From Bacteroidales bacterium (GTDB lineage Bacteria > Bacteroidota > Bacteroidia > Bacteroidales > Muribaculaceae), in NCBI GenBank assembly GCA_900770215.1, contig CAAGJW010000037.1:28322-92321 (forward strand): a stretch of 64,000 nt of DNA, written 5' to 3'. The notes under the pieces were generated by a model. It saw nothing but the letters and a program-made list of their open reading frames with translations, ran no database searches and had not been told where the DNA came from. Both the position numbers and the translations under genes were made by a program. Shown here piece after piece: positions 1-64,000 of this stretch. How positions within the stretch are numbered: the stretch's first letter is position 1; each line of letters begins with the position of its first letter.

Positions 1-954
1 CTCCTGGGCAGGCAAACTGGCCAGGTACTCCATCAGGTCGACCAGCTTGCTGGCACGTTTTGCCTGGTCAAAGTATACCTGCACGTTGCGCTCGGCATCG
101 ACGACCACACGCACCTGCTGGCCCTGCACTTCTTTAGGAATCCATCCCTGGGCCGTGCCGAGGGCGGCAGTGAGCTCATAGCGCCCGCTCAACGCCTGCG
201 TCGCCGCTTTGGCCGCACGGCGCAAGTTGCCCTCGTAGGTTTTCTTGAAGTCGCCGTCGGCATAGAATGCCGGCGAGTCGGGAAGCAACCTCACCATGGC
301 ATCACCAAGAGCGGCGATCGTGCTGTAGTCAAAACGCTGCAGCTCGGCAGGGGCAGGCTCGGCCTTGACCTTGGAGAGCGGCATGAGCTGCATGGCATCG
401 GCCCAAGAGCTGAGCGCGATGGCCTTGCCAGGGTTGAGCGCAATGCCGCGCTTCGACAGCTCGGCCATGATGTCGACGCCGTGCAACTCAAAGATAATGA
501 ATGGGTTGTTGTCAATTTCCTGCCCCATCTTGTAGATCACAGCCGCAATGTGCTTGCAAGGCACCGCCCAGTCGGGACAGCTGCAATACATCTTCAAGTC
601 GCGCCACGACGAGGGAAACACCTTCAAGCGCTGCGCGCGTGCAATGTCGAGCACTGCCGGCGAGAGCTTGCGGTTGAGCAGCTCGGCCACGATGGCTGGA
701 TGCTGCAAGATGCCCTCGACAAGGCGATCGATCTCTTCCTGCGAGAAGGTGTCGACCTGCAGTGCCACCTTATAGGGCCTGACACGGCTGCCTTGCACGC
801 GGGCCGAGATGATATTGCCGTCGATTGTCACTTGCTTTACCGACCCGTTGCGGGCATATCGTGCCCCGCGCGGTATGCGGTTGGCATAGTCAATACTCGT
901 GAGCGACTGCAGCCAAGCATTCCCCCACCACGTTTTGCCGAAGTTAGTTGCCAT
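1..954 (-). CDS. SWIM zinc-finger protein, probably the N-terminus of a SWIM-SNF2 helicase fusion (runs off window start)
   Basis: Hand-translated from ATG at 954: MATNFGKTWWGNAWLQSL...DYANRIPRGARYARNG...MYCSCPDWAVPCKHIAAV (SWIM CxC..CxH motif); open to position 1. The SNF2 part is inferred and not visible here. Confidence 0.85.
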   Translation of the reverse strand, partial: MATNFGKTWWGNAWLQSLTSIDYANRIPRGARYARNGSVKQVTIDGNIISARVQGSRVRPYKVALQVDTFSQEEIDRLVEGILQHPAIVAELLNRKLSPAVLDIARAQRLKVFPSSWRDLKMYCSCPDWAVPCKHIAAVIYKMGQEIDNNPFIIFELHGVDIMAELSKRGIALNPGKAIALSSWADAMQLMPLSKVKAEPAPAELQRFDYSTIAALGDAMVRLLPDSPAFYADGDFKKTYEGNLRRAAKAATQALSGRYELTAALGTAQGWIPKEVQGQQVRVVVDAERNVQVYFDQAKRASKLVDLMEYLASLPAQE

Positions 955-1136
955 GAGCGATGTGAAATAAAGTGTATTGGTTTTTATTTGCTATAAAAAG
1001 TAAACGTTTTGCCCACAAAGATATATAAAAAATCACAAGTCTCGCTACTGCGCCAGCAGTTTTCAACACACCCGCAACAAAAAAACTATCGACAAAGCAG
1101 TGAAAGCCATGCCGATAGCAAATTTTACAACAATAA

Positions 1137-1213
1137 TGGTCGGGGTACCAGGATTCGAACTTGGGACCTCCTGCTCCCAAAGCAGGCGCGCTAACCAACT
1201 GCGCTACACCCCG
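1137..1213 (-). tRNA. tRNA-Pro(TGG) with encoded CCA
   Basis: Reverse complement CGGGGTGTAGCGCAGTTGGTTAGCGCGCCTGCTTTGGGAGCAGGAGGTCCCAAGTTCGAATCCTGGTACCCCGACCA; cloverleaf, TTCGAAT T-loop, anticodon TGG. Confidence 0.97.
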
Positions 1214-1455
1214 CAGGTGCAAAAACCAAAAGCGCAAAAGCGTTCAGAAAATGCGATGCAAAGGTACTACATTTTTCCGACTCTGCAAGCATTTGTTCCA
1301 ATTTTTTAATTTTTTCAAGCACGATTACCAATTGTGCCAATAATGTTGTAATTTTGTGAATTGGTTGCGCCGGCAAGCCTGAAGAGCAGGCCTTGGCGTG
1401 CGTTGCCACACTACAAGAGCAAGAATAACAAACTACAATAATCTCAAGAAGAAAG

Positions 1456-3234
1456 ATGTACAGGACAAAGACTAATGGCGAGCTTCGCCTCGAGAATGCA
1501 GGCGAAGTGGTGACCTTGGCAGGCTGGGTGCAACGCACCCGCAAGATGGGCGGCATGACCTTCGTCGACCTGCGCGACCGCTACGGCATCACGCAGATTG
1601 TGTTTAACAACGACGTCGACGCCGACCTGTGTGAGCGTGCCAACAAGCTGGGCCGCGAATATGTGATACAAGTGAAAGGCACTGTGGCTGAGCGCTCAAG
1701 CAAGAACCCGAAGATGGCCACTGGCGACATCGAGATCATAGCCAGCGAGCTCAACGTGCTCAGCCCGAGTCTCACGCCCCCCTTCACCATCGAGGACAAC
1801 ACCGACGGCGGCGACGACCTGCGCATGAAATACCGCTACCTCGACCTGCGCCGCTCGTGCGTGCGCAAGAACCTGGAACTGCGCCACCAGATGGCAATAT
1901 TGATACGCAACTATCTCGACTCCAAAGATTTCATCGAGGTCGAGACGCCCATCCTGATAGGCTCCACGCCCGAGGGCGCCCGCGACTTTGTGGTGCCCTC
2001 GCGCATGAACCCCGGCCAGTTCTATGCACTGCCGCAGAGCCCGCAGACGCTCAAGCAGCTGCTCATGGTGGCAGGTTTCGACCGCTACTTCCAGATTGCC
2101 AAGTGCTTCCGCGACGAGGACCTGCGAGCCGACCGCCAGCCCGAGTTCACCCAGATCGACTGCGAGATGAGCTTTGTCGACCAGGAGGACGTGATCGAGA
2201 TCTTTGAAGACATGGCGCGCATGCTGTTTAAGAAGATACGCAACGTCGACCTGCCCCAGAAGCTGCAGCAGATGACCTGGGCCGAGGCCATGCGCCGCTT
2301 CGGCAGCGACAAGCCCGACCTGCGCTTCGGCATGGAGTTTGTCGAGCTTATGGACGTGATGAAGAAAGGCAAGTTCAGCGTCTTCGACGATGCTGCCTAC
2401 ATAGGCGGCATATGCGTGCCAGGATGCGCCAGCTACACCCGCAAGCAGCTCGACCAGCTCACCGACTTTGTGAAGCGTCCGCAAGTGGGCGCCAAGGGCC
2501 TGGTCTATGTGAAATACAACGCCGACGGCACCGTCAAGAGCAGCGTCGACAAGTTCTACAGCAAGGAAGACCTGGCCGAGCTCAAGGCCAAGATGGGCGC
2601 CAACGACGGCGACCTGGTGCTGATATTGAGCGGCGACAACGCCAACAAGACCCGCGTGCAGCTGTGCTCGCTGCGCCTGGAGATGGGCGACCGCCTGGGC
2701 CTGCGCGACAAGAACGTGTTCAAGTGCCTGTGGATTATCGACTTCCCGCTCTTTGAGTGGAGCGACGAGGAGCAGCGCCTCATGGCCACACACCATCCCT
2801 TCACCATGCCCAACCCCGACGACATACCGCTGCTCGACGAGCATCCCGAGCGCGTGAGAGCCAAGGCCTACGACTTTGTGTGCAACGGCATCGAGGTGGG
2901 CGGCGGCAGCCTGCGTATACACGACACCAACCTGCAGGACAAGATGTTCAAGATACTGGGCTTCACCGAGGAGCGTGCCCAGGCACAATTTGGCTTCTTG
3001 ATGAACGCCTTCAAGTACGGAGCACCGCCCCACGCCGGCCTGGCATTCGGTTTCGACCGCTTTGTGTCGATACTGGCCGGTCTCGACAGCATACGCGACT
3101 GCATTGCCTTCCCCAAGAACAACAGCGGCCGCGACGTGATGCTCGACGCCCCCGGCACGCTCGAGCCCAAGCAGCTCGAGGAGCTGTGCCTCAAGATCGA
3201 CGACGACCGCGTGAAAGGCGCAACCGAGCAGTAA
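1456..3234 (+). CDS. aspS: aspartate--tRNA ligase
   Basis: 592 aa; [57 protein letters not shown] motifs. Confidence 0.99.
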
Positions 3235-3283
3235 CACTGAGACACACGTGCCATGGCTATGCCTGGCAACTGACAAACAAGTA

Positions 3284-3319
3284 AAATCCCGTGCGAGCCG
3301 CAATGCTCGCACGGGATTT
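3284..3319. terminator. intrinsic terminator hairpin, likely bidirectional
   Basis: Perfect 15-bp stem AAATCCCGTGCGAGC / GCTCGCACGGGATTT with loop CGCAAT, downstream of aspS. Confidence 0.8.
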
Positions 3320-3380
3320 CCTTATTTATTGTTGCCTGTTGCTCCCGAAATGCGTTTCAAGAGAACCTGCTTGGGGCTTG

Positions 3381-3604
3381 CTATCGCACCACTTGCTTAG
3401 AGGCCGTTATGGCGCCATTCTGGTAGCGGACGACCTTGAGGAGCACGCCCTTGTGGCTGGCAGCCACCGTGCCCGTATACATCTCGCGATCGTAATACAC
3501 CCTGTCGAGCCCCTTCACCACATAGGGGGCCAGTGGCAGCCACAGCGCCGGCACTCCAGCAGTGACATGGATGCCACAACAAGAGCAAATGTCTTCTTCA
3601 TCAT
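3381..3604 (-). pseudogene. collapsed remnant of a paralog of the giant GLUG-type protein at 5250-11201
   Basis: Signal-peptide-like start MMKKTFALVVASMSLL (ATG 3604), frameshift, then YVVKGLDRVYYDREMYTGT joined to VAASHKGVLLKVVRYQNGAITASKQVVR, matching two separate C-terminal segments of the neighbouring protein. Confidence 0.8.
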
Positions 3605-3730
3605 GCTTTCTGATTTTGTAATCGTTGACTTTGCTTGTTGCGCGATACAAGAGATGTTGCATTGCAGCAAGATTTTTCGCTTATGCTACAGGAATACAGA
3701 ATGCATCCGCTCAAAAAACCAAAGAATCTT

Positions 3731-3761
3731 TTTGGAGTTTAAAAGGAAAGGCGTATCTTCG
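3731..3761 (+). promoter_or_regulatory. Bacteroidetes-type -33/-7 promoter for the DUF1016 transcript
   Basis: TTTG (3731-3734), 19-nt spacer, TATCTTCG (3754-3761; one mismatch to TAnnTTTG). Confidence 0.55.
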
Positions 3762-3767
3762 CAGCAA

Positions 3768-3825
3768 CATACTCACCCCGCTTCCTATAAGAACAGTGCG
3801 CTCAGGATGGGTCTTTTTGTATATG
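3768..3825 (+). ncRNA. candidate structured leader/ncRNA (abiF-motif-like) upstream of DUF1016 nuclease
   Basis: ACTCACCC pairs with GGATGGGT, enclosing TTCCTATAAGAA and AGTGCGCT mini-stems, followed by CTTTTT; starts just after the promoter. Family assignment is from recall only. Confidence 0.4.
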
Positions 3826-3871
3826 AAAAGCAGAGACATGGTGATTACAAGAAATCAACAAATCAGATCTC

Positions 3872-5057
3872 ATGGAAAAAGACAACAATATCGTCAAGCC
3901 TATCAGCGGTCTTTCACCTATACTACGCACAGCTGTCGATAACATAAAGCAGGCTATCCTCGAAAGCCAGCTTCGCGCCACCAAGTATGCCAACAGTGTG
4001 GAGCTGTCACTGTATTATGGCATCGGACATTACATCTCCAACAACTCAAGAGATGGATATTGGGGAAAAGGCGCTATTAATACCATCAGCGAGCAACTTC
4101 ATAAAGAATTGCCAGGACTACGCGGTTTTTCAAGCACATCGTTGAAGAACATGCGACAGTTTTACGAAACATGGAGTAAAACGATAGAAAGCACGAGAGA
4201 TGATGAATCGCCAGCTGTGGCTGACGATTTAGCTAATGCATTAGATATCAATACTGATGAGTTACTTCCCATAAATCGCCAGCCAGTGGCTGGCGAAATT
4301 ACAGATTTCAACATTGTGGAATTTCTAAGCCTCAGTTTCACCCATCACATGGAGATTCTGAATAAGACTCGTGACCTACCTTCTCGTTTATTCTACATCC
4401 ACTTTGCCCTTGTGGGCAAGTGGAACAAGAATATGTTGCGTGATGCATTGAAGGCTGACCTGTACCACCACCAGGGACAACTGCCCAGCAACTTTGCCAA
4501 GACCGTGCCGACCTCACAGGCGTTGAAAGCGATACAGATGTTCAAAGACGAATACCTTCTCGACTTCATGAACGTCGAGGAGTTGGGGGGAGCGTGACAA
4601 AGAGGATATTGATGAGCGAGTAGTCGAGCAAGCCATCATCCACAATGTGAAGAACTTTATCATGACCTTCGGGAAGGACTTTACGTTTGTTGGCAATCAG
4701 TATCATTTGGAGAAGTTCGGACATGAGTTGTTCCCGGATTTGCTTTTCTTCAACAGAGAGCTGGCTGCCCTCGTTTGTGTGGAACTAAAGCGTGGGGATT
4801 TCAAGCCATCATATCTTGGTCAACTTAGTGCATACCTGAAAGTGCTTGACGACACGGTCAAAAAGCCCTTCGAGAATCCAAGCATAGGACTTATACTCTG
4901 CAAGAGTGCCGACAAGACTTTCGTCGAGTATCTCATTCAAGACTATGACCGTCCGATGGGCGTCGCCACCTACAAGTCAAAGGAGGACATCCTCAAAGTC
5001 CTGCCGCCAGCCGAGGAGTTGGAAAAGCTATTGGATGGAGACGACAAAGAAGAATAA
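3872..5057 (+). pseudogene. DUF1016/YhcG family PD-(D/E)XK nuclease, split by a +1 frameshift in a G6 tract (4585-4590)
   Basis: First ORF has LYYGIGHYIS, WGKGAINTISEQL, GFSSTSLKNMRQFY, FKDEYLLDF; second has FTFVGNQYHL, PDLLFFNREL, VELKRGDFKPSYLGQL, ENPSIGLILC. Removing one G gives the continuous EELGERDKEDIDERVVEQAIIHNVKNF. Confidence 0.88.
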
Positions 5058-5154
5058 ACATCATCCTCACACACTAACAGATCATGTTGCGTTCAAGTGT
5101 TAACCATTCCTTGACAATTCTTCTTCGTCCAGTTTCATCTTTATTTTAATCTAA

Positions 5155-5190
5155 AAATCCCGTGCAGCCATTGCGGCTCGCACGGGATTT
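5155..5190. terminator. intrinsic terminator hairpin between convergent genes; near copy of 3284-3319
   Basis: AAATCCCGTGCAGCC-ATTGCG-GCTCGCACGGGATTT followed by CTTTT. Confidence 0.75.
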
Positions 5191-5249
5191 CTTTTATGCC
5201 ATTAGACTGTGTGCGTCTTGCTCCATTGGGCAAGAGCACCATGGGCAGG

Positions 5250-8200
5250 CTATCGCACTACCAGCTTGGTAGCTCTTGTGGCGCCATTCTGGTAGCAAAC
5301 GACCTTGATGAGCACACCCTTGTGGTTGGCATCCACCTTGCGGCCCTGCAAGTCATAGTAGGTAACGCTCAGCACCGGGCTGTCGGCCACTGTGCCAGTT
5401 ACACCAGTGGTGGAGGCAATCGTGAGCTTGTAGCTCTTGGAGAGCTCACCCATGGTCTTGGTGATCGTGACCTCGCCTGTTGCAGTGGGGATGGCATTGC
5501 TGCCGTCGAAGGTGACGATGGCAGGGCTGGCCGTCCACACCGTGCCCTCGGGAGTGCCCACCACAAAGGGGCCGTGCACGTTGTCGCGCGTGTCGAGAGG
5601 ACCGAGCACTGGCGTAGCAGCATAGAAGTTGAGCACAGCATTGTCGGTCATCGACACGAGTGTGGGATAGAAGCCCTCCTTGAGCTGGAAGGTGCTGCCC
5701 AGCGAGTCGCACAGGGCCAGCTCGCGTGTAGTGAGACCGCTGGCCATCGAGTCGGTCGAGCTCAAGGTGCCAGTAAACACCTCGCGGTCGTAGTACACAC
5801 TGTCGAGCCCCTTCATCACATAGTCGCCGTCGGCAGCCACAGCACCGCCCAGTTGGGCGTTGGCACTGTGCACATTGCCAGCACTGTAGCAGCGACTCAT
5901 GACCGTGCTGCTGTTGTCCACGGTAGCCATCAAGCCAGCCACCAGTTGCGGACCGGCCACATCGCCCAGGTTATAGCAGTCGGCAACCTCAGGAGTGCCG
6001 TGGGCCACCAAGCCCGCGGCATTGCCCTGGCTGTCGCTGCCCGTGGCGCTGGAGCAAGTCACGTTGCCCACATTGGCACAACGCAGCACACGGCCCTGGC
6101 TATAACCGGCGATACCAGCCACGCCACTGCCGCTGGCCTCGACATTGCCGGCATTCCAGCAGTCGGTGAGGTCGGCCGAACGGCAATAGCCAGCCAAGCC
6201 GCCCACATAGTCGCCGCTGCCGCCCAGCACGTCGCCCGTGTTGTAGCAGGCAGCAAACTCGATGCCAGCGCTCACATTGCCAGCCAAGCCACCCACACGC
6301 TTGCCGCTGCCAGCGACCAAGCCCGTGTTGTAGCAACGCTCGAGGCGAGCATCGTCGCCAGCCGACGACTTGTAGTTGAACGCGCCCACCAGGCCGCCGC
6401 AATCGGAGCCCGAGGCGGTGACGGTACCCGTGTTGTAGCAGTCGGTCACGACAAAGGCATTCTGCATGTAGCCAGCAAAGCCGCCTGCTTGAGAATTGCC
6501 GGTGACGTCACCCTCGTTGTGGTTGTTGATGATAATGCTGGCCGTGCTGCGTGAGTTTCCATAGCCTATCACGCCGCCCGCATAGCTGCCTGTGCCGGTG
6601 ACGGTGCCATAGTTGACGCAGTTGGCAATGGTGTCGCACGACGATGTGGCGACAATGCCGCCCAGCGAGCTGCCGCCAGAGATATTACCCTTGTTGGTGC
6701 AATTGATGATTGTGCCGGCACCGTCGCAGGCAATGCCGCCCACACTGCGGGCACCGTCGAGGTTGGCCTCGTTGACACAATCAACGACACGCGTGTTATT
6801 ACCTGTCATCGAACCCACGATGCCGCCCATGTAGCCGCCAGCAGGGGCCACATTGCCCTTGTTGACACAGTTTTTCACCATGCCATTGCCGAGCAGGGCA
6901 TAGACGATGCCGCCTGCATAGCCCTGCTTGGGCGTTGTGAGCTTGCCGCTGGCCAGCGTCAGGTTTTCGAGCTCGCAATAGGCTCGGCCGGCAAAGGCGC
7001 CCAGGTAGCGATAGGCCGTAACATTGATGTCGGCCAGGGTGAGGTCGTGCAAGCGGGCCTTGGCACCCAAGGTGCCAAACAGGCCTTGATACTCATCTTC
7101 GTCGTGGTTGATAGTGACATGGCTCAGCGTCTTGCCATTGCCGTCGAAGTCGGCTTCAAACGTGGCGTTGCCGCCAGCCACCGGCACAAAGTTGGCCTGA
7201 GTCGAGAAGTCGATGTCGTTCATCACCTTGAAATAGTTGCCATCGAAGCTGTAGAGCTCGAGGGTAGTGAAACGGCTCAAGGTGTTCATGTCGGCCACGG
7301 TCTTGATTTGATAGGGGCTTGCAGCAGTGCCCTCGCCGTCCCACAACTTGGGCACCGTGCGCAACGGTATGGCCTTGGTGTAACCCTTGTAGGTCACCAC
7401 GAGCGTGTCGCGCAGCGAGGTGGTGTCGGCCTTGAGCGTGACGCTCAAGGTGCGATTGTCGATCTTGTAGTCGGTGCCCTGCTTGAGCGTCCAGGTCATG
7501 CCGGCAAGCTGGTTGAGCGTGGCCGGGAGCGTCATGTTGTCGACCGTCTCGGCGCTGTCGAGGGTCACCACCATCTTGCGGTGAGCATTGGCAGCCGGCT
7601 CGTTGCGGAAGGCCGTGAGCACAGGATACATGCCCTTCTGCCAGTTGTACTTGCTGGCATCGAGGCTGTCGAGCGCCTTGCCGCTGGTGAGTGTGGCCGT
7701 GAGTAAGCCCGTGCAAGTGCCGTACTCGCCACGAGCTGTAGCCTTGTTTTGGGCAATCTGGCGATCGTAGTAGTTGGTCCAGCTGGTAGCCTCGGGCAAC
7801 GTAGATCCCGAGATGGCGCCCGTCTGCTCATCGACCAGGTCTGCATCGACCATGCCATAGTTGATGTTGCAACGCATCACAGCGCCGCGTGTGCTGCTCG
7901 AGGTGATGCCGCCGGCACTGCGCAAGGTGTGCACATAGCCGGTGTTGATGTTGTACTGCACCACGGCCTTGGAGCCCGATACCTGGCCGGCGATGCCGCC
8001 CACGGTGCGCTGGGCCTGGGCCGAGTAGAACGAGTTGATGGAGTCGGCATGCACCTCGCCGTCGTTTTGGCAATACTCCACTGTGCCGGCATGCACGCCC
8101 ACGATGCCGCCCACCACGCTGCTGCCCGAGGTGATGGTGCCGGCATTGTAGCAACCCGTGATGACAGAGCCCGTGACCGACTGGCCGGCGATGCCTGCAG

Positions 8201-11200
8201 CGTAGGAGCCTATGGTGGTCACCTCGGCATTGTTGCGGCAATTCTCGATGCGACCCAGGGTGACGGCAGCAATGCCGCCGGCAATCTCAAAGGCACGCAC
8301 CTTGCAATCGCTGGCAAGGGTGAGGTTCTTGATCACACTATTCTTGTTGCAATAGCCGAAGAGACCGGCCACGCGGCGCGACTTGGCTCGCACGGCCATG
8401 CCCGTTGCGTCGCAGTATATCGAGTCGATCACAAAGTTGTGGATGGCAAAGCCGCCACCATCGTAGATGCCGTCGAAGGTGTGATTCTTATTCATGTCGT
8501 CGCCCACACCCTGGAAGGCCTTGTCGCCCTGGCAGTCGATGTCGCGCGTCTGGCGGAAGTAATCGCCAGTAAAAGATGACGGCGACGTGCTCGACGTGAC
8601 AGCGGCATTGAGGGCAATGAGGTCCTCTTTTGACTGTATCAAGTAGGGATCGCTCTCGGTGCCCGTGCCCACCAGACCGGTAGGATTGGACGTCTTCAAG
8701 TTCACAAACTTAATGTACTTGCCGTTGCCGGCAGTGCCCACGAGCAAGGAAGAAGCGCTCACCCCAGTGAGGGTGACCGTGCTATCGTTGATGACAAGGC
8801 CCGTCGACTTCTTGGTAAGCTGCTCGTTTTCATACACATACCAGTCGATGCCGTTCTGTGTCGAGACGGTGAAAGCCGTCTTCACCTTCTGGGTTGTCTC
8901 GCCATCGGCAAGCGTGACAGGCGCAACGCTCAAGTTGCTCACATCGGTGCCGGCAAGCGCCTTGAGTTGAGGATACAACCCCTTGTGGAACGTCCACACA
9001 TCGGTGCTATAGCCTGCCAGGGGTTCGCCGCTGGCGAGCTGGCTGGTGGTGGCAGCCATGTAGCTGAGCGAGTCGGTGAGCTCGGCAGTGGTCATCTGCT
9101 TGTCGTAGTAGCAGCCAGTGAACACCGTCTTCTTGAAACGGACGCCATAGAGGCCTTCGTGACCGGTTACGGTGGCCATGATCACCTGGCCGGTGTTCAA
9201 GCAGCGGTCGAGCGTGTTGGTCGTCTTGCTGTTGTCGAGCATGTAGCCCACAAGGCCGCCCACCTGCTTGCAGTTGCCACTGCTCACAAGTTCGTTGCTG
9301 GTGTAGCAGTCGGCCAGCTTGGCGCCGCTTATCATGCCAGCCAAGCCGCCCGCCATGCCATTGCGGGCACTGGTCACTTGAGCATTGATGGCCACATTGC
9401 TGAGGCAACGCGCCATGTCGCCGCTCAGGTTGCCCACGATGCCGCCCACCACGCCCTGTGGCACGGTCACCGTGATAGTGCCAGTGGCATAGCACTCGGC
9501 CAGCGTCTGGTCGGGGTCACCCACCGTGGCGCTGAAGTGGCCGGCAATGCCGCCCACGCCACGCTGGAACTGGTTGAAGCACTCGTCGTAGGTCATGCTC
9601 AGCGAGGCATGGCAACGCTCCAGACCTGAGTAGTTGGCATAGCCGGCGATGCCGCCAGTGATGCCGCCGGCAGCAATCGAGCCGTCGAAGGCGCAGTCAC
9701 TCACCTTGGCTCTGTTGACGTAGCCCACGATGCCGCCGCCGTAGCTGTTGTGGTGTGCAATGGCAGCATGGGTCACCTGCACGTGGTCGATGTTTCCCTT
9801 GCTATAGGCTACCAAGCCGCCGGCATAGGTGCCGTAGCTCGTGAGCGAGAGGCTGTCGAGATTCACGTTCTTGATTGCAGCCGAGTCGCCGGCATAGGCA
9901 AACAGGCCGGCATAGGACACCTTGCCAGCCGAAATGTCGAGGTGCTTGATGGCATAGCCCTTGCCGTCGAAGGTGCCTTGGAACTGGTGGCTGGCACCGT
10001 CGCCAGCCGGGCGATAGGCACTTGCGGCCTTGCTCATGTCGATGTCGGCGCCCAGTGTCACCCACTTGGCGCCATAGCTGATGCCGCGGGTCACACTTTG
10101 AGCAAACGCCGTGAGCTGGTCGGGCGTCTTTATCACATAGGGATCGGCCTCAGAGCCGCTGCCCGTCCAGTCAAGCGCTTTTTCCTGGGGGAAGGAAACC
10201 ACGCCCGAGGCATATTCGATCTTCGACGACTTGTAGGGATAGGGGCACAACTTCTTGCTACTCACGTTGAAGATGCCCCAGTTGCCCAGGTCGATTTCAG
10301 TATCGGTGGCAGTGCCCTCGATACTGGCGTCGATGTAGCTGGTGCTCTTGGCCCAGTTGGCTGGGAAGCACATGAAATCGCCACGCGAGAGGGTGCGGTA
10401 GATGAACTGCGGCGCAATCTCAACCGTTTTGTCGGGATTGACATAGGCGTTCACCGCCACCGAGTTGCCAGCGAAGTTCACGATCGAGATTTGGTTGTCG
10501 CGAGGCTGCTCGATATAGACCGGATAGGTCTCGATGGAGTCGGCCGGCGTCTGGTACACATTGGTCATCACTGCATTGGTGGCCATCAAGTCGGTACTCT
10601 TGAAGGTGCCGAAGGTGCCTCCCTTGTACTGGCCCGAAATCAGGAAAAGGCCCCAACTGCCCAGGTGAATGTTGCCTTGGGCGTCGATAGTGCCCTGAAG
10701 GGGGTCGGCAGTGCTGTAGGTTTTCTTGTCCCAATCGATAGGACAAATGTAGACAGGCCCGTAGGTGGGATGATTGTAGACCACCTGCACAGCGATAGTC
10801 ACTGTAGAGGCTGTATAGGTCATCGTCATCTTGTTGGCCCCCACATAGAGGCCATTGAGCTGTGCCGTGCCGCCTTGCTGCGAGGTGACGACGGTGTCCA
10901 TGAGATTAGCCAGCTGGTGAGAGCCATCGGCATTGTTGTAGTACTCGGCATAGAGCAAAGTCTTGCCCGCCGCCAGGCTGCGGGCAGGAGCCCGCGAGCC
11001 ACGGTTTTGCACATCGGGCATCTTGCAGCTGCCTTCGGTCCACACCCCGCCTTGCAGTTTCCACGCATCGGCGCGGGCGCTGGCCCGCCCTTCAACCTGT
11101 TGGCCAGAATTGCCGGGGGCTGCTGTTGCCGCGTTCTGTGCCCAGCAGGCCATCGACAGCATGCTGAACACAACACAGAAAATCAAGTTTACTTTTTTCA

Positions 11201-11201
11201 T
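5250..11201 (-). CDS. giant secreted GLUG-motif/beta-helix repeat protein with T9SS-like C-terminal domain
   Basis: 1983 aa; signal peptide; three GxGT/SxxxPYxI modules; many GGIVG and CxNxGxV repeats; C-terminus YYDLQGRKV...GVLIKVVCYQNGATRATKLVVR. Confidence 0.85.
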   Translation of the reverse strand: MKKVNLIFCVVFSMLSMACWAQNAATAAPGNSGQQVEGRASARADAWKLQGGVWTEGSCKMPDVQNRGSRAPARSLAAGKTLLYAEYYNNADGSHQLANLMDTVVTSQQGGTAQLNGLYVGANKMTMTYTASTVTIAVQVVYNHPTYGPVYICPIDWDKKTYSTADPLQGTIDAQGNIHLGSWGLFLISGQYKGGTFGTFKSTDLMATNAVMTNVYQTPADSIETYPVYIEQPRDNQISIVNFAGNSVAVNAYVNPDKTVEIAPQFIYRTLSRGDFMCFPANWAKSTSYIDASIEGTATDTEIDLGNWGIFNVSSKKLCPYPYKSSKIEYASGVVSFPQEKALDWTGSGSEADPYVIKTPDQLTAFAQSVTRGISYGAKWVTLGADIDMSKAASAYRPAGDGASHQFQGTFDGKGYAIKHLDISAGKVSYAGLFAYAGDSAAIKNVNLDSLSLTSYGTYAGGLVAYSKGNIDHVQVTHAAIAHHNSYGGGIVGYVNRAKVSDCAFDGSIAAGGITGGIAGYANYSGLERCHASLSMTYDECFNQFQRGVGGIAGHFSATVGDPDQTLAECYATGTITVTVPQGVVGGIVGNLSGDMARCLSNVAINAQVTSARNGMAGGLAGMISGAKLADCYTSNELVSSGNCKQVGGLVGYMLDNSKTTNTLDRCLNTGQVIMATVTGHEGLYGVRFKKTVFTGCYYDKQMTTAELTDSLSYMAATTSQLASGEPLAGYSTDVWTFHKGLYPQLKALAGTDVSNLSVAPVTLADGETTQKVKTAFTVSTQNGIDWYVYENEQLTKKSTGLVINDSTVTLTGVSASSLLVGTAGNGKYIKFVNLKTSNPTGLVGTGTESDPYLIQSKEDLIALNAAVTSSTSPSSFTGDYFRQTRDIDCQGDKAFQGVGDDMNKNHTFDGIYDGGGFAIHNFVIDSIYCDATGMAVRAKSRRVAGLFGYCNKNSVIKNLTLASDCKVRAFEIAGGIAAVTLGRIENCRNNAEVTTIGSYAAGIAGQSVTGSVITGCYNAGTITSGSSVVGGIVGVHAGTVEYCQNDGEVHADSINSFYSAQAQRTVGGIAGQVSGSKAVVQYNINTGYVHTLRSAGGITSSSTRGAVMRCNINYGMVDADLVDEQTGAISGSTLPEATSWTNYYDRQIAQNKATARGEYGTCTGLLTATLTSGKALDSLDASKYNWQKGMYPVLTAFRNEPAANAHRKMVVTLDSAETVDNMTLPATLNQLAGMTWTLKQGTDYKIDNRTLSVTLKADTTSLRDTLVVTYKGYTKAIPLRTVPKLWDGEGTAASPYQIKTVADMNTLSRFTTLELYSFDGNYFKVMNDIDFSTQANFVPVAGGNATFEADFDGNGKTLSHVTINHDEDEYQGLFGTLGAKARLHDLTLADINVTAYRYLGAFAGRAYCELENLTLASGKLTTPKQGYAGGIVYALLGNGMVKNCVNKGNVAPAGGYMGGIVGSMTGNNTRVVDCVNEANLDGARSVGGIACDGAGTIINCTNKGNISGGSSLGGIVATSSCDTIANCVNYGTVTGTGSYAGGVIGYGNSRSTASIIINNHNEGDVTGNSQAGGFAGYMQNAFVVTDCYNTGTVTASGSDCGGLVGAFNYKSSAGDDARLERCYNTGLVAGSGKRVGGLAGNVSAGIEFAACYNTGDVLGGSGDYVGGLAGYCRSADLTDCWNAGNVEASGSGVAGIAGYSQGRVLRCANVGNVTCSSATGSDSQGNAAGLVAHGTPEVADCYNLGDVAGPQLVAGLMATVDNSSTVMSRCYSAGNVHSANAQLGGAVAADGDYVMKGLDSVYYDREVFTGTLSSTDSMASGLTTRELALCDSLGSTFQLKEGFYPTLVSMTDNAVLNFYAATPVLGPLDTRDNVHGPFVVGTPEGTVWTASPAIVTFDGSNAIPTATGEVTITKTMGELSKSYKLTIASTTGVTGTVADSPVLSVTYYDLQGRKVDANHKGVLIKVVCYQNGATRATKLVVR

Positions 11202-11580
11202 GCAAAAACGAATTTGAAAGATTTATTGTTTAAGTTTGTCAACGCAAAATTAATAAATTTTCATATAAAAACAATGAAATCTTTCAATTCAAAAGATTTT
11301 TTACTTCATTCACAATACATTTCAACCCATACGACACATGGCCATCGCCATAGCCAAACGCTACCAGGGCCACAGCGCCGAAAAAAAAGAGCAAATAAAT
11401 CTTCAAAAATTCTGCCTGTCGATTGTCAATATAACGCTTAAACTTTTCCAAAAAGGAAATATGGAAAAAAGTGAGCAATTTAGCTCCAAAATGGAACAGT
11501 AGCTTACTACCATTATTGCCTACTTTTGCGCCAGCATTTAGAAAATTAGTATAACAAACTCGACAATTTAGCTGCCTGCA

Positions 11581-14154
11581 ATGAAAATAAGAACAATTTT
11601 GGCACTGGTGGCCATCATGGTGTCGCTCAACGCAATGAGCCAGGCTTTCACACTCACAGGTGTAGTCACCGACTCGATCACAGGCGACGAGCTGGGCTAT
11701 GCCACAGTGGCCATCAAGGGCACCTCGCTGGGCACTACAACCGACGAGAAGGGAAACTTCTCGATCACTGTGCCGCACTACAACAGCCACTTGACCGTGA
11801 CCTACATGGGTTACAAGCCCATCGACTGCGAGATCACCAGCGCCACCCCACGCCACCTGCGGCTAGCCTTGGCGCCAAGCGAATACACGCTCAAGGAGGT
11901 CGTGGTCAAGAAGCACCACGAGAAATACAGCAAGAAAAACAATCCGGCAGTAGAGCTGATAAAAAACATGATAGCCCATCGCGATGCCGGCGACCCGCGC
12001 AACCACGACTACCTGTCCTACAACCACTATGAGCGCATCGTGGTGGCCCGCAACGACTACGAGCCCAAGAAGAAGAAAGACAAGAAAAAGAGCCGCATGG
12101 ACTTTCTGGCCGAATATGTCGACACGCTGGAATCGGGTGCTACCATACTCCCTATCTCGGAGAAGCGCAAACTCGAAACGGTGTACTACCGCAAGGCCCC
12201 CCACAGCGAGAAAAACGTGGTGCGCGCGCAGTCTTCCGATGGCGTGGAGGAAGGCGTGCTCAACCAGAAGGGCGTAGAAGATTTCCTCAACGAGGTGTTT
12301 AAGCCCGTCAATATTTTTCAAAACGATGTGCCGCTCATGTTGCAGCGCTTCCCCAGCCCGCTCTCGACCATTGGCCCCAATTACTACAAGTATTACTTGC
12401 TCGACACCGTGGTCGTAGCCCACAAGAAATGTGTAGAACTGGGCTTTGCGCCGTTCAACTCTGAGACGTTTGCTTTCACCGGGCGACTCTATGTCGTGCT
12501 CGACTCCACCTATTTCATACAGAAGGCCACCTTCACCGTGCCCTACAAGATCAACCTCAACTTTGTGTCGCGACTCCACATCGACCAGGAGTATGATCTC
12601 GCCCCCGACGGCACACGGCTGATACGCAAAAACGACATCAATGTAGTATTCAACCTGTTCAAGAAGAAAAATCCCCAGGGCGGCATGTATGCCCGCTGTC
12701 TCAACTACTACGACCAGTACAGCTTCGACCGCCCCGACTCAGCCCACTACGCCGTGTTTCACCACAGCGCGCCGGTGATAGAGCTCAACGGCTTCAACAA
12801 GCGCCCGGCAGCCTACTGGACGGCCAACATACCCGCCCCAGTGCGCGACAAGAACCCCGACCGCATGAGCCAGTTTATGGACAAGCTCAACGCGGTGCCG
12901 CTCTATGCCTTTCTCAAGCGCCTCACCGCCGCTATTGTGACAGGCTACCTCCCCACCTCGACCAACCCCAAGAAGAGCTATTTCGACATCGGGCCACTCA
13001 ACTCGGTGGTCAACTTCAACACCATCGAGGGCATGCGCTACCGCCTGGGAGGCACAAGCACCGTCAACTTGAGCGACCGCTTCTTCTTTGCCGGCTATGC
13101 CGCCTACGGCACCAAAGACGGCAAGTGGAAATATGACGGCCTTGTGGAGTATTCCTTCAACCCGCGCAAGGCATTGCGCACCGAGTTCCCGGTGCACTCG
13201 CTGCGCTTCGAGTACATGTACGACATCAACAAGCTGGGGCAGCAATACCTGTACACCAGCAAAGACAACATCATGCTGGCCATACGCCGCAAGAAGGACA
13301 CCCGGGCCACCTATCTGCGCCAGATGGAACTCACCTACACCCGCGAGCACTACAGCGGCTTCAAGTATGCCCTGGTGGCCCGCCACTTCCGCGAGTATGC
13401 CACTAAGTACTGCCAGTTCAACCGCTATGAGAGCGACGGCACGTTACTGCCCAAGCGATACTACGACATGAGCCAGGTAGAGCTCAAGCTGCGCTATGCT
13501 CCCAAGGAGAAATTCTACCAGATGCACACCGAGCGCATCTCGATCACACAAGACGCCTGGGTATTCAGCCTCTCTCACGTGATGTCGTTCAAGCACGTCA
13601 TGGGCTCGTCCTACAACCTGCAGCACACCGAGGCCGGCGTGACCAAGCGGCTGTGGTTCTCGGCCTTCGGCTACATGGATGTGATATTGAAAGCCGGCAA
13701 GGTGTGGTCGAAGGTGCCCTACCCGCTGCTCATCATCCCCAACGCCAACCTCACCTACACGATACAGCCCGAGTCCTACACCAACATGAACGCCATGGAG
13801 TTTCTCAACGACGAGTATGTGTCGTGGGACATCACCTACTACATGAACGGCAACCTGCTCAACCGCATCCCGCTCATCAAGAAGCTCAAGTGGCGCGAGG
13901 TGTTCTGCTTCCGCGGTCTCAAGGGATACCTCACCCACAAAAACGACCCGCGCTATGCCGGCGACACCGAGGGGCTCTATGAGCTGCCCGGCGGTTGCTA
14001 CCGCATGGGCAAGGCCCCCTACATGGAAGCCAGCGCAGGCATCGAGAACATCTTCAAGTTTTTGCGCATCGACTACGTGTGGCGTCTCAACTACCGCCAC
14101 CATGCCGGCATTCAGAAGCGCGGCGTGCGCATGACGTTCCACTTCACCTTCTGA
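11581..14154 (+). CDS. outer-membrane protein, carboxypeptidase-like regulatory domain plus DUF5686-type barrel
   Basis: 857 aa; signal peptide, LTGVVTDSITGDELGYATV...TDEKGNF, LKEVVV, NNPAVELIK, GIENIFKFLRIDYVWRL, terminal Phe. Confidence 0.85.
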   Translation: MKIRTILALVAIMVSLNAMSQAFTLTGVVTDSITGDELGYATVAIKGTSLGTTTDEKGNFSITVPHYNSHLTVTYMGYKPIDCEITSATPRHLRLALAPSEYTLKEVVVKKHHEKYSKKNNPAVELIKNMIAHRDAGDPRNHDYLSYNHYERIVVARNDYEPKKKKDKKKSRMDFLAEYVDTLESGATILPISEKRKLETVYYRKAPHSEKNVVRAQSSDGVEEGVLNQKGVEDFLNEVFKPVNIFQNDVPLMLQRFPSPLSTIGPNYYKYYLLDTVVVAHKKCVELGFAPFNSETFAFTGRLYVVLDSTYFIQKATFTVPYKINLNFVSRLHIDQEYDLAPDGTRLIRKNDINVVFNLFKKKNPQGGMYARCLNYYDQYSFDRPDSAHYAVFHHSAPVIELNGFNKRPAAYWTANIPAPVRDKNPDRMSQFMDKLNAVPLYAFLKRLTAAIVTGYLPTSTNPKKSYFDIGPLNSVVNFNTIEGMRYRLGGTSTVNLSDRFFFAGYAAYGTKDGKWKYDGLVEYSFNPRKALRTEFPVHSLRFEYMYDINKLGQQYLYTSKDNIMLAIRRKKDTRATYLRQMELTYTREHYSGFKYALVARHFREYATKYCQFNRYESDGTLLPKRYYDMSQVELKLRYAPKEKFYQMHTERISITQDAWVFSLSHVMSFKHVMGSSYNLQHTEAGVTKRLWFSAFGYMDVILKAGKVWSKVPYPLLIIPNANLTYTIQPESYTNMNAMEFLNDEYVSWDITYYMNGNLLNRIPLIKKLKWREVFCFRGLKGYLTHKNDPRYAGDTEGLYELPGGCYRMGKAPYMEASAGIENIFKFLRIDYVWRLNYRHHAGIQKRGVRMTFHFTF

Positions 14155-14211
14155 CGCCCGAAGGGCTTCACATCTTCAAGCAAATAATGTAGATAAAAAA
14201 AACGAAAAGAC

Positions 14212-15180
14212 ATGGCACACGACACACAACTGGAAGAAGTCACATTTGACTCGCTGCAAGGCAGCACGCAGAATTTTTTGTACTCCGACAAGGACATAGC
14301 ATTTATCGTCGACCCTGGCAACTTCCCGCAATATTTGGGAGTGCACCTGACAATGTATGCCATCTTCACCTGCATAAAAGGGAAGGTCACACTCAACTAC
14401 AACAACATGCCACAGACGGTGACAGCCAACGAGATGTTTGTGTGCGTGCCCAACTCGATTGTGACCGACCTCATGCTGTCGACCGACAACACGATGCACA
14501 TCATCCTGCTCTCGCAACGGGCACTACAAGGGTTGCTGCGCAACGAGATCTCGATATGGAACCACGCGCTCTATGTCGACAAGAAGCAAAAATTCAAAGT
14601 GCCCGAGAAAATCATGGCGCAGCTGGCACTGTATGAAGACCTGTGCCGGTCGAAGCTGGAGACCATCGAGCAACCCTATGGCAAGCTCTCGATCACGGCT
14701 GTGTTTCAAGGCCTGCTCTACGACCTGTGCGGCGTGCTCGAACACAACCGGCAGGGAAACGACACGCTTGCAATCAACTACATGATCGACACCACCAAGC
14801 CCCAGGAAGTCATCTTCCGCCAGTTTATCAGCAACTTGCAGAACGAGAAAATGAAGCGCCGCCCCGTGTCGTACTATGCTGGCCAGCTGTGCATCTCAAG
14901 CAAATACTTGAGCACCATCGTCAAGCATGCCAGCAACCGCACGGTGATGGACTGGATACACGAGTATGTGAACGCCGACATACGCTACTATCTCTACAAC
15001 TCGTCGATGTCGATAAAGGAGATATGCCACAGGCTCAACTTCACCAACCTGTCATTTTTCGGCAAATATGTAAAAAACCAATTTGGCTGCTCGCCACGCA
15101 AGCTTCGGGCCCAGGTCATGGGCCTCAACCAAACGACCGAGCCCATTCAGGCAAAGTCCTCTACTGGCAAGCTGCCGTAA
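14212..15180 (+). CDS. AraC family transcriptional regulator
   Basis: C-terminal HTH VSYYAGQLCISSKYLS...SMSIKEICHRLNFTNLSFFGKYVKNQFGCSP. Confidence 0.93.
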   Translation: MAHDTQLEEVTFDSLQGSTQNFLYSDKDIAFIVDPGNFPQYLGVHLTMYAIFTCIKGKVTLNYNNMPQTVTANEMFVCVPNSIVTDLMLSTDNTMHIILLSQRALQGLLRNEISIWNHALYVDKKQKFKVPEKIMAQLALYEDLCRSKLETIEQPYGKLSITAVFQGLLYDLCGVLEHNRQGNDTLAINYMIDTTKPQEVIFRQFISNLQNEKMKRRPVSYYAGQLCISSKYLSTIVKHASNRTVMDWIHEYVNADIRYYLYNSSMSIKEICHRLNFTNLSFFGKYVKNQFGCSPRKLRAQVMGLNQTTEPIQAKSSTGKLP

Positions 15181-15205
15181 GGATCCTGGCTCATAGCAAG
15201 GCAGC

Positions 15206-15757
15206 TCAGTGAGGACGTGAGGACGCCCCATGCCCGTACACCACACGCTTGATCTCGCGCGCCGCCGCCTCGACCGCCGTGGCCGTGTCGAAGCCACTGG
15301 TCATGAGGCGCAGGGGCAAGGCTTGCCGCGAGGGCGAGTAGGACGGCTGCACATAGTCTACATCCTCCCACAGCACAAAGCGGTGACGCTTGTAAAAGGC
15401 GATACGGCGGCAGGCAAGCTCACAGGTCGGGAGTTCCACCTCAAGAATGAGCGGCTTCACAGCCTGGGCGACAAAGTGATCGAGCACCTGGCTGCCGATG
15501 CCTTGGTTGCGCACCGAGCTGTCGACGGCAAAGTGCTCCATGTAGCAGAAGCTCTCAAAATCCCAAGTGCTGATGAAACCTATCACATTGTTACCATCGA
15601 GAGCCCCATGCAGGGCAAAGCGGGGGTTTTCACGTGCAATTCTTTCAAAATCAAGCATATCTCGACGCTCATCGACGGGGAAACTATCGACCAATAATTG
15701 TTCAATTTTCTTAAATTGAGAAGAATTTGGCGAAATATTGTTATAATTTAATAGCAT
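15206..15757 (-). CDS. GNAT family N-acetyltransferase
   Basis: SFPVDERR, YMEHFAVDSSVRNQGIGSQVL (motif A), ILEVE, RRIAFYKRH; start set at ATG 15757. Confidence 0.9.
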   Translation of the reverse strand: MLLNYNNISPNSSQFKKIEQLLVDSFPVDERRDMLDFERIARENPRFALHGALDGNNVIGFISTWDFESFCYMEHFAVDSSVRNQGIGSQVLDHFVAQAVKPLILEVELPTCELACRRIAFYKRHRFVLWEDVDYVQPSYSPSRQALPLRLMTSGFDTATAVEAAAREIKRVVYGHGASSRPH

Positions 15758-15874
15758 ATGAGATTTTTTTCTTACATTTGCAAAATAATTGATAATTGAA
15801 TGAAGTAACCAACTTAACAATTTGAGAATTTAGCGACTAAATTAATAAATTAACGACATATAACAAAACACATT

Positions 15875-16345
15875 ATGGCAAATTCAAAATTAGACGCTCT
15901 TGATTATAAAATCTTGAAGATGCTGGCTGTGAATGCTCGCAAGCCGTATCTCGAGATTGCTCGCGCCTGCAACGTGAGTGGAGCTGCCATCCATCAACGC
16001 ATCCAGAAGCTTTACAACCTGGGCGTGATAAGAGGCAGTATTTCACTCATCAACCCCTCATCGGTGGGCTATGACACGTGCGCCTATGTGGGCATCTATC
16101 TCAACGACTCGTCGAAGTTTGACGAGGTTGTAGAGCACCTCAAGGAGATGCCCGAAGTGGTGGAATGCTACTTCACAACAGGAAAATACGACATGTTTGT
16201 AAAGCTCTATGCCCACAACAACGATCACCTGCTGAGCTTGATTCACAACAAGTTTTTGCAGCTCGGGCTGGGACGCACCGAGACGCTCATCACATTTAAA
16301 GAAGTCTTCAAGCGCCAAATTCCTATTGACGAGGACGACGAATAG
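15875..16345 (+). CDS. asnC: Lrp/AsnC family transcriptional regulator
   Basis: LDALDYKILKML..NARKPYLEIARACNVSGAAIHQRIQKL; PEVVECYFTTGKYD. Confidence 0.9.
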   Translation: MANSKLDALDYKILKMLAVNARKPYLEIARACNVSGAAIHQRIQKLYNLGVIRGSISLINPSSVGYDTCAYVGIYLNDSSKFDEVVEHLKEMPEVVECYFTTGKYDMFVKLYAHNNDHLLSLIHNKFLQLGLGRTETLITFKEVFKRQIPIDEDDE

Positions 16346-16380
16346 CGGCCCGCAAGCCGCTGGGCAACAACTCTACACAT

Positions 16381-16421
16381 GGAGTGAAACTCACAGCACG
16401 CGAGGGCGAGAGTTTCACTCC
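16381..16421. terminator. hairpin between convergent asnC and znuC
   Basis: 12-bp inverted repeat GGAGTGAAACTC / GAGTTTCACTCC. Confidence 0.6.
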
Positions 16422-17152
16422 GTTGCTTTTAGGCCATGAGCCTGTGATGGTGGCACGGCATCGGTGCAGCGCGTGACCAGCATGTGATGGTGGCACGGGC
16501 ACTCATGCAGCGTGTGATCGACAATGAAGTGACGGTTGGCCATGGCCGAAACCACACTCACGTCGTGGCTCACCATGATGATGGTGGCTTGGCGCGAGAG
16601 CTCGCCGATGAGCTGGTAGAGGCGTTGCTCGTAGTACTGGTCGAGATAGCTGAGCGGCTCATCGAGCACAAGCACATCGGGCCGCCCAATGATGGCACGT
16701 CCCAGCAAGGCACGCTGCAGCTGCCCGCCCGAGAGCTCGCCCAGCGTGTGCTTGTGCAGCTGCTGCAAGCCCAGCTGTGCCAGAGTATCGGCCACAAGGG
16801 CACTCTCGGCTGCCGAGAGCCGGTGCAGCGGCCTCATCTTGAGACCCGAGGCCACCACCTCCTCGACGGTGACGGGGAAGCGGCTGTCGATCATGTTCTT
16901 CTGGGGCAAATAGCCAAATCTCAAATGCTGCACCTGGCAATCGCCGTCGTAGTACACCACACGGCCGCTGCTGGGCGCCACAAGCCGCAGCATCATGCGC
17001 ATCAAGGTGGTCTTGCCGCCGCCGTTGGGGCCAGTCACTATCACAAAGTCGCCACGATTCACAGTCACACTCACATGGCTCACCACAGCGAGGCGGCCAT
17101 AGTCCTTGCTCACATCCTGCAACTCGATAATCCTGGAAGTTGTTGCACTCAT
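16415..17152 (-). CDS. znuC: Zn/Mn ABC transporter ATP-binding protein
   Basis: Walker A GPNGGGKTT, GYLPQ, LSGGQLQR, VLDEP, His/Cys-rich tail. Confidence 0.85.
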   Translation of the reverse strand: MSATTSRIIELQDVSKDYGRLAVVSHVSVTVNRGDFVIVTGPNGGGKTTLMRMMLRLVAPSSGRVVYYDGDCQVQHLRFGYLPQKNMIDSRFPVTVEEVVASGLKMRPLHRLSAAESALVADTLAQLGLQQLHKHTLGELSGGQLQRALLGRAIIGRPDVLVLDEPLSYLDQYYEQRLYQLIGELSRQATIIMVSHDVSVVSAMANRHFIVDHTLHECPCHHHMLVTRCTDAVPPSQAHGLKATE

Positions 17153-17200
17153 AAGGGAAATTTAAATGATAAGGGGGAAAAACAACTCATTGCAGCACGC

Positions 17201-18076
17201 TCACCGGGCCGTTGCCGCCAGGGCACGGGCAATCCTGCTCATCTCGCCCGCCCAGTCGCCACTCATGGGATTGATCTCGACCGTCGTGCAGCCTATCTCC
17301 TTGTTGACAGCAGTGGCAGCACGGCTGTCGAACTGGCGCTGCACAAATATCACCCTTGCACCACTGTTGCGGGCAAGGTCGATGCGACGGGCAAGGTCGA
17401 GAGCCGAGGGCTCCTTGCCGTTGTCGAGAGACAACTGGTGCAGGCCGTAGTCGCGGGCAAAGTAGCTGAGCGTGGGGTGCCAGTCGATAAAGGTGGAGCC
17501 CTTCACGGGCGCAAGCTGTCGCGCAATGTGGCGGTCGAGCGTGTCGAGACTGGCGCTGAGCGCATTGTAATTTTTCACAAAATACCGCTTGTGCTTGGGA
17601 TAGAGCTTGATGAGGTCGAGCAGCATGTTGTGGGCAATCACCTTGGCATTTTTCACCGAGGTCCACACATGAGGGTCATACTCGCCATCGTCGGCGTCCT
17701 GCCCGCGCAACAGCCTGATGCCCGTGCTGGTGTCGAAAATGCTCAATTGCGGATTGTTGTTTCTCGCCTTGCCCACGATGGCCGACTCATAGCCAATGTT
17801 GCCAATCGTGAAATAGGCCTGCGCCCGCTCAAGCTTCATCATGTCGGACGTCTTGGGCTCGTAGTTCTCGGGATTGCTCTGCTCCTCGAGCAGGCACAAC
17901 ACCTCGACCTTGCTGCCGGCAATCTTCTCCAGCAAGTACCGCTGTGGGACGATGCTCACCACCACCCGAGGCTTCTCGCCTTGCTGCAGGCGGCAGCCCG
18001 CAGCCATCACTGCCACAATGGCCACTATAGCCATCGATGCCAGTATAGGAACAATATAGTCGACTCGTCGTTTCAT
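17201..18076 (-). CDS. znuA: Zn/Mn ABC transporter substrate-binding lipoprotein (TroA/ZnuA family)
   Basis: Lipobox AAGC, NPENYEP, DPHVWTS, HPTLSYFARDYGL, GKEPS. Confidence 0.85.
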   Translation of the reverse strand: MKRRVDYIVPILASMAIVAIVAVMAAGCRLQQGEKPRVVVSIVPQRYLLEKIAGSKVEVLCLLEEQSNPENYEPKTSDMMKLERAQAYFTIGNIGYESAIVGKARNNNPQLSIFDTSTGIRLLRGQDADDGEYDPHVWTSVKNAKVIAHNMLLDLIKLYPKHKRYFVKNYNALSASLDTLDRHIARQLAPVKGSTFIDWHPTLSYFARDYGLHQLSLDNGKEPSALDLARRIDLARNSGARVIFVQRQFDSRAATAVNKEIGCTTVEINPMSGDWAGEMSRIARALAATAR

Positions 18077-18168
18077 TGCTAACTTAGGATTTCATGCAAA
18101 GTTAATATTTCTTAACAAAATAAACAAATTTTTTACACAAAAATTCTCCTCCTCAAGAGATATTACAG

Positions 18169-18176
18169 TAATTTTG
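18169..18176 (+). promoter_or_regulatory. -7 promoter element for the corA leader
   Basis: TAATTTTG matches Bacteroidetes TAnnTTTG, about 150 nt upstream of the corA ATG. Confidence 0.65.
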
Positions 18177-18205
18177 CATGTAATAATCAAAACGAAACAC
18201 AGAAT

Positions 18206-18259
18206 ATGGACGATAGCGTACCGCTAGATAGTAAACAACCTGTTGATATAGAGGCATAA
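18206..18259 (+). CDS. putative corA leader peptide MDDSVPLDSKQPVDIEA (17 aa)
   Basis: ATG 18206 to TAA 18257-18259 after an A-rich stretch; the stop codon lies inside the 5' arm of the leader hairpin. Confidence 0.55.
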   Translation: MDDSVPLDSKQPVDIEA

Positions 18260-18330
18260 ACCCACACGATGCATTGTGGCTTGTGCCTCGGCGATATTGA
18301 CGCAAACATAGGAGGAGGCATAACACAATG
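18251..18330 (+). promoter_or_regulatory. mutually exclusive hairpins controlling access to the corA start codon
   Basis: Segment 18272-18289 can pair with 18251-18266 or with 18315-18330 (includes ATG); GAGGCATAA occurs at both 18251 and 18315. Confidence 0.7.
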
Positions 18331-19251
18331 ACAGAATTCTTACTATTTGGAAAGAATTTCACAAAATGCGACCAGTGGAAACCTGGCTGCTGGGTGAACA
18401 TTTCCTGCCCTGACCAGGGCGAGCTCGATTACTTGCGCAATCTCGACGTGCCCGAGTCGTTTATCACCGATATCAGCGATGCCGATGAGCGACCGCGTAC
18501 CGAAATCGACGGCGACTGGCTGCTCACCGTGCTGCGAGTGCCCCGGCAGACGAGCGATGACGACATCCCGTTCAACACCATCCCCGTGGGCGTGATCACC
18601 AATGGCGACCTGGTGATTGTGCTGTGCTACTACAAGAACATCGTGGTCAACGACTTCATCAAGTACAACAGCGCCAAGAACATCGAGATACCCAACAAGT
18701 TGGTACTCATCATGCGCCTCATCCTGTCGTCGGCGGTATGGTTCCTTAAATACTTGAAAATCATAAACATCGACATCAACAATGCCGAGGACGGTCTCGA
18801 GCAGAGCATGCACAACGAGGACCTGCTGCGACTGCGCAACCTGCAGAAGAGCCTGGTATACTTCAACACCTCGATAAGGGGCAACATGACCCTGCTGGTG
18901 CGACTGCGCACGCTGTTTCAGAACTCGGGCCTCATCGACAAGGACATGATCGAAGATGTCGACATCGAGCTGCAGCAGGCACTCAACACCGTGAAGGTGT
19001 ACAGCGACATCCTGAGCGGCACCATGGATGCGTTTGCCTCGATCATCTCCAACAACTTGAACGTGATCATGAAACGCATGACCAGCACCTCGATCATACT
19101 GATGCTGCCCACATTCATTGCCTCGCTCTACGGCATGAACGTGGCCCTGCCCTTTGAGCACCGCGTGTGGGCCTTCACCTTCATCGCCGTGCTATGCGTC
19201 TTGTTCTCGGTGGGAGCATTCTTCCTGTTCCGCCACATCAAGTGGTTCTAA
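18328..19251 (+). CDS. corA: magnesium transporter CorA family
   Basis: DADERPR, FASIISNNLNVIMKRMT, IASLYGMNV (GMN signature), two C-terminal TM helices. Confidence 0.95.
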   Translation: MTEFLLFGKNFTKCDQWKPGCWVNISCPDQGELDYLRNLDVPESFITDISDADERPRTEIDGDWLLTVLRVPRQTSDDDIPFNTIPVGVITNGDLVIVLCYYKNIVVNDFIKYNSAKNIEIPNKLVLIMRLILSSAVWFLKYLKIINIDINNAEDGLEQSMHNEDLLRLRNLQKSLVYFNTSIRGNMTLLVRLRTLFQNSGLIDKDMIEDVDIELQQALNTVKVYSDILSGTMDAFASIISNNLNVIMKRMTSTSIILMLPTFIASLYGMNVALPFEHRVWAFTFIAVLCVLFSVGAFFLFRHIKWF

Positions 19252-20459
19252 GCCTTTTCACATAGCAGCAGCACTGCACTGCCATCGGCAAGGGTGGTGG
19301 CAAAGAGGTAGTCGGTGCCGCCGTCACCCACCTTGAGACGCTTTTTCAACGCCTCGGGTGTGAGCTTGAAGTTGCGCGTGGCGATATTGAGCTGCGCACA
19401 CCGCTTGCCCAGCAGTTTCAGTTGCCGGCCGTTGAAAGGCATCACTTCCTTGACGACAAACTTGCGGCCAGGAAAACCGGGTACAAGCCTGTCGCCTGCA
19501 TAGAGATGAGAATTGGGGGCCAGCTGTGCAGTGCCGGTGGCTGCCTGCACGGCGGCATGGCAGCCCAGCTTCATCACGCTGGCATGAGGCTCATAGAGAT
19601 AACCGCCGGCTACGGGCACGCCAGGGCGCAACACCTCGTCGACGGTGTCGCCGGTAGTTGTCGTGAAGTCGTGCCAATCGCCGTCGTAGTTGAGCGCATG
19701 CAGCGCAATGCCGGCTGGATCGCTACCGAAATCGAGTACAAACAGCAGCTCCTTGCACTCGTTTTTCACACTCACAGCCCACACCTGTGCCAGCGGCGCG
19801 CCCAAGTCGGCTATCGACTGCGAGAGGTCGAGCATGGGTGAGGCCTTGATCACAAGGCGCCGGCAATGGCGCGCGATGAGCGGCATGATGGCGAGCACAT
19901 CGGGCTGGCACTGGACCAAGCCATAGCGCCTGCGTCCGTCCTGGCCGCGACGGGCCGGGTCGATAAACATGGCATCGTATTGCTCTTGCAGCGGCATCGC
20001 CTCGAGCAGCTGCACCGAGTCGGCCTGCACCACCTTCACCTTGGGGTTGAGAAAGCCAAAGTTGTACTGCCCCACCGCAGCAATCTCGGGGTCGAGCTCC
20101 ACGGCAGTGAGTGAACGAGCGCGCCGGGCAATGTAGTAGTCGTCGACACCCAGGCCCATGGTCAGGTCGAGCACCGTGTGGGTGGTGTCGAAGAGCGAGG
20201 CGTGCAGCTTGGCCACCTCCTGGTGGGTGCACTGCTCGGCACTTATGGCTTTGGGAAACAGAAAGCGGTCGTGAGCCAGCAGCTCGGGTATCTTGCGACG
20301 CAGCTTGCGGCGGCACTCCACCTGCAACACGGCAAAGCGCTTGTCGAAGCTCAGCCCTGGCTCCTGCTTGAGCATCAACTTCAAGGCATCGTCGCCAGCA
20401 TGGCGGGCGATATAGCTCCACATCGACTCGTCGACCCTATGTCCTGCAATTTCGTCCAT
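19248..20459 (-). CDS. class I SAM-dependent methyltransferase with THUMP-like C-terminal domain
   Basis: SAEQCT, VLDLTMGLGVD, FIDPARR, IKASPMLD, LYEPHASVMK. Confidence 0.85.
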   Translation of the reverse strand: MDEIAGHRVDESMWSYIARHAGDDALKLMLKQEPGLSFDKRFAVLQVECRRKLRRKIPELLAHDRFLFPKAISAEQCTHQEVAKLHASLFDTTHTVLDLTMGLGVDDYYIARRARSLTAVELDPEIAAVGQYNFGFLNPKVKVVQADSVQLLEAMPLQEQYDAMFIDPARRGQDGRRRYGLVQCQPDVLAIMPLIARHCRRLVIKASPMLDLSQSIADLGAPLAQVWAVSVKNECKELLFVLDFGSDPAGIALHALNYDGDWHDFTTTTGDTVDEVLRPGVPVAGGYLYEPHASVMKLGCHAAVQAATGTAQLAPNSHLYAGDRLVPGFPGRKFVVKEVMPFNGRQLKLLGKRCAQLNIATRNFKLTPEALKKRLKVGDGGTDYLFATTLADGSAVLLLCEKA

Positions 20460-20664
20460 CGTTCCTAACCCAAAGGGCCGACAAATTTAATACATTTCCA
20501 GCTGAAAAACCAAAAACGAAGCCAACCTGCCACAACCAGTATCTAAAAAAAAGCTACAATCATTTGTTAAAATCAGAATAAAAACATTAACTTTGCATAT
20601 AAAGGCAAACAAAACTAACAAACAAACATTTTTTACAATTCATCCTAAAAACAAGAATCTGAGT

Positions 20665-23600
20665 ATGCTGAAGAAAACTTTACTCTCTCAAGTGGCACTG
20701 TGCGCAGCAGCCCTCACAGCAGGGCCCGTCATGGCACAGAACGGTGCACCGCACTCGTTGACAGCCACCAGCAATCTCTCGCAGGTGAGTCTGGGCTGGT
20801 GCGCCCCGGCAGCTCCCATAGAGCTCAAGTGGCACGACGGCAGCGACTACAACGGCATGAGCGGCCAGGCCGACGACCCCGAGGGCTACGCAACTTTCTA
20901 TGCCGCAGCCAAGTTCACCCCTGCCGACTTGAAAGCTGTTGCCGGCCAGACGGTCGACAGCATTTCCTACTTTGAGTACCGTCATGCCTACAAGGTGTGG
21001 GTGCAAGTGTATGAAAACGAGAAGCTCGTGAACGAGACGCCTGTCGACGTGAGCAAGTTCACCAAGAACACCTGGAAGACGACCGCCCTGGCCAAGCCCT
21101 ACACCATAGCCGCCGACAAGGACGTGATGTTTGTGGTGAAATACCAGCACGGCACCAATCAGGACTTTGTGGCCAACACCGACCGCTACCCCACCACGGG
21201 CAAGGGCGATGTGTACAGCTACGACGGCAAGACCTGGCACACGGGCGGCGTGGGCGACTTTATGATCACGGCTATCGTGAGGAACAACGCCACCGACACG
21301 CCCGCTGGCTACAACGTGTATCGTGACGGGACCAAGGTGAACAGCAACCTGCTCACCAGCACCGACACCGTGCTCAATGACGAGCCCGACGGCACCCACC
21401 GCTATGCCATAGGCGCCGTGTATGCACAGAGCGAACTCAAGTCGGCCGAGGTCGAGGCCACAGCCATCAGCGCCAGCAAGATGCTGGCTCCGGCAGCCAC
21501 ATTCACCGGCAAGGCCGATGAGCTCAACGGCACCCTCGCCTGGCAACAGCCCCTCAAGGGCGGCAGCGAGCTCACCTGGAGCGGCGACGTGATGGGCAAC
21601 CACATAGGCGGCACATCTACCTCGTCGCCCAAGGTGTGGGTGAAGCAGGACTTCAGCGCTAGCGACCTGCTGGCCTTCCAAAACTATCAAATCAACAGCA
21701 TCAGCGCCTATGTGGCCGAGGCCACACTCACGGGCGTGAAGCTCTTTGTGCTGAAAAATGGTGTGATCGACTACAGCCAGGACGTGCCCGACTCGGCCGT
21801 GCAGAAGATTGCTGCCGGCGCTTGGAGCCAGTGGGCACTCACCACCCCCTATGTGATGACCCCTGGCAACGAGTATGCCTATGGCGTGTACTACACCCAC
21901 ACCAAGTCGACCCACCCGGTGGGCGTCGACAACCAGCCAGCCATCGACGGCAAGGGCAACAGTTTCTCGGTGACCGCGCCACGCTCGTCGGGCTTCAACG
22001 CCACCAAGCCAACGTGGAAGACCCTCTCGAGCGGCAACATAGCCGGCAACTTCATGCTGCGCGCGCAAGTGTCGCCCGTGGGCGAGGCCACAGCCAGCGA
22101 GCAAGCTGCCAGCTACGACCTGTATCGCAACGGCACAGCGCTCTTCACTGGCAAGAACGTGACCGAGTGGGCCGACAGCGTGCCCGAGCCCGGCACCTAC
22201 AACTACACACTCAAGACCAACTATGCCAGCGGCAAGCAGTCGCCCGAGATGACCTTGAGCCTCAACTACACCATGCCGGCAGCCTACGAGGCACCGCTCA
22301 TCGTCGACTCCAAGTTTGACCCTGCCACCAAGGCCGTGAGCCTGGAGTGGAGCAACAGCGCCGTCAACCTGCAGCACTACGCCACACCCAGCTACATCAT
22401 GGGATTTGACGAGTCGATGTCGCTGCTCTATGGCAGCAAGTTCAGCGCCAGCGAGCTCTCGAGCCTCAAGGGCTACGAGCTGCGCTCGCTCAAGTTCATC
22501 ATTGGCCAGGCACTCGACACGCTGCGCCTTGAGGTGCGCACCGGCGACAATCAGGTGCTCTACAGCGAGAAGCTCGACGGCACCGCACTCACGCCGCAAG
22601 CCATCTACTCGCTCAAGCTCGACAAGCCCATCGCCCTGCCCGAGGGCAAGGACATCTATCTGGCCTACAACACCACGCTGCCTGCTGGCAGCAAGGTGAT
22701 TGTGACCGACGGCGGCCCGGCAGTCGACGGCGGCGCCATGGTGAGCGTGACCGGCGGCGCATCGTGGATGAAACTGGGCACCATTGCCAGCGACTACAAG
22801 GATTTCAACATCGTGATAGGCGCAACCGCCCTGCCAGCCAGCAAGAAGGCAAGCGCCAGCGAGCGTGAACTCACACTGGGTGCCAACCTCGACGGCATGA
22901 AGGCCATCACCCTCGACGCCGCACAGCTGCGCCAGGGCCTGGGCATCGAGGCTGCACAGCCTAGCGCCCCGGCACGGGCAGCGCGCCGCGCCGCAGCACC
23001 CGTGTTGAAGAGCTACCGCGTGTATCGCAACGGTGCCGTCGTTGCCGAGCAAGAAGGCACCACATGGGGCGAGACACTCGACAAGTACGGCACATTCAAC
23101 TATCATGTCACAGCCGTGTACCAAAACGGCTGGGAGTCGCCCAACAGCAAGACCGTGACCGTGGCCAACACCATAGCCCAGAAGCTGCAAGCCCCCTATC
23201 ACCTGCAAGGCAACGCCACCGCAGCCGGGCAGCTGCAACTCGACTGGGAGGCCGCCAGCAAGGCTGCCGAGTTCAACTACCAGAAGTCGAACACCGACAT
23301 CGCTGTGGGCATGACCAGCACCAACAACAAGAGCTACTGCGCCATCAAGATGGCGGCCGACACGCTTGCACACTATGCAGGCCTCAAGATCACGCACATC
23401 AAGTTCAAGATCGACTCGATTGCCGTCGAGAACCCCGCCGTGTTTGTAATGGCTGGCGACAACATCATCTACAGACAAGAAGTCGATGCCGAGCGCCTGG
23501 TGAAGGGCTGGAACGTGGTGCGCCTCAACAATCCCGTGGCCGTCGACAACACCCAGGACATGAGCGTGGGCTACTATCTCGAGTATGCCAAGGGCGTGAA

Positions 23601-24120
23601 GCCCAGCACCTGCGATGCCGGCACGCCGGCAGTGCCTGGCTACAGCGACCTCATCTCGTCGTCGGCCTCGGCAGGCTACTGGTACTCGCTCATGAATAAG
23701 TTCAAGCTCAACTACGGCTGGCGTATAAGCGCCGTGCTCGCCACCCCCGACACCGCCGTGCAGGGGGGTAACCGCTCGGCAGCCCCGCGCAAGGCAGCTC
23801 AGGAAATCACCTACAACGTGTATTGCAACGGCGAGAAGATAGCCTCGGGCCTGAGCCAGACCAGTTACACCGTGGCCAGCCCCGTGGCTGGGCGCTATGT
23901 GGTGACAGCCGAAACCGGCGGTGAGGAAAGCGCCGAGTCAAACGCTGTCGACTACACCGTCGCCTCGGGTGTCGACACGCCCACGGCCAGCAAGACCGTG
24001 AGCAGCGTCACCTACTACAACGTGGCCGGACAGCAAGTGGCAACCCCCGTCAAGGGCGTCAACATCGTGGTGACGCGTTACACCGACGGCACCCAAGCCA
24101 CCGCCAAGGTCGTGAAGTAG
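20665..24120 (+). CDS. secreted FN3-like repeat protein with T9SS-like C-terminal domain
   Basis: Signal peptide MLKKTLLSQVALCAAALTAGPVMAQ; repeated YNVYRDG / YDLYRNG / YRVYRNG / YNVYCNG units; tail YYNVAGQQV..PVKGVNIVVTRYTDGTQATAKVVK. Confidence 0.8.
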   Translation: MLKKTLLSQVALCAAALTAGPVMAQNGAPHSLTATSNLSQVSLGWCAPAAPIELKWHDGSDYNGMSGQADDPEGYATFYAAAKFTPADLKAVAGQTVDSISYFEYRHAYKVWVQVYENEKLVNETPVDVSKFTKNTWKTTALAKPYTIAADKDVMFVVKYQHGTNQDFVANTDRYPTTGKGDVYSYDGKTWHTGGVGDFMITAIVRNNATDTPAGYNVYRDGTKVNSNLLTSTDTVLNDEPDGTHRYAIGAVYAQSELKSAEVEATAISASKMLAPAATFTGKADELNGTLAWQQPLKGGSELTWSGDVMGNHIGGTSTSSPKVWVKQDFSASDLLAFQNYQINSISAYVAEATLTGVKLFVLKNGVIDYSQDVPDSAVQKIAAGAWSQWALTTPYVMTPGNEYAYGVYYTHTKSTHPVGVDNQPAIDGKGNSFSVTAPRSSGFNATKPTWKTLSSGNIAGNFMLRAQVSPVGEATASEQAASYDLYRNGTALFTGKNVTEWADSVPEPGTYNYTLKTNYASGKQSPEMTLSLNYTMPAAYEAPLIVDSKFDPATKAVSLEWSNSAVNLQHYATPSYIMGFDESMSLLYGSKFSASELSSLKGYELRSLKFIIGQALDTLRLEVRTGDNQVLYSEKLDGTALTPQAIYSLKLDKPIALPEGKDIYLAYNTTLPAGSKVIVTDGGPAVDGGAMVSVTGGASWMKLGTIASDYKDFNIVIGATALPASKKASASERELTLGANLDGMKAITLDAAQLRQGLGIEAAQPSAPARAARRAAAPVLKSYRVYRNGAVVAEQEGTTWGETLDKYGTFNYHVTAVYQNGWESPNSKTVTVANTIAQKLQAPYHLQGNATAAGQLQLDWEAASKAAEFNYQKSNTDIAVGMTSTNNKSYCAIKMAADTLAHYAGLKITHIKFKIDSIAVENPAVFVMAGDNIIYRQEVDAERLVKGWNVVRLNNPVAVDNTQDMSVGYYLEYAKGVKPSTCDAGTPAVPGYSDLISSSASAGYWYSLMNKFKLNYGWRISAVLATPDTAVQGGNRSAAPRKAAQEITYNVYCNGEKIASGLSQTSYTVASPVAGRYVVTAETGGEESAESNAVDYTVASGVDTPTASKTVSSVTYYNVAGQQVATPVKGVNIVVTRYTDGTQATAKVVK

Positions 24121-24157
24121 CGCGAGCGCATCGCCACAGCACATTTCGCCCCAAGTA

Positions 24158-24683
24158 ATCGAGTAGGAGGTAAACACTAATCATAGGTGCTTATCTCCTG
24201 CTTTCGTGTTTACCGACCTCTCACACCACCGTACGTGCGGTTCCGCATACGGCGGTTCCTCTTTTGGACAACCATTTGGCATACTCGTCAGAAAGACAGA
24301 TATATCCCGCTTTACGCAGGCCCATATTTGACGCTGCTGCGTGCATTATCGGTGAGCTTGCTACACTCCAATAACCTTTTACATTTCCCCATCAACGTGT
24401 CCGTGAGACCTCACTGGTTAAGTATACCGACTTTCCACCTTATCCCCGCCTAATTTACTCCTTGCGATTCCGAGTAGTTATAGGGCTTTGACGCTTTGTG
24501 CCGTCTCACCCTCGCAAGCAAGCCTCGGTATTAGGTTTCTGTACGTCGGGGCAGGTGTTTGCCGCTGACTTCTTTCAGATTCCACCTCGCGATAGGCACC
24601 CTTGTCTCTCTGGCTGGACAGTTCCCACTACTAGGGCCTGTTAGGGACTTTCACCCGTTAGCCGATATACATGCCAGTCAAAC
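24158..24683 (-). mobile_element. class C group II intron, internally deleted (non-autonomous relic)
   Basis: 5' end GTTTGACTGGCATG just after a terminator hairpin; domain V AACCGCCGTATGCGGAACCGCACGTACGGTGGTGTGAGAGG; domain VI ending CCTACTCGAT; only the last ~43 maturase codons remain (WGNVKGYWSVASSPIMHAAASNMGLRKAGYICLSDEY). Confidence 0.92.
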
Positions 24684-24722
24684 AAGAAGTGGGCTGTGCC
24701 TAGGTCCAGGCGCAGCCCACTT
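24684..24722 (-). terminator. intrinsic terminator of the GH5 gene; intron target site
   Basis: Minus strand GTGGGCTGCGCCTGG-AC-CTAGGCACAGCCCAC then TTCTT, directly followed by the intron 5' end. Confidence 0.8.
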
Positions 24723-24772
24723 TGGATTTATATGTTGCCGGCGCATTGCCTGCCAACCGCGTGCAATGGTTC

Positions 24773-26089
24773 CTATTTCACAGCAGGCGTGGGGGCCATA
24801 ATCTCGCTGGCCCAGCGGCCTATCACGACAAGGGTGCTGGCATCGTTGTCAAACACCGAGTTCAGCCCCTGCGGCTCTTGTGCCGGGTCGCCCGTGTAGG
24901 GGTCGCCCAGCTGCCACGACTCGTGCACGGGCCGGGCGTTGCCGCCCCAGCCCCAGAAGTTGCATCCTGCCACCATGCCGCTATTTCTTATAAATAAGAA
25001 CACATAGTTGTAGTACTTGTCGCGGCCCTGGGTGGGAGATGCCGGGGCAAACTTGAAGCCGTCGCGCGGATAGCCAAACTCCTCGAGCACAAGCGGCTTG
25101 CCCAGCTCCCGGGCTATTGCGTAGTGCTCGGCGATGTAGTCGCGGGTGTGAGCACAAGCCGTGTCGACACGGGAAATGACCGTGTTCTTGTCGATCCAAC
25201 CCCAATTGTAGGGCCAAATGTGGATGGTGACATAGTCGATCTCGGGCATGGCATTGAGCCGCGTGAAGAGCTGCATGTCACTCTCGCAGCCATACTTGCC
25301 CTCGTTGCCCATCGACACAAGGTGGTTGTGGTCGATCGACTTGATGAGCCGTGCTGTGGCCTGTATCCACTGGGCAAACTGCTCCTTGTTGGCCTGGCCG
25401 AAAGGCCGCGGCTCGTTGCACAGCTGCCACGACATGATGGCCGGGCTCTCGCTATAGGGCCTGCCCGTGATTGAATTGACGCGCGACACGATGTTTTTCA
25501 CATGCTCCATGCTCATGCGCTTGGCCTCGGCGTTTTGCACAAAGTGACTCACGTAGTCCTGGTAGGCATTATACCCGTCGATGCCAGGCACAGGCGCGTT
25601 GCCCATGCCGGCCCACTCGAGATAGGTGCCATAGCCGCCACTCCACTCCCAGGCATTGTTGAGATAGAGCACAGCCTTCATGCCGCGGCGCTCGAGCTCG
25701 ACAAGAAGGCGGTCGAGCCCCGTGAGCAGCGTGTCGTTGTAGACACCCGGAGCAGTCTGCAGCACGGGCCTCACGTGAGAGGGAACGCCCAGGCGGCCGT
25801 CGGCGCCCACGAGGATGCGCAGGTTGTCGACACCCAGCTGCTGCAGGCGGTCGAGCTCCTGGTCGAGGCGCTGCCGGTTGCCTCCCTCGCCATCGCTGGC
25901 AAGAATAGCGGCATACCAAAGGTTGGTGCCCACATAGCGATAGGGCTTGCCGGCCACGTAGAACTGGCCGCTGCGCACACCCACATACTGGCCCTTGCCA
26001 GTGGTTGCGGCCTGGCCTGCAACAGCACCCACGATCAAGCACACGAGTAATAGAAAGGTCTTCATTTGTTTCACCATTATTACAGACAT
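24773..26089 (-). CDS. GH5 endo-1,4-beta-mannanase
   Basis: YVGTNLWY, NNAWEWSGG, WQLCNEPR (acid/base Glu), TIHIWP, VLEEFG (nucleophile), GCNFWGW; signal peptide (alternative start 26065). Confidence 0.9.
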   Translation of the reverse strand: MSVIMVKQMKTFLLLVCLIVGAVAGQAATTGKGQYVGVRSGQFYVAGKPYRYVGTNLWYAAILASDGEGGNRQRLDQELDRLQQLGVDNLRILVGADGRLGVPSHVRPVLQTAPGVYNDTLLTGLDRLLVELERRGMKAVLYLNNAWEWSGGYGTYLEWAGMGNAPVPGIDGYNAYQDYVSHFVQNAEAKRMSMEHVKNIVSRVNSITGRPYSESPAIMSWQLCNEPRPFGQANKEQFAQWIQATARLIKSIDHNHLVSMGNEGKYGCESDMQLFTRLNAMPEIDYVTIHIWPYNWGWIDKNTVISRVDTACAHTRDYIAEHYAIARELGKPLVLEEFGYPRDGFKFAPASPTQGRDKYYNYVFLFIRNSGMVAGCNFWGWGGNARPVHESWQLGDPYTGDPAQEPQGLNSVFDNDASTLVVIGRWASEIMAPTPAVK

Positions 26090-26451
26090 TTTACGTTAAT
26101 GTAACAATACAAGTTGACGGTTATTTAGTTACGGTACAAAACTAGAACAGAAAGGAATCAATATCTTACACTATTTTGCCTTATCATCACACTTTCAAGG
26201 CAATTTTAGAAACAATTACAGGATACTGGCATACAACTACTTAAAATCGATTTTCAAAACAAAGATATAATTAAAAATTATATCACAATCAAAAATTTCA
26301 CAAAATTGTTTTAAAATCAATATTATTTTGTCAAAACATCGCACTTTTATAGCATCGATGCAGCCCCAAGGGCCCATAACAACGCTTCACCCTGGCCCAG
26401 TGCACAAGCAAGCATGTGCAAAGAGCCAAGGTGAAGACATATCTTGAATTT

Positions 26452-27009
26452 CTACAGGCTGGTGATGGGCTGACGCTGGGGCTTGGCGTCGCGGTACTGC
26501 GACGGGGTGAGCCCCGCGACCTGCTTGAACTGCCGCGACAAGTGAGCCACGCTCGAGTAGCCCGTGCGATAGGCAATCTCGCTCACCGTGAGCTGGCCGT
26601 AGTCGAGCAGCTCCTTCACGTGCTCCACCTTGTGGGCTATAAAGAACTTCTCGATCGTGCGATGCTCGTGGGCGCTGAAAAGGGCGCTTAGCTGCTTGTA
26701 GTCGGTTTTCAGCGCCCTCGACAGCTCTTCGGAGAGCTTCACGGGCTCGCCGTCGTCGCGCCGCGAGAGGAAGATAACCGCTGTCTTGATGCGCTCGACA
26801 AGCGCATCGTCCTCGTTGCGCAGCAACTCGAAGCCTATCTTGCGCAAGTGGGCATCGAGCGTGTCGAGCTGCGAGGCTGTGAGATCGTCGGTCACCGTGG
26901 CGTTGCCTATATTCACCTGGGCCACGTTGTAGCCCAGCGACTGGAGCACGCTCGTGACCGCCATCACACACCGTGGGCACACCATGTTTTTAATCGAAAG
27001 CTGTGTCAT
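26452..27009 (-). CDS. AraC family regulator with N-terminal heavy-metal-associated (HMA) domain
   Basis: IKNMVCPRCVMAV (CxxC); C-terminal TVSEIAYRTGYSSVAHLSRQFKQVAGLTPSQY. Confidence 0.9.
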   Translation of the reverse strand: MTQLSIKNMVCPRCVMAVTSVLQSLGYNVAQVNIGNATVTDDLTASQLDTLDAHLRKIGFELLRNEDDALVERIKTAVIFLSRRDDGEPVKLSEELSRALKTDYKQLSALFSAHEHRTIEKFFIAHKVEHVKELLDYGQLTVSEIAYRTGYSSVAHLSRQFKQVAGLTPSQYRDAKPQRQPITSL

Positions 27010-27025
27010 ACAGAGTAGATTATTA

Positions 27026-27610
27026 TCATTTCATCTCGTCGATGCGCATGTGATCCCTGCCGTTGGGGTTCACTTTCACCATGCGGGTGATGCGCTGGTT
27101 GCCCTTGTTCCAGGTGCAGGAATACCAGCCGTCGTCGTTGGCATTGGCCACGCCCACCAGGGTGAACGTGTTGCCGCCCCCGCCGTTGCTCTCACGGGCA
27201 GCCTCGGGGTTGCCGTTGATTTGGGCCAGTTGCCGTACCACTGCATTGGAGGCATTGTTGCCCAGTGCGGTGCTGGGGTTGCCGCCGGTGTTGAGAGCAT
27301 TGATATAGGCGTGCATCACTTGTGACACAAAGGCACGGGCCTCGGCCTGGGCCTTGCGTTTGAGCTGGGCGGCATGGGCCCATGCATAGTGCAGCGAGTC
27401 GCTGCGGTGCTGCATCACGCTGTCGGCACGCAGCATGCCCGCCGTCTGCACGCGATAGATGGAGTCGGCAACACGCAGTGAGTCGACCGAGTCGATGCTG
27501 TCTTGCACGTGCTGCTTGCGGGCCTTGTAGTCGGCATACTTGTTGCAACTGCTCATCGCAGCCATGACGAGACCGGCGATGAGCAGCAGCATGTAAAAAG
27601 ATTTCTTCAT
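27026..27610 (-). CDS. hypothetical lipoprotein
   Basis: 194 aa; lipoprotein signal MKKSFYMLLLIAGLVMAAMSSC; DS-rich helical linker. Confidence 0.75.
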   Translation of the reverse strand: MKKSFYMLLLIAGLVMAAMSSCNKYADYKARKQHVQDSIDSVDSLRVADSIYRVQTAGMLRADSVMQHRSDSLHYAWAHAAQLKRKAQAEARAFVSQVMHAYINALNTGGNPSTALGNNASNAVVRQLAQINGNPEAARESNGGGGNTFTLVGVANANDDGWYSCTWNKGNQRITRMVKVNPNGRDHMRIDEMK

Positions 27611-27639
27611 TTACAATTGCAATGTAATTTTATTACACG

Positions 27640-29661
27640 TCACCATATCACAACGCGATCGCCGGGATCGAGCCACAGCTTGTCGCCGCTCTTGATGTTG
27701 AAGGCGTTGTAGAACGTGTCGATGTTGCGCAGAGTGGCGTTCACGCGGTTGCGGCCTATCGAGTGGGGGTCGCTCTTGGTCTGCTGATACATGGCCTCGT
27801 CGGTCATGTTTTCGGCCCAGATGCGGCCATAGCTCAGGTAGAAGCGCTGCGTGGGCGTGAAGCCATCGATGGGCTTGCCCTGCTGGTACTCTTGCGTGTT
27901 TTTGAAGGCGTCGTAGGACACACGCAGGCCGCCTTGGTCGGCAATGTTCTCGCCCAGGGTGAGATGGCCGTTGGCATGCTCACCGTTGACGACCACAATC
28001 TTGTCGAACTGTGCTGCAAGTTCCTCGGCCAGGGCGTTGAAGCGCTTAGCGTCTTGCTCGGTCCACCAGCCCTTCATGTTGCCACTGGCGTCGAACATGC
28101 GGCCCTGGTCGTCGAAGCCGTGGGTCATCTCATGACCTATCACCACGCCTATGGCGCCATAGTTGGTGGCATCGTCGGCCTTGGGGTCGAAGAACGGGGC
28201 TTGCAGTATGGCAGCCGGGAACACGATCTCGTTGTTCAGCGGGTTGTAGTAGGCGTTCACCGTCTGCGGCGTCATGCCCCACTCGGTCTTGTCGACGGGC
28301 TTGTCCATCTTGTCGAGATTGTAGCGGGTGTCGAAGGCCGCCACGTTTTTCACATTCTCATAGAGCGAGAGCTTGGGGTCGATGGTGAGCTTGCTGTAGT
28401 CGCGCCACTTGTCGGGATAGCCCACCTTCACCATGTAGGAGTTGAGCTTGACCAGAGCGTTGATTTTGGTGGTGTCGCTCATCCAGGTGAGGTTGGCGAT
28501 GTGCGTAGCCAGCGACTTGCGCAGGTTTTCGATGAGCTTGAGCATCTTGGTCTTGGACTCGGGCGGGAAATACTTGGCCACATAGAGTTGTCCCAAAGCT
28601 TCACCCATCATGCCGTTGGGGTAGCCCAGGGCACGCTTCCAGCGGGGCTTCTGCGCCTTCTGCCCGCTCAAGGTGCGGCCATAGAAGTCGAAGTTGGCAT
28701 CGCGGAAGGCATCGCTCAGCTCGCTGCTTGCGCCACTGATGATGTTGTAGGCCAGGTAGTAGCGCAGTTGCTTGTCGGTGAGGGTCTTCATGAATTTTTG
28801 CGCCACAGCCATCACCTTGGGTTGGGCCAGGATCACCTGCTTGGTGGCGGGGATGCCCATGAGCGTGAAATACTCGGTCCAGTTCACTGCCGGATACTCC
28901 TTCTGGAGCTGCTCGACGGTGTAGATGTTGTACTGCTTGGTGTAGTCACGCGCCTCGGCACGCGACATCATGGCCTGTGCAAACTGATACTCCATGTTGT
29001 AGACCGTCTTGGAGGCTGCCTGGGCATCGGCCTTGCTGTAGCCGGCCAGGGTGAACAGCTTGACGATATAGTCGCGGAAGAGTTGCTGTATCTTCTTGCT
29101 CTTGGCGTCGGTGTTGAGGTAGTAGTCGCGATCGGGCATGCTCATGCCGCCGGCATCCATGTAGAGCACATTCATGTTGCTATTCATCAAGTCGCCTTGC
29201 ACGCCGATGCCAAAGAAGGGATTGCCCATGCACAGGTGCTGGCGGGCGATTTCACGGGTAAGGTCGCTGCGCTTGAGAGCCTTGACGATAGCAAGGTCGT
29301 GCTGCAAGGGAGCAGCGCCCTCCTTGTTGAGACGCACACTGTCCATAGCCATGTCGTAGAGATCGATCACCTTCTGACCGTTGGAGCCAGGAGTTTGGGG
29401 TGTCTTCTGCAAGTCCTCGATGAGGCTGCGCAATTGCTTGCGGTTGTTCTCGGCCAGGTCGTTGAATACGCCATAGCTCGAATACTCGGGCTTGAGGGGG
29501 TTGGCTTTCATCCAGCCGCCGCCGGCATACTCATAGAAATCCTCTCCAGGAGCCACGCTGGGGTCCATGTCGGCCTTGTTGATACCGTGGCCTTGGGCCA
29601 ATGCAGCAATTGCAGGCAAGATCATGCATGCAATTGCAATTGTTTTCTTCACATTCTTCAT
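27640..29661 (-). CDS. pepO: M13 family metalloendopeptidase
   Basis: DFYEYAGGGW, VNAYY, NEIVFPAAILQ, HEMTH zinc motif, GENIADQGG. Confidence 0.95.
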   Translation of the reverse strand: MKNVKKTIAIACMILPAIAALAQGHGINKADMDPSVAPGEDFYEYAGGGWMKANPLKPEYSSYGVFNDLAENNRKQLRSLIEDLQKTPQTPGSNGQKVIDLYDMAMDSVRLNKEGAAPLQHDLAIVKALKRSDLTREIARQHLCMGNPFFGIGVQGDLMNSNMNVLYMDAGGMSMPDRDYYLNTDAKSKKIQQLFRDYIVKLFTLAGYSKADAQAASKTVYNMEYQFAQAMMSRAEARDYTKQYNIYTVEQLQKEYPAVNWTEYFTLMGIPATKQVILAQPKVMAVAQKFMKTLTDKQLRYYLAYNIISGASSELSDAFRDANFDFYGRTLSGQKAQKPRWKRALGYPNGMMGEALGQLYVAKYFPPESKTKMLKLIENLRKSLATHIANLTWMSDTTKINALVKLNSYMVKVGYPDKWRDYSKLTIDPKLSLYENVKNVAAFDTRYNLDKMDKPVDKTEWGMTPQTVNAYYNPLNNEIVFPAAILQAPFFDPKADDATNYGAIGVVIGHEMTHGFDDQGRMFDASGNMKGWWTEQDAKRFNALAEELAAQFDKIVVVNGEHANGHLTLGENIADQGGLRVSYDAFKNTQEYQQGKPIDGFTPTQRFYLSYGRIWAENMTDEAMYQQTKSDPHSIGRNRVNATLRNIDTFYNAFNIKSGDKLWLDPGDRVVIW

Positions 29662-29813
29662 AGAAGTTATTTTTAGTTAATTGTGTAGAAGTAATGATTT
29701 TTAAATACTGAGCAAAAATAGTCAAAAAAAATCACTTAATATTCAACACAGTCAATAAATAAATGACAATATGTGGGGCACGCGATTGCGCCAACCGTGG
29801 GTCATGGGGAATG

Positions 29814-30404
29814 CTACCTGATGTGAAGCACGCGGTGCACCTGCAGCGAGAGCCTCCACTCGGGGTGTGCCAGCACGGCCTCGACACAGGCCTGCATGTT
29901 GCGGCGGCACTGCTGCTCGTCGGGCACGTAGCAGGGCTGCAAGTAGCGGTGGGCCGTAGCGATGCCTTGATACTGGCTCAAGTCCTGACCCAGATACACG
30001 ACCTTGAGCTCGTCGCAATGGTCGAGCACGAGCGGGTGGGCGTCGCCGCCCTCAAAGCCCTGCTTGGGCGAGAGCGTGACCCAGTCGATGCTGGCGGGCA
30101 AGGCGTGGGTGCCGTTGGTCTCGATAGCGACGCGCTTGCCGGTGCCCTGCTTGAGGGCCGCCACCAGGTCGTCGTCGACAAAGAGCGACGGCTCGCCGCC
30201 GGTGAGCACCACCAGTGGCGCCTGCGGGTAGCGGGCCACCTGCTCCACAATGCTGGCCACACTCATCATAGTGCCCTGCTCGTGGCGGGTGTCGCAGAAG
30301 GCGCAGTGCAGGTTGCAGCCGCTCAGGCGCACAAACACGCTTGCCGTGCCTGTGTTGTAGCCCTCGCCTTGCAACGAGTAGAATATCTCATTGATTTTCA
30401 ACAT
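29814..30404 (-). CDS. queE: 7-carboxy-7-deazaguanine synthase (radical SAM)
   Basis: INEIFYSLQGEG, CNLHCAFCDT, TGGEP, IETNG, WRLSLQVH; in que cluster (start could be 30413). Confidence 0.95.
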   Translation of the reverse strand: MLKINEIFYSLQGEGYNTGTASVFVRLSGCNLHCAFCDTRHEQGTMMSVASIVEQVARYPQAPLVVLTGGEPSLFVDDDLVAALKQGTGKRVAIETNGTHALPASIDWVTLSPKQGFEGGDAHPLVLDHCDELKVVYLGQDLSQYQGIATAHRYLQPCYVPDEQQCRRNMQACVEAVLAHPEWRLSLQVHRVLHIR

Positions 30405-30741
30405 CTTCATCATCCTTTACATAGGTAGCCAGGTTGTTGCGCGACTCCTGCACATCGGCACGATAGCACTCGGGTATAGACTGCACTATCCAGTGCGCTA
30501 TGTTCTCGGCCGTGGGGTTGAACGGGAGCACCTCGTTCAGGTTACGATGGTCGAGACGGTCGGTGACGGCTTTCTTCAACTTGGAGAAGTCATAGACCAT
30601 GCCGTTGTGGTCCAGGTCGCGGGCACGGCAATACACCGTGATAATCCAGTTGTGGCCATGCAGATTGCCGCACTTGCTCTCATAGTCGAGCCTGAGCTGG
30701 TGGCTGGCCGATATCTCAATAGTCTTTTTTACGTAATACAT
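30388..30741 (-). CDS. queD: 6-carboxytetrahydropterin synthase
   Basis: From ATG 30741: ISASHQL, CGNLHGHNW, GMVYDF, LDHRNLN, NPTAENIA. Confidence 0.95.
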   Translation of the reverse strand: MYYVKKTIEISASHQLRLDYESKCGNLHGHNWIITVYCRARDLDHNGMVYDFSKLKKAVTDRLDHRNLNEVLPFNPTAENIAHWIVQSIPECYRADVQESRNNLATYVKDDEDVENQ

Positions 30742-30787
30742 TGTGGTTGTGATTGTGTTGAGTGTTTTTTTTAGGGATGTGACAGCA

Positions 30788-31459
30788 TCACGATTGCGGG
30801 TCGTCGCACTCATACTCGGTGGTGTCGACAATGCCAGCCTCGCGCAGGGCCTCGCGGCGCTCGCGGCAGGTGCCACACTTGCCGCAATGCTTCTCCCGGC
30901 CCTTGTAGCACGAGTAGGTCTCGCTATAGTCGATGCCCAAGCGCTTGCCATGGCGGGCGATGTCGGCCTTGCTGATACTGGTGTAGGGGGCAAATATCTT
31001 GATGCCCTCGTAGGTGCCGTTCTGCATGGCCTGCGACATGGCTTGGATGAAGCCAGGGCGGCAGTCGGGATAGATGGCATGGTCGCCGGCATGGTTGGCT
31101 ATCATCACGCGCTTGAGACCGTTGCTCTCGGCAATGCCACAGGCAATGGCCAGCATGATGCCGTTGCGGAAGGGCACCACCGTCGACTTCATGTTCTCGT
31201 CGTCGTAGTTCCCCTCGGGGATGTCGTCGGCCGTCTCGAGCAGTGCACTCTTGAAATAGCGGTGCATAAACTCGAGCGGAATGATGAGGTGCTTGATGCC
31301 CAAGCGCTGGCAATGGGTGACTGCACACACCCGCTCGCGGCCGTTCTGCGTGGAGCCGTAGTCAAATGTGATGGCGAGGGCTATCTCGTCTTTATACTCG
31401 TAGAGCAGCGTGGTGCTGTCCATGCCGCCCGATGTGATGATTACTGCGTCTTTAGCCAT
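30788..31459 (-). CDS. queC: 7-cyano-7-deazaguanine synthase
   Basis: SGGMDSTT, TVVPFRNGIML, YPDCRP, TYSCY, HCGKCGTC; start ATG 31459. Confidence 0.96.
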   Translation of the reverse strand: MAKDAVIITSGGMDSTTLLYEYKDEIALAITFDYGSTQNGRERVCAVTHCQRLGIKHLIIPLEFMHRYFKSALLETADDIPEGNYDDENMKSTVVPFRNGIMLAIACGIAESNGLKRVMIANHAGDHAIYPDCRPGFIQAMSQAMQNGTYEGIKIFAPYTSISKADIARHGKRLGIDYSETYSCYKGREKHCGKCGTCRERREALREAGIVDTTEYECDDPQS

Positions 31460-31481
31460 AATGCTGCAAATTAAAAAAGAT

Positions 31482-31958
31482 TTAATGTTTAACTTGGTCG
31501 AAACTGGCCAGCAGGCGGGCCTTGACCAAGTCTTGATGCTGGTCGTCGCCATAGTTGGCAAAGGGATAGATCGAGATGCCGCCGCGGGGGTTGAAGATAC
31601 CGCGCACCTCGATATACTTGGGATCCATGAGCTTGACCAGGTCTTTCATAATGATGTTGACACAATCCTCATGAAAGTCGCCGTGATTGCGGAAGCTGAA
31701 CAAGTAGAGCTTCAAGCTCTTGCTCTCTACCATGCGCTCGCGCGGGATGTAGTTGATGACAATGCGCCCGAAGTCGGGCTGCCCCGTCTTGGGGCACAGG
31801 CTGGTGAACTCGGGACAGTCGAATGTGACCAAATACTCGTTGCCCGGGTGCTTGTTGACAAAGGTCTCCAGCACATCGGGCCGGTAGTCGAATTGATACT
31901 TAGTGCCTTGATTGCCCAGCAGCGTCACGCCCTGCAATTCTTTTTCGTTTCTTGACAT
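31482..31958 (-). CDS. queF: preQ0 reductase (unimodular QueF)
   Basis: [43 protein letters not shown]. Confidence 0.97.
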
Positions 31959-32051
31959 AATCTCTCAATCTCCTCTTGTTACTTCTTTATTGAAACTACA
32001 AAGATAATACTTTTTTTGCACAATAGTGGCGCGTGCACCCAGCGTCAACTG

Positions 32052-34280
32052 TCAATGCAGGGCCTTGAGCTGGCTGGGGTCGCCCACTATCCACAGCGTG
32101 TCGCCCTCGTTGAAGACCACATCGGGCGTGGGGCTGATATACACGTCGTCGTCGCGCTCGATGGCCACCAGTAGCGACTTGTAGTGCTCGCGCAGTTGGG
32201 CCTGGGCCAGCGACCGGCCCACAAGCGGCGAACCAGGCCCGATAGAAAAGTGCACAAACTCCTCCTTGTGCTGCACAGGGGCGTCGTTGCTGTCGTGGGC
32301 TTCCACCACCGGCAGCATGAGCTGCAATTTCTCGTCGGTGCCTATCACGCCCAGCATATCGCCAGGAAAAATGCGCATGTCGCCGCCAGGCACGGGATAG
32401 GACGTGCCGTTGCGCTGCACGTTGACCACATTCACGTCGTAGTGCTCACGCAGGCGGGCCTCGGCCAGTGTCTGACCCACAAAGGGGCAACTGTAGCCCA
32501 CGCGCATATAGGCCAGGTGGAAGTCGCTCACCAGCACGTTGTTCTTGCCCGTGCGGTGGTTCTCGCGCTCATTCATATTGTCGAGAAAGCGCTGCTCTAC
32601 CTGGTTGATGCGCTTGCGCAGCAGCGGCGAGAACACCAGGATGAGCAGCAGGCACAAGGCGGTGGCACCCACGACCGAGTTGAGTGTAGAGAGCGTGGCC
32701 TTGAAATAAAAGAAAGTGATCCACAGCGTGACCAGGAAACTGACGACCGACATCACCCCGAGGGGCACGTAGCTAATCTTGCCGCTCTCGTTCACCAGCT
32801 GGGCACGTTCCTGGGCCTTGGTGCGCGGCACGATGATGCCATACAGGAAGGGCGACACCAGGGCAAAGCCGCACAAGGCAGCCAGCAGGCGCCCCCAGTG
32901 CCCAGGCACGGCCTCGTAGATGAGCGGCATGACGATGTGGCGTATCGGGAACCACAAGGCCGTCACCACCACGGTATACACTACCAGCGTAACGAGGTAG
33001 CGCCTCACCACCTTGTGCCACAGCTGCCGCGACTGGCTCATCTCGCCGTGGGCAGCATTCTTGCTGTAGCCCTCGAGCAGCACGCCCCACTTCTTGGGCA
33101 GGTGGCGAGCCACCCAGTTGTAGCACGGTTGTGCCTGCTTGATGAAAAACGGTGTAAAAAACGTGGTGATGACCGACACGGCCACGATGATGGGATATAT
33201 GTTCTTGCCCAGCACGCCCAGCTGGGTGCCAGTGGTGGCGATGATAAACGAGAACTCGCCTATCTGCGTCAGGCAGAAGCCCGACTCCATGGCGGTCTTG
33301 AGCGGCTGGCCCGTGACCACCATGCCAAAGGTGCCAAACGTGATCATGCCCACAACCACCACAGCGGCCAGCAGCAAGATGATGCCAGCATTGTTCCACA
33401 TGAGCACCGGGTCGACCATCATGCCCACCGAGATGAAGAACACAGCCCCGAAGAGGTCTTTCACCGGGGTGATGATGCGCTCGATGCGCTCGGCCTCGGT
33501 CGTGCCAGCCAGTATCGAGCCTATCACAAAGGCGCCAAGAGCCAGTGAGAAACCCGACCATACTGCCAGTGTGGCCATGCCGAAACACAGCCCCATGGCA
33601 ATGATGAGCATGAGCTCGTCGCTGATAAAGCGCCTGAACTTCTTGAGCAGGCTGGGAATGACGAAGATGCCCACAGTGAACCAAATGATGAGGTAGAACG
33701 ACAGCTTGAGCACTGCCTCTATCATTTGGTCGCCCTCCACCCGCTTGTTGATGGCTATCGACGAGAGAATGACCAGCAGCACCACAGCCACGAGGTCCTC
33801 GACGATGAGCACGGCCATCACCCGGGGCACAAAGCTGCGGTGCTTGAGGTTGAGATCGGAGAGCGCCTTGATGATGATGGTGGTCGACGACATCGATATC
33901 ATGCCGCCCAGAAATATCGCATCGATGGTGGAATAGCCCAGCATGCCACCCACTACAAACCCCACACCCATCATGCCCACCACAATAATCAGGCAGGTGA
34001 GCAGGGCCGTGCCGCCCACTTTCACCAGCTTCTGGAAGCTGAACTCAAGCCCCAGCGAGAACAGGAGCACCACGATGCCCAGCTGGGCCCAGAAGCTAAT
34101 GTTGTCGGGGTTGGCCACCGTGGGCAGGAACTTGAAGTGGGGGCTGGCGATGAAGCCAGCCACGATGTAGCCCAGCACCAGGGGTTGCTTGAGCAGTTTA
34201 AAAACGATGGCGGCAATCGCGGCCAGCATCAGGATGAGCGCGAAGTCGCCTATGAGCGATTGTATGATATCGGAATGCAT
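32052..34280 (-). CDS. CPA2 family cation:proton antiporter with two TrkA-C domains
   Basis: KQPLVLGYIVAG, LLFSLGLEFS, SMSSTTII, LTQIGEFSFII; C-terminal RCK_C repeats. Confidence 0.92.
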   Translation of the reverse strand: MHSDIIQSLIGDFALILMLAAIAAIVFKLLKQPLVLGYIVAGFIASPHFKFLPTVANPDNISFWAQLGIVVLLFSLGLEFSFQKLVKVGGTALLTCLIIVVGMMGVGFVVGGMLGYSTIDAIFLGGMISMSSTTIIIKALSDLNLKHRSFVPRVMAVLIVEDLVAVVLLVILSSIAINKRVEGDQMIEAVLKLSFYLIIWFTVGIFVIPSLLKKFRRFISDELMLIIAMGLCFGMATLAVWSGFSLALGAFVIGSILAGTTEAERIERIITPVKDLFGAVFFISVGMMVDPVLMWNNAGIILLLAAVVVVGMITFGTFGMVVTGQPLKTAMESGFCLTQIGEFSFIIATTGTQLGVLGKNIYPIIVAVSVITTFFTPFFIKQAQPCYNWVARHLPKKWGVLLEGYSKNAAHGEMSQSRQLWHKVVRRYLVTLVVYTVVVTALWFPIRHIVMPLIYEAVPGHWGRLLAALCGFALVSPFLYGIIVPRTKAQERAQLVNESGKISYVPLGVMSVVSFLVTLWITFFYFKATLSTLNSVVGATALCLLLILVFSPLLRKRINQVEQRFLDNMNERENHRTGKNNVLVSDFHLAYMRVGYSCPFVGQTLAEARLREHYDVNVVNVQRNGTSYPVPGGDMRIFPGDMLGVIGTDEKLQLMLPVVEAHDSNDAPVQHKEEFVHFSIGPGSPLVGRSLAQAQLREHYKSLLVAIERDDDVYISPTPDVVFNEGDTLWIVGDPSQLKALH

Positions 34281-34287
34281 AGTGTGG

Positions 34288-35007
34288 TCAGAAGTTGGGT
34301 TCGTTGGTCAATGTGATTGAGATGGGATCGCTGAAGCAGGCTTCAAGCTCGCCGAAGAGGCTGGTCACGCTCACGGTGTCGCGCGTGAGCACGACATAGT
34401 TGATAATCGACACGTTGTCCTCGTAGTTGTATTTCACATACTCGCGCGACGCCTTCACGTCGTATTTCTTGAGCACGTCGAGACTCTTGTCGAGGTCGCT
34501 CACGATGCCATGCACCTTCACCCTTATCACCTTGTGCTCCCACAAGAAGCCGGCCCGCTGCTCATATTTCTCGATGTAGACCAGCACAAAAATGATGAGC
34601 AGGGTGGCAATTGTGGTGATCAGGTACATGCCAGCTCCCACTGCAAGCCCTATGCAGGCCGTCATCCAGATGCCGGCCGCCGTGGTGAGGCCGCGCACCG
34701 AGCCTTTCATCTGAATGATGGCACCGGCACCCAAAAAGCCCACGCCGCTCACCACCTGGGCGGCAATGCGCCCCGGGTCACCGTTTTTCAAGCCCAGGTA
34801 CTCCTGCGGGATGTAGATGCTGATGAGCATGGCCAGCGTGGCACCCATGGCAATGAGCGAGAAAGTGCGCAAGCCGGCAATCTGGCCCTTGCGGCGGCGC
34901 TCAAAGCCTATGGCCGCCCCCAGCAGCATGCTCAGCAGCAGCTTGAACACAGCTCCGGCCACATTCACATCGGGGCTCATGATGTCGTGATATATCGATT
35001 CTATCAT
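34288..35007 (-). CDS. MgtC/SapB family membrane protein
   Basis: GAAIGFERR, AGLRTF, DPGRIAAQVVSGVGFLGAG, GLTTAAGIW. Confidence 0.93.
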   Translation of the reverse strand: MIESIYHDIMSPDVNVAGAVFKLLLSMLLGAAIGFERRRKGQIAGLRTFSLIAMGATLAMLISIYIPQEYLGLKNGDPGRIAAQVVSGVGFLGAGAIIQMKGSVRGLTTAAGIWMTACIGLAVGAGMYLITTIATLLIIFVLVYIEKYEQRAGFLWEHKVIRVKVHGIVSDLDKSLDVLKKYDVKASREYVKYNYEDNVSIINYVVLTRDTVSVTSLFGELEACFSDPISITLTNEPNF

Positions 35008-35098
35008 GTCTTATTTATCTCCTAATTTCTACAAAGGTAAGAAATTTTACACTATCTTTGCGATATCTTAGTGTTTATTCAACTTAAAAAACAAATAA

Positions 35099-37126
35099 AT
35101 GGAAGACGAAAAGACAAGTGTAAATGCAGTCGAATCGCCCGTTCAAGACCAAGAAGGAAACTACTCCCTTCCCGAGAACGCGTTCAGAGAACTGAAAGAA
35201 GGCGAAGAGTACATCCCGCCTCTCAAGCCCAACCGCAACTATCCCGAAGTGACCCCCTACTCGGTGACCATGGGTCTCATCATGGCCGTAATATTCAGCG
35301 CCGCCGCAGCCTATCTGGGGCTGAAGGTGGGCCAGGTGTTTGAGGCCGCCATTCCCATCGCCATCATTGCAGCCGGCATCGGGGCAGCCACCCACCGCAA
35401 GAACTCGCTGGGCGAGAATGTGATCATCCAGTCGATAGGCGCTGCCTCGGGCATCGTGGTGGCTGGAGCCATCTTCACGCTGCCTGCCCTCTACATCTTG
35501 CAGGCCAAGTATCCCGACATCACCGTCAACTTCCTCGAGGTGTTCTTGAGTTCGCTGCTGGGCGGCCTGCTGGGCATCTTGTTTTTCATCCCGTTCCGCA
35601 AGTACTTTGTCAAGGACATGCACGGCAAGTTCCCGTTCCCCGAGGCCACGGCCACTACCCAGGTGCTCATCAGCAGCCAGAAGGGAGGCGACCAGGCCAA
35701 GCCACTCATCATCGCCAGCATCATAGGCGGTCTCTACGACTTCTTTGCCTCGTTTAAGATATGGACCGACACGCTCTCGACCACAGCGGTGCCCAAGCTG
35801 CAGGAGTTTGCCCAAAACACCAAGGCCATGTTCTCGATCAACACAGGCGCTGCAGTGCTGGGCCTGGGCTATATCGTGGGTCTGCGCTATGCCTTCATCA
35901 TCTTTGCCGGCAGCGCGTTCATCTGGTGGGTGATTGTACCACTCATGGGCATGAACCCCGACCTGGCGGCACTCTCGGCCGAGGAGATATTCAAGGGCGT
36001 GAGCTCGCCCGACGGTGTGGTGGCCGGTGCGCGCTACATAGGTATAGGCGGTATCGCCATGAGCGGCATCATAGGCATCGTGAAGTCGTGGGGCGTGATC
36101 AAGAGCGCCGTGGGGCTGGCCGGCAAGTCGTTTGGCACCAAGACCGAGACGGTGAAGCCCGTGCGCACCCAGCGCGACATCTCGATGAAGGCGCTCGTCT
36201 TTGCCCTGTGCGCCGCACTCATCGTCACATTCATATTCTTCTACATAGGCGTGATTCACAACCTCATGCAGACCATCGTGGCCTTTATCGTGGTGGTGGT
36301 GATTGCCTTCCTCTTCACCACCGTTGCGGCCAATGCCATTGCTATCGTGGGCAGCAACCCCGTGTCGGGCATGACACTGATGACGCTTATCATCGCCTCG
36401 GGCATCTTTGTGGCCATCGGCCTCAAGGGCTCGCAGGGCATCGTGGCCTCGATGGTGATAGGCGGCGTGGTGTGCACCGCGCTTTCGATGGCCGGAGGCA
36501 TGGTCACCGACATGAAGATAGGTTACTGGATAGGCACCACTCCTGCCAAGCAGCAGACGTGGAAGGCCGTGGGCACCATCGTGGCCGCCGCTACCGTGGG
36601 AGGTGTGATGATGCTCTTGAACCAGGTGTACGGCTTCACTGGCAAGGATGCCCTGGTGGCTCCCCAAGCCAACGCCATGGCTGCCGTGATCGATCCCGTG
36701 ATGACGGGCAAGCCTGCTCCCTGGACCCTCTATATCGTGGGGGCCGTGCTGGCCTGCCTGCTCAACTGGCTCAAGGTGCCGGCCCTGGCCTTCTCGCTGG
36801 GCATGTTCATTCCCATGAACCTCAATGCCCCGCTGCTCGTGGGAGGTGCCATCAGCTGGTTTGTGAGCACCCGAAGCACCGACAAGAAGCTCAACGAGGC
36901 ACGCCAGCAACGCGGCACCCTGCTGGGCAGCGGCTTTATCGCCGGCGGTGCCCTGATGGGCGTGGTGAGCGCTGCACTGCTCTTCTTCTTCAAGGACGGC
37001 ATCACCTCCTTTGTCAAGACCTATGCACTGGGCGACGTGGCCAGTAACGTGGTGAGCCTCGTGCTCTACGTCCTGCTCATCGCCTACTTTATATGGGCTT
37101 GCAAGAAGGCCAAGAAGGAAGATTGA
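35099..37126 (+). CDS. OPT family oligopeptide transporter
   Basis: YLGLKVGQVFEAAIPIAI, ENVIIQS, FPEATA, SNPVSGMT, APQANAM; multiple TM helices. Confidence 0.93.
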   Translation: MEDEKTSVNAVESPVQDQEGNYSLPENAFRELKEGEEYIPPLKPNRNYPEVTPYSVTMGLIMAVIFSAAAAYLGLKVGQVFEAAIPIAIIAAGIGAATHRKNSLGENVIIQSIGAASGIVVAGAIFTLPALYILQAKYPDITVNFLEVFLSSLLGGLLGILFFIPFRKYFVKDMHGKFPFPEATATTQVLISSQKGGDQAKPLIIASIIGGLYDFFASFKIWTDTLSTTAVPKLQEFAQNTKAMFSINTGAAVLGLGYIVGLRYAFIIFAGSAFIWWVIVPLMGMNPDLAALSAEEIFKGVSSPDGVVAGARYIGIGGIAMSGIIGIVKSWGVIKSAVGLAGKSFGTKTETVKPVRTQRDISMKALVFALCAALIVTFIFFYIGVIHNLMQTIVAFIVVVVIAFLFTTVAANAIAIVGSNPVSGMTLMTLIIASGIFVAIGLKGSQGIVASMVIGGVVCTALSMAGGMVTDMKIGYWIGTTPAKQQTWKAVGTIVAAATVGGVMMLLNQVYGFTGKDALVAPQANAMAAVIDPVMTGKPAPWTLYIVGAVLACLLNWLKVPALAFSLGMFIPMNLNAPLLVGGAISWFVSTRSTDKKLNEARQQRGTLLGSGFIAGGALMGVVSAALLFFFKDGITSFVKTYALGDVASNVVSLVLYVLLIAYFIWACKKAKKED

Positions 37127-37152
37127 CGCTGCACCACAGCAACAACAACACC

Positions 37153-37189
37153 CAAGCAGGCACTTGGTCCCAGGGCCAGGTGCTGCTTG
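37153..37189 (+). terminator. hairpin downstream of the OPT gene
   Basis: CAAGCAGGCACTTGGTCC-CA-GGGCCAGGTGCTGCTTG imperfect stem; no U-tract. Confidence 0.4.
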
Positions 37190-37269
37190 ATAAAATGATG
37201 CAGCCACAACAGCACAGGAAATTTCAACTAAAGATTACACACACTACAATATAAACGAAAAGAAACACA

Positions 37270-38814
37270 ATGCAGCAAAAGATTATCATTCTCGACTTCG
37301 GCTCGCAGACGACCCAACTCATAGGCCGCCGCGTGCGCGAGCTCGACACATTCTGCGAAATCCTGCCCTACAACAAGTATCCCGTGGACGACGAGAGCGT
37401 GATAGGCGTCATTCTCTCGGGCTCGCCCTACTCGGTGCACGACGCCGAGGCCTTCAAGGTCGACCTGAGCCAATTTGTGGGCAAGGTGCCCGTGCTGGGC
37501 ATATGCTATGGCGCGCAGTACATTGCCTATAGCGGCGGTGGCAAGGTGGAGCCCGCTGGCACACGCGAGTACGGCCGCGCCCACCTGCAGTGGATCGACA
37601 CGGCCAATCCACTCTTCAAGGGCTTTGACCAGGGCAGCCAGGTGTGGATGAGCCATGGCGACACCATCACCGCCATCCCTGCCTCGTGCAAGGTGATCGC
37701 CTCGACGGCCGATGTGAAAAACGCCGCCTATGCCAGCCTCGACCAGCCCGTGTGGGCCGTGCAGTTTCACCCCGAGGTGTTCCACACCACACAGGGCAAG
37801 CAGCTGCTCAAGAATTTTGTGGTCGACATATGCGGCAGCCGCCAGCAGTGGAGCGCAGCCTCGTTTGTAGAGAGCACCGTTGCCGAGCTCAAGCAGCAAC
37901 TGGGCAGCGACCGCGTCATCCTGGGCCTCTCGGGCGGCGTCGACTCGAGCGTGTGTGCCACCTTGCTCAACAAGGCCATAGGCGACAAGCTCACCTGCAT
38001 CTTTGTAGACCACGGCATGCTGCGCAAGAACGAGTTCAACAAGGTGATGGACGCCTATCGCGGCCTGGGCCTCAACGTGATAGGCGTTGATGCCAGCGAC
38101 AAGTTCTTCGCCGATCTGCAAGGCGTGACCGACCCCGAGCAGAAGCGCAAAATCATAGGCCGCGACTTTGTGGAGGTGTTCAACGCCGAGGCTGGCAAGA
38201 TTACCGATGCCCGATGGCTGGCACAAGGCACCATCTACCCCGACCGCATCGAGTCGCTCAGCATCACGGGCATGACCATCAAGAGCCACCACAACGTGGG
38301 CGGCCTGCCCAAGGACATGAAACTCAAGCTGTGCGAGCCCCTCAAGTGGCTCTTCAAGGACGAGGTGCGCCGCGTGGGCCACGAGCTGCACATGCCCGAG
38401 CGCCTCATCAACCGCCATCCGTTCCCGGGTCCAGGCCTGGCAGTGCGCATCCTGGGCGACATCACCCGCGACAAGGTGCGCATCCTGCAAGATGCCGACG
38501 ACATCTACATCGAGGCCATGCACAACTATGTGCTCGACGACGGCACAAGCCTCTACGATCACGTGTGGCAGGCCGGCGCCATATTGCTCAGTACCATTCG
38601 CAGCGTGGGCGTGATGGGTGACGAGCGCACCTATGAGCACCCCGTGGCACTGCGCGCCGTCACCAGCCAAGACGCCATGACTGCCGACTGGGCCCACCTG
38701 CCCTACGACTTCCTGGCCCGCGTGAGCAACGAAATCATCAACAAAGTGAAAGGCGTGAACCGCGTGTGCTACGACATCTCGTCGAAGCCGCCGGCCACCA
38801 TCGAGTGGGAATAA
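37270..38814 (+). CDS. guaA: GMP synthase (glutamine-hydrolysing)
   Basis: [54 protein letters not shown]. Confidence 0.99.
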
Positions 38815-38841
38815 CACATCCCCGCACCATCACTCAACAAC

Positions 38842-38908
38842 CCCGAGGCGCAGCCCTGCTCTCCCCGCACAAGAGAGAGAGTGACACTGCACCTCGGGTG
38901 TTTCTTTT
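38842..38908 (+). terminator. guaA intrinsic terminator
   Basis: CCCGAGGCGCAG ... CTGCACCTCGGG stem followed by TGTTTCTTTT. Confidence 0.7.
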
Positions 38909-39205
38909 ATCATAAGGGGAGAAAAAAAATTCAGCAAGATGGCAATGAGCATAATGTATTCATTGTCAAAAAAAACGTTGTACAAAATTCAATCTGTTTC
39001 TCATGTTCTATTTTTCCTATTGCAATCAAGCCATAAAGGAACACGGTCAAGAACGCGCGCTAACGTTGCCACATCGGCAAGGCGCAGCCCCACCGCTCCC
39101 CTTCACACGACAAATTTAACATTTCCAGCGCAAAAAAAACAGCATAAATAAAAGAAAAATAAGAGGAGCCACCGACTGGCTTCACAAAAACTGGAGGAGA
39201 GACGG

Positions 39206-40318
39206 CTAAAAGTTGAACCAGGAGCGGCTGGACCAGTCGATACTCTTGAAGTCGAGCTGCGACTCATTCAAGGGCTGGCTGGCTTGCGTGCCGGTCACTT
39301 CGACCAGCTTACTCTCGACGATGTGCTTGGGCCAGCCGTTGACACTGTAGCTGCACACCGAACGGCCATCGACAGTGCACTTCAGGTCTTTCATGCCCTT
39401 TACGGCGTTGTCAAAGCCCTTTTTCACCTCGGCACTGCCCGCCTCGCTGCTGCCCACCAGGGCCATTGAGCCCTTGAGCACAAGCGATATCATGCTGGGA
39501 GGCAGGTCGGTGTGGGTGCGCATGTCGATGTAGTAGTCATACTCGCCCGCCTCGTCGAAGGGGTCAACATCATCGGCCCCGAGAATGCCGGTACTCAAAG
39601 CCACCTGCTGCGGCATGGCAGCATCGGGGTCGTCGTCGATGACTATGGTCGAGTCGGCGGTGAGCTGAAACGACATACCGTGGCACGAGAAGAGCAGCGA
39701 GAGCTCGCTCAAGGAGTTGATGACGTCTTCTTCTGAGTCGTACTGGGCGTTCACAAGGGCATCGATACTGCTGCGGTCGAAAACGGTATCGAGCTGTGGC
39801 ACGAGGGTGAACACGCTGTCGACCATGTGCTTGAAGCCGTCTTTGAGCTCACGGCGCAGGGCCTTCCAGTTCTCGATGTGCTCCAGCTTGCCCTCGGGCG
39901 AGAGGTTGAACACGATTTTACGACCCACCATGTTTTTGGCCATGAGCGTGAGCATGGAGCTGAAGTCGACACTGTCGCCGGCAGTGGCAACTGGAAAATC
40001 GACGCTTGTGGGGCAAAACTCCATGCGGTAGCCTTGTGCAGTAGAGTCGAGCACGGTGATGTAGAAATCTTCCTGCATCGAGCTCACGACAGTGGTGTCG
40101 GCTCCCTTGATCTTGATGCGAGAGTGCTCATAGGTGTAGCTGGTGGTGTCGCGCTTGCAGAAGTAGGCAATGACGTCGACGCTGGTGTCGGGCGCAGCAG
40201 CGGCAGTGTCGACATCGACGCCCTCGACACTGTGGGCGACAGCGCCACGTGGCGCTAAGGCTCCCCATGCGACGAGCATGGCAGTGGAGAGGAGCAGGAA
40301 AAATGGAACACGTTGCAT
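39206..40318 (-). CDS. hypothetical exported protein
   Basis: About 370 aa from ATG 40318 with signal-peptide-like N-terminus; host-like codon usage; no motif recognised. Confidence 0.7.
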   Translation of the reverse strand: MQRVPFFLLLSTAMLVAWGALAPRGAVAHSVEGVDVDTAAAAPDTSVDVIAYFCKRDTTSYTYEHSRIKIKGADTTVVSSMQEDFYITVLDSTAQGYRMEFCPTSVDFPVATAGDSVDFSSMLTLMAKNMVGRKIVFNLSPEGKLEHIENWKALRRELKDGFKHMVDSVFTLVPQLDTVFDRSSIDALVNAQYDSEEDVINSLSELSLLFSCHGMSFQLTADSTIVIDDDPDAAMPQQVALSTGILGADDVDPFDEAGEYDYYIDMRTHTDLPPSMISLVLKGSMALVGSSEAGSAEVKKGFDNAVKGMKDLKCTVDGRSVCSYSVNGWPKHIVESKLVEVTGTQASQPLNESQLDFKSIDWSSRSWFNF

Positions 40319-40604
40319 AGCTGTAATGATGGCTAAAGTGGTTAAATTGTTTTGGTTACATGAGCAAAAAGGAAATAATCCCAACCTTTTCGTTACAAAG
40401 ATACCATTTAGTTGCCTAAAAAAAAACTAGTCGACATGTTTTTTTGATATCAGCAAAATCTGCTTTTTCGCATTATAAACTTTTAGCAACAAGCAAGAAT
40501 ACAGAAAAAAAATGGACAACAACACCTATACGGGGTGCAGGGTCGCTTCTTCGGCATCTGGCTGTCGACATTGCAATAGTCCACAAGGCTGCACATGCCC
40601 TGCG

Positions 40605-41120
40605 CTACCGCCGTGGCAAGTAGGGCTCGCTGGACTCGGCGGCCTGGGACAGCGACTCGACGGGGGCCTCGGCATAGCCACGGGCGCCGGTCACCTTGAG
40701 GTAGATACTGCTCAGGGCAAGCGACAGGCCCATGAGGGTGTGCTCGCGCTTGGCTGGAGCCAGATCGCACTCCCACAAGGTGATGACATACCAGCCCATG
40801 CGCTTGAGTTTGTCGAGATTGCGGGCATCGCGCTGCCGGTTGCCCTCTATCTTGTCGCGCCAGTAGGCGGTGCGAGTCTTGGGCAGCTTGAAGTGAGGGC
40901 AGCCCTCGTGCCCGTGCCAGAAACAGCCGTTCACGTTGATGACCGTGTGGAAGCGGTGCAGCACGATGTCGGGGGTGCCAGGCAGGCGGCGCACGTGCAG
41001 GCGGTAGCGGTAGCCCTGGGCCCACAGCCAGCGGCGCACGACCATCTCGGGCCGTGTGTCCTTGCCACGTATTGCTGCCATGCAACGGTGGCGTTGCTCG
41101 GGTGTCATGGTGTCGGGCAT
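40605..41120 (-). CDS. vsr: very-short-patch repair endonuclease
   Basis: MPDTMTPEQRHRCMAAIRGKDTRPE, LPGTPDIV, NGCFWHGH, NRQRD, TLWEC. Confidence 0.95.
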   Translation of the reverse strand: MPDTMTPEQRHRCMAAIRGKDTRPEMVVRRWLWAQGYRYRLHVRRLPGTPDIVLHRFHTVINVNGCFWHGHEGCPHFKLPKTRTAYWRDKIEGNRQRDARNLDKLKRMGWYVITLWECDLAPAKREHTLMGLSLALSSIYLKVTGARGYAEAPVESLSQAAESSEPYLPRR

Positions 41121-41242
41121 AGCACAAAGATAGCTAAAAAACGGCTTGGCTGGTGCTGTCAAGACGCAAAAATGCCGGTTGCCACAAGCAGGCAGCCGGC
41201 ATTGTTGCTGTTGCGCTGTGAAGTGACAAGGCCGTGTGCGCC

Positions 41243-41437
41243 CTACTCCACCCCGAAACCAGCTTCCTCAACGGCGGCAGTTACGTCGTCGTCGCTGAAG
41301 TTGCCCTCAACCTGGGCTTGGGCGGCCTTGAGGTCGACCGAGGCGGCCGTCACGCCTTTCACACCCTTGATGGCGTTTTCAACACTCATGCGACAATGGT
41401 CGCATTTCATACCGGTAATTTTGAATTGTTTAGTCAT
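41243..41437 (-). CDS. copZ: copper chaperone (HMA domain)
   Basis: 64 aa, GMKCDHC motif, directly downstream of the P1B ATPase. Confidence 0.88.
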   Translation of the reverse strand: MTKQFKITGMKCDHCRMSVENAIKGVKGVTAASVDLKAAQAQVEGNFSDDDVTAAVEEAGFGVE

Positions 41438-41471
41438 AACGCGTTAATATTGTAGTAAATAAAATCAGAAG

Positions 41472-43415
41472 TCAGTATTTCACAAAGTTCAACCTGAGCG
41501 AGTTGAGAATCACGCTCACGCTCGAGAAGGCCATGAGCGCACTGGCCCAGGTGGGAGTGATCTGGAAATCGATACCGAAGATGTGCAGCACGCCGGCAGC
41601 CAGCGGGATGCACACGATGTTGTAGATGAAAGCCCAAAACAGGTTTTCCCACACCATCTTCACCGTCTTATCGCTCAAGCGCACAGCCTCGGGAATGTGG
41701 CGCAAGTCGTCGCCCATGAGGGTAACCTGGGCCACATCCATCGCCACGTCGGTGCCCTTGCCCATGGCGATGCTCACGTCGGCCAGGGCAAGTGCCTGGG
41801 TGTCGTTGATGCCGTCGCCCACCATGGCCACCCGCTTGCCCTGGGCTTGAAGCTCGCGCACCAGGTTTTCCTTGTCTTGCGGCAGCACCTTGCTCTTGTA
41901 GTGCTTGATGCCGGCCTGCCGCGCCCAGTAGCGTGCCGCCTCGTCCTTGTCGCCACTCATCATGTAGATATCGATGCCCATGCCTTGCAGCTGCTCCATG
42001 GCCTCGCGGGCATGGGGCTTGAGTGTTTCGCGCTGCTCGAGCGGCAGGTCGTCGGCCTTGGTGAAGTCGATATTCTTGTTGGGGATGGTGAGCGTGCCCG
42101 TCTTGTCGATGACCATGGCATTCACCTTGCGTATGTTTTCAAGAGCAGCTGCATCCTTGATGAGGATGTTGTGCTGGGCCGCTTTGCCTATGGCCACCAT
42201 GAGAGCAGTGGGCGTGGCCAGACCCATGGCGCAGGGGCAGGCAATGACGAGCACAGCCACGGCCGAGAGTATGGCATGGGGCAACTCCTGGGTGCCGCCT
42301 ATGGCCCACCACAAGACGAACGTGAGCAGCGAGATGGCCGCCACCACAGGCACAAAGACGAGCGCCACCTTGTCGACAGCACGCTGCACCGGGGCCTTGC
42401 TGCCCTGTGCCTGCTGCACCATCTTGATGATGTGGGCCAGAGCAGTGTCCTCGCCTATCTGCTGGGCGCGGAAGCGGAACTTGCCTTGCTGCAAGATGGT
42501 GCCTGCCAGCACCTGGCTGCCCTTCTGCTTGAGGGCTGCAGTGGGTTCGCCGGTAATCATCGACTCGTCGACATAGGCGCCATCGGCCAGCATGAAGCTC
42601 TCGGCCTGGGTCACCTTGCCATCGACGGGTATCTTCTCGCCAGGATGCACCTCGATCACATCGCCCACCTTGATGGTAGAGATGGGCACCTCTTCAATCT
42701 TCTCGCCCTCGGGGGCGCGCTGCACGATGCGAGCCGTCTTGGGAGCCAGGCCCATGAGGGCGCGAATGCTGCTGGCCGTGCCTTTCTTGGCCTTCTCCTC
42801 GAGCAACCGGCCCGTGAGCACAAAGGTGATGATCATCACGCTGGCATCGTAGTAGGTGTGCCACACAATGCCGCGGCTGCCCCACACGGCATCGCCCCAG
42901 AAGGTGTTGAACACACTGAACAAGAACGAGATGCCAGTGCTCAGGGCCACCAGGGTGTCCATATTGGCTGCACCGTGACGCACCTGCTTGAAGGCTGTGA
43001 CATAGAATTGCCAGCCACAGAATGCCAGGTTGCACAGCGAGAGCACCATAGCCACCACATTGGCCACAAGAGCGTTGCCTATGGGAACAATGTGCATCGA
43101 GATGCACATCACAGCCAGGGCAAAGAACCATGAGGCCACCACCTTGTTGCGCAAGCGGTTGTAGCCCGTGCGCTCGATGGCTTCCACATCGCGGTCGCTC
43201 TCGATGACGAGGTCGTAGCCTATGTTGTTGATTTCGCTTTTCATCGCTTCGAGCGATATTTTGTCGGGGTCGTAGGTGATATTGGCCGTGCGGGTAGCCA
43301 GCGACACCGAGGCACTCTCGATGCCCGGCAATGCATTGAGCTTGCGGTCGACATTGGCCGAACAAGCCGAGCAGGCCATGCCCAAAACCGGAATTGTTGT
43401 CGTGATTGTTGCCAT
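41472..43415 (-). CDS. copA: Cu(I)-type P1B ATPase lacking the nucleotide-binding (N) domain
   Basis: GMACSAC HMA, ITGE actuator, ACPCAMGLATP, DKTGTLT, GDGIND, IYN and MAFSS TM motifs; only 21 residues between DKTGTLT and LKPHA. Confidence 0.88.
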   Translation of the reverse strand: MATITTTIPVLGMACSACSANVDRKLNALPGIESASVSLATRTANITYDPDKISLEAMKSEINNIGYDLVIESDRDVEAIERTGYNRLRNKVVASWFFALAVMCISMHIVPIGNALVANVVAMVLSLCNLAFCGWQFYVTAFKQVRHGAANMDTLVALSTGISFLFSVFNTFWGDAVWGSRGIVWHTYYDASVMIITFVLTGRLLEEKAKKGTASSIRALMGLAPKTARIVQRAPEGEKIEEVPISTIKVGDVIEVHPGEKIPVDGKVTQAESFMLADGAYVDESMITGEPTAALKQKGSQVLAGTILQQGKFRFRAQQIGEDTALAHIIKMVQQAQGSKAPVQRAVDKVALVFVPVVAAISLLTFVLWWAIGGTQELPHAILSAVAVLVIACPCAMGLATPTALMVAIGKAAQHNILIKDAAALENIRKVNAMVIDKTGTLTIPNKNIDFTKADDLPLEQRETLKPHAREAMEQLQGMGIDIYMMSGDKDEAARYWARQAGIKHYKSKVLPQDKENLVRELQAQGKRVAMVGDGINDTQALALADVSIAMGKGTDVAMDVAQVTLMGDDLRHIPEAVRLSDKTVKMVWENLFWAFIYNIVCIPLAAGVLHIFGIDFQITPTWASALMAFSSVSVILNSLRLNFVKY

Positions 43416-43443
43416 AATAATCGATTTCCTCTTTTTTACGCTG

Positions 43444-43508
43444 CAAAATTACAACTATAGCACCCCAAGCGTGTTACACTTTCCTCCCAAAGCGTTGCAC
43501 TATTCCTC
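43444..43508 (-). promoter_or_regulatory. copA promoter with 21-bp-spaced direct repeats (candidate AraC-type operator)
   Basis: Minus-strand TAATTTTG (43444-43451); plus-strand GTTACACTTTCCTC at 43473 and GTTGCACTATTCCTC at 43494. Confidence 0.6.
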
Positions 43509-43523
43509 ACGACACAAGCGAAA

Positions 43524-43547
43524 ACAGGCGGTCTTGCGACCGCCTGT
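43524..43547 (-). terminator. terminator of the second GLUG-type gene
   Basis: Perfect stem ACAGGCGGTC-TTGC-GACCGCCTGT; A-run on the left gives a U-tract on the minus strand. Confidence 0.75.
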
Positions 43548-43582
43548 AATCATATTAGGATCAACTGTATTCTATATTGTCG

Positions 43583-46500
43583 TCATCGCACCACCTTGCT
43601 GGCTGCAGTGCTGCCGTCGGTGTAGCGCGTGACCTCGATATAGACGCCTGCACCAGGAGCAACGACACGGCGACCGTATAGGTCGTAGTAGCAGCGGCCT
43701 GCGATGGCCTTGGAAGCCTTGGGGGTGTCGAGGCCAGTCAAGGCCGTGACATTAAGATGCCATGTATAGCTCCACTTGCCATAGGACTTGGTGACCCAAG
43801 CCGGACCTTTAGCCGTCGAGTAGACCTTGCCGTCGTTGAAGTAGAGGTTGTCGCTCGATGTCCACATCGACGGGTCGGCATTGCCATAGCTGAATGGCGA
43901 GCGCACAGCCTCGGGCGTATCGCCATCGGCAAGAACGATAATCGATGCGAAGTAGTTGCTCACAGCCGTGTCGGCAAATGCCTTGAGCGTGGGATACATG
44001 GCTGTGCGGCTCACAAAGGCCTCGCCCAGGTCGGCCAGCGTGAGTGCAACCGAGTCGACACCCGTGGCGCAAGTGTCGCTCGAGTACACGTTGCCCGCCT
44101 TGCTGTTGTAGTAGCAATTGGCAATCACGTGGTCCTCGTCGGCCTCGCCGGGCTTCATGGCGATATTGCCTGCAACGGCAGCGGCCGTGCCAGTCACAGC
44201 TACAGGAGCGGCATTGTAGCAGTTCTCAATCTTGTAGCCATTGTAGTAGGAGCCCATGATGCCGCCAGCATTGTTTACAGCGGTCACCGAGCCCATATTG
44301 TAGCAATTGGTGATGACAGGCCGAGTACCATAGCCCAGGATGCCGGCCGCCATGCCATAGGAGGCTGCTGTGCCCGTGGCAGTGATCGAGTCGAGGTTGA
44401 AGCACTGGTCGATAACCACATCTGAGCCGAAGGCCGTAATACCGGCAATGCCGCGCTTGATGCCCTTGACCGGGGCTGCATTGTAGCAGCGGCTGACGGT
44501 GCCGTCGAACGAACCAGTGACGCCGCCCACCATGTCGCCCTTGCTCACGATGTTGCCCCAGTTGGCGCAACCAGTCACGGTCTCGGTGCCCGAGCCATAG
44601 GCCAGGATACCGGCCGTGTAGCTCGATGTGGAAGTGTTGGTCACGGCACCATAGTTGTAGCAGCTGTCGATGTGGCTCACAAAGTTCTTGCCCACATAGG
44701 CATAGCCCACAATGCCGGCGCCGTAGCCCTTGCTCACTGTCACCTTGCCATAGTTGAAGCAGCCTGCAACGTTGTGGCCTGCACGCTGCTGACCCAGAAT
44801 GCCGGCAGCATAGCGCTGAGCCTCGATATCGCCATAGTTGACGCAGTCGTGCAGGTAGGAAATGTTGTCGCCTTGCTCGTAGAGGCCCGAGCCCACGATG
44901 CCGCCCACATAGCTTGCACCCATGGTCACGTTGCCGGTATTCACACAGCCTGTGATATAGGAACCGCCGCCCTCGAGACCTGTAATGCCGGCCATGTAAT
45001 TGGCCACCTTGTTGCTCGTGATGTCGCCAGTGTTGCGGCAATTGGTGATGGGCGCACGGCTTGCGCCCGAGATGCCGCCGGCATAGCCAGTCATGGTCAT
45101 GATGAGACCGTCGTTCTGGCAATTCTCATAACTGGTGTACTCGCCATAGGCAGTGATGCCGCCCACATAGTTGCGTGCATCGAGCGAAATCGTGCCCTGG
45201 TTGCGGCAGTTCACAAATTGCGAGCCCTCGACGGCACTGGCCACGATGCCGGCGGCATAGCCGCCCGACGTGGCCACCACGTCGGCCTTGTTGGTGAGGT
45301 TGACAAAGGTGCCGGCCCCCTGGCCAGCAAAGGCCCCCACGTTGCCCACAGCCGTAAACTGGCCGCTCTCGATGGTGAGATTGGCAATAGTGGCGTTGGG
45401 GCCCACGTTGCCAAAGAGGCCCACTGTCGACAAGGTCGCGGTCGAGTATTTCACGCCCTTGAAGCTCTTGCCGTTGCCGTCGAAATAGGCCTGGAAGCGA
45501 TGCTCGCCGGTTGCAACGGGCACATAGGTGGTGTCGGTGAAGTCGATGTCGTTCATCACCTTGAAGTAATGATGGTCGAAGTCCATGTTGTAGGTCTCGA
45601 CTGCACTGGCCAGCTTGTACATGTCGGCAATGGTCTGGATTTGATAAGGATCGGCTTGCGTGCCACGGCCGGCAAAGATAGCAGGCACTGCACGCAACGG
45701 GTAGTGGCGCGTGACGCCGCCCACGACAGCGGTGAGCGTGTCGGTGGCAATGGTATCGGCAGGCTGAGTCACCTTGAGCAGGCTGCCCGACACGGCAAAC
45801 GCCTTGCCGCTGGCCAGCGACCATGTAGCATCGCTGAGCGAGGCGGTGCCCGTCACGGCAGTGACGTTGTCGAGCGTGTCGAGTTTCAACACCAGGCGGT
45901 CGACTGTGGCAGCCACCGTCTCATCGGCGAAAGCCTTGAGGGCAGGATAGCGGCCTGCCGTCCATGTCCATGCCTCACGGGTCTCATCGCTATCGCCCGC
46001 AAGCAGTGCCTTGCCGGCTGTGAGCTGGCTGGTGAGACGGCCCTGGGCTCCGTTGAGTGCTCCGCCACTGGCTGCGCCGTCGGGATTGAGCTGAGCGTCG
46101 TAGAGGTTGCCCTCGATGGTCTTGCGGCTCATCACCTGTCCGGCTATTGCGCCCACATAGGTATTGCCACGCACGAGACCGGTATTGACGTTGTTGATCA
46201 GGTAGCCGCCATCGCCCGACGTGCGGTCTTGCGAGTTGACGCCGGCAATGCCGCCCACTTGCTTATTGCCCACGATGGCACCTGTATTCAGGCTGTTTTC
46301 AACCCGGCCCAAGTTGGAGCCGACCACGCCGCCCAGTATGGCATTGGTAGCCGTGCCCTCGAGGGCATTGTTCACCTCGCCGTCGTTGCGGCTGCGTTTC
46401 ACGAGGCCGCCGTTGTAGCCCACAACGCCGCCGGCAGTACCCAGGCTGCTCGATATTGTGCCCGAGTTGTAGCAACTGTCGGCCATAGCAGTCGCGCCAA

Positions 46501-49500
46501 TCACGACACCCACAACGCCGCCCGTGTACACGTCATAGGCATCGACGTTGGCATAGTTGCGGCAGTTGATGACTTTGCCCTCGGTGTAGCCCACCACGGC
46601 TGCACCGTAGCGGTAGGCATTGATTTTGCTGTCGGCAGCCACACGCACGTTTTTGATTGTGCTTGCAGCCCCGCACAGGCCAAAGAGTCCAGAATACTTC
46701 TTTTGCCCGCTGTTGGGGTCGAGATACAACTGATGCACGGTGTGGTTGCCGCCGTCGAAGGTGCCGTTGAAGAAGGTCGTGCCCGTGAGTGCGGCAACAC
46801 CCGTAAAGTTCTTGTCGAGTTCCAGGTCGATATCGTTGGTCATCTTGAAGTAGTCGCCTCGGTGGTTCTGCTTGTACACATTCACAGCATCGGCCAGCAT
46901 CTCGAGGTCGGCCTTGGTCTTGATGAGATAGGGGTCGGCCTCGGTGCCGCTGCCCGAGTAGGCCTTGGTGACAGCATAGATATCGTAGTACTTATACTCG
47001 TTGTCGCTGTTGATGGCCAGCAGATGGTCGTAGCCGTAGGTGCCCGTCAGGGTCACGTTGCCGCCATCGACGGTGATGCCGGTGCCGTTTTTCACAGCTT
47101 CGCCATTCTTGTACACCCCCCAAGTGATGCCGTCGGCAGTCGACAGGGTGAAATTGGATTTCACCTTGTGGCCGTTCTCGTCATTTTGCAAGAACATGGG
47201 CGCTGCCGAGAGGCGGGCAGTCTCGTTGTCCATGATGGCTTGCAGCCGTGGATAGAAGCCCTTCTGGAAATACCACACGGTGGTGTCGAAGCCGGGAAGC
47301 GGCTCGCCCGAGGTGAGTTGTGCCGTCGACATGAAGCCTCTCGACACGGTGTCGAGACCCGACGACTGATAGTCGTAGTAGGCATTCTGAACATCGAGTA
47401 TGCTCTGGTTGAAGTAGCTGCCCAGCACACCCTTGTACTCACAGGTGGTGTAGTTCTCGAGCATGCCCGAGCTGTAGCTGTTGTGAATGGTAGAAGCCGA
47501 GCCTGTGTAGCCGCCGGCATAGCCAATGAGGCCCGACGACTCGTTGCTGGCCGGAGCATTGACAGCACCTGCATTGTAGCAGTCGTAGATCTCGCCGTCG
47601 CTCAAGTAGCCGGCAATGCCACCGGCGCCCTGGGCAGTGCCGCCGCTCACCTGGCCCGATGCGCAGGTGATGGAAGCCGTGTTGAAGCTCTGGCTTATTT
47701 TGGTCGTATACATGCCTCCGGCAATGCCGCCCACATAGCTCACGTTCTGCGTGTCGTAGACGGTGCCTGCGCTGTAGCAACGCTCAACGACCACCCACTT
47801 CTTGGACGACGACCCAATCAAGTCGCCGGCAATGACGCCGGCCCCATGGGACAGGTTGGGGATGTAATAATCCACCTCAATATTGGCCGAGGCATGGCAA
47901 TCGGTGATGCTGTCCTTGCCTTGGCCCACGATACCGCCCACCTCGGCACCGCCTGTGGCATTGCCTGTGAAGGCGCAATGGCTGATGGGACCGGCCGAGT
48001 AGCCCACGATGCCGCCCAGCGACACCACACGGCCGTCGAGTTTGCCGCTGGTCACGGTGCAATGAGTCACGATACCGCCGTTGTTGTAGCCCACTACGGT
48101 GCCGGCATACTTGCCGCTGCTCGTGAGCACGCTGTTGGTCATGACCACATTTTTCACAACGGCATTGGCGCCGATGATGCCAAAGAGGCCGGCGTAGTTG
48201 TCGCCCGCAGCATCATAGTTGAAGCCGTCGATCGTCTTGTTGTCGCCGTCGTAGGTGCCGTCGAAGTAGCTGCTCTCGTCGAAGCCTATGTGGGCAAAAT
48301 TCTGAGTCTTGGTGGCCGAAGCATCGATATTGGCAGTCTGCTTGAAATAGACGCCCTTGAAGCTCGTGCCCCCGTTCACTGCCTGAGCCAGGGTGTCGAG
48401 GTCGGCCAACGAGGCGATGCGGTAGGGATCGACCTCGGTGCCGCTGCCGGCAAAGGCGGGCACCACTTGCGTGGGATAGACAGGGGTGAAATGAGTGAAT
48501 GTGAGCTCGCTCGAGGTTACATTGTGGGTGGCTATCGAGGTGCTGCGCATGCAGAACACGCCCCACGGTGAGAAGCTGTAGCCACTGTCGGTCTTTGTTC
48601 CCGTGATGTATTTAAACTTGCTTATGCTACCCGATGAGGCTGCACACAGGTTGAAGTCGCCATACACATCGTAGGTGGCCACATACTGGCTGCCTATGTA
48701 ACACGTGCTGTCGGGCTTGAGCGTGACCTTGATGGCACGCCCGTTGCCAGTGAAATTGACCACCTTGAGCGTGTTGCTGTTGGACTGCTGCACAAGCACG
48801 GGATAGGTCGACTCGGCCTTGGTCTTGTAGGTCACCGTGTGCATTGTGGCATTGGGCTTGTAGAGGGTCGACTGGGTGTAGGCATCAAAGATGCTGCCTT
48901 TCTTGTCACCCTCGTTCACATAGAGACCCCAAGCCGACATCTCGATGTTGCCATCGGCATCGACTGTCATGGTCACAGGCTGAGTGGTGCTGTAGCTGGC
49001 AGGAGTGCCGCTCCAACCATATATCCAGCACTCGCCATAGGTGGAATGGTTGTAGAGCAACTGGGGTGCAATCGAGAACACACCAGTCGAGGCATCGTAG
49101 GTGGCCACGACAGCGTTTTGCGTGCCCATGAGGTTTTTCACAAGCAGCGAGTCGTTGCTCTGATAGATGGTGATCACATGGTGATTTTCATCATCGTCGT
49201 AGTAACTCTTGTCGTCGCTGATGTAACTGCCCAACACGTCGCTCAAGGCTTTGGCCACGCGGTGGCGTGTAGAGGCTGGCGCCTTAACTATGGCCTTGCC
49301 CGTGCTTGTAGCCGATTTCAATGTCTTGGCCAGGCGAGGAGCCGGCGACACCACCTGGGTTTCTCCCTCGGTCATGGCGTCACTCTTGACTTGCTTCTCG
49401 AGCACTGGAGCATTGACTCCCGGCTCTACAAGCGGGTTTAACACTACCGGGGTATGCGATTGTGCGCATAGCCCGATTGCTGCAAGGATTGCAGCAATGA

Positions 49501-49519
49501 GAAAATAAAGTTTTTTCAT
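43583..49519 (-). CDS. giant secreted GLUG-motif/beta-helix repeat protein with T9SS-like C-terminal domain (paralog of 5250-11201)
   Basis: 1978 aa; signal peptide; GSGTEVDPY, GSGTEADPY, GRGTQADPY modules; tail YYDLYGRRV..GVYIEVTRYTDGSTAASKVVR. Confidence 0.85.
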   Translation of the reverse strand: MKKLYFLIAAILAAIGLCAQSHTPVVLNPLVEPGVNAPVLEKQVKSDAMTEGETQVVSPAPRLAKTLKSATSTGKAIVKAPASTRHRVAKALSDVLGSYISDDKSYYDDDENHHVITIYQSNDSLLVKNLMGTQNAVVATYDASTGVFSIAPQLLYNHSTYGECWIYGWSGTPASYSTTQPVTMTVDADGNIEMSAWGLYVNEGDKKGSIFDAYTQSTLYKPNATMHTVTYKTKAESTYPVLVQQSNSNTLKVVNFTGNGRAIKVTLKPDSTCYIGSQYVATYDVYGDFNLCAASSGSISKFKYITGTKTDSGYSFSPWGVFCMRSTSIATHNVTSSELTFTHFTPVYPTQVVPAFAGSGTEVDPYRIASLADLDTLAQAVNGGTSFKGVYFKQTANIDASATKTQNFAHIGFDESSYFDGTYDGDNKTIDGFNYDAAGDNYAGLFGIIGANAVVKNVVMTNSVLTSSGKYAGTVVGYNNGGIVTHCTVTSGKLDGRVVSLGGIVGYSAGPISHCAFTGNATGGAEVGGIVGQGKDSITDCHASANIEVDYYIPNLSHGAGVIAGDLIGSSSKKWVVVERCYSAGTVYDTQNVSYVGGIAGGMYTTKISQSFNTASITCASGQVSGGTAQGAGGIAGYLSDGEIYDCYNAGAVNAPASNESSGLIGYAGGYTGSASTIHNSYSSGMLENYTTCEYKGVLGSYFNQSILDVQNAYYDYQSSGLDTVSRGFMSTAQLTSGEPLPGFDTTVWYFQKGFYPRLQAIMDNETARLSAAPMFLQNDENGHKVKSNFTLSTADGITWGVYKNGEAVKNGTGITVDGGNVTLTGTYGYDHLLAINSDNEYKYYDIYAVTKAYSGSGTEADPYLIKTKADLEMLADAVNVYKQNHRGDYFKMTNDIDLELDKNFTGVAALTGTTFFNGTFDGGNHTVHQLYLDPNSGQKKYSGLFGLCGAASTIKNVRVAADSKINAYRYGAAVVGYTEGKVINCRNYANVDAYDVYTGGVVGVVIGATAMADSCYNSGTISSSLGTAGGVVGYNGGLVKRSRNDGEVNNALEGTATNAILGGVVGSNLGRVENSLNTGAIVGNKQVGGIAGVNSQDRTSGDGGYLINNVNTGLVRGNTYVGAIAGQVMSRKTIEGNLYDAQLNPDGAASGGALNGAQGRLTSQLTAGKALLAGDSDETREAWTWTAGRYPALKAFADETVAATVDRLVLKLDTLDNVTAVTGTASLSDATWSLASGKAFAVSGSLLKVTQPADTIATDTLTAVVGGVTRHYPLRAVPAIFAGRGTQADPYQIQTIADMYKLASAVETYNMDFDHHYFKVMNDIDFTDTTYVPVATGEHRFQAYFDGNGKSFKGVKYSTATLSTVGLFGNVGPNATIANLTIESGQFTAVGNVGAFAGQGAGTFVNLTNKADVVATSGGYAAGIVASAVEGSQFVNCRNQGTISLDARNYVGGITAYGEYTSYENCQNDGLIMTMTGYAGGISGASRAPITNCRNTGDITSNKVANYMAGITGLEGGGSYITGCVNTGNVTMGASYVGGIVGSGLYEQGDNISYLHDCVNYGDIEAQRYAAGILGQQRAGHNVAGCFNYGKVTVSKGYGAGIVGYAYVGKNFVSHIDSCYNYGAVTNTSTSSYTAGILAYGSGTETVTGCANWGNIVSKGDMVGGVTGSFDGTVSRCYNAAPVKGIKRGIAGITAFGSDVVIDQCFNLDSITATGTAASYGMAAGILGYGTRPVITNCYNMGSVTAVNNAGGIMGSYYNGYKIENCYNAAPVAVTGTAAAVAGNIAMKPGEADEDHVIANCYYNSKAGNVYSSDTCATGVDSVALTLADLGEAFVSRTAMYPTLKAFADTAVSNYFASIIVLADGDTPEAVRSPFSYGNADPSMWTSSDNLYFNDGKVYSTAKGPAWVTKSYGKWSYTWHLNVTALTGLDTPKASKAIAGRCYYDLYGRRVVAPGAGVYIEVTRYTDGSTAASKVVR

Positions 49520-49703
49520 TAGCGAATAAATTTACAAATAATATAGTACAAAATTCACTCTAAAAACGTTAAATTGTAATTATTAAAACAAAATTATATA
49601 ACAATTATCACAATTCCTAATAAATCCTAAAAAAAATATTAACGACACACAAGGGCGGCACGACACGCAAGTGCCTGAACGACAAGACACAGACATGCCC
49701 CCC

Positions 49704-49747
49704 AAAAAAAGTGCCTGGGCCGGCTTCTATAGCCGCAACCCAGGCAC
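49704..49747 (-). terminator. intrinsic terminator of the dockerin-protein gene
   Basis: GTGCCTGGG...CCCAGGCAC stem preceded by A7 (U7 on the minus strand). Confidence 0.8.
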
Positions 49748-49780
49748 CTGTGTGGGAGGAAGGCAAATACCTCAACGGTG

Positions 49781-51871
49781 TCACAAGAGACCGATGAGCG
49801 CAGTCACATCGTCGACGTTGACAATACCGTCGCCATTGATGTCGCACTGGTCGGTGCTATACTGGGCCGTGCCCAGGATGTTTTGAATAATGGCCGTGAT
49901 GTCGCTCACGTCGACCTTGCCGTCGCCGTTCACGTCGCCTTGCAAGCCTGCCACGGTCACGTTGATGTCGTCGAGGCCGAGTTCATCGGAGTTGGCCTTG
50001 CTAAAGGCATGGAACCCAATGTGGTATACGCCATCGACAGGCACCACGAAGTTTCGGGACACTTCGGTAAACGAGACAACGTTGATGCTCATGGGCTCTA
50101 CGACCTGCTTGTAAGCCGCCACATCGGTCCCCTGGCCCACGGCCACTTCAAGGAGTTGGTTGTAGTCGGAAGGGCTATATTGCTTCTTGGCCTTGTAGGC
50201 GAGCTTGTAGCGATACTTCTTCTCCATCTTGAGCGGCGGGGTGAGCAGCCAGTCGTCGTCGGCAAGGGTCTTGCTGGCCACGATGCTGGCATATTGCAGG
50301 TTGTCGCTGTACTGGTAGTTGGTGGCTTTGTACTTCCAGGTGGCACCGTCGTCGTTGGCATCGATCACCGTGAAGAGGTCGAAGTTGTTCTTGTTGTAGA
50401 AATTCTCGCTATAGGGGATGCCGAGGGCATCGCCCAGCACGATGTGATTGGACTCGGCCTTGTCGCCCACGAGGCTGCCGTTGACGGGAGTAACCTGGTA
50501 ATAGTAGGACTTGAGGTCGGTGATGCTGTTGAGCGACTCGGTGAATGTAGTGGCACCGAGTCCCTGTGCCACGGTCACGTTGCCAGGCTGGCGCACCACA
50601 TTGTAGGTGAGTGCTGCAGGATCGAGCTTGGCATTGTTCTTCCCCATGGCTGGAGCCGTCCATGTGAGCGTGGCCTGTTGCGAAGCGGCGTCATAGGTCC
50701 ATTTCACATCGGTGGGTGCCGTGGGCGTGTCGGGGCCTATCCATTGCTTCACGCTTTCCTTGGGCCCATCGCCGGCAGCGTTGGACACGACCACCTCAAT
50801 CTCGGTCATGCCAGCCTGGGGCACGGTCACCTGCTTGCTCACTTCGGCACCAGCTGTAGTGGCCTCGCCCGTGACAAGGGCCACACCGTTGGCCTTGATC
50901 GTATAGGTGAGATTGCCCGAGAGCTGAGCTCCGGCATAGGTGGTGGCCGGCACCTTGAAGCTCACGTTGCCCGTGAGTGCATTGGGCTTGAAGTCGAGCT
51001 TGAGATCGGTGACAACGGCGGGTGCATCGTCGACTGCCTCAGGGGCAGGAATCCACATGTTCACCACGACTTCGCTGCCAGGATACTTGCTCACCAGCGT
51101 GGCTGCGCCTGTAGCCTTGTTGAGCTCGTAAAGGCCCGAAGTGCCGTCGCTCAACACAGCCGACCAGTACATCTTGCCGGTTGTGGGATCGACGGCTGCA
51201 CACATGGGATAGCCCGAGTTGATGCTCACGCCGGTGGGGCCCACAGCCGTGTAGGCCGTAGTGGTCTTATCGATGGCATAGAGCTTGGCATCGGTGCCCA
51301 CAGCATAGGCCTGGCCGTTGTTGTCGATGGCCAGGGCCACCATGTTGAGACTCATGGCATCGACCACCGTCTTCGACAATGTTGCATAGTCTACAGTAGC
51401 CCACTTGCGATCGATGATGTTGTAGTCGAGGTCGAAGTTGTTGAAAAGGCCCCACACTTTTCCAGTCGTGGGATCGATCGAAACATTGCATCGGGCTGCG
51501 ATATTGTTGTAGTTCACACTTTTCTTCTTGGTCTGCGTCCATGTCTTGGTGTCGTATTCCACATAGGTGAACGTGTAGTAGGTTTGCCCGTAAATCTCGC
51601 CCGAGGTGTAGTGCACGCCATGCATCACGCCGTCGTAGACGGCAGCGCCGCCCAGCGGAGCGAGAAAGTTGTCGTTTTCGGCAGTCGACACTTTGGTAAA
51701 CGTGGTGTTGCCCTGAGCAGGGAAACTGTAGATGCCTCGTTGCAGGGTTGTGCCCCATGATTTTGACTTGTAGACTCCACAATAGATGGTAGGGGATTGT
51801 GCGCTCGACGTCAACGAGAGCGCAAGCATGACAACAGCCATGCATAGGGGTAAAATCTTAGTAATTTTCAT
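49781..51871 (-). CDS. secreted protein: beta-propeller-like N-terminus, FN3, cleaved-adhesin-like domain and C-terminal type I dockerin
   Basis: Signal peptide; FTVIDANDDGATW...ADDDWLLTPP; GDVNGDGKVDVSDITAII...DINGDGIVNVDDVTALI duplicated Ca-binding loops. Confidence 0.82.
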   Translation of the reverse strand: MKITKILPLCMAVVMLALSLTSSAQSPTIYCGVYKSKSWGTTLQRGIYSFPAQGNTTFTKVSTAENDNFLAPLGGAAVYDGVMHGVHYTSGEIYGQTYYTFTYVEYDTKTWTQTKKKSVNYNNIAARCNVSIDPTTGKVWGLFNNFDLDYNIIDRKWATVDYATLSKTVVDAMSLNMVALAIDNNGQAYAVGTDAKLYAIDKTTTAYTAVGPTGVSINSGYPMCAAVDPTTGKMYWSAVLSDGTSGLYELNKATGAATLVSKYPGSEVVVNMWIPAPEAVDDAPAVVTDLKLDFKPNALTGNVSFKVPATTYAGAQLSGNLTYTIKANGVALVTGEATTAGAEVSKQVTVPQAGMTEIEVVVSNAAGDGPKESVKQWIGPDTPTAPTDVKWTYDAASQQATLTWTAPAMGKNNAKLDPAALTYNVVRQPGNVTVAQGLGATTFTESLNSITDLKSYYYQVTPVNGSLVGDKAESNHIVLGDALGIPYSENFYNKNNFDLFTVIDANDDGATWKYKATNYQYSDNLQYASIVASKTLADDDWLLTPPLKMEKKYRYKLAYKAKKQYSPSDYNQLLEVAVGQGTDVAAYKQVVEPMSINVVSFTEVSRNFVVPVDGVYHIGFHAFSKANSDELGLDDINVTVAGLQGDVNGDGKVDVSDITAIIQNILGTAQYSTDQCDINGDGIVNVDDVTALIGLL

Positions 51872-51984
51872 TTATAAAACGGTTATGGGTTAAAACTTTT
51901 GTTTAAAGTTCGGAGCACAAATATACAAAAAAATTCCTCGTGCACAAAAAAAAATCACAAGTACTTTACAGCAAGTGAGGCCAC

Positions 51985-53319
51985 TCACTTGAGCGACTTG
52001 AAATAGCGCGACATGAGCGGGACGGCGATGGCAAACGAGAACACGTCGGCCACAGCCTGGGTGATCTCGACACCCAGCAGGCACAACAAGTGGGGCAGCG
52101 TGAGAATGAGGGGGATGAAGCACAGCCCATTGCGGCAGGCTGCAAGGATATTGGCCGGGATGGTGCGGCCGCTCGTCTGCAGGCACATGTTGCTCACGGT
52201 GATGACCGCAGCCAGTGGCCAAGTCACGACTTGCCAGCGCAGGGCCACGGCGCCCACCGCCACCACCGCCGGGTCGTGCCGCATGAGGTCGATGAGCTCG
52301 CTGGCATATACAAAGCCGGGGATGCAGCACACGGCCAGGATGCACATGTCGAGCTTGATGCAGAAGAAGTAGCCCTGGCGCACGCGCTTGAAAAGCCTCG
52401 CCCCGTAGTTGAAGCCGCAGAAGGGCTGAAAGCCCTGCCCAACGCCAATGATGACGGCAAACACCAGGAAGCACAACCGGCCCACTATCGACATGCCGGC
52501 GATAGCCGCGTCGCCATAGACGCCCGCTGCCAGATTGAGCAGCATCACGGCCACGGCAGCCAGTCCCTGGCGCGTGAGCGAGGGAGTGCCGCCCTTTATC
52601 ATCTCCACATAGTAGTGCCACTTCCAGCAGGCATCGCCGAGCTTGATGTGGATGTTGTCGCCGTGGTAGCTCATGACCAGCAGCACCACAAAGCCGAATA
52701 TCTGGCTCAGTGCAGTGCCTATGCCGGTGCCCAGGATACCCATGCCCAGCGTGAAGGTGAAAATGGGTACAAGCACAACGTTGAGAACGGCGCCGGTCAT
52801 CATGCCATACATGGCATTGGCAGCATTGCCCTGGAAGCGCATCTGGTTGTTGAGCAGCATCGACCCGGTCATGAACGGCGCTCCCAGCAGCACCATGGCC
52901 AAGTACTTCTCGGTATAGGGCAAGATGGTGGGCGTTGACCCGCACCATACCGAGATGGGTGTGAGCAGCAACAGCCCAACAACAGCGATGACCACACCTG
53001 CCACCATGGCGCCCACAAAGGCTGTGGAGGCCATCTGGCAGGCATCGGTGTGCTTCTTGGCACCCAGCTGCCGCGAGATGTAGGTGCCCGACCCCTGGCC
53101 GAAGAAGAAACCCACGGCCTGTATCACCGATTGCAGCGGGAAGGCGACACCCACCGCGGCTGTGGCCTGGGTGTTGATGAGGCCCACATAGTAGGTGTCG
53201 ACGATGTTGTAGACACTCGTGACGAGCATCGAGATAATCGTGGGCACGGCCATGCGGGCGATGACGCGGCCCACGGGGCCCGTCGTGAGAAAGGTGTAGT
53301 TGTCGCCACGTGCGTTCAT
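51985..53319 (-). CDS. MATE family efflux transporter
   Basis: MAVPTIISMLVTSVYNIVDTYYVG, YISRQLGA, GFNYGA; about 12 TM helices. Confidence 0.93.
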   Translation of the reverse strand: MNARGDNYTFLTTGPVGRVIARMAVPTIISMLVTSVYNIVDTYYVGLINTQATAAVGVAFPLQSVIQAVGFFFGQGSGTYISRQLGAKKHTDACQMASTAFVGAMVAGVVIAVVGLLLLTPISVWCGSTPTILPYTEKYLAMVLLGAPFMTGSMLLNNQMRFQGNAANAMYGMMTGAVLNVVLVPIFTFTLGMGILGTGIGTALSQIFGFVVLLVMSYHGDNIHIKLGDACWKWHYYVEMIKGGTPSLTRQGLAAVAVMLLNLAAGVYGDAAIAGMSIVGRLCFLVFAVIIGVGQGFQPFCGFNYGARLFKRVRQGYFFCIKLDMCILAVCCIPGFVYASELIDLMRHDPAVVAVGAVALRWQVVTWPLAAVITVSNMCLQTSGRTIPANILAACRNGLCFIPLILTLPHLLCLLGVEITQAVADVFSFAIAVPLMSRYFKSLK

Positions 53320-53382
53320 TGCCGCAAAATTACAAAAAAATTTGATTGCAACACAAAATTGCGACGTGGGCTGCGCAATGCG

Positions 53383-55092
53383 CTACAGGCGCACGATGAG
53401 CGTGGAGAAGGGAGCAAGCTTCACAGTGCCTCTCTTGTAGGAGCCCTTGCCCGTGCTCATGAGCACCTTGCCAGCAGGCTGACCGGTGCGCATGGTCACA
53501 GCCTTCTCGCTTGGGTTGAGCGCCACAAGGCAGCGCTCACCGCTGGCAGCCGTGCGCAAGTACACCATGGGATACTGCTCGCCGTCGAGCGTGTTGAGCA
53601 GTTGCCAACCAGCATCGTTGCCCAGGGCCGGCTCCGAGGCGCGCAGAGCAAGCAGGCGCTTCACATAGTTGAGCATTGACGCGGGGTCTTTCTCCTCGGC
53701 CTCGACAGTGAGCTTGCCGCCATCGGTTGCCACGGGGAAGTAGAGGAGCTCGGGGGCACAAGTCGAGAAGCCTGCCGTGGGGCCGGGCGCCCACTGCATG
53801 GGCGTGCGTGTGCCGGCACGGTTGCGGCTACCCTCCTTGGGAGCAATGCCGTCTTGATACTTCATGCCTATCTCGTCGCCATAGTAGATAAACGGCACGC
53901 CTGGCATAGTAAGGAAGAAGGTCATGGCAACCTTGAGTTGGTCGGGCGTGTTGCGCGTGCCCACGTTGGGACGCTGAAAGTCGTGATTGGCCGTGGGGAT
54001 GGCAATGTAGCCGCGGTCTTTGGTCGCATTGTAGTCGGCGGCATAGATGTTGATGAAGTCCTTGAGCGAACCCTTGCCCAGGCAGTTGAAATAGCAGTTG
54101 TCGATTTTCTTGGTTTTGCCCCAAGGCGTGTCGCCCTGGAAGAAGAGGCTCGCATAGGCACTGCGCCCTATGTGTATCTCAAAGTCGATGTTGAAGCCGC
54201 CGGCTATCGACTGCTGCGGGTTGGACCACTCCGAGATGAGCACATTCTGCGGATAGTTCTTGTCGAGCCAGCGGCGCATCTCGCGCCACAGCTGCATCGT
54301 GGCCTTCTTGTCCTTGTCGCCTTTCACCAGCGAGGCAGCCATGTCGACGCGGAAACCGTCGACGCCCTTGTCCATCCAGAAGGCCATGATGTTGCGCAAC
54401 TCGCGGCGCACTGCCTGAGGCCCAGGCGCATCCACACCCTGCTCCCACGGGCGCTGGGCACTGGGATGGGCATAGCCGTAGTTGAGCGCCGGCTGGCACT
54501 CATAGTAGTTCTTGTAGTAGTACTTGCCACGTGGGGCATCGGCCTCCACCCAGTGCCCTATGGTGCTGGCCTTGGGGTCGTCGGCCTGGCGGCGACGCGC
54601 AATGTCGGCTACATCCTTGGCCCCGATGGTGTCGCTCCATATGTAGTAGTCGCTGTAGCGCCCGTTGGTGCCCTGCTGCGACTCCTTGAACCACTGGCAC
54701 TTGTCGCTCGAGTGGCCGGCCACCAGGTCGAGGCACACCTTCATGCCCCGCTTGTGGGCCTCGTCGAGAAGACGCACCAGGTCGTCGTTGGTGCCAAATC
54801 GCGGGTCCACCTTGTAGAAGTCGATGATGTCGTAGCCGCCGTCGAACCACCCCGACTCAAAGACTGGATTGAGCCACAGCGCGTTCACACCCAGCTGCTT
54901 CAAGTAGTCGAGCCGTGAGGTGATGCCAGGCAGATCGCCCACGCCGTCACCGTTGGTGTCCATGTAGCTCGACGGATAGATTTGGTAAAACACAGCCTTG
55001 CTCAGCCACTCAGGGCCCTTGTTGCCTGCCTGCGCCATAGCAGGAATGATGGCTGCGGCTGCAAGAGAAAGCAGAAATCGTTTAATATTCAT
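53383..55092 (-). CDS. secreted GH13 alpha-amylase family glycosidase
   Basis: FYQIYPSSY, GDLPGI, DGGYD, GVDGFRVDMA (nucleophile), ISEW, NHD, IYYGDEIGM, RTPMQW. Confidence 0.93.
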   Translation of the reverse strand: MNIKRFLLSLAAAAIIPAMAQAGNKGPEWLSKAVFYQIYPSSYMDTNGDGVGDLPGITSRLDYLKQLGVNALWLNPVFESGWFDGGYDIIDFYKVDPRFGTNDDLVRLLDEAHKRGMKVCLDLVAGHSSDKCQWFKESQQGTNGRYSDYYIWSDTIGAKDVADIARRRQADDPKASTIGHWVEADAPRGKYYYKNYYECQPALNYGYAHPSAQRPWEQGVDAPGPQAVRRELRNIMAFWMDKGVDGFRVDMAASLVKGDKDKKATMQLWREMRRWLDKNYPQNVLISEWSNPQQSIAGGFNIDFEIHIGRSAYASLFFQGDTPWGKTKKIDNCYFNCLGKGSLKDFINIYAADYNATKDRGYIAIPTANHDFQRPNVGTRNTPDQLKVAMTFFLTMPGVPFIYYGDEIGMKYQDGIAPKEGSRNRAGTRTPMQWAPGPTAGFSTCAPELLYFPVATDGGKLTVEAEEKDPASMLNYVKRLLALRASEPALGNDAGWQLLNTLDGEQYPMVYLRTAASGERCLVALNPSEKAVTMRTGQPAGKVLMSTGKGSYKRGTVKLAPFSTLIVRL

Positions 55093-55232
55093 GATGCTTT
55101 GTTGTTTTGATTGAACGTCCTATATTTTTGTCTATGATATTATCGATCAATTGTGTTACAATTATTTACTGCATGGTGAGCATGGGGGTGCTGCCTGCAT
55201 GAGACAGAGGCCCGGAAGGCCAGGAGCTCGGG

Positions 55233-57140
55233 TTACTGCATTATCACCACCTTGCTGGCGTGGGTGCCGCGCTTCACGATGTAGATGTGGCCAGGTGTGA
55301 GGGTAGTCACCCGCACGCCCTCGAGGTTGTAGTAGATGGCAGGGGCGTTGCACGTGGGTGCCACCACGTCGATCACGCCGCTGTAGCGGTCGGGCAGCGG
55401 TGCGGCCGGGGTGGTGTCGCGGGCAGGTTCGGTGCTTGTACCGCTAGTGGTGTAGTCGCCATATTGCTTCGAGAGCCAGGCTATTTTCTCGCTCAACTTG
55501 ATGAGCACAGTGGCACGCTTGGCGGCAATGTCGCTGTTGTCGGCCACGGCCGACTGGCCCGATGGCACGTCGATACTGCCCCATCGCTTGTGGTCGGCAA
55601 TGGCAGCTTGGGCTATGCGGGAGGTGAAAGCCTGCACGTCGTCGGCGACACCTGGGTAGCACGAGTGCATAAACCACAGCCAGGTGGCCTTCACCTTGGC
55701 CTGCAGGGCGGCATTTTGCAACATCGAACGTATCCATGTGTTGCCATAGGGGCTGTTGATGAAGAAGTAGTTGGAAGTCGACCCGAGGAAGGAGCTGCCC
55801 AGGTCCCACAAGGGCGAAAAGTGCCACTTCTGGCCTTCGCCGGCGTCGCGAAACATGTAGGTCGAGCCATGGAAGGCCTCGTGGTCGCACATGAGCTCGT
55901 GCACGAGGTAGAAACGGGCCAGGTCGTCCTGGTCGATATATTGCCACAGCGAGTCGCTGCAAGCGCCCACATAGTCGTTCATGAGTGTGAATTGCTGCTT
56001 CAAGAAGTCCTGCTGCACGCTCGAGAGCTCCTCGGGGGTGTCGAAGGTGATGCGCAGCTTGTCGCGATACTGGCCCAGGATGCAGGTCTTCTCGTCGAGG
56101 CGCAACTGGTTGTCCTCGTCATAGTTGTCGAGCTCCACGATGTAGCCGCCGGTGGCTTTGAGCGCATCGGTCTCATTGTCGGCCATCTCGTTGATATTCA
56201 CCCGATCCTTCTCAAGCCTTATCGACTCGGTGAGCAGGTAGAGGCCTCGATAGTCGCCGTTGATGACCACCTCCACGGGCATCTGGCTGGGCGTCCAGGG
56301 CAGGCCTATGCGGTGTCCCAGGTCGAAGCCCAAGTAGTTGCACAGGTAGCCATAGTTGTCGTCGGCGCCAGCCATCAAGGCGAAGTGCTTGCTCTTGCTC
56401 AGCCCCAGCAGCGACTGCTTCTTCTCGAGCTTAAGCTTGAAGGGCTTCTTGGGAAACCCGGTGCGGGTGTAGTTGCCGCGCGCCTTGATTTGCAGCGGCA
56501 GCGGCTCGCTTGCCGAGCCTATGCTCTTGGCACCCAGTTCCTGCATCCACTGGCAGCCGTTCAGGTCGAGCCAGTAGGAGCCCGCGATGTAGTTCTTGTG
56601 GGCCAGGGTGTAGCTGTTGATTTCGTCGTTCAAAGTGCCGTCCTCATTCATGGTCGTGATGTAGAGCACGGGCAACGTGCCCGACACGCCCTCGGCCACA
56701 GTTGCCTCGCGCGTGGCTTTCACCACGATGGTGGTTGTGCCTGTAGAGTCGAGATCGAAGGTGATGGTCACGTTCTTGAGCTTCCGGGCCACATAGTTGG
56801 CCCCGTCTTGCACGCCCTTCACCGTGCCGTCGCCTATGAAGATCACGCCTTGCGACTCGCCGCCATAGTTCAAGCTCCAGTCGCTGTTGCTCACCTTCCA
56901 CTCGCCATCGAGCTCGTCAACAGTCACAGTATAGGTCTTGCCGCTGCGCGTGAAACTTTGCGTGTCGCCCCCCTGCGCCCAGTTGTTGAACGTGCCGCGC
57001 AGATACATCAGCGGGTACCCACCCGCATCGGCCTTGCCCGCCGCACCTGCCATCGTGGAAAGCCACAGCAACAATGTGAACATCATCAATACCATGTAGA
57101 GACTTTTCACAGTCCTCAACTTGCAATCTCGCTGTTTCAT
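55233..57140 (-). CDS. CotH-family kinase with N-terminal carbohydrate-binding-like domain and T9SS-like tail
   Basis: IKARGNYT, KKPFKLKL, VEVVINGDYRGLYLLTE, PLWDLG; N-terminal MYLRGTFNNW..WKVSNSDW; tail YYNLEGVRV. Exact start uncertain. Confidence 0.85.
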   Translation of the reverse strand: MKQRDCKLRTVKSLYMVLMMFTLLLWLSTMAGAAGKADAGGYPLMYLRGTFNNWAQGGDTQSFTRSGKTYTVTVDELDGEWKVSNSDWSLNYGGESQGVIFIGDGTVKGVQDGANYVARKLKNVTITFDLDSTGTTTIVVKATREATVAEGVSGTLPVLYITTMNEDGTLNDEINSYTLAHKNYIAGSYWLDLNGCQWMQELGAKSIGSASEPLPLQIKARGNYTRTGFPKKPFKLKLEKKQSLLGLSKSKHFALMAGADDNYGYLCNYLGFDLGHRIGLPWTPSQMPVEVVINGDYRGLYLLTESIRLEKDRVNINEMADNETDALKATGGYIVELDNYDEDNQLRLDEKTCILGQYRDKLRITFDTPEELSSVQQDFLKQQFTLMNDYVGACSDSLWQYIDQDDLARFYLVHELMCDHEAFHGSTYMFRDAGEGQKWHFSPLWDLGSSFLGSTSNYFFINSPYGNTWIRSMLQNAALQAKVKATWLWFMHSCYPGVADDVQAFTSRIAQAAIADHKRWGSIDVPSGQSAVADNSDIAAKRATVLIKLSEKIAWLSKQYGDYTTSGTSTEPARDTTPAAPLPDRYSGVIDVVAPTCNAPAIYYNLEGVRVTTLTPGHIYIVKRGTHASKVVIMQ

Positions 57141-57219
57141 GTTGGAAAATATCATATTTATAAACACGCAGTTTCATGCTGGGAAAAAGATACCCAAAAA
57201 AGACAATGAGCACCCCTAT

Positions 57220-57349
57220 AGTGGCTCGACTGGCAGACAGGGGAAAACACAGCCTTGCTCAGCCACTCGGGGCCCTTGTTGCCCGCCTGCACCACAGCGA
57301 GCTGCAATGCAGCCGGCGCCAGCGCCCAAAAGAGATACCTGATGCTCAT
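57220..57349 (-). pseudogene. decayed duplicate of the 5' end of the GH13 gene
   Basis: MSIRYLFWALAPAALQLAVVQAGNKGPEWLSKAVF; 57244-57290 matches 54987-55033 at 45/47 nt. Confidence 0.8.
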
Positions 57350-57630
57350 AGTCGTAGAAAGTTTTCCACAAAGTTAACCAAAATCCCCACACCCGCCAAC
57401 CCCGCCGCCCTGCAAAAGCACCTGCACAGTCCACTCCCTGCCCCCAACCCTGTCATAACAAAAAGCAATAGCTGAACAAAATACGCTTCTATTAACGTTT
57501 ATTAAACTTGATGTGTTCATTTTCTTCACTCCATCACTTTATTTTTGGAAAAAAAATAAATAGTCAATAAAATATCACAGCAAACATTATATTTAATTAA
57601 AAGTTGGAACAAAAATCTAAATATTTTCAA

Positions 57631-57638
57631 TATATTTG
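57631..57638 (+). promoter_or_regulatory. -7 promoter element of the cas operon
   Basis: TATATTTG in an AT-rich region about 30 nt before the cas6 ATG. Confidence 0.6.
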
Positions 57639-57669
57639 TAGAAAACAATGCCAAAAATATTACAGCATC

Positions 57670-58335
57670 ATGAGAATTATCATAAACACCACACCTGCCA
57701 CAACCCCCGTTCCCTTTGACTATCAAGCCAAAATGGTGGGATGTATTCACAAGTGGATAGGTGAGCACAACCTGTTACACGACACCATCTCGCTCTACTC
57801 GTTTTCCTGGCTGCAAGGCGGCAAGGCCGATGCCAAGGCTTTGAGTTTTCCTAAAGGTGCCACTTTTTTCGTCAGTTTTTACGACGAGAGCGTGATCAAG
57901 ACGATCATCCAAGCCATATTAAACGAGCCAAGCATGTTCTGTGGCATGAATGTGAGCGATGTGACACTTGCCGAATATCCCGACTTCGACCACCGCGACT
58001 ACTTCTATTGCGGCAGCCCGATCTTTATCAAACGCAGAATGGCCGACGGCAGCATCAAGCAATACAACTATCTTGATACCGAAGCCAGCCTTCTGCTCAA
58101 GGAAACGCTAAAATCAAAAATGAGAAAAGCAGGCCTTGAAGAAGACGAAACTTTGGACATTCACTTCGACTCCAGCTTTGACAAGAAGAAGCTCAAACTT
58201 GTGCGCTATCATGGCATCAACAACAAAGCAAGCATGTGTCCCGTCATTATCAAGGGCAAGGCCGAGACCAAACGCTTTGCATGGGATGTGGGCATAGGTA
58301 ACTGCACAGGCATAGGGATGGGAAGTATTTATTAG
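57670..58335 (+). CDS. cas6: CRISPR-associated endoribonuclease Cas6
   Basis: LHDTISLYSFSWL, SPIFIKR, C-terminal G-rich loop GIGNCTGIGMG. Confidence 0.93.
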   Translation: MRIIINTTPATTPVPFDYQAKMVGCIHKWIGEHNLLHDTISLYSFSWLQGGKADAKALSFPKGATFFVSFYDESVIKTIIQAILNEPSMFCGMNVSDVTLAEYPDFDHRDYFYCGSPIFIKRRMADGSIKQYNYLDTEASLLLKETLKSKMRKAGLEEDETLDIHFDSSFDKKKLKLVRYHGINNKASMCPVIIKGKAETKRFAWDVGIGNCTGIGMGSIY

Positions 58336-58357
58336 AATGAGAAAAAAAGGAGGTATT

Positions 58358-58909
58358 ATGTATATCGTAACCTACAGAGGCCCTTTCGGGTTTATTAAGC
58401 CCTGGACAGCCGTGCGCGACGGCGAAACATTCAGCCAGCAGTTTCTCACGCCGTCTATCATCGAAGGCATTGAGAAAAAGCTGTTTCCCGAACTGTTGCA
58501 AGTGCCAGGCATCCACAAGATAGTGCGACACAAACTCACCTATTCGGCAATCACTCAACAACAAGAAGTGACACAAGCAAGGGCTTGGAGAGACACCAAG
58601 AAGACACACACGCGTGCCCGGTCTATCATAACCCGCGGCGTGATGCTGCATCCCGTTTTACGGCTTGCTTTCAACAGTCGTGACGATGCCTTGCAAGCCT
58701 CAACACAACATGTGTGCCTGTGCCGTAATGAAGACATAATGTTGCCCGACCCTGGTATCACCGAAATGGACGAGGTGAAATTTTCCCTACTCAAAGGATT
58801 CGAATTGCGAATAGGGGAATCCAGCCAGTCTTTTCTTGTGGGATTCAATCGATTTGACAAGCAGCAGCCCATGCATGGCTGGCTGGAATACAACGGCATG
58901 TCGCTGTAA
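58358..58909 (+). CDS. cas5: CRISPR-associated Cas5 (divergent, inferred)
   Basis: YRGPFGFIKPW...FLTPSIIEGI resembles the Cas5 N-terminal RRM; late CLCRNED in place of LGRxE; located between cas6 and cas3. Confidence 0.72.
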   Translation: MYIVTYRGPFGFIKPWTAVRDGETFSQQFLTPSIIEGIEKKLFPELLQVPGIHKIVRHKLTYSAITQQQEVTQARAWRDTKKTHTRARSIITRGVMLHPVLRLAFNSRDDALQASTQHVCLCRNEDIMLPDPGITEMDEVKFSLLKGFELRIGESSQSFLVGFNRFDKQQPMHGWLEYNGMSL

Positions 58910-58921
58910 CACAGAAAAAAA

Positions 58922-61063
58922 ATGAACAAGCACTTAGACATACTTGCAAAGAGTGAAAGCAACGGTAGCACAAGTCTATACCAGCACCTCAAGGATGTGG
59001 CTGACATCGCTGTTGTCATTGCCCGAAACGAGGGCATGGACGTGCGTACTGCCATGCTGGGAGCATTGCTTCACGATATAGGCAAAGCAAGCAGTGTTTT
59101 CCAGAAAATGCTGAGTCCGTCATTCCACCCAGCACCTCATTTTGCGTTCCGTCACGAGATTGCCTCCTTGTTTTTTCTTTCGGTCATCGAGGAAGAGCGA
59201 CGCGACCAAGTGATTGAAATGGTAGCGGCACATCACAAGTCGGTCTACAAAGACGTCAGAGCATTAGGACTGCTTGATCTGGACGAAACGATAGATGCCT
59301 TTGGCCGACATGCCAAAGACTTCGACAAGTGGAGTCCCGCAGCACTTGAGATACTTGCCTCGCTGGGCATGGAGGTGCACCCCATATCCCTTGACGAGGC
59401 GAAAGCTAGCTATGACTACGCCATAGACTACTGTGCATCTCGCCCCCTCGGGTGCTCAATGTGGAAAGGCCTGCTCATGGCTGCCGATCACATGGCCTCG
59501 GGCATGGCTTGGCGAAAGGAGATGGCCACCGATAAAATATTTATCAAGCCCGACTTGTCGTTTTACAACAGGAAGAACGAGCTCTTTCCCCTTTCACTTC
59601 TCGATGCCAGCGACCCTCGCGTGCACACTATAGTGTGCGCCCCTACAGGCGCAGGCAAAACCGACTTCTTGCTGCGACGCTGCCGCGGGCGCGTGTTTTA
59701 CACATTGCCATTCCAGGCATCAATCAATGCAATGTATGACCGCATCAAAGCCGACTTGAGCCCGACTACAGCACAAGTGTGCCTCCTTCACGCGGCCTCA
59801 AGCCTGAAAATGAAAAACGGCACTGTCGAGGAGCGCATCATGCAGAAAATGGCGGGAGCGTCGATCAAGGTGATGACCCCTCACCAAATGGCAAGCATTG
59901 TATATGGCATCAAGGGCTTTGAAGCAATGGCCCTTGACTTAAAAGGATGCGACGTGATACTCGACGAGATCCACACCTATTCCGACACCATCCAAGCTAT
60001 CGTGCTTCGCATTGTCGACATCCTTGTAGCCCTTGGCTGCCGTATCCACGTGGGCACTGCCACCATGCCATCGGTGCTGTACAACGAGATACTTAAGCGA
60101 TTGGGCGGTCCCTGCAACGTGTATCAGGTGAGACTCGATGAGTCCACCCTAAACACATTCACGCGACACAGGGTGTTCAAACTGCACAACAGCAACGATA
60201 TTGTGCAAACTCTTGATAAACTGATCGAGAATAATCAAAAAGTTCTCTTGGTGTACAACCGTATCAACCGAGCCCAGGACGCTTTCGAGTATGTCAAAGA
60301 CCATTACCCACACATTCCCTCCCTGCTCATTCACAGCAGATACAAGCGTGCCGACCGAGCCGAGCTGGAGGCACAACTCACGAGCCACTTCAACGGCATG
60401 ACTAACGCTTGCATTGTGGTATCGACCCAAGTAGTAGAGGTGAGTCTCGATATCAGCTTTGACGCCATGATCACCGAGTGTGCTCCCATCGACGCCCTCA
60501 TCCAGCGTTTTGGACGTGTCAATCGCAAGCGCACGCCTGCCACCATAGGCCACTACAAGCCTGTGTATGTCATAGAGCCGCCTGCCGACAAGAAGGAAGC
60601 ACCGCCCTACTCGCTTGATGTGCTGGAACGCACTTTCAGCGTTCTGCCCTCGGAGGGAGAACTCTTGAACGAGAACCAGCTGCAAGCGATGATCGACAGC
60701 GTGTACACCGACAACCTGGAAGTGGAGAATATCGACTTCACGGGCGCCATCTTCAACAATGGTCAATGGATGCTGAAGGAACTGTGGCACCGAGCAAAGT
60801 CGGCATTGCTCGAGGCTCTCGACATCAACTCGGCTGTGTGCATCACCCAGAGCGACAAAGACAGCTACCCTGATGCCGACAACTTGACAAGGCAGCTCAT
60901 GGAGATTCCTGTCAGTTTCCACTCGATCGCTCATCGCAACCTGGACCAGCTCGACACTGGATCACGCCCATTTGTCATCCCCGACAAAGCCTACGACACC
61001 ACTATGGGGCTGCTTATAGACGAGGCTTTTCCCTGTAACTATAAACTTTTTGAACTTATATAA
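58922..61063 (+). CDS. cas3: CRISPR-associated nuclease/helicase Cas3
   Basis: HD domain (HL, LHDIGKA, RHE, HH, AADH) fused to SF2 helicase (APTGAGKT, DEIH, TAT, HSRY, STQVVEVSLDI, QRFGRVNR). Confidence 0.97.
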   Translation: MNKHLDILAKSESNGSTSLYQHLKDVADIAVVIARNEGMDVRTAMLGALLHDIGKASSVFQKMLSPSFHPAPHFAFRHEIASLFFLSVIEEERRDQVIEMVAAHHKSVYKDVRALGLLDLDETIDAFGRHAKDFDKWSPAALEILASLGMEVHPISLDEAKASYDYAIDYCASRPLGCSMWKGLLMAADHMASGMAWRKEMATDKIFIKPDLSFYNRKNELFPLSLLDASDPRVHTIVCAPTGAGKTDFLLRRCRGRVFYTLPFQASINAMYDRIKADLSPTTAQVCLLHAASSLKMKNGTVEERIMQKMAGASIKVMTPHQMASIVYGIKGFEAMALDLKGCDVILDEIHTYSDTIQAIVLRIVDILVALGCRIHVGTATMPSVLYNEILKRLGGPCNVYQVRLDESTLNTFTRHRVFKLHNSNDIVQTLDKLIENNQKVLLVYNRINRAQDAFEYVKDHYPHIPSLLIHSRYKRADRAELEAQLTSHFNGMTNACIVVSTQVVEVSLDISFDAMITECAPIDALIQRFGRVNRKRTPATIGHYKPVYVIEPPADKKEAPPYSLDVLERTFSVLPSEGELLNENQLQAMIDSVYTDNLEVENIDFTGAIFNNGQWMLKELWHRAKSALLEALDINSAVCITQSDKDSYPDADNLTRQLMEIPVSFHSIAHRNLDQLDTGSRPFVIPDKAYDTTMGLLIDEAFPCNYKLFELI

Positions 61064-61074
61064 CGCATTTACAC

Positions 61075-62412
61075 ATGATAACATCAACAATTGGCCGCAT
61101 GCTGCTCGAGGCCTACAACGAAAGAGAGGGCACACATCATGATGCCCACACTTTCTTCACCCAGATTTTCTGCCCGCTCTTCTTTGATCACCACAAGTAT
61201 ATGATGACTGCAGGCAACTCCCCCTTGGAGAATCCGAAACTCAGTTGGGCCGACATGATTGCTGGAAAGAAACCCTGGGAGACGCCAGAGCAAAGGAAAA
61301 ACAGATTTGACAAGCTGATGTCAAAAATTGACGCCGGAGTGAACGATGCAAGCGTGGCCAGAGGCTACCCCATAACCGACGTGGAGGGAACAACTTCGGG
61401 CCAGGTCACCGATATGGTTCTTCCACTGTCGCAAGACGACGTCATGCTTTCGTGGGTGGGCGACGCTCTGGGCGTGGGCGTACAAGGCGGATTCTCCATC
61501 CTTTTCTTCCACAAGCAGTTATTGCTTGACATCTTCGACGGCTGGAAACTTTATCGCCAGCTTCTGGAAAACACGCGATTGCTAAAAGGAAATCAAATCA
61601 ACACTTGGAATGGGCAATGGCTCGTGCACTACTTGGACCCTCAAGAATATATTCCATCGGCGCCAATGGCTGGTTTCAACCCCTATGACCTGGCGGCAAG
61701 CGGCGGTACCATGAGCCTCGACACGCAATCCTGGTCCAAGGTGCTCATCGCTATTACCCGTAAATATAGCGAGGCTCAAATCATGGGATACATCTACACC
61801 ATTGGCCAGATGAATACAACACTCGGATTTATCCCGTTCAATCTTTCCCAAATACGCAGACCCCTGCAACTTTACGTCAAGTACTTCGGGATGGACAATG
61901 CAAAAGAGGCCGAAGACCTCTGGGGCACAGGGCTAGGATTTAAACGGGCATGCCAGGAAGGCATCATCGGCATGTATGCCATGAAGCCAAAAGGCCTGGA
62001 AAAATACATGAAACAGGGCGGCAACATGCCCAAACCTGCGATAAATAAAGAACAACAAATCAATTACAATGTTTATAAAATATGGTTATTAGCTATGCTT
62101 AACAACGATGAATTTTGGGATAAGTCTCAAGAGCTGGCACAGCTGCTCATGGAGGCTTCGGTCGATGAGAAGAAAAAAATTAGTACAAAGTCGAGCAACC
62201 TTGTGCAAGCGGTGCTCACATCAACCAGCAAGAGGCAATTTGCCGCCGCGGCAACCGAGTTGCTCGCCAACGTGCCCAGCGACGTTGCCAGCGGCCTTGC
62301 CGACACGCTGGCAAACGCGGTGAAAGAAGTGCACCTCATGCCTAACGACAATGTACCCTACTTCTTGACGCTTGTGCGTTTTCAATATGCCTACTTAAAC
62401 AAAAAACAATAA
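61075..62412 (+). CDS. cas8: type I large subunit Cas8 (Bacteroidetes I-B variant, inferred from position and size)
   Basis: 445 aa between cas3 and cas7; helical C-terminus; no other family recognised. Confidence 0.7.
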   Translation: MITSTIGRMLLEAYNEREGTHHDAHTFFTQIFCPLFFDHHKYMMTAGNSPLENPKLSWADMIAGKKPWETPEQRKNRFDKLMSKIDAGVNDASVARGYPITDVEGTTSGQVTDMVLPLSQDDVMLSWVGDALGVGVQGGFSILFFHKQLLLDIFDGWKLYRQLLENTRLLKGNQINTWNGQWLVHYLDPQEYIPSAPMAGFNPYDLAASGGTMSLDTQSWSKVLIAITRKYSEAQIMGYIYTIGQMNTTLGFIPFNLSQIRRPLQLYVKYFGMDNAKEAEDLWGTGLGFKRACQEGIIGMYAMKPKGLEKYMKQGGNMPKPAINKEQQINYNVYKIWLLAMLNNDEFWDKSQELAQLLMEASVDEKKKISTKSSNLVQAVLTSTSKRQFAAAATELLANVPSDVASGLADTLANAVKEVHLMPNDNVPYFLTLVRFQYAYLNKKQ

Positions 62413-62414
62413 AA

Positions 62415-63491
62415 ATGACAATTATGAATCAAAATCCTTTCATTTATTTGCGTGGATTGCGCCACGCCGATTTCACAGTATTCTGTGTTGCCGAAGGGCA
62501 GAAAAACTATTGGGATCCACAATTTTCACGTTTCATTCCCTATTCCAGCGGTCAGCAGGTGAAGCGGTCGATCATGGAGACGCTCAACGAGCAACTTCAT
62601 GCCGAACCGTCGCCCGTCACCTTCTACTTCGACGTGAACAACAAAGGCGCCATCAAAGAGGGAGAAGTCATCTCGCTGTGCGACCCCAGCTACCCTGATC
62701 AACTCATAGGCGGCTGGATGAGTGCATCCCAGGGCGGCAAGAGCAAAACGCTCAAGCGCCGCAGCCCGCTCAGCATCTCGGCCATGACCGCGCTACACCC
62801 GCTACTGGCATCGTTGCCCAGCGAGAACATATCGTTCGACCGCTCCGACAGGCCCAATGTGCACAAAGTGGTAGTGAGAGACGCCTCGGGCCACCCGCTC
62901 GACGAGCAAGAAATCGAGCAGCTGCTCGCCGGTAGCGACCGCAGCCTGCTACGCAAGTGGATCCAGGGCAACAGCCGCGCCACGGGCCTCTTTGTATATG
63001 ACATCGCCATCGACCTGCGCCGTCTCTTCTGTGTTCCCACTACGGGCCTGGAACCCGAGGTGTCCAGCGACACCCTCAAGAAGCTCGAAGACAATGGCTG
63101 GACCGAAGCCAAAAATGTGTTTGGTCCATGCCTTGTAATGCCCAAGCCCATGCGCGACAACATCATTCCCGCGCTGGCCGAAGCCATTATCAACTGGCAC
63201 ATCACCTCCAACCAGTCGCGCACTTTCGGCCTCATGGAGACCCTAGCCGTGGCCATCAGCGACAATGCCAATACAGTGGCCGCCGCCATTCGCTCCAAGC
63301 TCATCGACGACGGCAGTGGCAAGCCAAAAGCCAAGCCCATCGTTGACGGAAACACCAAGGCCGACACCTTCGTCACGCTGCCCTGCGCGGGATATGTCGT
63401 GACCGAAGACGAGAAAGCCGATGCTCTGGAAATGGCTAAGCACAACCTCGTGAAACGCTTGAACGACTTCGACTACGAACACCAAATTTAG
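62415..63491 (+). CDS. cas7: CRISPR-associated backbone protein Cas7
   Basis: 358 aa; PYSSGQQVKRSI, DQLIGGWM, LKRRSPLSIS, GLFVYDIAIDL fit Cas7 motif order. Confidence 0.82.
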   Translation: MTIMNQNPFIYLRGLRHADFTVFCVAEGQKNYWDPQFSRFIPYSSGQQVKRSIMETLNEQLHAEPSPVTFYFDVNNKGAIKEGEVISLCDPSYPDQLIGGWMSASQGGKSKTLKRRSPLSISAMTALHPLLASLPSENISFDRSDRPNVHKVVVRDASGHPLDEQEIEQLLAGSDRSLLRKWIQGNSRATGLFVYDIAIDLRRLFCVPTTGLEPEVSSDTLKKLEDNGWTEAKNVFGPCLVMPKPMRDNIIPALAEAIINWHITSNQSRTFGLMETLAVAISDNANTVAAAIRSKLIDDGSGKPKAKPIVDGNTKADTFVTLPCAGYVVTEDEKADALEMAKHNLVKRLNDFDYEHQI

Positions 63492-63494
63492 GCG

Positions 63495-64000
63495 ATGAAC
63501 GTCACAGGAACTCACTTCAACTACTTCATGGTGTGCCGGCGCAAGCTGTGGCTGTGGGCGCACGGCATCACCATGGAGCAGGAGTCGGAGCTCGTGTATG
63601 AGGGCAAGCTCCTGCACGAGAACAGCTACCCACAGCGCAGTCCAAACTGCGAGGAGATAGCACTCGACGGCATCAAAGTGGACTTCTACAACGCGGCGAA
63701 GCACGAAATACACGAGATCAAGAAGACCGACAAGCTGAGCAACGCTGCCTTGTGGCAACTCAAGTATTACCTCTACGTGTTTGAAACGCATGGCGTCGAC
63801 GACATCAAGGGCATACTTGAGTTCCCGCGGCAGCGAAAAACGCAGACCGTGACACTCAACAGCGACGATCGCATTGCAATCGAGCAAACGCTTGACAAAA
63901 TCGAAGAGCTGTGCAAGCAAGAGGAATGCCCCCCGCCACTCTACAAAGCGCTGTGCAAAAAATGCAGCTACTACGAGTTTTGCTATACCACCGAAACAGA
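63495..64000 (+). CDS. cas4: CRISPR-associated exonuclease Cas4 (runs off window end)
   Basis: Hand-translated: MNVTGTHFNYFMVCRRKLWL...GKLLHE...IKVDF...HEIKK...WQLKYYL...CKKCSYYEFC (4-Cys Fe-S and RecB-like motifs). Confidence 0.95.
   Translation, partial: MNVTGTHFNYFMVCRRKLWLWAHGITMEQESELVYEGKLLHENSYPQRSPNCEEIALDGIKVDFYNAAKHEIHEIKKTDKLSNAALWQLKYYLYVFETHGVDDIKGILEFPRQRKTQTVTLNSDDRIAIEQTLDKIEELCKQEECPPPLYKALCKKCSYYEFCYTTET

Follow-up and report, generated by a model that had tools for sequence, protein, structure and literature searches.

The corA gene of the analysed DNA is preceded by a conserved leader, through which the ribosome probably switches translation of the Mg2+ importer gene behind it in response to Mg2+, as judged from sequence comparison, folding models and analogy. 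The leader carries a promoter element, a short upstream ORF (uORF) with an acidic N-terminus and three segments (A, B and C), of which B has two possible partners, A and C. With sufficient Mg2+, translation would proceed beyond the acidic Met-Asp-Asp/Glu start into segment A. The A:B helix would then be melted, and the freed B would pair with C, so that the SD-like motif and the corA start would be covered (off). At low Mg2+, translation would break off or stall on the first acidic codons (intrinsic ribosome destabilization, IRD), A:B would form first during transcription, and the corA start would stay open (on).

The leader of corA in the window

The window is the whole stretch of DNA analysed (64 kb). 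The parts of the leader are listed below, with the basis of each assignment in brackets.

18169..18176, + strand: Bacteroidetes −7 promoter element TAATTTTG (sequence)
18182..18205, + strand: uORF initiation region, A-rich and G-poor, no SD (sequence)
18206..18259, + strand: leader uORF of 17 codons, MDDSVPLDSKQPVDIEA and stop (sequence and relatives)
18206..18223, + strand: conserved uORF head M-D-D-S-V-P, likely sensor (codon patterns among leaders)
18251..18266, + strand: segment A (anti-anti-SD), overlapping the last two uORF codons and the stop (folding; A:B covariation in homologues)
18272..18289, + strand: segment B (anti-SD, CCTC core), partner of either A or C (folding)
18311..18318, + strand: SD-like GGAGGAGG, 9 nt 5′ of the corA ATG (sequence; GGAG counts)
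18315..18330, + strand: segment C, the 3′ half of the SD and the corA ATG, hidden if paired to B (folding; B:C pairing in homologues)
18328..19251, + strand: corA, 307 aa, with the GMN signature (YGMN motif) (Pfam PF01544)

The coordinates of the −7 element, the uORF, the three segments and the corA ATG were given earlier by a reading of the sequence only, and all of them agree with the sequence. The element at 18169..18176 is called a −7 element on the basis of TAnnTTTG, which we take to be the Bacteroidetes consensus. The uORF product contains five acidic residues and two Pro residues. According to the folding calculations, A:B consists of 14 bp (−18.0 kcal/mol), and B:C consists of 16 bp with a 2-nt bulge (−19.3 kcal/mol). 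The 9-mer GAGGCATAA is found exactly twice in the window, at 18251 and 18315 (0.32 expected). Its duplication in A and C, noticed in the sequence-only reading, is exact in the window, but it is a local solution and not a conserved feature. By itself, the 161-nt leader shows no unusual stability (z = −1.6), and it is the homologues that speak against chance.

The product of corA belongs to the CorA family (PF01544, E = 7e-48); its TIGR00383 score is under the equivalog cut-off. No other CorA was found in the source genome (96% complete), nor was an MgtE or an MgtA over the cut-off; one Nramp gene is present.

Conservation of the uORF

Loci of corA homologues (127) were gathered within the genus and the order, with one named record in addition; a protein-seeded contig scan gave one locus only. 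Six loci were left out (three weak matches, one that lacks its 5′ end and two in which the upstream DNA is cut short). An M[DE][DE] start is present within 300 nt upstream of corA in 83 of the remaining 121 loci, compared with a mean of 2.7 and a maximum of 7 in 100 dinucleotide shuffles and two on the reverse strand; related genomes are non-independent samples in these counts. When single variants are counted, 85 leaders have an acidic-start uORF, and 81 are left after removal of near-duplicates, three automatic picks having been removed and three uORFs added by hand. The leader is absent from 36 of the 121 orthologues. Among 16 close orthologues of the same genus, 13 have an MDD uORF, two have an M-G-D start, and one has a short leader without a uORF. 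Two close relatives (L130 and L131) with an M-G-D start and a uORF of 27 codons represent a natural Asp2 variant. In metagenomes, with the best 80 of 430 kept, the uORF is present in 78 of 79 scorable loci, which comprise 24 distinct leaders. Outside Bacteroidales, an MDD uORF precedes corA at 7 of 28 loci, namely at L298 and at six loci from further orders of this class (L288, L292, L295, L296, L297 and L299).

Codon 2 was a selection criterion, and its conservation is therefore circular. Codon 3 was not selected on, and it encodes Asp in 59, Glu in 17 and another residue in 5 of the 81 uORFs (Asp/Glu in 76/81), with four codons used. Past codon 6, only 6.5% of the residues are acidic. The synonymous and Asp/Glu changes at codon 3 are signs of constraint at the peptide level, and selection on the peptide is favoured by Ser4, for which some relatives use AGY and others TCN codons. 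At codon 2, GAC is used in 72 of the 80 Asp cases, and an NCG codon is present at position 5 or 6 in 59/81 uORFs. According to this codon bias, part of the constraint may lie at the RNA or tRNA level.

The uORFs range from 8 to 34 codons in length. Pro is present at positions 4–7 in 55/81, and 24/81 have no Pro anywhere. As the uORF of a 94%-identical orthologue reads MDDSVPLDSINLLI, comparison of the sequences indicates that the tail of the window uORF is a derived frameshift. The second Pro and the last two acidic residues of the window uORF are absent from this orthologue, and the stop codon of the relatives is a TAG aligned to 18249–18251. Thus, of the uORF in the sequence-only reading, the conserved M-D-D/E head and the short, often Pro-containing stretch stand, whereas the 17-mer itself does not.

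In view of the many uORFs without Pro, the wide range of lengths and the frameshift of the tail among close relatives, the acidic N-terminus, acting through drop-off, is a more likely sensor than Pro or the length of 17 codons. In the same switch, the sensor might instead be slow decoding or stalling at codons 4–6, caused by Pro and NCG codons and dependent on EF-P or tRNA supply, which comes near to what the sequence-only reading proposed. The frequencies of Pro and of NCG codons given above agree with this, and Pro codons matter in mgtL (excerpts of PMC11552253). We nevertheless consider stalling at codons 4–6 unlikely, as uORFs without Pro are common, the Pro codons vary (CCG/CCA/CCT/CCC) in close relatives and Asp/Glu at codon 3 is better conserved. 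The earlier analogy with the Pro-rich leader MgtL holds for the kind of leader but not for Pro stalling, and destabilization by acidic residues (EPDP of MgtL, and MgtQ) is the better analogy.

The source genome contains four further uORFs with a promoter and an M[DE][DE] start besides that of corA. These were rejected, as neither a convincing hairpin/SD switch nor an Mg2+ importer was found behind them.

Promoter and transcription start

The sequence TnnnTTTG is located 18–32 nt 5′ of the uORF ATG in 69/81 leaders and 43 nt in one, and it was not found in 11. Positions −19 to −1 of the uORF are A-rich and G-poor across the 81 leaders. In Bacteroides thetaiotaomicron, dRNA-seq assigned to BT_3414 (Mg2+/Co2+ transporter) a primary start in three growth phases with a UTR of 133 nt, and no secondary or internal start is listed (PMC7366714). 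The mapped start is located 5 nt 3′ of TACTTTTG, and the BT_3414 promoter is carried by 11 of the fetched loci. In L200, the start is 133 nt 5′ of the corA ATG and 24 nt 5′ of the uORF MDDSNPRTCTYSIN. A start 3′ of the uORF had been named earlier as evidence against the switch; in B. thetaiotaomicron, the whole leader lies inside the BT_3414 mRNA. By analogy, transcription in the window would start at about 18181. The UTRs of B. thetaiotaomicron mgtA (42 nt) and of its other corA (29–50 nt) (PMC7366714) are too short for the leader. The expected coordinates of the BT_3414 uORF were not found in the searchable supplements of PMC7366714.

Two predicted competing hairpins

The cost of opening the corA start was calculated for the 73 short leaders, which have at most 100 nt between the uORF stop and the corA start. 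With an early ribosome on the first codons, the median opening cost is 5.4 kcal/mol, compared with 11.7 kcal/mol when the A region is shuffled. The difference is in this direction in 70/73 leaders, and in 51 of them at most one of 25 shuffles is as low. With a ribosome at the uORF stop, the median cost is 13.0 kcal/mol, compared with 6.6 kcal/mol when the B region is shuffled; 72/73 leaders are in this direction, 59 of them at the level of at most one of 25 shuffles. In 56 of the 61 leaders with GGAG, the two states share one B strand, which is paired with the SD in one of them and with an upstream A arm in the other. Thus, a mutually exclusive A:B/B:C switch that acts on the corA start, in the direction given by the sequence-only reading, holds in the folding models and against the shuffled controls.

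In the 61 GGAG leaders, helix A starts between −15 and +9 relative to the uORF stop, where a ribosome on the uORF can reach it. The positions do not support a tight link between the stop codon and helix A, the standard deviation of the position being 6.8 nt relative to the stop and 7.1 nt relative to the start. As the position of helix A is equally variable relative to both, the only rule is that the ORF must reach A. In the stepwise ribosome model of the window, the opening cost is 3–4 kcal/mol without a ribosome or with codons 1–11 in the A site, 5 kcal/mol at codon 12, and 10–14 kcal/mol from codon 13 to the stop. In this model, the ribosome need not reach the uORF stop, as had been proposed, and reaching about codon 13 suffices. 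The contrast is weaker in the B. thetaiotaomicron-type leader, with 9–11 kcal/mol for an early ribosome and 17 kcal/mol at the stop. In this leader, B:C is the equilibrium fold even with an early ribosome, and co-transcriptional folding is therefore needed there.

Covariation was analysed in aligned groups of leaders. The 15 MDDY-type leaders show strong covariation of A:B, which is 88% paired (slid controls, 47–58%), and 8 of 9 pairs have two-sided changes (0/500 shuffles). The covariation of A:B is modest in the 16 Bacteroides-type leaders (79% paired, 6/13) and in the 17 MDEGP-type leaders (94% paired, 3/10). B:C is 95% paired in the MDEGP-type leaders, with a covariation score reached by 0/500 shuffles. 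As the aligned structures were derived from the sequences themselves, they have an advantage over the slid controls, and the related leaders are not independent. Consensus folding of the alignment A2 gave the B:C core alone, with no covariation. Together with the uORF counts and the shuffled controls, both pairings proposed in the sequence-only reading are found to recur in orthologous leaders.

The RNA itself might bind Mg2+ as a riboswitch, the uORF being incidental or serving only for tuning. In its favour, the two hairpins of the window are only about 1.3 kcal/mol apart, and elsewhere these four importer classes are under the control of Mg2+ riboswitches (excerpts of PMC4072509). This explanation is, however, highly improbable: no conserved aptamer-like core is seen, and the loops and helices vary freely whereas the ATG-Asp-Asp/Glu head is kept. 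A search of Rfam gave chance-level matches only for the window leader and none at the gathering score on 14 homologous loci, so that no family matches the leader. The covariance model of the M-box aptamer (RF00380) has no match in the window leader, the homologous loci or the source genome.

On comparison of the duplexes with shuffles, a fourth segment in the uORF head, as in mgtQ, was rejected for leaders of the types MDDS and MDDY and for the type of the window. In the window, the duplex of segments 1 and 2 has an energy of −7.7, which does not surpass that of shuffles, and the model predicts an open start in the free leader. In the MD[DE][GVD]P subgroup (L081, L089, L090, L107, L108, L109, L114 and L125, and the mgtE loci L237 and L239), codons 3–5 can pair with the 3′ part of segment A (69% paired, 15/500), and residue 4 seems to covary with this part. 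The alignment is suggestive of an mgtQ-like four-segment switch in this subgroup.

Eight long leaders (L075, L077, L083, L084, L087, L096, L097 and L110) have 149–245 nt between the uORF stop and corA. They contain a second ORF of about 29–39 codons, not conserved in sequence, which starts at or near the second hairpin and ends 4–75 nt 5′ of corA, or overlaps corA in L077. These leaders are possibly two-tier cascades that operate by translational coupling or protection from Rho.

The second ORF of the long leaders, placed under the switch, also fits an output mainly at the level of transcription, in which blocked translation of corA would lead to Rho-dependent termination or mRNA decay. Enterobacterial corL and mgtL act through Rho (excerpts of PMC11552253). 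In the window and most short leaders, however, the B:C helix covers the start region of the importer itself, and no U-tract is found 3′ of either hairpin in the window. An output mainly through transcription is thus quite unlikely, and control of translation of the importer is preferred.

The SD-like motif in an SD-poor lineage

GGAG is present within 22 nt of the corA start in 61/73 short leaders, compared with 8/36 loci without the uORF. In the source genome, GGAG precedes 3.5% of 1979 crudely called ORFs, which equals the coding background. The 3′ end of 16S was not found in the source assembly. Strong SDs are present in 1.7% of the genes of the Bacteroidia group, where the anti-SD is reported to be occluded and the ribosomes to be SD-blind (excerpts of PMC7797042). 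Outside Bacteroidales, 6 of the 7 leaders with a uORF have no GGAG before corA, and the SD is therefore not required for the design. The GGAGG of the leader may be structural, or it may be a real SD. As an SD-like motif at canonical spacing, it provides a natural test of when the anti-SD of Bacteroidia is used.

Other importer genes and the probable Mg2+ signal

The unit of promoter, uORF and hairpins is also present before mgtE (4 of 30 fetched loci) and mgtA (1 of 11); most mgtE and mgtA genes are without the leader. A sequence model (R1), trained on the MDEGP subgroup, was run over 150 genomes and gave 12 matches: eight training leaders, one corA, one mgtE, one operon of MgtE_N-CBS and Nramp genes, and one weak match (L278, E = 4e-4) that was rejected as a leader as it has no uORF. 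R1 does not find the window leader, which indicates that the family is too divergent for one sequence profile. The operon (L279:354-2894) encodes a PRC-barrel/MgtE_N/CBS protein of 425 aa and an Nramp-family protein of 416 aa, and it is likely an NrmT-type Mg2+ importer with a soluble MgtE-like partner, as judged from the sequences.

In the leaders before genes other than corA with a correctly placed start, the opening cost with an early ribosome is lower than that at the stop in 6/6 cases, and the A-shuffle control is clear in 5/6; L237 is outside this count, as its start codon was misplaced in the calculation. A further candidate (L246, MDEDK before mgtE) was dropped, as its uORF overlaps the mgtE start. 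Upstream of mgtA in L228, a GC-rich and hairpin-rich leader was observed, with no uORF and no Rfam match at the gathering score.

Every clear instance of the leader seen here precedes a CorA, MgtE, MgtA or MgtE_N/Nramp gene. A module common to unrelated Mg2+ importers is the best evidence on the signal, and by association it points to Mg2+. The leader might otherwise sense general translation stress or another cation (Zn, Co or polyamines), as a ribosome-based sensor integrates anything that destabilizes the 70S ribosome. A zinc-type ABC binding-protein gene is divergent from corA in the window, and the CorA and Nramp families carry several cations. We regard a signal other than Mg2+ as very unlikely, since the clear instances are confined to the four importer types, the CorA has the GMN motif and the neighbouring genes differ between loci.

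If the Mg2+ switch is true, the leader singles out those MgtE and Nramp paralogues that are likely to import Mg2+. A more far-reaching reading, which we hold as doubtful, is that Bacteroidales sense Mg2+ mainly through this leader, which the ribosome would gate at two steps and which would have moved as a cassette between CorA, MgtE, MgtA and Nramp-type genes. In the first gate, drop-off at Met-Asp-Asp/Glu would open the start site. In the second gate, the SD would be read only by ribosomes whose anti-SD is freed from bS21/bS18/bS6 under Mg2+ starvation. Mg2+ importers would then be a non-ribosomal, SD-dependent class of genes in an SD-blind lineage.

Comparison with known systems

The leader has the features of the MgtL and MgtQ kind, i.e. 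a short uORF 5′ of an importer gene, acidic first codons and mutually exclusive predicted stems. By analogy, it likely works like MgtL and MgtQ; the likeness is one of design. The following descriptions of the enterobacterial and other known systems are based on excerpts of the cited papers.

In Escherichia coli MgtL, Glu2 and Asp4 are required for drop-off at EPDP, and EttA counteracts this drop-off (PMC11282234). MgtL of mgtA (E. coli and Salmonella) resembles the leader in its N-terminal motif of acidic residues and Pro, and low Mg2+ leads to ribosome drop-off and expression of the importer, as proposed here (PMC11282234, PMC11552253). It is modulated by bL31 and EttA, the genes of which are both present in the source genome. 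MgtL differs in its output by Rho-dependent termination and belongs to another phylum, and the head of the Bacteroidales leader is M-D-D/E-x-P/H.

In Salmonella mgtQ, located before mgtB, Asp2 and Glu5 control a stem that hides the RBS of mgtB (PMC8092293). Like the leader, mgtQ is a short ORF with Asp2 and alternative stem-loops, the inhibitory stem of which hides the RBS of an Mg2+ importer. The output is translational, and efficient translation of the uORF represses, as is predicted here. In contrast, mgtQ is intergenic in a PhoP-driven operon and has four segments, so that knockout of its start lowers mgtB (PMC8092293). In the window, a constitutive-type Bacteroidetes promoter precedes the leader, which forms a 5′ UTR, has three segments and is predicted to be on when ribosome-free. 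The Bacteroidales leader also serves four importer types in an SD-poor lineage.

The corL uORF in the corA leader of E. coli and Salmonella responds to intracellular Mg2+, and its translation is inverse to the expression of corA (PMC11552253). It differs from the present leader in being Rho-dependent, with a UUG start and few acidic residues (PMC11552253). Reports of the 'corA motif' are confined to Gammaproteobacteria and metagenomes (PMC6429828). The M-box precedes the same set of genes (corA, mgtE, mgtA and Nramp-type importers), but it consists of a large aptamer that binds a ligand, in most cases together with an intrinsic terminator (PMC4072509).

The sequence-only reading knew of no earlier description in Bacteroidales, and the searches bear this out: none was found in Rfam or, for Bacteroidota, in the full-text literature, with most subscription journals outside the search. 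The excerpts of PMC4072509, PMC13000453, PMC4833913 and bioRxiv 2020.03.31.018887 contain nothing on the leader, and a term search of PMC13209247 gave nothing on it. The lists of candidate microbiome RNAs in the supplements of bioRxiv 2020.03.31.018887 could hold it as an unnamed motif. With the same coverage of the literature, no description of the control of Mg2+ uptake in Bacteroides and its relatives, which are dominant anaerobes of gut and rumen, was found. The leader is a concrete and compact candidate mechanism, with a mapped transcript in a model species (BT_3414). If true, Mg2+ sensing by ribosome destabilization, so far shown in enterobacteria, would be used in a distant phylum and span four importer types.

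Genomic context and an inverted uORF

In the window, genes for a ZnuA-like binding protein and a ZnuC-like ATPase (16415–18076, − strand) are divergent from corA and share the intergenic region with its promoter. A methyltransferase-like gene (19248–20459, − strand) is convergent and overlaps the corA stop by 4 nt, which leaves no room for a terminator. Most corA genes of the same genus (L006–L022, L024 and L025; CorA about 40% identical) and that of L002 belong to a distant clade, and have a promoter 30–50 nt 5′ of the ATG and no uORF. The clade of the window CorA is present in 15 of 132 other genomes of the genus and is nearer to Bacteroides-type proteins. This position hints at replacement or transfer. 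In L005, the uORF MDDYHARYNF upstream of corA is inverted between perfect inverted repeats and adjoins a scaffold gap. The inverted uORF is most likely an assembly artefact, an invertible segment being the alternative.
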